A stretch of DNA of 64,000 nucleotides. It comes from Acanthaster planci (Eukaryota). Positions within the stretch are counted from its first letter, which is position 1; each line of letters starts with the position of its first letter. The notes under the pieces are model-generated. The model was not told where the DNA came from, made no database searches, and saw only the letters and a list, made by a program, of their open reading frames with translations. This document shows positions 1 through 64,000 of the stretch, piece after piece. Where the stretch lies: NCBI RefSeq assembly GCF_001949145.1, contig NW_019091360.1, forward strand, positions 1,671,599-1,735,598, read 5' to 3'. The translations under genes were made by a program, and so were the position numbers.

Positions 1-184
1 CGGTGACCGGTGACTCCTGTCCAAAGAGCGGGTCACATTTAATCGGACTCTGCTGCAGTTACTGTGTGATGTCGAATACCAGAGTGACCACCATAGGATA
101 AGCGGCACCACCACGATCAGTAACTGCCCCTCTGAGATGATGAATTCTTCCAACTTTTATCTCTTCCCACTACTACCGTTACAG

Positions 185-250
185 ATCCTCCTTGCGCTCC
201 AAACTGTCCTGGAGGATGTTGGGGAAGTGGTCCCGATATGTGCCAAGTGT
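185..250 (+). CDS. EGFR: EGFR exon, start of Cys-rich domain II ([21 protein letters not shown])
   Basis: ttacAG acceptor, GTAAGT donor at 251, phase 1/1. Confidence 0.9.
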
Positions 251-3200
251 GTAAGTAAAAAGAAAGGATCTTATACGAACCGAAGAGGTGCCGGAGATAC
301 TGGGGAAAAAAAGACCTAAATATGGAACTTCGTGAATAGCCAGCTGGAATTAAACTCCAAGCCCCTCCGGATTCACAAAGTGTCCAGAAAATCTGTCAAA
401 AATAAATGAGCGGTTGGCACTAGATAATGTGGTTGGTCTTCATACAAACTTGAAACATGGATTACATGTACATCTGAAAATATTTTGAGTGCCTTGGGGC
501 AAACTGATCATTGAACGAAGATTTGCCACATAAATTGTCTGATTTATTATTATGTTTATTAATAGAGCAGACAGCATCAGGTCAGAATGATGTGAATCGT
601 AAAAATTATGTTTGGGCTAAACTACAGGATTAGGTTTTAATACAGAAAGCAAATATTTCTGACGGTCCAACCGATTGAGAGATTTATTTAGGAAATGCCT
701 TTGATGTGCTGGCATATGTACCAGATGAATGTAGATTGGACTTGATTGAAGAAAAAGTCGGAAACTTTGCCGAAATTGAAGTTTGAATGCCTTGATCTGT
801 TCCCCTGAGATTCGACTCAGTGAGACTTTACAGCGTCTCAGCTGAACCATCGTTTGAAAGTTAGCCGTGCTCCTTGAGCAACTTGGATCCTGAGCCTCAC
901 AAGTGCGTTGTATGATATGCACTACCGACGGCATACAACTGTGTATTACATGTGTGCTCGAAAGTGTTTGCTGCATCCTTAATCGTCTCTGCTGTGCAGG
1001 TAATGTGCGGACCGCACATGGTTGTTCATGCCCATAGCTAAATCACAGTGTGGCATTATAGTTTACCGGTGGATCGCACTTGTGTACACAAAAGGTCTTT
1101 ATCACCCTTTGTCTTTCCTTTTTTCCTTGTTAGTGACTCGTAAAAACTGCAGCGGGACATGTGACTACCGTTGCCGGGGACCGACGCAGGCCGACTGCTG
1201 CCACCGTAGCTGTGCGGCTGGCTGCACTGGACCAAGTAACAGAGAATGCCTGGTAAGCATAAGAAAGCTAAATGTAAGCCTACATTTAGGTTGGTTCCCT
1301 AGTGGACATTTGGTTATGCTGTTTCCAATGTCATTATCATACATGTAGGCTAGGTAAATCTTAAACCAAAAGAGGTTTTATTTTTTTAATTTGAAGTGAT
1401 AAGTAGGACAGTTACGTATTAATCCACTTGTTTGGGGGTAAAACTATGTTTTTGTTTATAAATTTTGTTAATGGCGGGACCGAGATTTCACTTTTGCATG
1501 GAATGGCCCTCGGGTTTCCACATGGTTGTATCGATTGCTGTTAGCAGGTTAGATACCAAGATGCCTACTGTCATGGAAGAGATTGTGTATGACGTTATTC
1601 GATGATAAAAAAAGGTCAAAAATTGTGCGCTGAAATATTCCTGTGTTGTCACTGCAGCAAAAACTGATACTTCAGTGTGATGCATTTCATTTATGGTCAC
1701 TCTGTTGACAACTTGTGTTCCACTTTCTGAGTCGTAAAGAAAAGAAATGTGGCCCTCTCTGAAGACTCATTGTAGACTCATTGTAGTCAGTTGGCAGTCA
1801 AAATAAAGATCTATCTTTGCCATGAGTCTTTGCCATCTATCTTTTGCTCATATCTGAGTCCATGCTTGTGTCAGACGCGGTGGACAGTTTCTGTGTGATT
1901 GCATAACATCAGGGACTGTTCGGTGATACTGTCTGCATCTCTTTATGTTGATATGGAAAACTAGACTTCAAATTACGTGACCTTAGACTGTAGGCTTGGG
2001 GGTCTCTAAAAGCAGCCAAAGGTTAGAAAAAAGTGTCCTAATTGTTGCCCATTCAAAACCTGCCCGGACTGTGCTCATGCAACTTTGAGCATTTCAGTTT
2101 TGACAAAGCCAGGCATAATAGGAGCACATTCTCTTTTCTCAACTTTCAGGCCTGTCTCAAGTTCACCATGGACGACCAGTGCGTTGAGGCATGTCCGCCT
2201 CGCACCATATACAACCCGGATACGTTCCAGAACGAGCCCAACCCGGACTTCAGATATGCCTACGGGCCCAGGTGTCTCACCAAATGCCCCGGTAAGGAGG
2301 TTGTCTCTAGATCAGCTCCCTGATCTGGCAATTTCTTGGCCCTTCAGAATCTTTTTTACTTTGTGTGAGGTTGAGTGCTTTGTACACATTTTGAATTGTT
2401 CATTTTTTGTCCTAAAAATGGAGAATTGCTTGTTTTGTGTAGCGCTGAATTCAAAACCCCCCAAAACCAAACTAGTCAAGAAAAATTCACCTTAAGAGAA
2501 CTTTGGTTAAGGAGTTAGCCAAACAAACCTCCAATAATAAAAAAAAAAGAAACTGGATGTCATCCGACAATTCCTATTTCAAATTCCTCACAGTTTGGTC
2601 CATTGTTCATCTTCTTAACATTGTGCAGATAATGTCTTGGAGGAGGGCGACAACTGTATCAACGAGTGTCCCACGGGAACCGTTGAAAGCACAGTACCGG
2701 GAGAAAATAAATGCGTGGAATGTGATGGCCCCTGCCCCAAAGGTACGTCAGTGAATCATGCAGTCACTGGCTCTTGAAAGGTGCCTGTAGTTTAGGGATT
2801 TCAAGAGTACTAATTTGTCATTCATTTATCTCTGTGTCTGGAATTTTGGGGGGGGGCTTGGGCGTCTGAGAATTACAGATTTATCTTCTGATACGGGCTG
2901 TTGGTTTGGGAATTAGGCCAAATGGTAAGATTGGAATCACTAAATGCAGAAAATAGTGTGTGTATCTGTGTGTGTGAGGGCATGTAAAATTGGAAACAAG
3001 AGATGCCATCTTTGGAAAGTGGTGTGAGTTTCAGATAGCAGAATGAAACAGGCAGCATGTCTGCAAGTTGAGCTGCGTACTCAAAATTTTACTGGGAAAC
3101 TCTGGTGTTGGCGGTGGAGCAGATGCATTTCATCAGAATTTTTGTCCAAATTTCTACTCTGCACAGTGTGTGATGGTGTTGAAAGCACCCTCTACAGAGA

Positions 3201-6200
3201 AGACTTCATCAACGGGTCGTTGTCCAACTGCACCATCATCAAAAAGAACATCTTCATCGGCACATCCTCGTTTGAAGGGTAATTCTAGCATCTAAAAGAG
3301 CAATTAGTGTTAGTGTTGTGTTGGAGTCTGTCACAAGTCCTTGCCAGTCCCTGTAAGTCCGTCACAAGTCCCTGTAAGTCCATCACAAGTCCATTACAAG
3401 TCATTCAGCCTTGAGCCAATTCACAAGCTATTCAAATGAACCGTGAGAGAAGCATTCTTTTGTCATTGTTCACCCTATGACTTACGACTGGCCTTGTGAA
3501 GGGACTTGTGATTGACTTTGAAACTCGTCAAATTCTACATCAAAGTTTTGTGAGCATGTTCAGAACATTGCTCGTCGACAAGATGACGTAATAGTGGAAA
3601 TGGGTAGGACACAGGCAGTGCGGGTAAGGGTGGTGGGTGTTCATCCTTTTCTGGAAAAAAAAAAGGGGGGGGGGAAATGAAAACCAAAAAGGAAAGAAAC
3701 GAACCAGGAAGGAGGAAAGGGGAGGAAATGTGTCACTGTAAAAATACCTCAGAATAGACCTTATTCATTGGGAAGCCATTTTTCATCTTGTTCCCTAAAT
3801 CTGTAATGTTCCGTGTCATCTGTTAGATGGGATGGTGCCAGACTCTTTTGGGTTCCAAGCCTCACTTTCAGTTTTCTTTCAAATGTGGCTTAAAACAGAT
3901 ATTATTATCGCATCAACAATATTTGATGACTTTTTGTTGACCTTTTTTTTACCACGGTTAGTTTTTACTCGCGGGTTCACAAAATGGAAAGTTTTTACCT
4001 CACTTTCAATTCAAGATGGTGAATGCATGAATACAGTCTATAACACTCTTTTCATCATTGATTGTATGTCAGTTTGCTGCTGCTGAGTGCTTTGTATCCC
4101 TCCTACCCCCCCAAAAGCAATTTCCCTTCCCAGCGACGTCCATCCTTCAGGATTTAGGCGTTCCTGTTCCAAAACAGCATTGCCTAACCTTTACAGAGGA
4201 AAGCCACACAGCCTTATGTTGCGATCCTGGCAGAATCTTTCTCAACACAGTTTTCTTGAATGGAGAAAAATGGAACAACTTTTGACAAAGGCACCCAGAG
4301 GAGCTGAAATTTCCAGGAATTCATTCATCACTCACATGCAGAAAAAAAAAATTTCAGGCAACTCCGTGGCATCGATTTGTTTTGTAGATTACCGGAGCCA
4401 GCAACCAGTAGGAAGTGTTTTTTTTGTATTTTACATTTCCTCACAAAATGACATTGGGTGTGCCTTTTTTTGGCAGGGATCCATTTTCGGGGAAGCAAGG
4501 CATTTCTATGGAGTTGCTGGAGCGGCTGAGCACGGTCCAGGAGGTCAAGGGATTTGTGTCCATTCAGGGGCACCACGTCCACTTCACCAACCTCACCTTC
4601 CTGCGCAACCTGAAGAAGATCTACGGCCGCAAGTTGTATGGGTAAGGACACTCGCAGTGTGTGTGTGGGGGTGGGGCAAAGAGAAGGCACTGATTGGCTG
4701 TCCCTCACAGTGTCAAGTCACAGGTCAAACTCAGTTTCCATGCCAACAGACCTAGACAGCATCGATGACATGCGATCATGTGGCTGCTCTTGATAGCGAC
4801 TTGATGCAAACGGATGCAGAGTGTTGGTAAAGCTGGATCTTGTTCAACTTTGCCGACTGTCTGCGTCAAGTTGTCCAAGTACGGTGCAAACAAACAATCT
4901 AGCATAATAGGCATTCAAGGATGTTTGTCTTGCGAGAAAATGATTTGCTTTTGACTAAAATTATAAATGAAACTCATCAAATTAGAGTGTCTGTTTGGCC
5001 TCAAGAAATATTCAAACCAACTAAAAAGGCATATTATACAAAAATTTTCCAGATTTGTGGATGTCACTTTTTGTAACATGGTGTCACACTGTCACTGTCC
5101 TGTGTGTGTGTTTCGACCAATAAATGGAAGCCATGCTTCATTATATAATGAGTCCCATGTCTAGCAACAGGGAAAGAATGTAACTCACTTGGATAGCCCA
5201 TAATTTGACTCACAACCAGATGATCTTGTGATGAGATTTTGCGATCTGGTAAAGACTCTGTTGAGGTGCTGATATCGAGAAAGTGAACAGATTATGTTCA
5301 AAAAAATTTCCCAAACTTTGAAAAAACATTCCATATTGATTCCATTGCCAGAGCAGTTTTATTTATTCTTACTTCTGTTTAGTCCAGCACCAAGTGCCAA
5401 TTACAGGACGATTGTAAGTGACATTGAAGACTATGATGAAGAGATGTTCAGTTGAAAGAGATTCCAGGGAAACCCAGAAAATCAAATAAGGAACTGAGGA
5501 CCCACATGGCGACCTAGGTGGGATTTGAACCTAGGGTTGCAGAGGTGAAAGAGCTAGGAAAGCGCACATGTGATTGTTTTGTCGTCATTTCACCCTTTTT
5601 GTGGGGACCCCAAAAATTCCATAGCGATTTCTAGACAGAGCACACCGATTGGATAAAACAGAAATAGGTAATATAGGTATAGGTCATATGATATATAAGA
5701 CATACCAGGCCGTAACTGGCTCACACAGGTTAATGCTGAGGTTGAGTTGGGCGTATGGTCCTCACGAGTTCAGAAAAAGCCAACTTTTATACAGTGTTGA
5801 AGGGTTTTTAAAACTTTTTATACAACTTTTATACTCTTCTTCAATGTCTGAAAACGATTGACATCCTTTTGTGGTTGATTGTATTGAAAAGTGCACCGTT
5901 TTAAACATTTCAAGTTCTCTGTGCTTTTTTGGAAAATGCCGGGCACCATTGCTGTGTTGTCAATCAGGGAAGACACCGCTCAGTTCGTCTGTTCAAATTG
6001 CGAACCCAAAATTCGCTCACCAAAAGAATTTGTGACAAAGGGGATACTCGTTGGCTAATTTGCCATTGATTCAAAGACTCATTTGGCGCGGGATATGTGA
6101 CAATGGGGACCTCCCTCTATTGTGTCGTCTTTTGTGTTGACGGCATCTTTGGAATTCCTTTCAGACATCCGGGGGGGAGAGGTGCTGTAGGCACAATAGC

Positions 6201-9200
6201 CTAAAGCTTGTGCATCACATGGGGGGGTCTCCTTGGCTACATATCATGCTGGATATACAGACACTCAAGAAGCAGTGTATCACAAAGAGAAGTGGAAATT
6301 TCAAATGGCAACATATCATTTCCAGCATTTTGTTGTGTACACAAATCAATGTAACATGGAGGTTTGCTCAAGAATATTGAAAAATTCACATTAGCAGGAA
6401 AAACCGCAAAGGCATCAAAAGAACCCTTTATAGCAAACAAACATTGAAAAAAAAATTGAGGAAAATTGAAACTCCAAAGTGCATTCTTCAAGAACTTAAG
6501 GAAACAAATTGCATTGCCTGGACCCTTTACAAAGGGATGTCAGAAGTGGACATTGGAGGAAGGAAATGTGATGAGTGAGTTGAGAGACCCAGTGAAGCCA
6601 TGAATTTGAAATGAAAAGCAAGTGTTACCCTCGTTCATTACAGCAATATGTCTGATCATTTTGTACCCAACCCACCACCTCCACACTTTTCCAGCATCGA
6701 TGGACCAAAGCAGTACTCGCTGTTCATTAATAGCGACTCGCTTGAGTCGCTGGGGCTGACGTCGCTCCAGCGCATCAACAAGGGGAACATTCTCTTTTAC
6801 GAGAACCCCAAGTTGTGCTATGCCGCTGAGGGCATGTGGGACAGTATTATGAAACAGCCCGGTCGGCAAACGGTGGAGTTTTATCAAAATAAGGAGCAGC
6901 AAGAGTGCAGTAAGTACTTCTCTCCCCACCCACCCCTCTCTGGCATGGGTTCTGGCATGGCATCCATCCACTGGGACCTCTGTGGGATCGGAGAGTTCAG
7001 ATTCCTGCAGCATCTGGTGACCATTTCAATCTGAGCTGAAGTTTGGAACGGTTCACACGAAAGAGAGATTCAGTTCAAAATGACTTTTTGTCACAGTATG
7101 AATTGTTTGAGAAACTTTCTCTGCACCTTTCCCATTCCATATAACTGTGGCACTTCTGTGCTTATCCTGTGAGCAGGTAGACACAAATTTGAAAGTTTTC
7201 ACAGCTCAGTATGAGATGTTACCAGGATCTTGCAGCAGTGGCTCGACAGCAGAAGGTCCCAAGTGGAGTTTGTATTGAGAGTAAATTGCATGTTGAACAA
7301 TGTAGAATACTAACCCTCCTGTGTGTTTGTTTTCATGGCCGCATGAATGCGTTGTTGTTGATAGCAACCACGCCCTGTACGTCGCATCGTCCACTGTGCA
7401 GTCGCTCAGTCTTGTCAGTTTGCAAAGGATTGAGTCGGGCGACGTGAATATCAAGTTAAATCCGTGGTTGTGCTATGCAGACGAGGCAATGTTTGATGGG
7501 ATAGGTCACAGGGACATGGAGGTGACCATCTCTCAGAACGGGGAATCAGTCAATTGTGGTAAGTATGGAGAACCATCTTGCCCCACCCAGCTTCCCCCCT
7601 CCCCAGCCCTTCTTGGCTATCAGACATTCCCCCAGTCCAGCGCAGTCGTGATGCAGGAGAGATGCTTGTAATCAATCAAGTGAGGTTCACTAAATCCAGC
7701 CTCGAAGACATCTTTCAGATTTTTTTTTTTTTTGCTCCGTGAGTGTAAAACCTTGTGTAACTTTTTCAAAGAAGACTGAGGGATGCTTCCCCTCCCCCCA
7801 GGAAAATCTAACCAAAACGAATCCCACTAACGCACGCTGCTTGCTTTTGTGTCCAAAAGTTGGCCGAGTTGTTAAAAGATTTCAAACCACTTTTAAAAAA
7901 AAGGTGTTTTTCATTTGGTCAGTCCAGTCATTGCAGTACTTAAATTAGCTGGCTACAGGACTGAGCTTGTAATAATTATGGTTCACCTGATTGGTTGAAA
8001 GCAGACCCCCCTGCCCCTGCATCACATAACCTTAACCCTCCAAAACCATAACCTGCACGTTTGCATGTTTGATAAAAACTGACGCATGCACAACCCCGAA
8101 TGCACTTCATCACTCCATAACCAGGCTGACGATAGAGTTCCTGGAGGTGGATCCTATCGGACACTCTCCCACCTTTTTAACACATAACTCGAACCTTTTT
8201 CTGTGGAACATCTCCTGTAATTTCACCTGATTCCTGAAGCTTTATTACATTTTCGGAAACGAATTCCGGTATTTCAAAGTAGCAGTTTTTTTTTTTCCAA
8301 ATAACTTGCACCGCTGCAGACATGTCAGGGCTGCATCTAAATTTTCATGCCTAGAATCACTGTCTTGGGCTACGTGGGTCAAGTAGCATATCGCCCCCTC
8401 TTGTCTACAGCCACCCAAGGGCGGATCCAGGGGGGGGTGGCGGGGCAATTTTTTGGTCTATTTCATTTCCCTTCCTTCCAAATCATGTATAAGCACCAAG
8501 ATGTTGCCTCAATTCCTCAGAAAGGCCTTAAAAGTTTACGTAACAAATTTTCCAACAGTTTGGCCCCCAAGAAACAATTTCGACCTCCCCCCCAAAAATG
8601 TGGTTCTAGATCCGCACAGCCCAGCCCTTATTCTAGCAGTACATAGCTGATCCTCACTGTCTTTGGAATCTTCCCCCACAGACATCTCCTAGCTTCAGTT
8701 TTAGCTGTGTCTTAATCACGTCTTTTATTCTGACGCTAAACCTCAACTCGCTCACCCGGATAAAAAAAACTCAAGTGTGTCCCTGCTCACATTGTGCCGT
8801 GAATACAAACCTTCAATCGTAGCTCCTCCAAGTATGACCTGACGTGGGTCTCATGGTCCTCGAAGGGTTATCTCCTAACTCTGCCAGCCTGTCTATGCAG
8901 TGACGTTCACCGCCAGTAGGTGGTCTGCAATCCCCATGTGTCCAAAAGCCCGCTGTTTCGGAATCAAGGGGCCTACTTTTTGTATCCCAGTTTAGATTTG
9001 GCATTTCTTGTGATGGCAGACCACCTATCAGTTATGTGCCTGGTCAGGATTTGTTGTGTTGAAATAACTCAGCATTCCTGGATTTTGCATTTTTGTTCAA
9101 TGGGATTTATTTGCATTTGGCAACTTGGAATCTGCATGAGTTGGATTTTGTTATTTTTTTCTGCATGGTTTTGCATGCATTCTATTTTTCGCTAGATCTT

Positions 9201-12200
9201 GGTTTTAATGGTTTTGTTTGAAATAAAGAAAGCAAGATGGAACCATCTAAGAATGATTAAAAAACCTCTTTACAAACAAAAGAAAAACTGCTTAATTAAC
9301 CCCTTTATATCGGGAGCCATCCACAGCCGTGGCTGTGTGTGAGGATTAGTGCATACCACACATACAGTCTATTCACCATGCAGCTGCTGGTTCAATGGAG
9401 CCTGCTGCTGGACAGAGCTTTGCACACTGGGCATACCGCAGTCCAGCAGTCACGGTCAAAAGAATCCCGGCGTGAAGGGGTTGACTTCATCAAGTTTCAC
9501 AATTGTGAAAAAAACAAAAAAACAGATGATGCTACTCATTTCATTTCCATTTTTTGAATTGAAGAAAAAATAGGCTTTGTTTCCAAAACACTACACACAC
9601 ACAGACTTTTAATTCGTGAATAGGCAGTTCCCCTACATTGAAAAAAATAAAAGGACACTGATCATTAGATCATCAAATGTGAAGAAAATATGGTACACGT
9701 TGTCTCCTGTCTTCCATACTTGACATGTGCTTACTTTCCATTTGTGAAGTCCTATATTGAAGTCCTATCGTTCGTTCTTCTCATTAGTCCACAAATCACC
9801 TCCTGGCAATGGCGTAACTAGGGCTAAATGTGGGAGGGAGCCCCGGTGAGGAGGGGACACGGGCATCCATCCACTGAGGGGCACATGCCTCCAACATTGC
9901 CCTCCCACCTGGCCCTCAAAGTTTACACCACTGCCTCCTGACCGCTGTCAGTTGGGGAGTGGAACTATTTGTGTTGGAAATTTCATGAATAATTCATGAT
10001 TGCTAATTTGAATTTATTCAGCTGTGCTGCACAGCCACACCCACTTTTAGCATTACACTCTTTCACAAATGTGATTACATTCCTTCCCCCCTTCCATCCT
10101 TCAGATTTCCCACATTTTGGTTCATTGTGTGTCCACGTTGTCGGTTGTGACTGTCGTCATTGTGATTGTGAAATTAAAAGTCAAAATTTCTTCTTCTTTT
10201 TTTCCCCTGCTGCCCATTTGCCAGCTTGCTGTGTCTTAGCAATCCAAAACAACTTCTTGAGGCAATCGTGCATTTCAACCCTCAGTACAGTTCGACGTTT
10301 CACTGGACATACTCAATGAGAACAACTCAAAGACACACAAGTGCCAGTTCCATTCAAAAACAGACAATCCACACATACGAGGAACTCAGAACTGCCAAAG
10401 AATTCTCTGGCCCACAAATTGGTTTTCTCAATTGCAGGATAAGACTGTTAGGTTTGCATTTTGCCTGTCACAGCGTAGAGTAAATATGTAGAGATGAAAC
10501 GAATGCATGGGAATGAGCCTAATACTGGAATGCCTGCATCTTTGGTCATAATGATTTAATGAACCGGCATTTTGTCAGTACTTTGATAATATGGCCCAAT
10601 CCGACAAAAACTTGAAATTACCTGGAGTGCTTCTCGGCTTCGTCCAGTCACAATCAGCGAAAATTGCTCAGGTTTTCCACAAAAATGTTTTATCTTTGAC
10701 ATGTAAATAATAACACATTTTTAATGTGTGCCCAATAGTGCATTGTTCAATAAAGACTTGGTACAGCGCTTGTAAGATTGGGTCATATGTGGAGTATAGG
10801 ATCTGCTCTGGAGGCTTTGTTCCTACAAACTTGATTTGGAAACAAAAATTCGCAAAAATGACTTTGAAATATGCTGTATAAAGCAGAGCTCTTTCTTTAC
10901 CTGGGCCAATTTCATAGAGCTGCTTACGTACAAAATTTGCTTAAGTGCAAAAAAACCTTGCTCAAGAAAAAGGTTACCAACTCAAAATGCTAACCAAAAG
11001 ACAGATAAATACCATTCCAAAACAGTATACATCGCGTGAAGTTTTGGCTTGTAACCTGATTTGTCAAGTAAGGTTTTTTCACGCTTAAGCAAATTTTGTG
11101 CTTAAGCAGCTCTATGAAATTGGTTGTAGTCTGAGAAATGGGAACAAAGCAAAATTTGATATATCAAAATATAGTCTGTATAAACAAATCCTCCAATGCT
11201 TGACTAGGTAATTGTATTTGTTGGCTATAACATTTATCGTACCGTAACTCCTGACGCACCAACACCCCTTCCTCGGTAGTTATTAGCCCCACCCAGTGAT
11301 CGTCACTCCTCAGACTCAATGTGTGTTGGTTGGATAGGCCCACTTTTAAAAACTTTTGGCATTAGATTAGATTTCTACAGTAAATTGATCACAGTTGGAT
11401 GGACCTGAATTCAATTGATTCAATCTCTGTTGAATGTTATGCTGTAAAGATCAAGGAAAATCCGTTGTAGTTTTAAACTCAGATGAAGGAAAGAAACACA
11501 AAACTGGTTCTTTCCGTGGCTGGTTCTGTCACAGATGAAAACCCAAAAAGATTGGACATCTGTGAAAATGTTGAATTTGTCAAGGAAAGCCATTTATGCA
11601 TTGGTACATGTCACGGCTTACCACTGAATAAAATGTATGATATCTAATAGGGGAAAGAAACATTTGGAATTCCTCTTTTTTGGAAATCTGGAAATCCCTC
11701 TGGAACTGGCAACTGGAAATTGGATTTATAATTTTAAGTAGCAAAACATGTTTTCCATATTTAGAAAAATCGTACTTGTGCATTTCTGTGATTCCCAAGT
11801 AATTTGTTGTATAACTCAAGCTCTGTACTAAAAAAAAATGTGGTTTGAGAGAAACATTCTGTGGCATTTCTGCTGAATCATAAACTATCCTTGGGCCGAG
11901 CCATCAGAATTTTCCAAATGTTCATCTAAACGACAGTAATTCTCTCCGAATGTTGTGCCGTGCCCACATGCTTGTGTGCTCAACGTTTTGAAGGCTGCAA
12001 CCTTGGGGCATTTCCAGACGAGTCTCCCCTTATAACACCGACCCATTAAACACCCTGTGTGTAGTCATAAAATCCCTCCTCATGCGTGAAACGAACTCCA
12101 TGTGTGTTTGCAGTCACCTTCGTATGAAGGAAGGGAGGGGGCTCTTTTTGATTAGAAATGAGAGCAGTGCAAATTTATCCCTGGCTTCCAGAGTGCACGT

Positions 12201-24200: not shown

Positions 24201-27200
24201 TGCATGCTTACTGATAAAGTACAGGTCTCAGAGTGAAATTGGTCAAAGCGAGGCAAATGGCTCCACTTAAAACAAACAGAAAGACGTTCTAAGAGAACCA
24301 AAGAGTGCTTAGCGAGTGGAGCCTCCCATTGATGTGGGGGGTGAGAAATTTTTTCGGTTTAGAAAAATTACGTTATTTGGGGGGAATTCAAATGTGTGAA
24401 GACCCCCAAATTTAGCCACGCCCCTCAGAAAGGCCGTGGAATGTTACAGCTAGAAATTTGTAAATTCCACCTCCCCCCCCAAATAAATTAAAAACTTAAG
24501 CCCCCACCTCTGTAAATCTGGTTCTTAATCAAATCTTGGGAACTACTCGTTTATAATTTGAATTCCTGCAGTAAAGACAAAAGTTTGATCTGTTCCTATT
24601 TTTTTGGTGGGCCTAGTTGGAGTGCATGCCGGATGGTGCACAGTGTGGCAACAATTCCTTCTACTACCATGTTGGAGAGTCTAGCAACTTGCCGCTCCGT
24701 GGCTATTCGGTGAGTATGGATTGACGGAGCACCTGCTGAGCAGGGTAAAATGCCATAGAATGCTCACGGAGCAGCCATCTTGCATTTCTGCCATTCAAAG
24801 CAGTGTAAACCAACCTGAGGCTGGAAGACAGTCTGTCCCCTTTTATCAATATGGGAAGTTGTATTACTATTGCCGATGGGGTCGACAGGGATCAAGACAA
24901 ACGTGATAACAGCATCATTACAGGTGTCTTGCATTGAGAGTACTCGAGAAAGATTCATGTAGGAATTCTGCAACGCTGAGCCCTCGATCACCAATTTTTT
25001 TGGGGGGGGGGTCAGAGGCCAAAGAAGATTGTGGTCTCCCTGTGTTGAGAGAAAAGGCACTTTGTTGGTTATCAGTCAAGACATCACAAGATCTGTCACT
25101 AAACCAGCCACAAGACCATTGATAAGACTAGTCACTGGCAGCAGTGTGAACAGTGACAGAAGAATGATTTTGTTGCCGTTCATTTGAAATTACTTGCGAC
25201 TTGTTTTCAGACTTGAGGCCTTGCACAGTCTTGAAATGGCCTTGGGAGGTCTTGACTGCCACACCGTGGTTGCTTGATCCATGTTTTATCTGCATAGTCT
25301 GTAACACATTCAGAGGCTGCATTTGTGCATGGAAATCTTGGCGTACGCTATTCATTCACTGCCCAGAGACAAGTGAACACTGTGTATCGCCCAGAACTGA
25401 TATTTTGTTTTCCTCTTCCCTCGGACTTAAAAAGCTCTGTCAGATGTGCGATCACAACTGCCTGGGTTGCCATGGGGCAGGCCCCTCCAGCTGTAAGCAA
25501 TGCAAGCGATACAGACGGGAGCAGGAGTGTGCAGACGAGTGCTTTGCCCACCAGTTCCCCGACCAAAATGACACCTGTCAGAACTGCCACCGCGAGTGCC
25601 GCGGCTGCTCCGGCGGGAGCTCCCCCTATGACTGCATCCGCTGTCAGAACTTGGAAGTGCTTGAAAGCCAGAATGTGGTAAGTGCTGCCTCTCACTGTGT
25701 GCGTACTGCTGTAACATTGATCAATCATACTTGATTGCGAATCATAATTACCTTGTTAGGAAAATGTCAAATCAGTTTCAATTTTGACTGTATATCATTA
25801 ATTATCCTTTATGAACATAAGAAAAACCACAAACTAGAATGATACTTGCAGATCTGTGTTAGAGACAGCCTGAACTTTTGACCCAAGTAAATCTTTTTAA
25901 AAAGGCTCAATAGCAACTAGTCACCAAGACTTTTGCTGTCATCAACAGACCTACTGTGCCAAGGAGTGTCCACCTGACTACCCCTACAACGATCGCAACT
26001 CCCACTGTGTGGCCAACTGCTCGGAGAATGAGTTTGCCAACAAGAACGACGTCTGCATGGCCTGCCACCAGCAGTGCCTGGGCGGCTGCTTCAATGACCG
26101 CCGCAGCTCCTGTTTCCAGTGCCGCAATGTCAAGCACGGCCGGGAGTGCCTGGAGAAGTGCCCGGAGGGCTTCCTGAACAGCAGCGGAGTATGCATGAAA
26201 GACCCCTCCCTGGAGAGTACTCGGAATCCCCAGAAGTGAGTGGTGCATGCGACATTTTAGTTTCGAAGATTTCCTCCTTTTTCGCTAGGTCCGATTCCTT
26301 CCGTCATTCAAACTGTCGTTAATGACTTGCGTTTTCCTGGAATAATTTACAGTGAGCCAGTTCAGCATTTGAAAACAAAGCGCCACATGTCATGCCAGCT
26401 AGGACATAAGTCTGTAAGTCGGCGTGAAATCACCCTGATACAGTGTTGTAGTGGAGTATTTTTTAAGTACAAAGGTTCTCTGCCAAATATTGAACTGGGT
26501 AAGAGGGAATAAAGCTGAAGTACATTGATGGTAAATACACAAAGATAGGATTACAAATTAAACGTTAGACTTCGGATACTACAGGAGAAAAGCACTCAGA
26601 AAATACTTGGCTGAGTACTTTCTGAGTCTTTCGTCCCAAAAATTTAATTTTTATTAAACAGTGATAGTCTGAAGTTATCATTTCACTTTGTAATCTTACC
26701 TTTGTGCATGTACACTGTGCCATCAAATGCCCATGTACTCCGGCTTTTTTCCCTCCTAACTAGTTAAACACAATAAAAAAAAATCACAAGATTACTCTGG
26801 TGGGACTCGAACCCATGACCTCCTGCTTACTAGTGCAGACGTTTTAACCACTCGACCACCGAGCTTGCCGGGGTCAGCTGGACAGTCGGAGTCAGGTGAA
26901 GCAGCTGGTACCGCAAACTATTTTCAAGATGTATTTTTGCGTAGGGGAGATGTCAATTTGTATAAGCAGGAGATCGTGGGTTCGAGTCCCACTCGAGTAA
27001 TCTTGGGAATTTTTTCGCAAGCTCTTGGACAAGCACTGAGCATACAGTGATCTCCCCAATGCAAAAATACATCTTGAAAATAGTTAAACACTTGGCAGAG
27101 AACTTGGTACTCAAAAAGTACTGACCATGGCATGCAAATGTTGAGGTTGACTGACCTACCTACAATGTGCCCGACTTTGAGCATCTCAATGCTGAATTGG

Positions 27201-30200
27201 CTCATGAGCAGTGACAGCTCTCACTCTTACTGCGCAAACCCATTAGGTGAAATTGTGCATGAGCATGTGCGCAAGAAAGCGAGACACTTCAAACTGGGGT
27301 TCCAAGTCGTCACACGATGGCTTTCTAATTTGTTTCTTGCAGATCCGGGACACCTGTTGGCACCATTGTGGGTATCACTGTGTCGTTAGTGGCCATTATC
27401 ATAGTCGCTATCATTGCATACATTGTCTACAATAGACTGACCAAAAGTGGTTACATCCCACCAGCACTGGTGAGTTAAACCCAAAAAATAAGGTTCAGAG
27501 CTCTTCAAATTCTCAGGAATTCTCTGTCAATTTTTGTAGTGCAAGTTGATACAGTTGGACATGGACTGAATGTCTAGGCTTCCTGTTGCGTTCTTGTGAA
27601 TTGTGACTTCAAACTCAAAGAAGCATTAAAAAAATTTTTGCCTCGCCTTGGTGAAATTGAAAAAAAAACCAAGAATTTAACCAAAATCCAAGCCCGGTGT
27701 TTACGATTTCTCCGTGCTGTGGCTGGTCACAAAAGGCCAGTTTCATTTGAAATATTTGCAAAGTTGTCTTGTTTCTGACATGATCTTTCAGTGAGTTGCA
27801 TTCCGTTTCAAATACCTGTATGCATCGAATCCATCAATACCTTGGACAATTTAGCCATTCCTATTGGTCAAGTGCCTATCACATGGCCAGTCTTGAATGG
27901 TCCATAAAGCACCAGCTTTTTGTAGGGGGCACCTACCATCACATGGCTAGAAGGGTGTTTGAGGAAACTCAAGTGAAATGGTGGATGTTTCCAGCTGGTG
28001 TAAATCATGGCTTTCATTCGGTTTTCCAGGCTTTGAAGGACCTCCAAGGGGCCAACTATGGCAACGGGGTGAGTGACGATACAAAGAGAATCTTAGTTGG
28101 TTGTTCATTGTTCTTCACTTTGTAAAGAGACGGAATCTTTGTATTTTGGGGCAGAAGTTTGTTTACTACGCAGATGCACGCCTGTTGGCAAAACGTTTTT
28201 ATTGTTAAACAACAGAGCAACCTTCCTTTATTTACTTCCATGTACCCTACAAAATGCGAGATGATATCAAACCTGCCGCTGTTTTTTCTCCTGTTATAGA
28301 GCAGGTGTGTTTGAAACTTGCCTCATGAGAACTCAGTAGAGTCGATCAAGCAGCATTCAGATTTTTTGCCCGTGTTTTTGTTTTTTAATTCAAGAATGAA
28401 ACGAGAGGCCTGTTCGAATCATTTGGAAGAAACCTACGCAAGATTGAAAGAGAAAAAGAATTGGTTGACATTGAAAGCTGCACGCTGAAGATAATTTTAA
28501 AAAAACGTGTTTTAGGGTGTGGTGTTTTTGTCGTAAGGCAGTGATTAACCACTTCCTGCCGGGGCAGTTATCAATGTTGATGATGCTGGGCCGGGATATT
28601 TATCATTTTTTTCTGTTTACAAAATTCTTTAAAAATTCCTATCTTCATTTATTGGACACTTACAAACACGTGAAGGACTGTCTGGTGGCCCCTCTAGCCG
28701 GACAGACAAAATCTATTGACGCCTGAGTATTTCAGCCAGGCCTGCAGCCTTGTAAAAAGAGCCCAGATTGTGCGGTGTTATATAACTTTCTTTTGTTCAT
28801 GAACCTGGCTCAGTGCCCTGCCGATCTCTTTTCAGCAGGGGCCAGATTAGCATGTAGCGGTGCTGTGTGGCTCATCACTGCGGTGGTGGAGCGCTTTTGT
28901 CCCCGGTGGTAATCCATTCGCTCTAAATACCCCAAACCGTGGTATACGGTTTCAAAACAAGGCTGGATTATCTCCATTTTTGGAGTGAAAAAATGTCGGT
29001 AATGCCCAGCAGCCTGGTCTTTTGAAATGTCAAAATGGCCCCTTGAATATGGAGATCAGGTGGTGTTACATGGTGTCAGGTTCTTACATTTTTGGAATTG
29101 TCGGAGTCTGGTTCCGGATGGATTCCATAGACCCCACACAGTGCACACCACCAAGCTTGAGCTGATGTATGCGTAATGTTTGCCTGACCATTTCACAGCC
29201 CCTGACTCCCAGCGGCGCCGTCCCCAACCAGGCCCAGCTCAAGATCATCAAGGAGACGGAGCTGAAACGAGGCAGTGTGCTGGGTTCGGGGGCCTTTGGC
29301 ACCGTCTACCGTGGCCTGTGGATCCCCGAGGGGGAGGCCAAGATCAGGATCCCCGTTGCCATCAAGGTGCTGCGGGAGGTCTCGCCGCAGGCCTCAGAAG
29401 AGCTCCTCGAGGTAAAGTGGAGCCTTTGCCAGTGAAGACCTACTACTGAGATCTTCACCAGTATTGCCCATCCCAAGAAAGTATCCCTGTCTGGGATCTG
29501 TTAAATATAAACATCCACCTTTAGATGCCCTTCCAGAAGCTTTAGTAATGAATATTGCTCCTAAAGATCTTCCAGTCTCCCCAAGCAGGATCTTCCGTCA
29601 AGAAACTTTCCCCAGATCCCCTCCCCAGTGGTTCTTTCCTCATTACTCTCAATCATGATCTCCATCTCCCCCCTACGCCCCTCCCTTTCCTCCAACTAAG
29701 GTGTCCCATCTCCTGCAGAGCAGCCTCGCCTTCATCAAAATCTCACCACAAACCTGGCTTTAGCTAGTCTCACCACCTTGGACGAAAATGTTGTTTCTGC
29801 GACCACAAGATAGGCCCACCATTCCAACACTGAGATTTGGGATTGTGGGACCAGCCTGATTTTTATTTCCCAGTCCACTGAATGTCAATTCCGTTGCTTC
29901 CTCAACCGACAGGAAGCCAAAGTGATGGCGTCAGTCGATCATCCCTACCTCCTGCGGCTGGCCTGTGTGTGCATGGCCCAAGAGATCTCCCTCATCACGC
30001 AGCTCATGCCCCTGGGAGCCTTGCTCGACTATGTGCGAGAGCACAAGGATCGGATTGGGTCCCACCATCTCCTGAACTGGTGCTACCAAATAGCCCAGGT
30101 ATGTCGTGGTCCAGTCTTACTGCATGGAGAGTTTTCTAGCCTCAGTTTTCAGTAAGCTGTAAATTTGTCATAGTAACATTTTAGAGATTCCTGTGGAACC

Positions 30201-33200
30201 AAATCTGATTTAAACAAGGGTGTGAGAATTCAGCTTTTTAGCTGATTTCAGCTGGTTTTTTTTAGATGTTGAGCCTGCTTTTTTGCACACCTGGTCTGTA
30301 CAAAATTATGAAAACCTTTCACAATTCAGCTTTTTTGCCAGCAGTTTTCATTTTTAATATTAAGTGGCCACTCACACCCCTGTTCAAAAGTGCAGTTGAA
30401 TGTATTTTTTCGTACACTGCATGCCTGTGAATGATTATCAAAGTTGTATTTTCAACCGTCAGTTTGCAGAGATTTATAACAGAAGTGATACAAACCACTG
30501 TAAAGCTTCAGAGTCTTTCTGTACAATTGTAGATTTGAATGGATGTCAGAAAGTCAGTTTTTTTTAAATTAAGCCATTGAAACTTGATTTTGGGTCCAGA
30601 TATAAAGAGTTGCCTTAGTGTATGCCATCGTTGTCAGATGGTTGAATGCAAGGCTAAGACGGCAAAAGTCAGTTTGGTAGTTCTGAAAAGCAAGGTCATT
30701 CAGGAACAAAGCACTCACACGAGTCTGCATTGGACCAAGTCCTATCAGGCAGCCATTGCCGTCACCCAAGATGGCTACAGCGCGGGGTCTGGAACCCATC
30801 TCATTGTGTTCATGTACCACTATTCAGGGCATGGTCTACCTGGAGGAGAAGCACCTGATCCACCGTGACCTGGCTGCGCGGAATGTCCTGGTGCAGACGG
30901 CCCAGCAAGTCAAGATCACCGACTTTGGACTGGCCAAATTTCTGGACGTAGACGAGAGCGAATTCCAGGCCCAGGGAGGCAAGGTTAGTACTCAATTCTT
31001 CCCCTTTCCTCCTACCCCCGACCATAACCCCTTTGGTTGGCACTGGTATTTACCATTTCCATGGGTGTCGCTAAATTTGAATAGAGTTTGATGTGGATGA
31101 GAACGACATCAAAATGTAGGTTTGAACTTTAATGGAATTTGTTGGTAACGGTAACCAATGTTTATCAGAAGAGTCAGGTACTTGCATAACTTCCCATACC
31201 TAAAAAAAAAAAAGGAACAAAACTGGACAAACTTTTTGCTCCGCATTCAGCAGACTTCTTCATCCTTGGCTGCTTCAAGAAGGTGGTGCCAGCCGCTATC
31301 TGATTTTGGAAAACTGCTAGACTTTGAACTGAAAGCAAGATGCCTGTTTTTGTTATGCATAAACAAACTTATTTTTGAAAAATTTATTCGCAGTTGCCCA
31401 AAAGAACTGAAAGAAAAACTTCTTGCCCGTCTCTCTGAAAGATTGTGTTGAAATCTGCTCAAGATTTTGGAGAATAAAAGGGGGAAAAAACGAACCTGTT
31501 AGTGTCATTTGTGATTGATCAATGGGTATTTTTTTACTTCTCCAAGACTCTTGGTTTGAGAGTGTACCTCTAATTCTGCGATGCATTTTGTTTTTCCTGC
31601 AGATGCCCATCAAGTGGCTAGCCTTGGAGTGCATTCATCACAGACGCTTCTCCCACAAGAGTGACGTCTGGAGTTTCGGTAAAGACTCTTTCTAGAAAGC
31701 TATGCAATTTGAAAAGGAAACTGCAGTTCCTCCAACCTTTTGATCAAACTGAAAGTTTTTGGAATAGTATTGATGATACTATTAAGTCACAATTACCTGT
31801 GGGTTGTTTCGAGAACTCCTTCAAAAAGCACCTTATCTCCAAAGATCTGAAATACCCCCTTCTCTTCTGTTATTCTCCAAAGATCTGAAATACCCCCTTC
31901 TCTTCTGGTATTCTCCAATGATCTGAAATACCCCCTTCTCTTCTGGTATTCTCCAATGATCTGAAATACCCCCTTCTCTTCTGGTATTCTCCAATGATCT
32001 GAAATACCCCCTTTTCTTCTGTTATTCTCCAATGATCTGAAATACCCCCTTCTCTTCTGTTATTCTCCAAAGATCTGAAATACCCCCTTCTCTTCTGTTT
32101 TTCTTCTTCAAACATTCGCTTGTTCTTTTTAATGTATCAAACGCTCTTATATTCAGTTCTCAGTACATCTATGTTTTGTTCGTATATTTTCTGTTTTTTT
32201 CTTCATCATTTTGCTTTTATATTTTCTCTGAATGATTGTTGTTAGTTTTGTTTGTGTAGTTTTTACCTCAACCACTTCCTGCCAGGCTGTTTTCGATGTT
32301 CAGGCCACTTGGCTGGGCTCTTTTTCTTTTTTTCCAAAATTCTTCAACAATTAATGTCTTCATTTACTGATATTGATCACGTGTACACCCCAAAAAATGA
32401 CTGTCCTGCGGCCACTCGAAAATATACTGTACATCAAAATTACAGATGTGTAAAATGGAACCTTGTCTCTGGTACCAGGCACCCCAGTGCAAAGTGGTTA
32501 ACCCTAACCCTCCTCAATCCTTCACCTGTTGGAGGACTGAGTAGTGTTAGGGTTAATAAGGCATTTTTCTACGAGGCTTTGTCTTCTGAATATGCCTCGG
32601 TGTAAAAATCAATGATGGAATAACCTTCGCTGATGGCCCAGACTTTTTACTGACAGCAAGTAAACTTTTCTAAACGTGCCTGGAATTTTTTTTTAAACAA
32701 AAGCTTCGATTTTGGGCACCCCAGCGTCGTGGGCCACACACCGTGTCTCCTGTACCGGACACCTTGGTGCAAAGTGGTTAATAAGGCTTTTCTGTTTGAG
32801 GCTGTCTTCTGAATATGCCTCCATATTGCCTCTTGTCTTCTCATTAATAAATGAACGTTAACCTCTTTTGACTGTGACTGCAAAGCTCTGTCCAGCAGCA
32901 GGTCCCATTGAGCCAGCAGCTGCATGGTGAATAGACTGTATGTGTGGTATGCACTAATCCTCACACACAGCCACGGCTGTGGATGGCTCCCGATATGAAG
33001 GGGTTAACTGCAAATCCAAAAAATACATGTCTTTCGGGAAGCTGTTTGGATTGACGACAGAGACAGGGTTAGGGCTTGAGAGTGTAAGAGTGCAGATCAC
33101 ATGTCTCTGTGCTCTGAAATATTGCTTACCTCTTTAGTCAGTGACCGTAAGCAAGTACACTAAGTTTTTGTTTACCCTAGAGATAGAATTTGCCTTAGAT

Positions 33201-36200
33201 GATGCCACTTCAGAAATGTGTCCCTCTGTGTTTCAGTCTGTCTGTTTGGGTTTCTGTGACGGTTTTTCTGCAACCTGTCAAGCTGCTGCCCGACACTAAT
33301 TTCAGATCAGATCATTGCAAAATGCCAGTAAACTGCCCTTGTGTTTTTGTTACCGCTGCTGTAAATCTGATCGGCAACCGAGGCAACTTGTGAATCAACA
33401 GCTTCTAATTTTGTGGGTCTGATGTTTCGCTTTCCCTTGCTGGCAGGTGTGACCATGTGGGAGTTGATGACCTTTGGTGGCAAGCCTTATGACGGTGTCC
33501 GAGCCCGAGATGTACCGGACCTCTTGGAGAAGGGCGAAAGACTTCAACAGCCACCCATCTCAACAATCGACGTCTACATGCTAATGGTGAAATGTAAGTC
33601 AGACAACTGGCACAATGTACATCATAGACAGAAATTAACAACTTGGGTCACATAACACACACCGCACCTCAGCAGAAAACCCACACCACACCCCAGAACA
33701 CCTGACCTCCCCACAGCATTACCCCCCCCCACCAAACCACGCCACACGTCAGCAACACTGCACGGGACTGCTGTCTTGTGTAGCGTTCACATCAGAAACC
33801 AAAGTAACAGGAATTTTTACGCTTGAGATGGTGGTGGGAACACTTTTCATTTTGTGATCACAGGCTGGATGCTGGACGAAGAGAGTCGGCCTTCCTTCAA
33901 GCAGTTGTCAGATGAGCTGGGCCGCATGGCCAAGGACCCACAGCGTTACCTGGTCATTCAGGTCAGTGCCACCTCCTCCACTACACATTGCAGTACCCTG
34001 TGAATCGTTTTTGACCACAAGTTCATTGACAGTTCCTTTACTCTGCTCACTTACAATCTTGGTTCCCTTGAAGGTTTCAGTTTGTATTTGTCAGGGTTTT
34101 GACATGAGAGTCTGTTTAAACCAGCATTTGGAGTCTGTTTTGAAGCTCATTCTCCCCAGGGGTGTGATTTTGGAGGATTTGTTGGATTTAAAAGTTTGAC
34201 CGTAAAATTTAATCATTTACTTGTGCTGTTTTTTTGTACTTTGTACAATAAAACGCAAGTGCTACGGGAAATTTGCATACTCAAAGCTATTTTGGAGGGA
34301 ACTTGGCAGTCGTGTTAGCTTTTAAAAGCTGTAAAATGTTAGGTATGTTTCTGTTGTCTTCTGGATGCTTTGTGCATCAAACCGTTGCATTTTTATATGT
34401 CGTCCCCAGAACGACGGTGAGGGCTCACTGGCCGGACTGCCAAGCCCTGTCCCCAGCGACTTCTACCGGTCGTTGATTGGCGACGAGATCGACGGCGCCA
34501 AGGCCACGGATCTGCTCATGGACGCCGAGGAGTACCTACAGCCGATGAGCTTCAACAACCTGGAGCACAGGCAGCCCCCCAATGAGTTCTTCCCCAGCAG
34601 GGTCTGTACACAGAGATCTCTCTGTCTTGCGATTAGTCCAGGACTTAATTCACTTTTGATGTATTCATTCATGAAGTACGAATTTCACACATTAATGCTC
34701 CATTGCCCCGTACAATAAAGACATGAAATGTGGTCGAGCCAATGGCAAACAAGGGCATTTCCCAGTCATTTGTGAACCAGTGAAGTTCAGTTTCGACCAA
34801 AGGAGCCTCCATTGCTGAGAAAATAGCGCCCTCTCTTGGTCCAGCTCGAGGCCCATAGCCGGATGTTTTTCGTTGGCACAGTTGATTTGTAGTTGCGATA
34901 GACATTCTGATGGCAATTGAAATAAAATCATGTCCAAGAAGTCGTTGTAAGGTTTTTTCTCGGTCATGTGGATGAAAAAAACAGTTCCTTACCTCTTTTT
35001 GTCTTCAAGCCTTGGATAGCCATATTGAATGACATTCCCTGTTTCCTCACTTGCAGACAAGCGGTGCTGATTTTGTGGCCGGCGGGCCTCCGATGTCCCC
35101 GACCTATCCATACTCGCTCAACTCGCCGCCGGCCAAGGTGAACCCAACTCGCAAGGATAGTTCCATGCGGTACGCCCCGGACCCCACACTAGCCCTGCTG
35201 CAGGGAAGGCAGAACAGCAACGGTGAGAGAAGAAGACACTTAAACAGGGTTCCTGCAGTCATGGAAAATCCTAGGGGAAAAAAAACTTGGCCTGGAAAGT
35301 CCTGGAAAATTGGGATGCCCTGGAATCTTGTTGTCAGAGGAAAAAAAGTGATGGAAAAGTCATGGAAATCATGATCATGCAAGGGGTATTTTTGATGGGC
35401 CGCTTTTGATATAATAACAGGAATTAAAGTCAATGAAATTGGTAAGGGAAAATTCAATTAATTAGTCACAAAATTTACATTCTAAAAGCCTATTTCAATT
35501 TGTTACAAATGAACTTCAAAGGCTTCTGAATACGCACAGGTATGCCCAACAGTAAGGACAAAACCAACTTTCAGTTTTTCTGCTTTTTTTTTTACTCTTT
35601 TAAAAAGCATGTATACATTGTGCACACCTATTATGGGAATTTTCGTACAGCCAAATGCTTGATCAAATGGAAGGTTGAATATACTCAATTACGCAAATTG
35701 ACTCAGCCTTACAGACACAGAGGTAAGGCAAATTTACTTTTATCAAGCTGTGAAAACTTTGGAATCTCATCGATCTGTCATAGACTCATGTCTGACACAG
35801 TGGCTAAACAACAAGTGAAGTTATTCACATCTTGAAATCCAAACATTCAGCAACTTTTGATGGGTTTTGAGAACAGCGAGAAAAACTGAAACAGTAATAT
35901 AAACATAAAGTTCGTGTCGTCTGCTGTCAGTAAGCACTGTTGGTGTGCGAGGGCTGATTTCTTCTGATATTGTCCCCAGATGGAGCCACGGCTGTCCAGA
36001 TTGACGACGATTACCTGACACCAAGCATCAAGGGTGACTACCATGACCTCACCAAGGACAAACGTAAGCAACCTGTACCCTTTCAGTTTTGTGTCTGGTG
36101 TGGTTTCATTTCTTTTCTGAAAAAACAAGCTGTACAGTTTTTAGTGAGGGCACATCCAGCAAATCGACACAGGGGGTGTGTGCACGGGTATTCAAGGGTG

Positions 36201-36799
36201 TAATCAGCCTAACCAAGATGACGAGTTATTTTGCATGAATTACCTCGTATTCCTAACAAGTTTTACAACCCAATTGCCCGTGGTGACACACATGACTTCT
36301 CACTCACTTACCGGCAGCTATCTTGGAGGAGCCCCAGTACCAGAATGATCCCAAGTTCAACAGCCCACCGCTGCCGGAGGACACCAGCTACCTTCCCCTC
36401 AGTGCCAGCAGCTCGGGCCCGCCCTCATCTCCGCCCCCAGCCGAAGCTCCACCCACTGGGATGGGAGTGGACAACCTGGAGTACCACGCCCTGCTGGCAT
36501 CGGCCTCCCCACCGGTCATCCCAGGCAATCCTTGGAAGAGGCCCCAAGAGGCCCAGCTGGACGATCCGCGCTACATGAACGAGGAGCAGATGGGCCACAC
36601 TCAGCCGCTGCTGGCCGGCGAGCAACCGCGCCCCTTGTACTCTCCAAGCCACTCCAGCAGCCGGCCGGGCAGCTCCATACGCAGCAACGGCAGCAGCAGT
36701 GTGGGTGTCAGGTTATCTGGCGCCGCCAGCGACAACGAGCTGGAACATGACTACATCAACACCGACTTACCCGGAGTCCGAGGTGAGACCAGCATCTAA
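185..36799 (+). CDS. EGFR: EGFR/ErbB-family receptor tyrosine kinase, multi-exon, 5'-partial (about 1318 aa in window using exon 6695-6909)
   Basis: 26 exons join with GT-AG sites in consistent phase. Motifs: [13 protein letters not shown], YNPxTFQ, [63 protein letters not shown]. Orthology to one vertebrate ErbB paralogue is not implied. Confidence 0.97.
1134..1252 (+). CDS. EGFR: EGFR exon, domain II ([40 protein letters not shown])
   Basis: Pyrimidine tract plus TAG, GTAAGC donor, 119 nt. Confidence 0.95.
2150..2291 (+). CDS. EGFR: EGFR exon, domain II dimerization arm (ACLKF...[27 protein letters not shown])
   Basis: tttCAG acceptor, GTAAGG donor, 142 nt. Confidence 0.95.
2629..2742 (+). 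CDS. EGFR: EGFR exon, end of domain II ([15 protein letters not shown]...[11 protein letters not shown])
   Basis: gCAG acceptor, GTACGT donor, phase 1/1. Confidence 0.93.
3167..3278 (+). CDS. EGFR: EGFR exon, start of L2/domain III ([38 protein letters not shown])
   Basis: aCAG acceptor, GTAATT donor, phase 1/2. Confidence 0.92.
3312..3530. mobile_element. Degenerate MITE, same family as 23664-23832
   Basis: Shares TCACAAGTCC repeats and CAATTCACAAGCTA...AAGCATT...GTCATTGTT core. Confidence 0.55.
4477..4641 (+). CDS. EGFR: EGFR exon, L2 middle (DPFSGKQG...[18 protein letters not shown])
   Basis: T-tract plus CAG, GTAAGG donor, phase 2/2. Confidence 0.95.
6695..6909 (+). CDS. EGFR: EGFR alternative exon 'IIIa', C-terminal half of L2 ([43 protein letters not shown]...QNKEQQEC)
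   Basis: ttttcCAG acceptor, GTAAGT donor, 215 nt, phase 2/1, no stop. Confidence 0.93.
7365..7558 (+). CDS. EGFR: EGFR alternative exon 'IIIb', paralogous C-terminal half of L2 ([38 protein letters not shown]...QNGESVNC)
   Basis: TACTAAC branch-like site at 7308-7314, TAG acceptor, GTAAGT donor, 194 nt, phase 2/1, no stop. Confidence 0.88.
8416..8619. mobile_element. hAT-like MITE
   Basis: Imperfect terminal inverted repeats GCGGATCCAG / CTAGATCCGC. Confidence 0.45.
9300..9480 (+). mobile_element. piggyBac-like (TTAA) MITE
   Basis: TTAA/TTGA flanks; TIR CCCCTTTATATCGGGA / TCCCGGCGTGAAGGGG; near-identical inverted copy at 32862-33003. Confidence 0.7.
9807..9933. mobile_element. hAT-like MITE with 8-bp TSD
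   Basis: TIR CAATGGCGTAA / TTACACCACTG; flanks CCTCCTGG / CCTCCTGA. Confidence 0.65.
10906..11123. mobile_element. Palindromic MITE
   Basis: Long TIRs CCAATTTCATAGAGCTGCTTA...CAAAATTTGCTTAAG / CTTAAGCAAATTTTG...TAAGCAGCTCTATGAAATTGG. Confidence 0.8.
12465..12675. repeat. Foldback-like element of ~16-bp TAAGTCCGAYGCCTCA units in direct then inverted orientation
   Basis: Repeated motif, then its reverse complement (TGAGGTGTCGGACTTATGA). Confidence 0.6.
16701..16878. mobile_element. Palindromic MITE, diverged copy of 22009-22184
   Basis: TTCACAA...AAGAGTTTGCAA / TTGCAAACTCTT...TTGTGAA. Confidence 0.7.
17468..17600 (+). CDS. EGFR: EGFR exon, start of domain IV ([44 protein letters not shown])
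   Basis: Not in the ORF track; found by its CWG motif. TAG acceptor, GTAAGT donor, 133 nt, phase 1/2. Confidence 0.93.
17654..18020. mobile_element. hAT-like MITE; related ends at ~35245 and ~47517
   Basis: TIR CAGGGTTCC / GGAACCCTG with GTCATGGAAA-type subterminal repeats; no clear TSD. Confidence 0.5.
18792..18876 (+). CDS. EGFR: EGFR exon, domain IV ([28 protein letters not shown])
   Basis: ctCAG acceptor, GTAAGT donor, phase 2/0. Confidence 0.9.
19515..19667. repeat. Degenerate 12-bp minisatellite (CTTGTGACTGGT-like)
   Basis: Periodic units that give low-complexity ORFs on both strands. Confidence 0.7.
19822..19955 (+). CDS. EGFR: EGFR exon, domain IV ([45 protein letters not shown])
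   Basis: CAG acceptor, GTAAGT donor, phase 0/2. Confidence 0.94.
20614..20698 (+). CDS. EGFR: EGFR exon, Cys-rich ([28 protein letters not shown])
   Basis: gCAG acceptor, GTAAGT donor, phase 2/0. Confidence 0.9.
22009..22184. mobile_element. Near-perfect palindromic MITE (~75-bp arms)
   Basis: TTCACAATAGCGCCACCAAGAGTTTGCAACGC...GTCGACC loop GGTCGAC...GCGTTGCAAACTCTTAGTGGCGCACTATTGTGAA. Confidence 0.8.
22832..22921 (+). CDS. Candidate alternative/duplicated EGFR exon ([30 protein letters not shown])
   Basis: tcCAG acceptor, GTAGGC donor, 90 nt, phase 0/0, open; weak similarity to exon 24617-24709. Confidence 0.3.
23664..23832. mobile_element. hAT-like MITE
   Basis: TIR CAGTGTTGTATTC / GAATATAACACTG; flanks TGGAAATT / TTGAAAGT (6/8 match). 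Confidence 0.65.
24617..24709 (+). CDS. EGFR: EGFR exon, extended Cys-rich region ([31 protein letters not shown])
   Basis: ccTAG acceptor, GTGAGT donor, phase 0/0; fills the gap expected from the Cys spacing of insect EGFR. Confidence 0.82.
25435..25677 (+). CDS. EGFR: EGFR exon, extra furin-like repeats ([32 protein letters not shown]...[12 protein letters not shown])
   Basis: AAG acceptor after a pyrimidine tract (an in-frame CAG at 25441-25443 is an alternative), GTAAGT donor. Confidence 0.9.
25949..26235 (+). CDS. EGFR: EGFR exon, extra furin-like repeats ([12 protein letters not shown]...CHQQCLGGC...[15 protein letters not shown]...)
   Basis: aCAG acceptor, GTGAGT donor, phase 0/2. 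Confidence 0.92.
26775..27086. mobile_element. tRNA-derived SINE-like composite
   Basis: Minus-strand head 26869-26775 with A box TGGTCGAGTGG, B box GGTTCGAGTCC and T-run; truncated plus copy ~26963-27015 enclosed by ~36-bp inverted repeats. Confidence 0.7.
27343..27469 (+). CDS. EGFR: EGFR transmembrane exon ([42 protein letters not shown])
   Basis: ttcttgCAG acceptor, GTGAGT donor, ~24-residue hydrophobic run, phase 2/0. Confidence 0.92.
28030..28068 (+). CDS. EGFR: EGFR juxtamembrane micro-exon ([13 protein letters not shown])
   Basis: ttttcCAG acceptor, GTGAGT donor, 39 nt, phase 0/0; restores a normal TM-to-PLTP length. Confidence 0.65.
28549..28800 (+). mobile_element. piggyBac-like element fragment (TTAA-CCACTT end); homologous to ~58645-58826
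   Basis: Shared TCAGCCAGGCCTGC...GTAAAAAGAGCCCAGATTG core; the other copy ends in AAGTGG-TTAA. Confidence 0.55.
29199..29411 (+). CDS. EGFR: EGFR kinase N-lobe exon ([14 protein letters not shown]...[10 protein letters not shown]...[19 protein letters not shown])
   Basis: CAG acceptor, GTAAAG donor, Gly-loop and VAIK. Confidence 0.97.
29913..30098 (+). CDS. EGFR: EGFR kinase exon ([11 protein letters not shown]...[13 protein letters not shown]...WCYQIAQ)
   Basis: CAG/GTATGT, 186 nt. Confidence 0.97.
30828..30983 (+). CDS. EGFR: EGFR kinase catalytic exon (GMVYLEE...HRDLAARN...DFGLAK...GGK)
   Basis: CAG/GTTAGT, 156 nt. Confidence 0.97.
31603..31678 (+). CDS. EGFR: EGFR kinase exon ([25 protein letters not shown])
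   Basis: CAG/GTAAAG, 76 nt. Confidence 0.96.
31836..32099. repeat. 38-bp minisatellite, ~7 copies
   Basis: Unit TCTCCAAWGATCTGAAATACCCCCTTCTCTTCTGKTAT, head-to-tail without spacers. Confidence 0.95.
32272..32497. mobile_element. piggyBac-like MITE (CCACTT...AAGTGG, flanked TCAA/TTAA)
   Basis: Same termini as the 28549 and 58826 copies. Confidence 0.55.
32862..33003 (-). mobile_element. piggyBac-like MITE, inverted copy of 9300-9480
   Basis: TTAA at 32858-32861 and 33004-33007; ~125 bp nearly identical to the 9300 copy. Confidence 0.75.
33447..33593 (+). CDS. EGFR: EGFR kinase exon ([17 protein letters not shown]...DVYMLMVK)
   Basis: CAG/GTAAGT, 147 nt. Confidence 0.97.
33864..33961 (+). 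CDS. EGFR: EGFR kinase C-terminal exon ([15 protein letters not shown]...DPQRYLVIQ)
   Basis: CAG/GTCAGT, 98 nt. Confidence 0.96.
34410..34601 (+). CDS. EGFR: EGFR tail exon (NDGEG...[13 protein letters not shown]...MDAEEYLQP...)
   Basis: CAG acceptor, weak GTCTGT donor, phase 0/0. Confidence 0.88.
35057..35222 (+). CDS. EGFR: EGFR tail exon (TSGADF...[13 protein letters not shown]...NSN)
   Basis: CAG/GTGAGA, phase 0/1; resembles the RYSSDPT Cbl site. Confidence 0.88.
35980..36063 (+). CDS. EGFR: EGFR tail exon ([28 protein letters not shown])
   Basis: CAG/GTAAGC, 84 nt, phase 1/1. Confidence 0.85.
36318..36799 (+). CDS. EGFR: EGFR last coding exon (...YQND...DNLEY...RYMN...[16 protein letters not shown])
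   Basis: CAG acceptor in phase 1, GC3-rich ORF to TAA at 36797-36799. Confidence 0.92.
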
Positions 36800-39700
36800 G
36801 ATGGTCTTGGAAACAGTAAATGCAAAAGAGGTGTGTATATATTTGAGGGATATATGCAAAGCGGTGCTGTTTACGTCACTCACAACAAGTACTGGATGGC
36901 TTGATCTATCAAAGTGTGTATTTTTCGGGTTAAATTGGCGCTGGAGAAGAGACTATATTTTCAACACAGGTAAGAGGGAATAGTGGATGCAGTGCCTATT
37001 GAAATGTATCTACTTAATACCCAGAGGAGGGTCATTGTAAATGCTGTACAAAGTACTTGTAGGATAAAACTTCCAAAAGGACGACTTCTTGCAGTTCAAA
37101 TGCGCATAGCAAGCGAGCTGCCTTGTGGATTTGAGGATGAATGCCAGAGTGCAGTAAAGCAGGGAGCCAGGCTAGATCACCAGCTGGCCAGCTGTCCAAT
37201 TCATACAGCATTGGTTTGCCTGTTGGGTAGTCAAGGAACCGGGCCATGAGAGTAAAGCTGCGTAATTTTTTTAGAAATGTCTGTGTTCTGTTTTATATCG
37301 CTTGTAGAGTGTCCTAGGCTGATTTTTACTAGTCTTATTATTCATCATGTTTTTTATGTTGTAAAAATGGCAGAAAAGATGACTTTCAGTATCACAGGAT
37401 CAACATGTACGACGTACTACGAAAGAGAAAGGATTTAACAAAGGTGTAGGACGGAAATAAATGGTGCTCTGATCCGAGAGCGTCCGGAAGTGTTTGCATT
37501 TGCTTTGAAATGGTTTTTGCTCATTTGGACTGATGTGTGAGATAGAGTTGGCTCCAGTGTGGATGCATTCGAGTTTTGTTGTTGTCGGGTTCTGTCCCGT
37601 AACGAAATTGCTGAAGTCGCACCAGCAAAAGAAGTTATCGAGTATGGAAGGACAGACAGAAAAATGAGAGGGAAAAAAAATCAAACTAAACTAACACTAC
37701 ATATTGAAAAACGTGTATTTGTAGACAGACCGGAAGAAGAGGGGGTCCTTGAATATGACCTGGGTGCAAGTCTGTTTAGGTTCTCTTTTTTTAATCGGTG
37801 CAATATTTGTGCCACATGTAACATTGTCCACTGCAATTTTGAAGGTTTTAAATATTGCTGAAGAATTTGTGTTGTATATTTGATAAGGCACAGGTATGCC
37901 TTTTGTTCCGAGAAGTTGACCAACTTTTTTTTACGATAATCTTAAAGGGATCATATCTTTTTTAAATGTGGAAGGGTCTGGTTATGTTTGAATGTGGTTG
38001 GTCGTGCAAGACTTTGAAATAAACAACTCTGTCATTGTGAATGTCTTATCCATTTGCTCATGAACAGCAGAAACGAAAGCAAACTTAAAAACCCTCAGAA
38101 ACTGAATGGACTTAAAGGTATTTTTATCAGACTTGAAGCACTTTCTGCTGGAAATGCTTGTCAAACATTGTCTATGCAAATGCGAGTTGTGTACGTTTTT
38201 TCACCAATGACATCTTTAATTCCTAGAAGGTGACACATGGAGGGGACAAGTGGCAATATTGTTTGGATGATTTTTTTTGTCAAAGTGACAAATTAATGGC
38301 TTAAAAAGAAAGTGGTCCCTTCTTGAGCAGTTATTTATTGTGATGCATCATAAACTCTATCTTGTTGTGCATAATTTTTTTTTTGGTAAAAAAAGTTATT
38401 AAATAATTCTTTCCGTGCGTGTAAGTTTTATTTGCTTTTATGTGTATGTAATGGGAACATTTTAGCATGTAATTAGCAGCGTAAAAATGACTTTTAAACT
38501 TGTGTGTAGATACGTACATAATGGTATGAGACTTTTCATATATTTTCTGCAGCCATCCTGGTATAGTTCCCAGAAGTTGTGACATGGGTTACTAAATGCT
38601 CAATTTGTTAGCACCAGCCTGTGTAGCCGGTCAGTTTAAACATCTACAGGCATCGCAGTGGCTATTTTTGAGGGTTTGGGTGTAAAAACAAAACATCTGG
38701 AAACAGTAATATTGAACTAGAAATTCAACACTGCAAACAAGCAAGAAAGAAATGTACCAGACTGCCCAATTAGCAATTTATCAAAAAAAAAAAAAAAAAA
38801 AAAGCATTCAGCCTTAAAATGTGAACAACAGACGTACACAAAGCACAAATTTTTCATTGCCAAAACTGTGTATCGAATTCCATAAATACATGCTATCGCT
38901 GTGAGGGCTGCATAGGCTACGTATATCATCTTTGGGCAAGCACAAATGCAACAGTGTTTTTTTTTTTCTGAACCTGTGCACGGAATGCACATTTCAACAA
39001 TGTGGAAATTGTTCTCATTTATTAAAAGTGGAGTTGTGTTTAGTATTTCGCATTGCTTTTCAGATAGGGGCAACTTTTGTTCAAGTGCATGAGCATGTCG
39101 TCACGTAACACTTTATTAAAGAATGCAATTTCCATGTACACAAATGCGATTCAGTTCTTGTTGATTTCTACATTCTGTTCACCTGAGAGTGCACATAAAG
39201 TCCCACTCAGCCTAAGACATATTTCGCGATATGTCTTAGGCTGAGTAGGACCTTATGTCCAATCTCAAATAAACACGTAACGTTTTATTAAAGAATGCAG
39301 TTTACATATACACAAATGCATTCAGTTCTTGTTGATTTTTACATTCTCCATTTCTTCAAGTAGTGACTCTTCTGCCTGCTCTTATTTCAGGTAAACGTTT
39401 TTTTGTGTGTGCCGAAAAGTGAAGTTTTAAATATTGCTTGATGAGGATTCCAAGCACCCTTTGCCTCACAGACAGACTGTCTCACGTGCCAGTCGGCTTG
39501 TTTTTCCTAGGAGAATCTGTGTAGAGAAAAATTATTGAGTTCAGTGAAAAAAAGAAAAGAAAAACAAGCTCAGGATATGCAAATTTTAAAGCAGTGATAT
39601 ACATATTTTTGGTTCTTTGTTGTACATTTTCCTTTTGTAATTTATTTCTTGTGTCAGGAATTTTGTAATTAACAAGCGGGGATCATCCGAGGAGTATTTC

Positions 39701-40730
39701 TTGAGACAGTAATTGTTGATATAATTGATTCGAAACGACCCAAGCAGTATTAGTTACATGTGAGTACTCATTTTTAAAAGTACTGTTTGCTTGTATCAAA
39801 GAGAATTCTAAGGGTATAAAAGTGGTAAAATTGATTGGTTCAGATCTTCTGATGAAAACAAATCGCGATAGTAAGAGCAATGGGAAGCACTGAAATTCAT
39901 ACAACTGACGGTCTATTAAAATTGGAATCAGTGAGGTTATTTTGTTTTTCTTTCTTGACGTTTTTCAAGTCAGATCGTTGTTCATTGTTAATGACAGATG
40001 ACATAAATATTAGTTCAGCTGTTTCACATTTTGGAGAGCGTCTCTGTTTCTCTTTGTTCTGCTTGTCGGGGAGAAAAAAAAGCCTTTTTTGCAAAAGATG
40101 CTTTGCGTGATGACGCCAAACCGTGACAGAACACAGAACTCTGTAAAACAGATTCAAACAAATCGTAGCTTCCGCCGTTGCTCTGGCACCAGTCTCGTTA
40201 AATCTTGCAAGTGACAGTCTGCGGAAGAATTTGCTCTGCTTTCAGAACTCATTGTTTTCTTACAAAATGCTGCCAGAAACAAGGATGTTTAAATTATTTT
40301 GGATGATCCAAAAGGCAAACTCTTTATTATGTAGAGACTTGACTTGTTCCAAACCTTTAAATGCATGATCTACGTATGCCATTTCAAAGCGATTCTATTT
40401 TATAATGTATAGAGAAACACAATGTAACCGCCATTTTGTTTGGGCCCTAAAGGCATAAAAAACCCCAAAAAATTTATATATTTGTTTGTATATTTAATGA
40501 AGAAGTACTGTGGCTCTTTGCTAAACACTGCCAGGGTGAATATTGTGATTATTTGTGTACTACTGTCATAATTTTACTTTATGAAGATTCTGAAGGTAAT
40601 GAACCGACTGTATGTTATTTAATGAGTTTTGTTTCTCGTACTAATGCATATCATGTTATCAAAATTTTCTGAGCTTGGGAACTTCGGCATGGAATAAAAA
40701 CACGTGTAAATATTTTAAAGTCACTCGCAG
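36800..40730 (+). other. Probable ~3.9 kb EGFR 3' UTR
   Basis: AT-rich with no ORF; ends at AATAAA 40693-40698 followed by a U/GU-rich tract at ~40740-40775. Confidence 0.5.
40693..40698 (+). terminator. Candidate polyadenylation signal
   Basis: AATAAA with downstream TTTTTGTGTCCTGTTTTGTGT. Confidence 0.5.
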
Positions 40731-41179
40731 TGTACATTGCATTTCATCTTTTTTGTGTCCTGTTTTGTGTCTTCTGGTTGCAGAAGTTGTAAAATAAGAA
40801 CAGTTTTTGAAACATTACCATGAGTATTTCGAATTAACAGCTCAAAGCTAAGACAAAAGTCGTAACTGAGGCCAGAGAACAGTGCAGACCAAACCAATAT
40901 GCACTGTACACAATATTGTCGTCATTGGTTACGTCACTTAATATTTTCATTTTGTCCGTAACCGTGCGTGCGAAATGAGACCCTTTCATGGTTTGTACGC
41001 GTACTTTTAGCGGTCGTCTAACCTTTAAACGAGGCCCCTAAAAACTTCTTTGAAAGTCTGCAAGTGTGAAGTAGGGGTAAGAAGGGATGATAGTAGATGC
41101 CAACACCCCCCCCAAATAAAACGTCGTTTAATTTACTCATTTCGTTTTGTCACTTTTTTTATGTTGTCTACTTTTGCCT

Positions 41180-41367
41180 GATTTTGAGGCGCGCTTGCAA
41201 CGTTCTCATGTGACGATTTCCAGCAGCGTGCAGAGAGCAACCGTCATGTACCCAGACGTCTCGGCATTATTTAGAATTCTATGCAATAGCAGTGTTCACA
41301 TTCACTCAGCGCACGCGCACTAAATTTAAAAGGCGAAGGCAACACGAGGATCCTTCTCATGACTGAG
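41180..41367 (+). promoter_or_regulatory. Candidate promoter / first exon of the downstream small-exon unit
   Basis: Locally CpG-rich, GCGCACGCGCA (NRF1-like) at ~41309, consensus donor GAG|GTGAGT at 41367/41368. Confidence 0.35.
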
Positions 41368-42211
41368 GTGAGTTTTCAGCACCAAAAATGCTGTTTTTAC
41401 CCTCTTAATGACTCCAGAAATGCTCTTTGGTTGAGTCTTCTTAATCTTGGTTCATTAGTGTGATGACTGAAACAGTATTTCAGCGAGGACTCGTACTGAG
41501 GTGTATTGTATTTGTAGAATAATCATGATAATCCTAGCCCAGGTTGGAGAACGTCTACATTGCATTGCGACCATGGCGACTCGAGTCCAACCTGAAACCA
41601 GAAAATTCCACGTATAAGGCGTAGGGCCCACACGAATGCTGACCAACTCGTATATGTAGGTCTACGCAAAATTGTACACCGAACTATGCCATAATATCAA
41701 TAGTGCGACACGTGTGAGGACGTCTGGTTGTATTGCCCTTGCCTTCTATACATTGTAGGCCTTATGTTGGATTTTCCTCCCAACTTGATTCCCACCCAGT
41801 CTGGTAGGCACACTGTTCTGTGTATCCGTGATACATTTTAATTATGTCAAAATGGGTTTCGGGGTTTTCTCCGTCGAACTTAATAGGCGAATGCTACACA
41901 ACTTGCACAAAACTTTTCAGACAAATTTTTCTGTCAGAGCAAACTTTGGACTTGGCAAATTACTGATATGTTTATAACAAGAACCTTAACTCTAACAGTA
42001 ACAGTCCCAAATCCTCCAATTTCAATTCAATTTTACATACACCCTTGAGGGTTAGGGTTTATTGTATTTTCAGGAATGAAAATAATGAAAAACTAAAGAA
42101 AATTTCCTTTTTATAGAATCTTGTATTCTTGTGAAAGCTCTTAGTTTTAAATCCACAATGGAAAAAATGGATCATCCCATTGTATTGATTGTTCCTTTGA
42201 TTCTCTCTCAG

Positions 42212-42296
42212 CTTGACGAGGACAACTGCCCACATGGATGCTTGGAGAAGGGTACTCTATTGGTTATGAACAAGAGTAGTTGGACATATCAAAAAG
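42212..42296 (+). ncRNA. Repeated small exon 'A', copy 1
   Basis: ttctctctCAG acceptor, AAAG|GTAACA donor; homologous to 45446, 54037 and 62321. Confidence 0.5.
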
Positions 42297-43288
42297 GTAA
42301 CATTTTTAGGGAAGAATTCCATATGTGGACACCAGTAGTCATTCCCGGCAGCGACCTATCAGCTGTCAGAAAGCAGAAACATGTCTAGAAATGTTAAATT
42401 TAGGAGGGAAAAAACCAAGTCGTTTACTTAGAAAACACTTTGAATTTTTCAAGCCAGTCCTATAGGGTTTGTTCACAGGCTGTCAAGTGGCGTCTGTATA
42501 TGGAACTCTTTCTCATTTTATTCTGTTTCTGACGGAAGATTGGCAAGTGATAACCAATGAATCCACAGTCAGTACGTAGCTAGTGGATCGTCAGTTTACG
42601 AAGCATTTCTTATTATTGATACAGTGAAATCTCATTAAGTCAAACCTTAAAGGAATGGCGAAAAAATTGACTAGTCCAAAGGTTGAGTTACGTGTACATG
42701 TAAGCAAGGTTCCTGATTTGTTGCAGTCAAGTCAGGCAAGTACGTGTAGGGTTTCACCGCTGCCTGCCAATTCTCATTGTGTCTTGTTTTGACTTCAGTG
42801 GTGCATTTTTGGTCGCAATTAACTGTTTCGTGCTGTCATTAATGTTGCTGTTATCAAAAGGCCAAACAAAAAAATAGCTGTGTTTTCGGTTACCCAACCC
42901 AACCTAGAAAATCATGTGGAACCTATATCTTTTTACTTGACAAATCAATAAAATATAAAAAGCCTAATTTTGTGTACATGTACATCGTCCTGTACATTGT
43001 TTTGTTGTATTTTTTTTGCATGAGATGGACGGCTCTTATGTGTTTGTATTTCAACAACCAGCTGCTTTACTACTCAATCACAGTGCTGATATGTAGCCTA
43101 ATATTGACGTGCACATGCATTAATCTGACAATGACCTAGTACATGTACCTGCTACAAATATATGCGCCCCCACCAAAAAAATACAGACCATCATGCAACC
43201 CTTATTTTTAGGCTATAAAAATTTAGAGTAAAAAAGCACCCTAATTTATTTTTCAGTGTAATAGGAAACACAACTAATTTTTTGTCTG

Positions 43289-43536
43289 GCCAAAGGGTAT
43301 GCTTTATCAATAGTAGATAATATTTTTCAGTGTCTAACATCAATTTTTTGCCAATTTTTTTGCATTCCTACAATAATTCTGATAGCTGGATTGGCTCATT
43401 CAGTATGTTTTGCCAAAGGGTATGCTTTATCAATAGTAGATAATATTTCTCAATTTCTAGCATCAATTTTTTGCCAATTTTTTGTACTCCTACAATAATT
43501 CTGATAGCTGGATTGGCTCATTCAGTATGTTTTGCC
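43289..43536. repeat. ~124-bp tandem duplication
   Basis: GCCAAAGGGTATGCTTTATC...CAGTATGTTTTGCC occurs twice. Confidence 0.9.
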
Positions 43537-45445
43537 CAGCGGCATTTTTACTGCAGTGTGCCACTCGCAGCGACTTGAGAAAAGTTGAGGACTACTTGTT
43601 GCCCGGTTCCCTGAGTCTAGAATGGCTCATTGTGATTCATATCATATTAACCTCCTGGACCAGTCTCACTTTGGCGATTTTGCCCGCGCTGTGTTTCGGC
43701 AAGCTCGATGAACTTCATACGAAAAGTTTCACAAAGTTCTCTGGAAGTTAACATTTCCCAAAGAGAGTTTTTTTTTCAAATGACATATCAAAGGATTCCC
43801 ACTACAGTTTGAAGAAATGAGTACTTTTTTCAGGGGTGGAAATATCGTAGTAGCAGGAAGCGATTGAGAGTGTTAGCACATTTCTGCTGCTGACCAATAC
43901 AGCACAGCGTAATTTTCTTTGTGATGCCTAGGGCCTACACTGTAGCTCCCCAGAGCGTGGTTATCTTGAATGCTGAAGAATAGTGAACTGCAAGACATGT
44001 ATACTGGACCATGCATGTAGTCTTTGAGACTGGGTGTGATATCCCTACTTCAAAGGCACAGAATGATTCATGACTTATACAGACACTCAGTGGCTGTTCA
44101 CTCCATAGATTCACAGCACATACCACACATACTGTACATGAATTGCTTCGTCACGCCTGTCCAGTTGCTTGTGCCGTACTAAAACAGCCCTTGGGATCTG
44201 TACGTTTTCGCTGTCTGGTTCCCAGACCAAAAGACTCTGACAGGGTTTATCAGGGATGTGGAAATTCACCTTAGCTGATTTCAGCATTTTGGTTCATCAG
44301 ATTTTTGCTCTGCATTTTGGCTTTTTTATGTACTCCTGCTCTCTACAGAAATGATTGGAGCCTAGCTTTTTACTAGCTTGCTTATGAACGTGGTAATGCA
44401 CGAGTACATGTATATGGCCGTTATAAACCCCTGGTTTATCAGGTGTTCTGTCAAGGGTTAATCGGCACAGTAAAATGAGTAGCAGTGCAGCCCCCCCATC
44501 ACCAGGTGCACAATTTGCATTTTATTCCTAAGTTTCCAATGTTAGCAGACACACGTATGATTATGTTCACACAGAGCATCAACATTTCTTTCTCCTAGGA
44601 TTTGTATAACTCACAGTAGGCATGAAGCAATAGATGCCACCATGCTCATTTGCCTCGCACATTTCCAGTGTGTGTTCATATGACCGGCACTTTGAATCAG
44701 TTAGAGGGTGCATGCTGCAACTTGGCCAGTGGTAACGAAATGACCAACTCCGAAGCCGAATATATGCTCAAATTATCTTTGTTGTGCAGTCACATGGTCA
44801 CGGCAAAGAGCCAATGATCGGACTGCTGGACATGTAGGATACGACAGTAGCGGTCAGGTTTATACATGTACATGTAACTCTGAACTTTCAGACGCCAGGA
44901 TTCCTTGCAGCTTTGGGCTTGCAATTGTGAGTTCTCTGACCACAGTGGTAGCCAGCGGTGCAACCCAGAGTGAAAGAAAAAAAACACAGCTTTGGGTTGG
45001 CATTTTAAGCTCAAGGAAAAGTGTCCACGATCTCTCTAGTCCTTCTCTCTGACTCCTGGCGGTTGTTTCTTTTTCAGACTGAGCAAATGAAATTTCAAAT
45101 TAATTAAATGCCTCCATTGCTTTGGGTGTTCCAAGTTTCTGTGTGCTTACTTTGATTAATGTATAACATGTACATGTAAATGGTGTATTAAGTTTTTCGA
45201 AATGTACATGTAATTTAATGAGATTTCACTGTACTGAATAAAAGATGGCTAAGAATTGATGTCAGATTTAAATTCAGTGCGCTCTGACTCAAAGCATTAT
45301 GATAGATCTCAAACTTCCCATCCAACTTGTTTGTGCTTTGAAAGACCCACAAGAGTGTTGCACGAGCTACAGGAAAGCTAATTTCTCGTCCACAGACAGT
45401 CAAAAATGGATAATTGTGATGATTGTGTCTATGTTTCTCCTTTAG

Positions 45446-45531
45446 GCTGATCATGAGGACAACTGCCTGCGTGGATATCTATAGAAGTGGTGCCCTGCCC
45501 ATCTGGAACGAGTTCTTGGACTCGTCAAAAG
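45446..45531 (+). ncRNA. Repeated small exon 'A', copy 2
   Basis: tctcctttAG acceptor, AAAG|GTACAA donor; GAGGACAACTGCC shared with copy 1. Confidence 0.45.
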
Positions 45532-46672
45532 GTACAATTTTCATTCTCGTACAATACCATAAGGTTTAGGGCCAATATCAAGAAGTTTTGTTCATGTATG
45601 TTTCTGACAGGAATTACAGTGTAAATTGAAAATGAGCAATCCTTTGATATCGTGATTCATTTGGCTCAAGAGGAAATGAGAACAATACGTAGACAGATAT
45701 TGAAGTAAACGTGTGGTGGGGAAAACCAAGAAAGTGACGGCCTTCCCGCGCAAACTGCGAAAGCGCGCGAGGAAGCCCAGCCTGTCATTGGTCTGTTCCG
45801 CGTACAGGCTGATCCAGATTGGTGTGGACCATACTTACAATGCCCGTTCTCACTCCCCCTGGACCCAAATTATGTTCTTCGGTGACAAGCACTGAAAAAC
45901 TGTATTATCGTTATTCATTTTCATAATGTGAGCATTGCAAAAGTGTTTGCGAGGAGTACCTCAGGAACGAGTACAGACATGAAGCCTATCTGTAAACTAC
46001 GGTAGTTGATCGTCACTCCATGGAACGTTTCTTAGAGTTACACGTGTTTCTGGTAATGAAACCAGCCATTCCTCAAAAGCATCCATTGCACTGTAGCTCA
46101 AAAGCCTGAAAAAAAGGGAGAAGTACTAGAGTTTACGTCTGCTTTGTACAGAATGCAGAGCTGGGTTTGCTGTAAGGAACAATAAATGGAGTAAAATGTC
46201 AACAACAGTCAGTTGAAGATTAAAAAAATTCCATATTAAATCACTAGTTGACGTCATCATAATGTTGTTGTAACGAATACTTTTACCAGGTCTTTACATG
46301 TCATAGAAGTTTCAAGCTAATCTGACTTCGAATATTGCAAAACAATACAAGTGTACGGTGTGGATAAAAGTACTGAGAAAAAAATTGAATCATAAAAAAT
46401 AAATTAAAAAATCATGTGACGATGTCATCATTATGTCATTTCATAGTTGCATTGCTGAATATGTTAGACACCTTTCCACCAACTTTCACGACAGTCTGAT
46501 GTGTTTTTACATGTGAAACACAAATTGATGAGTTTGATGATGTCATGATGTCACAAAAATTTCCTCTGGGGGTGCATATAAACTTCGCCTTACAAAGGTC
46601 TTGCAAATTAATTTTGAGAATGTACTTTTTGTGCTCGTGAGATATTATTGATAAGAAAATTGAATCAAGAAT

Positions 46673-47238
46673 NNNNNNNNNNNNNNNNNNNNNNNNNNNN
46701 NNNNNNNNNNNNNNNNNNNNNNNNNNNNNNNNNNNNNNNNNNNNNNNNNNNNNNNNNNNNNNNNNNNNNNNNNNNNNNNNNNNNNNNNNNNNNNNNNNNN
46801 NNNNNNNNNNNNNNNNNNNNNNNNNNNNNNNNNNNNNNNNNNNNNNNNNNNNNNNNNNNNNNNNNNNNNNNNNNNNNNNNNNNNNNNNNNNNNNNNNNNN
46901 NNNNNNNNNNNNNNNNNNNNNNNNNNNNNNNNNNNNNNNNNNNNNNNNNNNNNNNNNNNNNNNNNNNNNNNNNNNNNNNNNNNNNNNNNNNNNNNNNNNN
47001 NNNNNNNNNNNNNNNNNNNNNNNNNNNNNNNNNNNNNNNNNNNNNNNNNNNNNNNNNNNNNNNNNNNNNNNNNNNNNNNNNNNNNNNNNNNNNNNNNNNN
47101 NNNNNNNNNNNNNNNNNNNNNNNNNNNNNNNNNNNNNNNNNNNNNNNNNNNNNNNNNNNNNNNNNNNNNNNNNNNNNNNNNNNNNNNNNNNNNNNNNNNN
47201 NNNNNNNNNNNNNNNNNNNNNNNNNNNNNNNNNNNNNN
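46673..47238. other. Assembly gap
   Basis: Run of N. Confidence 1.
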
Positions 47239-50200
47239 AACCCCCCCATCCCCGCTCCGCCCTGCGAACTTGCGTAGAATCGGATCTGAAAAGAGCTACA
47301 GCGGTTCAAAACCCATTGGACAATGGTGCAACATTTTGGCGAACACAACATGAAAAGAAAAAAGGAAAAGAAAATGTAAGATAATCCATGTGTGAAAACT
47401 GCAAAAATGATGCAAAAAGGTTGCAAATATGATGCAAAAATGTTGCAAAAATAATGCAACAATTAGAAGTAAATTGAACTTTTATACGGAAAGTGAAACC
47501 TTTGTATTTTATCGTGCAGAGTTCCGGCAATCATGGAAACTCCTGAAAAAATGAAATTGAATTTAAGTTTCCATTTCTAGGCAACAGAAAGTCGTGCAAT
47601 TTTGTAAAAATGACAGAAGTCATGGAAAGTTCAAGGAAATTTGAGAAGACCAATTTATTTTAAATGTAAGACTCTGAGTTTTAGAATAAAATAAAATGTG
47701 GATGCATCCCAAGCAAGACAAGAATCCACACTAGAGAGTGAAATCATGGTCGGACATCGGACTTTTTCCGAGCACTTATTGTGTTTGTCCAAACAAAATC
47801 AAAGGTACTCGTGCAAACTGTCTGACTAACATATCAATAACAGCTCTTAAAATAACAACACAATAAATGGGGTTATGGCATCGATTTATTATTAGTTTTG
47901 TGTTAGAATGACGTCAATTATGCTCAAGGCATTAATCAGGGCTAATCGCTCATCATCGGGTGAACACACATGTGTATATGCACAGACATGAAATCGCCCA
48001 ATAATTCTTTGCGCATCATAAAATGTAGGTCACGTTTTTGGTCTAATTTCGCACTCTGCACGCAGTGACATAAGATTCATTAAACTCTGAATACATTATC
48101 ATTCATGAGCCAGGAGCAAGATTCGTTAAGCACTAGGCCACAAGGAAATTTGTTATGCTCTGAGGGCAATCTGAACGAAATGAAAATCTAGATCAGACAA
48201 TAATCTATGTGTATGTTTTGTTTGAGAAATGCCAGTAATGTCAGCTTGCATGGGATTGAGTCAAGGACTTTGTTGATGTAACACAGTTGTCAGTGTGGCT
48301 TGAATGACGGAACACGTTGCACCCTATGGGACACATGCAGTGCTCAGATTACACTGGTGATAATTGGAAAAACTTTTTTTGTTTGTCCAGAAGCCCTGAA
48401 TGCGGGTGCAGTAGTACTGTCTGACCTCCATCACAGCCAGATTGGATTTGACCATTTGCCTTGTATCTTGACCAAAAGCAAGAAATAGACTGCCTTGAAA
48501 TTTCAATGCTGCCTTCCTCTAGCAAAATGTTTGCCTTCAAAATTCTAGCAAACAGGAAAGATTATAGATTGATTCTCCTCTGTTTGCCATATTGGGAGAT
48601 GCGTATTTATGAAAGTCTTGTGATCAAGTACAGAGAACACAGGTACATGTATGCAATTTCAAGTCCAGAGAACATATGACTTCAGTATCAACATGTACAT
48701 TGTACCTGTATATATACATGTATACTAGTTATAAAGAAAACTAGGAGTGAGCATTTATGAAAATCTTTTCCCACTTGCGTGAAAATCTTTAAAAATCTCC
48801 AGATTTTTCCACATGTGAGAAAATCTGTGAAAATTATTTCCCTTTTCTTCCCAGTTTGCAAAAAAAATCAGTTAAAGTCTTCTCTTGATTGTGTGAAAAT
48901 CTCTGCAAATCTTTTTCCACTGTGAGAAAAGGTTATCACAGTTTTGTGAAATGAAAGTTAATTAATTCCCCGGCAGGGCTCACAAAATTTTTTAAAAATG
49001 GAGTTGCCCTTCATGCAGGGGAGTTTAAAATCTGGTTGCCCGAATTTTATTTTGAGTTGTCTGACAAGGAAGTTTTTGCCCCACGTGGTCTCGAAGCTTT
49101 TAGTAATTAGGCCTCCAGTCATTTTCCTAGTGAAGGATTGCTTGATATAAATACCCACCATTTTGCTATTGCTCTGCAGCATTTCATGCTGAGACAACCT
49201 CTTGTCGGAAAGGTAAACTAAAAGTCTTGCAGTACAGATTTTGTTCTCACAGGAGTACAAAAAAAAATCAATGCCTGAAAAAATTACAGGTTGGTAGGTT
49301 ACTTACTACACAAGATTCCATGAAAGTTATAGATAGTAAGAGATATGTACGTGATGTAATGGGTTTGTCAACTTTGCAGCGTGGGGGGGGGATTTATGGT
49401 CGAAGGCTCACTGAGCATCAAAGTTGAGTCAAAATTTATGCAGGCTATCCATTTTAATGCACAGACTTTCTAATTTATGAACTAATTCCCTTTAATTTAT
49501 AAGACATGCTTTATTAGAAAATATGCTTGTTACAATTTTTTGGCTGAGAAATGGGTTTACGCTTGACTATACTTTTTATATGTAAAGACATTTTTGAAGC
49601 AATCCGGAACTGGCTAAACCAATCCAGAACTGCGAAAAGTGTCATCACTTTTGTTGATCCAGTAAGACAAATTAAAAGCTTAAAATTTGAAAACATTTTG
49701 AAGTAACTTCTGCATACATGTACAAGGTAGATCTCCGATCCCACGTTTCATTGGAATTTGAAGATAATTGAGCCGTGTTTGTCTGAATATAGTTTTCGCA
49801 ATCTGCAACAAGGAAAACGACTGAATATAGACACGGCTGGGGCCGCTGCATTTGTCATGTCAGTGATTCGACCAGACGTATTATGGTGCACGATTTGACT
49901 GGACGTACCACAGTGCACCTATCCCAACAAGTACAGTCATGCAACATCAAGGTTAAGGATGTCAATCTTGTTTCGCTGTCTTTCTTGTGATCTTTTTTCT
50001 CAACACGGTACTGAAATGGCTAAAATGCCAGTATTGAAATGCAATTGCAAAAACTGTGTTGCCGAAAACAGGTGCTAGCCCATCGGGCTGGCAGCCTGGA
50101 ACAGTTGGTTGTCCTGCAAAATATTTTGGTTGTCCCGGGACGTCGGATTTACCGATTCTGCGAGCCCTGAAAAGACTAAAAGTGGGAAAGAGTTTCCTAT

Positions 50201-51964
50201 TTGCAGATTAACTTTCAATTGCAATGTACTGTATAAAAAAAAACCTACATGTAAGATGAATACAGAGTTACACTTTAATCAGACTTGAGGTTTCAGAAAT
50301 GTTGACCTTCAAAATGTCAGGGTTCAGTGCACATCATCAGCCTAATGTTTTAACTTGGTTTAAGTTAAAGATTGGGTTTAAAGATGATTAAAAGTACATG
50401 TAGGTTTAAGTTGGACTAAAATTGATTTAAAAATTGTAGGCATCGGTTAACCAATCTGGCTTTCTGATGTTCAGTTCCATCACTTGATCATCACTGATTA
50501 GGTGATTGGGCACTATCCTGTCACCTGGTGTATCGAACACTAATCCATTACATATTCAGTGCAGTACAGTGTACATGTACAGTACCATTGCAGAAGTGTA
50601 TAACAAATTAACAATGCTTGCCGGTGCATGACACCGTGCAGGCTTAAGCTCTGTGAATGGGATAAGCATCAACAGTAACACAAGGTTCACCATAAGACAA
50701 GGTCTTTTGGAGGGTCCCTTGGAGCTCGTATGTATTTGAATATGTATTTGAAGTTGGCGTGAACTTGCTTTGAACGGTGTTGGTCTTCTGTAAATGTTGC
50801 ATAAAATGAGACCGTTGTGCGTGTCATGAAATACTTAATGGCCCTCTAGTGGCAGGTGGAAAATGAAGAAACTACATTTCAATTGATGTTTGTGGCAAAA
50901 TTTGATGTAATTGCTTGAAAAGTGGTTGATATGATGACCTTCATGCAGACAGTACAGGAGTTAAATTGATGACGTCAACGGATTGGAAAATACAATTAAA
51001 AGACCTTTCAATTTTAACAATTGCTGAAAGAAATCAATAGTAAGTGGTGCCACTCTTGATTTCCTCAAATCAAATAGAAAATGCTGGCATTGAGCCAGCC
51101 ATTGGCGTTGTCTCATTATAAATACAGCGGACCTGCCGATGATGATAAAAACGCCTGTAGTTGTCTGTAGATGCTTGCGCATCCAATGCCTGTAACATTG
51201 TAACTGCTGAGCAGTGCTGCTGTGCTGTATGGTGTGGTGTGAATGCTTAAGTGCATGCACATGTATACACGTCCATGGTTTCGTTGACTCGTACATTGAC
51301 TTGTAACTAGTCCATAACCAAGTGCCTTAGCTAAGCCAGAGTATTCATCCAGTGTTTAAGACGCACTGTGCTATCAAAGTGGAAACCTCGGTTGAAAGCC
51401 ACCCATTGCGGGCTTATTCAAATTTTTTCTGCCCCATACAAATTTGTTAGGTTTTCCTTGTACTTTCTTGAATTGATTTCTGTTATTCGTCGTAGAATAA
51501 CTGTAAACAGATTGCGGACCTTCATGAGTCGTCCCATCCCAATGTACTCCATCTTTTCATGTTGAGATGCATTGAGCATCCTAGCACCATGCATAATTAT
51601 GATTAAGCTCGTCACAATCAACCAGCCCCAAACCGTAGTGATCCCTGCCCCCAAATCTGCCGCTCAACCAGTTGTACCAGCGGGTGAATTTCAGTGGTTC
51701 TTTGTGGTAGCCATGTGACTGCGCTATCCCCGCTTTCAAGTTAACCCTGATGGTAGCCTCAGCTAGCCCAGATGTACCGGTAGCTTTTTGATGCCTGCAG
51801 GCCTGGCACCTGATCATAAAGCATCATTGCAAAACGAGAAATAATTTGCAGCAGTTTGCCTTGTTTATTTCGTTAAAAAATAGAGCAGATACATGTACCT
51901 ACAAGTAGTACTTAAGAATGATATAAAGTCCTATTAAAACCCTTACCCACTAGGGCCTTTTTAC

Positions 51965-52550
51965 TAAGGCACATCCTCAATCTTCCAAAATCCTCCAATT
52001 GCCCGACTTCATGCAAAAACTGCATTCATCCTCAATCCTCCAAAATCCTCCAGTTTTGGGGCTTATGCACAAAATGAAAGGTACCTGAATCCTCAATCCT
52101 CTAAAATCCTCCATGGCCGTACTTTGTTTGTTTGTTTGTTTGTTTGTTTGTTTTGGTCTTTTTTATTTTGGGGGAGGGAGAGGGTTAGGCTAGGTTGGTT
52201 GCTGGGCTGAAGCTGGTTTTTTGCAGATTTGGCAAACAGCTTTACTTTTGTCACAAACAAAGCAGACATGTGCATTTGTTTTAACTCACTGCAGTTGAGG
52301 ATTGTGTATTTTATGACCAGCAGCAGTGAACAATGGAACACACTGTCCTTGGGTACATGTATATTGCAAACAGTATAATGTGTGACCATATGCACCACTA
52401 TGTGACCATTCATCCTCAATCCTCCGAAATACTCCAGCTTTTAAATCAGCATTCATCCTCAATCTTCCAAAATCCTCCATGTTTCAATCACCATTCATCC
52501 TCAATCCTCCAAAACCACCCGGAGGATTTTGGAGGATTGCGGTGGTTTAG
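51965..52550. repeat. Element built of CATCCTCAATCCTCCAAAATCCTCC motifs, containing a (TTTG)n microsatellite
   Basis: About 6 motif copies plus inverted GGAGGATTTTGGAGGATTG. Confidence 0.65.
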
Positions 52551-54036
52551 GGTTGGACTACGTGTAAATACCTGTTAATACACCTTTAGTTTAGATTGAA
52601 ATGAAATTTGTTAATTTTGTTAACGTTGTAGGAATGTGCAGATAGATCAGACTTACTCTGAGCAAAAATCGGAAACCTTGCTGAACTAAAAAAAATGGAT
52701 ACCACCAGTTTTTTTAATTTGTTCTGCTAGAATTCAACTTGAGTAGAGCTTGCTTTTAAACCTAATAATCCTTCACCTTTTGGAAGATTGAGGACTGTTG
52801 GGGAACCCTTAAAAATCCCTTGTTTTAAAATTACAATGTGCACGGCCAACGTTGTTTCTCAAAGGAAAAGTTAAATGTGTGGTCTTCCTTCCAAGCGCAA
52901 GGCTTTGTGCAGTGGTGTCTTCAGGCATGCGATAATGGTGATCATATTCCTTTTAGACTTGCACAGAGACTGTTAAACCTTGGATGGTGATTATTTTACA
53001 TTTCACCCAGCGATGTTGCTTTGTCACTGTGACCATAGCATAACTAAAATCTTGGGTAACTTTTATCAAAAAACTACCTTATAATGATCCACAATTGGAT
53101 ATCTTGTTCAGTTGGGTGTTGTTTTTCAAATGGTGCATTTAAGCTTTAAACTGAAAGGAAGCTGCTAGCTAGTCCCTCCATTGTCCCTGCTGATGCGTAT
53201 TTCACATCTGTGATCTTATCATGTGTGTCAGAACTACAGAAAGGTTTGCACCGTATATTTCACAAAATTAAGACAGAAAAATTGCACGTTTGTGTCATGA
53301 ACATTTAGACAGTGCTGACTAAAATCTTGAGGAAAGTACTGCTCCTGCACATTAGAAGAAAAATCAGTTTAACCGCTTGCCTCCTGGGTTTCCGGATCCG
53401 GGCGCCTTGGGTTTGCAAGCATAGCCGGGGTGTCTGAAATTGGACAAAGGAGCTGGACCTTGTAACGAAAGACCGTACTCGGAACAAGAGACCGAGCTGC
53501 GGGAATTTGCCATCATTTTTCAATTGTCATTAGCGGATGTAATCCGTCATTGTTATGAAACATGCTATATTATCTGGCAATTCATGGCGATGGTATATAT
53601 ATTTTCGTATCAGAACAACCTTTAATGGGGACTGGTTTGTGGTCTGATATCAGCTAAAGTGATCACATGCTGATAAAAATTCACTTTTTCAAACTAATGA
53701 ATACTGGTTCTTTCCTCACATGGAAGTGGCAAAGCCAAATCAGCTTTACCTTGAAAATTATTTTTAAATGTCTCTCCAAATGAACGCATCTCGAACTTCA
53801 ACTGTGACACCATTAACGGTTTTCTGTTACTGACCTTTCAAAGTTGGGAGGCAATGTAACTTTTTGGCACACAAAACTTGCTGGTTTATTTGAGTAGCAT
53901 CTTTGGAGGCCTTTGAATTCTGAACTGTTTGTGCTGTTGGAAAGCTCCGTGAAAGTTCAGCATGGGTTACAGGGTAGCTTACAATTTCTCTTCCACAAAC
54001 GGAAATGATAATTTTGTTTCTTTGATTCTCCCTCAG

Positions 54037-55902
54037 GTTGACGAAACCGACTTTGTAGATGCCGGTAGAAGGGATGCCCTCTCCACTTCGAACGAGACTT
54101 TTTGGACTTGTCAAAAAGGGTAAGATTTTTCATCCTATTTACAGCAAAAGTTTTTTTTTTCAGGCCAATTTGAAGGGTTTTGCTTACTCAGGTGTGTGTC
54201 TGACTCCTCATTCCACTTCTTATGTCAGCTTGCCAGTGGGATTCGAACCTGGGTCACAGGGTTGGAGGGTGAGGTGGAAAGTACGTTACCAGAAGTGAAG
54301 ATTGGCGATATTAACTGACTTTTTAAAATGAAATTGTCAACCCCCCCCCAAAAAAAGACACCCAAACCACCCTGCAAATACACAGAATGTTGGACTGAAA
54401 CTGAATTCCCATGCTCATGTGTTCATCACATTCATCATTCATGGAGCCAGGCCTTGACCTTTACAGTGGTCACCAGCAGTCATTGTCGCGATGCCCCAGT
54501 GCACAGATCGCAGTGCCCTCCAAGAAAAACCGTTTCATCGCAGCCAAGAACAGAGCATAATGCACAGACAGCATTGCAAACAATCAATTGGATGGATTTA
54601 CAAATGATCTGTTTGATTGGACCCTCAAAACTTAAAGGTCGAGGCCTGTGAGCTGAAACATTGGTTCCTAAAATTAAATGTTCAGGTCGTAAGTGTGTAC
54701 ATATTTTATAAACCCAGACTATAAAGATTTCTTATCATTATAACTGAAATAATGGAAACTGCACAGTATTTGCACTGTGATTGTACCAAATATTGTGGGA
54801 TGTTTTAGGAATTTATCTTCATCCCCCAATCTCCCCTCAGTAATCAGCAAAACTTCAAACGTGGCCTGAAGACCTTGTGCTTTATTTAAATTGGGCCAGG
54901 ATGTTAACTTCTACTGAAGGCTTCAGTTATGGAGATTTGTACAGATTTTGGTTCTCTGCAGTGTCTGTTTTTAATCCTTCTCCCTTGAAAGTCACTATAT
55001 TGCCTGCTTTCAGAAATCTGCTTCTTTCATGTTCTATACTGCTTTTAATTTTTTCCCTTTTCACTCCAACTTGCTCACTTACTCGCCCACCACCCATCCC
55101 ACCAAAATGTTTTTTGATATGGTTATCTGCACCTTGCAGCATTCACGGTTACCAAATGCTGTCAATTCAAAAGTAGGGGTTTGCTGGCTGAACTGGGCAT
55201 GTCCAGAAACCTCTTCCACTACTCAAATTCAAATTTGACCTGCATGGCTAATGAGGGCTGTCAAGCTGCTTGCAGACAGTGCTTGGGCAATGCCCTTTGT
55301 TCTGGTCTATGGCTTGTTACGTAATAAGGCACTGGTTTTCAATAGTGAAAAAGCAGCGTCCAAAAAGCCAGCACATTTCTGTAGTGCATCATGGAGGAAG
55401 GAAAAAGACATGTACATGTATCCCAATATGTACCTGGTGTTTGAGCAGATATAAAAGCTTGAACACTGACAAATTGCCTTCCTGGTTTGTATATTTACCA
55501 TCTCAGTTTATTCTGGAAACTGCCAACTTACATGCTTTGCATTTATAAATCTTTAATAGTTTTATACATGTACAATTTAAGTATCTCTCTAATGAAAGTG
55601 TAAACAAACTGTTCACAAGTTATACATATGATTGTGAGTGCACACTTTGTTCTCAAAATACAACATAATTAAAAGTCCCTTCATTTTTTTGTTGCTTTTC
55701 AGAACTCCCCAAAGAGTGCCTAACAGCAGTCTACCCTCATCAGAAGTCCAGGAATCAGACGAGGTTAGCATGCACCTGCTCCACTTTGCTGCCCGTGCTG
55801 GTGGCCATTAGGGAACACAGCGCAGGTTTGTGGGCTGCATCAATGTTACATTGGTTGTACTTGTGACCGGCGGAGCAATGAATTCAGGAAGGTCAGAAAG
55901 GG
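54037..55902 (+). ncRNA. Putative spliced non-coding/micropeptide unit, exons A 54037-54119, B 55140-55172, C 55703-55902
   Basis: Each exon is bounded by YAG and GT(A/G)-type sites, mirrored in the minus-strand paralogue. Confidence 0.45.
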
Positions 55903-57189
55903 GTGAGTTGTTATCAAGTCATTTTCTTCGTTTCAAGAATGTTTCATGTCACTTCATACATGTACATGTAGATGCAAGGATCCATTTGGATGTTGGTTAA
56001 TTTTCAAAAGCACCACCAAAAAAGCCGCAGCAGCAATTCCAAAAACAAAAAGACGTAAAATTTGTCAGTTTCTGTTGTCAGTTTCTACCATTTTCAAATC
56101 TTCGCGCTGCAGATATTGGCTGCTTTTAACATAACCCACCAAAATTTGGCAGTAGAAAAACACAAAGCGCTCTATGAATTGTCAATTAATTTGGGTCTTT
56201 TTATTCACCGGCGCTGCAAACATGTACATGTGTGATTTGTGGTTGTCAAATCTCAGGTTGTTTGGGTCAATTCAAAGTCAAGTTTCACATCATAGCAAAG
56301 TCAAGAGTCAAGCTTTATGTTGGTGTGTTTTTACTTCAAGTGTGTAAACAGGCAATGTTGAACAATACACTTAGCTGTACAGTTCAGAGCGTACTGAATT
56401 TCCTCTGGCCATTGGATTTTTATTGATGAGGTCCTACTTAAGAAGTCCAAAGTATTGCATTCACATTTTCCTTTCTAAACTCATGGCCCTTGAATCCTGC
56501 TTTGAGTATCACTACGTCTTTTTAATTTAACTACCAGTAAGACAAAGAGTAAGACAACTGATCCATGCAATACGTTGTCATAAACTGTAATTAAAAGATT
56601 TTGAAGAGCCCTAATACTTGTACTTGTAAGTCAATTTCATTTAACTGTATTCCTTTCATTTTGGAAATCTTCCATTCTGGCGATCAGTTAGCACTCTCTC
56701 ATTCCCAAAGGTCCATCTTGCCTCATCCTTCAGAACCTGCAGTCGGACTAAAAAAATACAAAATTTTAAGTCAGCAGAAAATATTTTTGTGTGATAATTC
56801 AACTCTTGTTGTTTGACGTTCCTTAAAGATACTTCTGGCCTCTTAATTGTTTCAAGATTTATGATGACACAATGTTAAATGAAAGTCAGGACCTCAACAA
56901 AATTCAATGCAACATGAAACACTTGAAATAAGAACACACCAACATAAGGCTTGATTTTTAACTTTGTTATGGTATGAAGCGTGACTTGGAAAAGACGAAA
57001 AGAACTGATATTTGACCTCCACAGTGACATGAAACGTTCTCGAGACTCGAAGTAAATGACAAGATAATAACTCTTCCCCTTTTTGTCTTCCTTAATTCAT
57101 TGTTCCTCCTTTTGCAAGTACCACCAGTGCAACATTGATGCTCCACCAACTTGTGCTGTGTTCCCAATGGTCACTGTTGCACTGTTGGG

Positions 57190-57970
57190 GATGTGCGCGG
57201 CGGGGGAAGGGATGTGCGCGGCGGGAAGGGGCGCGCGGCTGGGGAGGGACGCGCGCAGCGGGTAGGGTCGCGTGCAACGGGGGAGGGACGCGTGGCGGGT
57301 AGGGGCGTGCGCGGTGGGGCACGCAGCGGGGTGNNNNNNNNNNNNNNNNNNNNNNNNNNNNNNNNNNNNNNNNNNNNNNNNNNNNNNNNNNNNNNNNNNN
57401 NNNNNNNNNNNNNNNNNNNNNNNNNNNNNNNCACGCGCGGCAGGGGGAGGGATGCGCAGCGGGTAGGGACGCGCAGCGGGGGTGGGACGCACGCAGTGGG
57501 GGTGGGACACATGCAGCGGGGGTGGGACACGCGCGGCAGGGGAAGGGACGCGCAGCGGGTAGGGACGCACGCGGTGCGGGAAGGGGTGCGTGCAGTGGGG
57601 GAGGGATCATTTGTTTTCTAAAAAAATAAACTGATACAGAAATAAATCAGTAACAAAAAAAGTTTTTTCTTTTGTATATATCCAGACCCACCCCCACACA
57701 GCGCGACCCCTCCCCATGCGGTGCGACCCCTCCCAACGCGGCACAACCTTCCCCACGCGGCGCGACCCCTCCCCACGCGGCGCGACCCCTCCCCACGCGG
57801 CGCGACCCCTCCCCACGCGGCGCGACCCCCCCCCACGCGGCGCGACCCCTCCCCACGCCGCGCGCGGCGCGACCCACCCCCACGCGGCGCGACCCCTCCC
57901 CACGCCGCGCGACCCACCCCCACGCGGCGCGACACGCCCCCTGCCGCGCGTGTCCCACCCCTGCCGCGCA
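57190..57970. repeat. GC-rich ~20-bp minisatellite (CCCCACGCGGCGCGACCCCT) in two opposed arrays around an AT-rich spacer; includes N gap 57334-57431
   Basis: Direct inspection; explains the Arg/Gly/Pro-rich spurious ORFs. Confidence 0.9.
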
Positions 57971-59368
57971 CATCCCCAACAGTGACCATTGGGAACACAA
58001 CACAAGTTGGGGGAGCATCATTGTTGCACTGGTGGTGCTTGCTACAGGAGGAACAATGAATTAAGGAAGACAAAAAGGGGAAGAGTTATTATCTTGTCAT
58101 TTACTTCGAGTCTCGAGAACGTTTCATGTCACTGTGGAGGTCAAATATCAGTTCTTTTTGTCTTTTCCAAATCACGCTTCATACCATAACAAAGTTAAAA
58201 GTCAAGCCTTATGTTGGTGTGTTTTAATTCAAGTGTTTACAGTAAACAGCTAATGCCAAACTTCAAGAAATCCAATTATCTATGTTTCCTTTTCCTCTTA
58301 TCACTGGATTTTGTTGAAGCCCTAATTTTGTGCAACATTGAATGTCCAAATCCTTTAAAAAATTGGATGTAAATTTAAGCAATGCACATGTAATTACAGT
58401 TATAACTTATTGCACTGATCAGCTGTCATAAACATTTTTCTTTTAAAACGTTGGTGATACAAGGAACACGATTTGAGGGACATGACTTAATCACTGATGT
58501 CTTGGTTGACTTTTGACAAAGTAAAACATTGAATGTTGAGCCCTAAAAATTGTGTGGGATGATTTCCCAGGGGATTTTCAAGAGTTTCAAAGTTCTTCAA
58601 AAATTCATAACTTCAATTCACTAGACGCTTACACCCACACGAATGACTGTCTGGTGGCTACTCTAATCTGACAGGCAACCTCCATTAACGTCAAAGTTTT
58701 TCAGCCAGGCCTGCTGCCTAGTAAAAAGAGCCCAGATTGCGCGGTGTTGCATAATTTCCTTTGTTCCCAATATTGGCATACAAACCCAAGGTGCCCAGTT
58801 CCAGAAAGCCCGGAGGCAAGTGGTTAAATAGGACCTCATCAACAAAATCCAATGACCAGAGGAAATTCCGTCCCCTCTGAACTTTACAGGTCAGTGTATT
58901 CCTTGAAGTTCAACATTACCTGTTTACTCTAAACACTTGAAGTAAAGACACACCAACATAAAGCTTGGCTTGTGACTTTGCTACGACTTTGACTTGAACT
59001 GACCAAAAAAACCCTGAGATTCGACAACCGTAAATCACACATGTACATGTTTGCAGCGCTAGAGAATAAAATGACCCAAATAAATTGACAATTCATAGAG
59101 CGCTTTGTGTTTTTCTACTGCCAAATTTTGGTGGGTTATGTTAAAAGCAGCCAATGTCTGCAATGCAAAGATTTGAAAATGGTAGAAACTGACAACAGAA
59201 ACTGACAAATTTCCCTCTTTTTCTTATAGGAATTGCTGCTGCGGCTTATTTGGTGGTGCTTTTGAAAATTAACCAACATCCAAATGGATCCTTGCATCTA
59301 CATGTACATGTATGAAGTGACATGAAACATTCTTGAAACAAGAAGAAAACGACTTGATAACAACTCAC

Positions 59369-62321
59369 CCCTTTCTGACCTTCCTGAATTCATTGCTCCA
59401 CCGGTCACAAGTACAACCAATGTAACATTGATGCAGCCCACCAACCTGCATTGTGTTCCCTAATGGCCACCAGCAGCGAAGTGGAGCAGGTGTACGCTGA
59501 CCTCATCTGGTTCCTGGACCTCCGTTGATGGCCACTGATAATGATGGTAGACTGCTGTGGCTGTGCTAGGCACTCTTGGAGTTCTAAAAAGCAATTAAAA
59601 AATAAAGAAATTCATGTACAAAATGTTTTGAGAATGAAGTATGCAATCACAACCAGATGTAAAACTTGTCCACACAATTTGGTTCTTTTTTAACTTTCAT
59701 TAAAGACACGAAGTATATAATACTTAAGATTTACATTTGAAATGCATGTACATGTAATTTGAAAACCTAGATACAAACCGGGAAGGCAATTTGTCAGTGT
59801 TTAAGCTTTTCTTATCTGCACACTTCAGATCAAACATCAGGTACATATTGGGATACATATACATTTCCTTCCTCCATGATACACTACAGAAATGTGCTGG
59901 CTTTTTGGATGCTGCTTTTTCACTATTGAAGACCTGGCTAGGTCTTATTATGTAACAAGCCATGGACCAGAAGCAAGGGCATTGCTCAAGCATTATCTGC
60001 AAGCAGCTTGACAGCCCTCATTAGCCATGCAGGTCAAATTTGAATTTGAGTGGTGGAAAAGGTCACTGGACATGCTCAATTCTGCCAGCAAACCCTTACT
60101 TTTGAAGTTGACAGCATTTGGCAACCGTGAATGCTGCAAGGTGCAGATAACCATATCAAAAAACATTTTGGCGGGATGGGTGGTGGGCGAGTAAGTGAGC
60201 AAGTTGGAATGAAAAGGAAAAAAAATTTTTAAAAAGGGTCAGAAAGAAACAAAAAATTCTGAACGCAAGCAAAAATTACCTTTCTGGGAGGATAAAAAAC
60301 ATAGTGTACATGCTCAATTCTGCCAGCAAACCCCTACTTTCCATAACTTTTGCAGTTCACAGCATTTGGCAACCGTGAATGCTGTAAGGTGCTGATAACT
60401 ACATAAGAATACATTTTGGTAGGTTGGGTGGTGGGTGTGTACGTGAGGAAGTTGGAGAGAAAAGGGGAAAATTTTCCAACAAAAGCAAACAGGTAAAAAA
60501 TAACTGGAAGAAAGGTGAAAAAAAAAGTGAACGGAACCAATTTTTTCCCCAAAGTAAAAATAACTGACACCTTCCATAGATATCACGTACATGTAGCCTC
60601 CTGGCTGACTTGAAATGAAGCACAAGATTTTCAGACCAATTTTTTTTAGGGGTGAGATTGGAGGCAAAAAATCACAAAATAGCCAAACAATGTTTGTTAT
60701 AATAGCCCAACTACCAATACATGTACCTAGGCCAGTACTATAAATTTGCATTTGTCTCGACTACACGTATAGTGACCTGAAATCTTCCTTTTTCTTTTTT
60801 TACAATGTGCAAAAGAGGAGAACACCTCTCAGTACGGTACAATGCTGATGAAATGAACACAATGGGGTCAACACAGACTGCTCTGTACAGCGGTAACTCA
60901 GCATTTTGGTATACATGTATATGTATATGGTGCCTTGTGGAGACCCAGGAAAATTGGTTGAATAGGTCTCCACAAGGAATTTCTAAAGGTGAAGAGGTCT
61001 CCTCAAGGATTTCGTGAAACTGATAATCGCTCAAAAAGGATCAATTTTTTTCTTAAGTGTAAGAATCTGTCGCAAATTGAAGTGTTTCAAATGAGGGACA
61101 TCCGGTCTAACCTTCAGCCCAGGAGAGTGATTCACGTTGAAATGGGAGCATTTTGAAAACATCGTTTCACACGCGACCGAATTAGTACTGGCGAACAAAG
61201 CCGTGTCTCCACAAGGACACAAATTTCGGAATATGTGTAGTGATCTGTTTTCAGCTGCTGATGCACCTGTTCCCAGCTCTGGCCTGCTCAAACGTTTGCC
61301 GGCCCGCCCTGTTTTGTGCACGAAGATTGAAAATGTTCCTCAAGTCTCACCAAAACTGTTCTCTTCCCTCCATCTACGTTTTGGGCAGTGTCCACTAAAA
61401 CTCCAATCGCGAAGTGAAATCAAATTTCCTGGAGTCATTGCTTAAAAGGTTCACGTGATACATAGTATGTACATTGGAACTATGAATAGATGGACCAATA
61501 ACCAATGAAGTTGGCAACCTATATGTAAGAAATGTCGGCTCAGGCAAGAATTGTTGAAAAAATTTAAACTGCGGAGTATCTGATGAATCTTTTTGAGGTG
61601 AGTCACAAAAGCTAAGTTTTCTACACGTACGTATGTATTTTGTTTTAATTTTGGGAGGTCAAAATCCTTGTCTTTGCAGTGGGGAAAAAACCCAGCGTTT
61701 CCGCGTAAGAGTTGCCCATGTTGCACGGTACTTGGCAGTTGGTTTACACGACCACTGCGCATGAATGTACATTGTCCACAATGACACTGGCCATACTTCA
61801 TGTTTCTGGTGTTCCTTTGCAAGGTTTTCCTCAATCAGTTGCTGTCATCAGTCCTGAATATATTTCTTTTATTTTAAGCACATTTTCGATATGTGGTAAA
61901 AGTGTATGGAACATTTGAAAGCTAAGGGCAATGTCTAGTGTACATACATGTACATACCAGTAAGCACCTGATGGTTCAGTGTACATGCACCAGTGTTCAG
62001 TACAGTGGCACTGCACATTTTATTTTTGTGGAACCAGTGAGTCCGAGCTTCCAGGAAGCCAGATTGGAGAATGGTACCCATCTCATCCTACAACCCTGTG
62101 ACCCGGGTTCGGAGCTCAACAACGGCAGCTAACATAAGGAGTGGAGTGAGGAGTCAGAAATACACACTGGAGTGAACAAAACCTCTTGAAATTGGCCAGA
62201 AAATCATGTGCTCTTATTCGAATGAAGAAACTTACTTTTTTGAAAAGCCCAAGAACTCTTGTTCAACGTGGACAGGGCCAACCCTTCAGAGGGCGTCTAT
62301 GAAGGCGGTGTCTCCATCAAC
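59369..62321 (-). ncRNA. Convergent paralogue, exons A' 62321-62236, B'' 60381-60338, B' 60133-60100, C' 59583-59369
   Basis: Reverse-complement homology to 54037-55902 with conserved AG and GTAAGT/GTAAGG/GTGAGT sites; A' has stops in all three frames. Confidence 0.45.
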
Positions 62322-64000
62322 CTGAGGGAAAATAAAAATAAAAAACTTGCGTGATTATTGATAATTTCATGGTGGACAAGAAATAAGCTACACCCTGAAG
62401 CCTGTGCTGCACCTTTGTGGATCTTTCCAAAGTGCACCTCAGCAGGAAAACTGAAGGAAATCCAGAATAATATTCCACCCTGCTCAGACATCCTTAAATC
62501 TGAGTGTATATTTAATAAAACCCAGATCAGCCTAGACAAGAATTTATAAATCTTCAAAGATGCTACTTACTTTTAGCATTTTCTGGGTGCCAAAAAGTGA
62601 CACGACACCTGTATATAGACTAAAACTTGAGTTTCCTTCATTTTGCCCCCCCCCCAAGAAATTCAGAAATGTTTGATCAGGGTGCATATAAAGTCGATTT
62701 AGCTGAATATGACAGGGCCAAGAGTCTGGATCGGCACATAGAAACCTTAACTCAAACGTAAAAAGTAATTTCAGTTTTATTCGCATGCGATCAATGTGGT
62801 CTCTTTGCCAAAAGAAAAATGAGGTTTGGATATCGGATCATAATTTAGTTCCCGAATGTTATGAAGGCTGTGCAGATGCCAAATTGTTACAATCACAATT
62901 ACTGCCAAAAAACACTACAATATTAAATTTTATTGCCATAAAAATTGTGAGAGTTTTTAATTCTCCTTTTACAACCCTTGCACAGCTGTGTTGCAGTTTT
63001 AGTCCGCTATCTGAAGTCATTCGACTGCACCACACTGAGCACAGAGCATGACCGGTACCCATTGAACACCTGATATACAGCAGATTGTACAAAATGTGAG
63101 CCATTACACAACAATGAACTTAGAGGGGTCCTTGTTTCCTGAAGTGAACGGCACTGAATTAATTCCCAATGTTGGATGAAATGAGGGGAGTCGTGACTGG
63201 AACACCAAGGATCTTCATCCTATTAAGAAATACTTTGCAGTCTAGTCCGTCGGCTTTTTTGACGGACATGAAAAGCCTGTAAATCCTAGCCACCTGGTAA
63301 TTAAAACAGCAAGTATACATGTAATAGTGAAATTCCTGCTACAATTTTTGAACAGATTCGTAAGTGGTGAAAGATGATAATAGTTACATATTGCAAACCA
63401 TAAGCACCAATGAAAAGAGATGTCTCACAGATTATCAGGTCCTGCAGTCAGCAGCTTTGAATGTCATTCCAATTAAAAACCAGCAAGTAAAATCAAGTAA
63501 AAACAGGAGCTTAAAAGGATCCAAGAAAGGATCCCAGACCATCATCCATTCAAAACTTGAACTATCGCATATTGATCAAGTGCGGTATATTTTGATAAAC
63601 CCAGGTCCAAAGCACTGATGAAAAGGACTTTCAGACATTCATCACTGTTTTATGGTGACATTTCAGAAATGTTTTAGTGCCTTATGGGCTGTTTGTATAC
63701 AGTATTTATGAGCCCCTTTAGGGACGTGCAACCCTTCGAGATATTTCTCTTCGTACTGAGGTTTGTCAACAGAAAATTTGTCAAACTAAATAATGTTCTA
63801 AAAAAGAAAACCACTCGAGATGTAAATTGCAGTTTGTGCTGGAAATCAAATACCCTGAGTTTTTAAATTTGATGTCATTTTGAGCGGGGATATCTCCAAA
63901 ACTAGCAGCATAAAAGCGCCTGAAAAAAAAAGGTCATGTGGCAAACATGGGCCCGTCCTATCACGTTCAATAATTTTGGGAAGAATGATTTCTAAATGAA

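Follow-up and report, generated by a model that had tools for sequence, protein, structure and literature searches.

The EGFR gene of the sea star Acanthaster planci contains two adjacent paralogous exons, termed here A and B, that encode alternative versions of the C-terminal half of ligand-binding domain III and are spliced on an either/or basis. We regard it as nearly certain that this arrangement is real, expressed and deeply conserved. The window is the whole 64,000-nucleotide stretch of DNA that was analysed (contig NW_019091360.1, positions 1,671,599 to 1,735,598 of the forward strand), and all coordinates are window positions.

The gene was assigned to EGFR by exon mapping, Pfam domains and comparison of a domain III model with ErbB structures. 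Exon A matched the EGFR-like protein of A. planci at 100%, and RefSeq isoform X4, which has Cys-rich repeats, a transmembrane segment and a kinase, spanned 184-36796 exon by exon at ~100% identity. An L/Cys-rich ectodomain, a transmembrane segment and a tyrosine kinase are encoded by this one gene, which places it among the EGFR/ErbB receptor tyrosine kinases. The N-terminal 196 residues are encoded upstream of the window start. Two alternative first exons with signal peptides lie before position 184 and are similar in Acanthaster and Asterias amurensis, and the A. amurensis X4 isoform has a third type of N-terminus. Extra Cys-rich repeats past vertebrate domain IV are encoded at 18790-26236, in agreement with a table in the accessible part of PMC4914847 that gives sea urchin EGFR four Cys-rich domains. 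Both N runs of the window fall outside the gene, and a G+C-rich tandem repeat at 57139-58061, 3′ of the gene, flanks a 98-base N gap. Two 82-nt inverted-repeat elements are present in the 9.9-kb intron (10906-11123 and 16700-16879), the first of which attracts many transcriptome reads from other loci and resembles a small transposon; inverted repeats near exons A and B were unremarkable.

Table 1. Exons and candidate splicing motifs around the swapped segment of Acanthaster planci EGFR.
Feature	Position	Strand	Description
Upstream constitutive exon	4477..4641	+	165 nt; N-terminal half of domain III; ends in phase 2
A-long 5′ extension	6644..6694	+	51 nt, in frame, adds 17 proline-rich residues; AG acceptor at 6642-6643
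Exon A	6695..6909	+	215 nt, 71 full codons; CAG acceptor, GTAAGT donor; C-terminal half of domain III
Two GCATG	6943..6959	+	putative Rbfox-type sites, within 50 nt after the A donor
TGCATG (7287), branch-point-like CTAAC (7310), GCATG (7341)	7287..7345	+	before the B acceptor; roles putative
Exon B	7365..7558	+	194 nt, 64 full codons; TAG acceptor, GTAAGT donor; same half-domain as A
Downstream constitutive exon	17468..17601	+	134 nt; opens Cys-rich domain IV; starts in phase 1

The positions, lengths, phases, GTAAGT donors and 455-nt spacing of exons A and B (Table 1), first given in a sequence-only reading of this DNA, were confirmed from the sequence. The length of each exon is 2 mod 3. 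Their peptides are identical at 26/64 positions, the value which that reading had estimated by eye, and the BLOSUM62 global score was 113.5, whereas 2000 shuffles reached 33 at most. A third copy of the exon was not found in the window by tblastn (next best E 0.048). Between the flanking exons, A alone or B alone leaves the reading frame open; A and B together give a stop within B (codon index 153/235), and skipping of both gives a stop ~7 codons into the downstream exon (index 61/99), so the proposal that inclusion of both or neither breaks the frame holds in each case. Because of this disruption, A+B and skip transcripts are predicted to be non-productive. The pair thus has the makeup of mutually exclusive exons, being adjacent and paralogous with equal phases and open frames. 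The two versions originally described are both real, but a third, A-long, had been overlooked, which arises from a second in-frame acceptor for exon A at 6644, 51 nt upstream. Among the four RefSeq isoforms, X3 (XP_022103993.1) contains A, X4 (XP_022104002.1) contains B, and X1 and X2 contain A-long; the A/B isoforms are therefore already present in RefSeq as automatic, unlabelled predicted models. Since annotation pipelines discard frameshifted models, the missing both and neither isoforms are no independent evidence of exclusive splicing.

Exon use was examined in raw RNA reads from four runs (X12, X15, X16 and X19) of three studies, 18-24% of each run being aligned to 2900-19100 at a required identity of 92%. 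The joints listed were the best 15 of 48, mostly repeat-derived, and 3277>4476, which enters the upstream exon, and 4640>7364 are given as output, their cut positions being offset by +1. The joint from A to the downstream exon (6909>17468) was represented by 15 reads in 3/4 runs (0, 1, 2 and 12 in X12, X15, X16 and X19), that from B to the downstream exon (7558>17468) by 27 reads in 4/4 runs (5, 8, 2 and 12), and that from the upstream exon to B (4641>7365) by 12 reads in 3/4 runs (0, 3, 1 and 8), while two constitutive control joints had 32 and 28 reads (3, 1, 7, 21 and 6, 5, 4, 13). Reads leaving A bypass B, and reads entering B bypass A, so inclusion of either exon goes with omission of the other; the junction check proposed in the sequence-only reading thus found both exons in either/or use. 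Joints from the upstream exon to A (6644 or 6695), from A to B and for double skipping were outside the best 15 of 48, the weakest of which had 11 reads, so the other joints probably lie below that number, and the upstream>A reads are probably divided over two acceptors. The position of the upstream>A joint outside those 15 is what might be expected if one exon were a pseudo-exon or an assembly artefact; but both exons are joined to a common downstream exon in raw reads, both are open and both have Asterias orthologues, which makes that explanation extremely improbable. The B-type paralogue described below was rejected as the source of the junction reads, its protein identity of ~77% (628/817) being set against the 92% read threshold, and it was further ruled out by the listed X19 differences, which do not yield paralogue residues.

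Study P7, with two runs, gave an A:B ratio of 14:14, and the remaining two runs together gave 1:13; under this grouping, which was picked post hoc, Fisher p was 0.007 for reads and 0.02 for distinct starts. This contrast is variation between runs and not proof of tissue control, lineage being confounded with it. In X19, almost every read departs from the window sequence at ten listed exon positions, within 3174-3250 and 4488-4546; X19 may therefore be another lineage, one species label covering divergent lineages. The divergent run still carries both A and B joints.

For Asterias, 15/16 members of the protein cluster were listed, comprising 12 named full-length isoforms and 3 unnamed fragments. 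A-short accounts for 2 of the named isoforms, A-long for 7 and B for 3, and each of the two species, A. rubens and A. amurensis, has every type. When Acanthaster was compared with Asterias, A was identical at 41/71 positions, B at 28/64 and 25/64, the flanks at 34/55 and 27/44, and the A-long extension at 9/17; between A. rubens and A. amurensis, A was identical at 71/71 positions and B at 59/64. On the Acanthaster-Asterias figures (28/64 for B vs 41/71, 34/55 and 27/44), B has evolved more rapidly than either A or the flanking exons. The only Patiria model is A-short, 60/71 identical to Acanthaster A. A 512-base ENA contig encodes an A-type exon, also 60/71 identical to that of the window, with the 17-residue extension almost unchanged and the usual Asn-Pro motif substituted; its origin is a related lineage or else a paralogue. 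Scanning of JGI metagenome contigs with exon A produced 213 pattern matches, none of which was confirmed as a relative.

A search was also run with the B-type paralogue, and its ten best matches were looked up for isoforms. Annotated isoforms of two further echinoderms exchange this segment: of 3 isoforms in the sea urchin S. purpuratus, 1 has one version and 2 have the other, and of 4 isoforms in the crinoid Anneissia japonica, 3 have one version and 1 has the other; as both species are represented here by proteins alone, tandem exons are presumed in them. All five isoform pairs share the start position of the swap, and in the stars and the urchin the first downstream residue varies with the version, as expected from a phase-1 junction. 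With two Asterias species, a sea urchin and a crinoid, the swap spans three echinoderm classes, a breadth that the sequence-only reading had missed. Overall, the pair is annotated in 5/6 echinoderm species examined that have a kinase-bearing receptor, the exception being Patiria with its one model. No swap was seen in the hemichordate Ptychodera flava (one version in 13/13 isoforms), and one version was found in amphioxus (3 rows, near-identical) and butterflies (13/15 rows located); the segment was not located in Tubulanus or in two short butterfly fragments. The Branchiostoma floridae protein XP_035661662.1 has two near-identical tandem copies of domain III, reflecting a recent duplication or an assembly artefact.

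A tree was built from 19 exon peptides and 70 columns, with Holothuria (2 rows, one divergent version) excluded. Star A exons clustered across orders (support 91/97), and star B exons grouped with the second urchin version (83/73) on a long branch. A duplication restricted to the Acanthaster/Patiria lineage was rejected (p-AU 0.032, one of nine groupings, uncorrected). On these peptide comparisons the exon pair was present before the two sea-star orders diverged and, most simply, before the echinoderm classes did, events that we take to lie >200 million years and ~480 million years back, respectively. A single duplication before the divergence of crinoids, sea stars and urchins is the likely history. 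Several independent origins in sea stars, urchins and crinoids, at an exon prone to duplication, are rather less to be expected and on balance unlikely: separate duplications in stars, urchin or crinoid are compatible with the tree (p-AU 0.21-0.25), whose deep branches are unresolved over 70 columns, and the FGFR IgIII region is described as a hotspot of recurrent splicing evolution in the available text of PMC5703972, but the free tree unites the second urchin version with star B, the 5-residue lead-in of star A is found in one urchin version, the hemichordate has a single version, and one origin needs fewer events.

Exon A aligns gap-free to human EGFR 411-448, and the region of the swapped exon corresponds to human EGFR 411-473. 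Alignment, residue range and structure match agree with the original placement of the segment in the C-terminal half of domain III (L2), and it presumably equals human EGFR exon 12. The site-3 pocket for EGF Leu47 (L47) is formed by L382, F412, A415, V417 and I438 according to the accessible part of PMC11400634. By homology to human EGFR, four of these five residues are encoded in the swapped exon, namely F412 and I438, to which the sequence-only reading had pointed, and also A415 and V417, whereas site 2 (D355, F357) and L382 lie upstream of it in human numbering. Encoding of ligand-contact residues by a swapped exon, the FGFR-type arrangement, is thus found here by homology. The A-short lead-in and the A-long extension fall immediately before position 411, beside the H409 contact. 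Positions 412/415/417/438 are Y/F/N/L in A of Acanthaster, Patiria and Asterias (4/4 kept among star A exons), and in B they are H/Y/A/N in Acanthaster and H/Q/T/N in Asterias (2/4 kept). The versions differ at 4/4 pocket positions in all four species pairs, urchin and crinoid included, although alignment of the second urchin version at 412-417 is unreliable and, given overall divergence, 4/4 differences are expected by chance with a probability of 0.12-0.40 per species. The Acanthaster B-type domain III model had a mean pLDDT of 95.7 and a TM of ~0.9 to ErbB4-NRG1, Drosophila EGFR-Spitz and human EGFR, and the Asterias A-long model had a mean pLDDT of 91.7 with low confidence (62-66) only in the insert. 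Both versions are predicted to fold as a normal domain III, model scores reflecting fold competence only in a family well represented among solved structures.

From these data, splicing would place exactly one of A (short or long) or B into the EGFR message, and A+B and skip transcripts would be cleared by nonsense-mediated decay. The site-3 pocket would change from mostly hydrophobic in A (Y/F/N/L) to more polar in B (H/Y/A/N), with the kinase, ligand site 2 and domains I and II the same in every version, and A-long would put a flexible 17-residue loop beside that pocket. Because the swapped exon forms most of one ligand-binding pocket, the receptors likely differ in ligand binding. That A and B receptors differ in EGF-family ligand choice or affinity, in the manner of the FGFR IIIb/IIIc switch, is suggested by the homology and is, in our estimate, somewhat probable. 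A switch between ligand classes is weakened by the sea urchin, for which the accessible part of PMC4914847 describes one EGFR and a single, NRG-type ligand.

The swap could instead alter receptor behaviour, with A as the main receptor and B as a low-affinity or ligand-insensitive dimer partner or dampener, or with a difference in release or trafficking. The single ligand reported for the urchin (PMC4914847, in the portion available) would suit such a role, as would the faster evolution of B, its polar residues (H, N) at the hydrophobic F412 and I438 positions, found in Asterias too, and the existence of the paralogue XP_022103500.1, which lacks kinase and membrane anchor and has a B-type exon (46/64 identical). 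Yet reads for B>downstream exceeded those for A>downstream in 2/4 runs and equalled them in the other 2, so B is not a minor form, and a polar residue at 438 occurs in single-version receptors as well (N in amphioxus, H in a cod ErbB4-like receptor), so polarity is no proof of lost binding. We consider this alternative rather unlikely. Near-equivalence of A and B, which would be intact as both are expressed and must fold while their differences represent drift, is judged less likely again; pocket differences no larger than overall divergence predicts, the like folding of both models and the presence of only A in the single Patiria model accord with it. Redundant duplicate exons are expected to vanish in some lineages over such time, however, and the pair is annotated in 5/6 echinoderm species; moreover, A and B appear to be under different constraints between the Asterias species (71/71 vs 59/64), and A-long is conserved as well. 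A difference in ligand binding is accordingly ranked first as the best reading, ahead of B as a dampener and then of functional equivalence.

The paralogue XP_022103500.1 has 854 residues and ends just before the transmembrane segment, without a kinase. It uses the X2-type first exon, and its scaffold is equal in length to that of the EGFR gene. A secreted decoy is one possible reading of this protein, and an incomplete gene model is another. A wider scheme, which we regard as unlikely, would be that one signalling EGFR gene with an Rbfox-controlled three-way switch at site 3 has, throughout echinoderm history, provided the tissue-specific EGF-type and neuregulin-type receptors that vertebrates have by gene duplication, the secreted B-type paralogue of Acanthaster acting as an isoform-matched decoy.

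The B acceptor is pyrimidine-poor and has two GCATG ≤80 nt upstream. The 455-nt A-B intron contains 4 GCATG against 0.65 expected in shuffles (p 0.0036), a number reached in 0.14% of 7233 gene windows, and GCATG ranks 2/1024 among five-mers; the complete TGCATG is present as a single copy, without enrichment (p 0.29). Two upstream GCATG were also found at one constitutive exon (19 others checked). Three further TGCATG lie within 45 bases at 9133-9177, 1.6 kb 3′ of exon B and beside a high-copy repeat. Rbfox activates exons from the downstream intron. Repression of an exon through the intron that precedes it is described for Rbfox proteins of C. elegans (PMC3585155, accessible part). In the starfish, Rbfox bound to the four GCATG between the exons would favour A and repress B. 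Control of the choice by Rbfox is a possibility that we hold only tentatively. The early stops of the A+B and skip forms fit the combination of frameshift and nonsense-mediated decay that the same part of PMC3585155 gives as a known safeguard for mutually exclusive exons. Steric exclusion was rejected in view of the 455-nt intron and the branch-point-like site ~400 nt from the A donor. Docking/selector pairing of the Dscam type was not detected in a weak, single-species scan, in which the best duplexes of 11 region pairs (-24 to -33 kcal/mol) were within the background of 40 pairs (mean -28.0, best -33.9 kcal/mol).

The literature yielded no account of EGFR domain III being encoded by duplicated or mutually exclusive exons, most subscription papers being outside the search. 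The sequence-only reading, which knew of no earlier description in EGFR, therefore stands as regards papers and not as regards databases, where the RefSeq isoforms exist. Splicing and isoforms go unmentioned in the accessible text of PMC4914847 on sea urchin EGFR. EGFR/ErbB is absent from the text available of PMC5703972, and its 6 supplementary files gave 0 matches to 'egfr', the 4 displayed of 6 'erbb' matches being vertebrate genes, with urchin genes possibly given by identifier only. The accessible portions of PMC13187141 and PMC12828087 contain nothing on an EGFR domain III exon swap. Echinoderm EGFR isoforms are database predictions, and their recognition as a conserved duplicated-exon switch was not found in print.

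The site-3 swap provides natural receptor pairs that are identical but for one ligand-contact surface, so the role of domain III in affinity and ligand class is directly testable. EGFR/ErbB ligand selectivity is usually held to diversify via gene duplication, and splice-based ligand switching is a textbook property of FGFR. For studies of echinoderm development and regeneration, the swap adds a level of EGFR control that had gone unrecognised and that can be approached in tractable models (Patiria, sea urchin), and expression or knock-down work at the level of the EGFR gene lumps different receptors together.

Splicing also diversifies ErbB receptors elsewhere, as in sEGFR, EGFRvIII, ErbB4 JM-a/JM-b and CYT-1/2. 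These variants truncate, delete or alter juxtamembrane or cytoplasmic parts, whereas the starfish gene swaps a ligand-binding piece, and the variant list in the available part of PMC5343918 includes no swap of a duplicated domain III piece. The C. elegans exons egl-15 5A/5B and unc-32 7a/7b are likewise used either/or, under UGCAUG/Rbfox control (PMC3585155, in its accessible part); they belong to other genes, and the Rbfox link in the starfish is putative, drawn from motif enrichment with one full TGCATG. The closest likeness is to IIIb/IIIc of vertebrate FGFR1-3, where tandem paralogous mutually exclusive exons again encode the C-terminal half of a ligand-binding domain in a receptor tyrosine kinase, and where exon choice affects ligand affinity (PMC5703972, PMC5343918, in the parts available). 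FGFR is another receptor family with an Ig fold, whereas EGFR has an L-domain beta-helix; starfish EGFR differs further in its third variant, made by an alternative acceptor, and in that its effect on ligand binding is a prediction. The starfish EGFR switch is thus an analogue of FGFR IIIb/IIIc and not a member of that system by descent.
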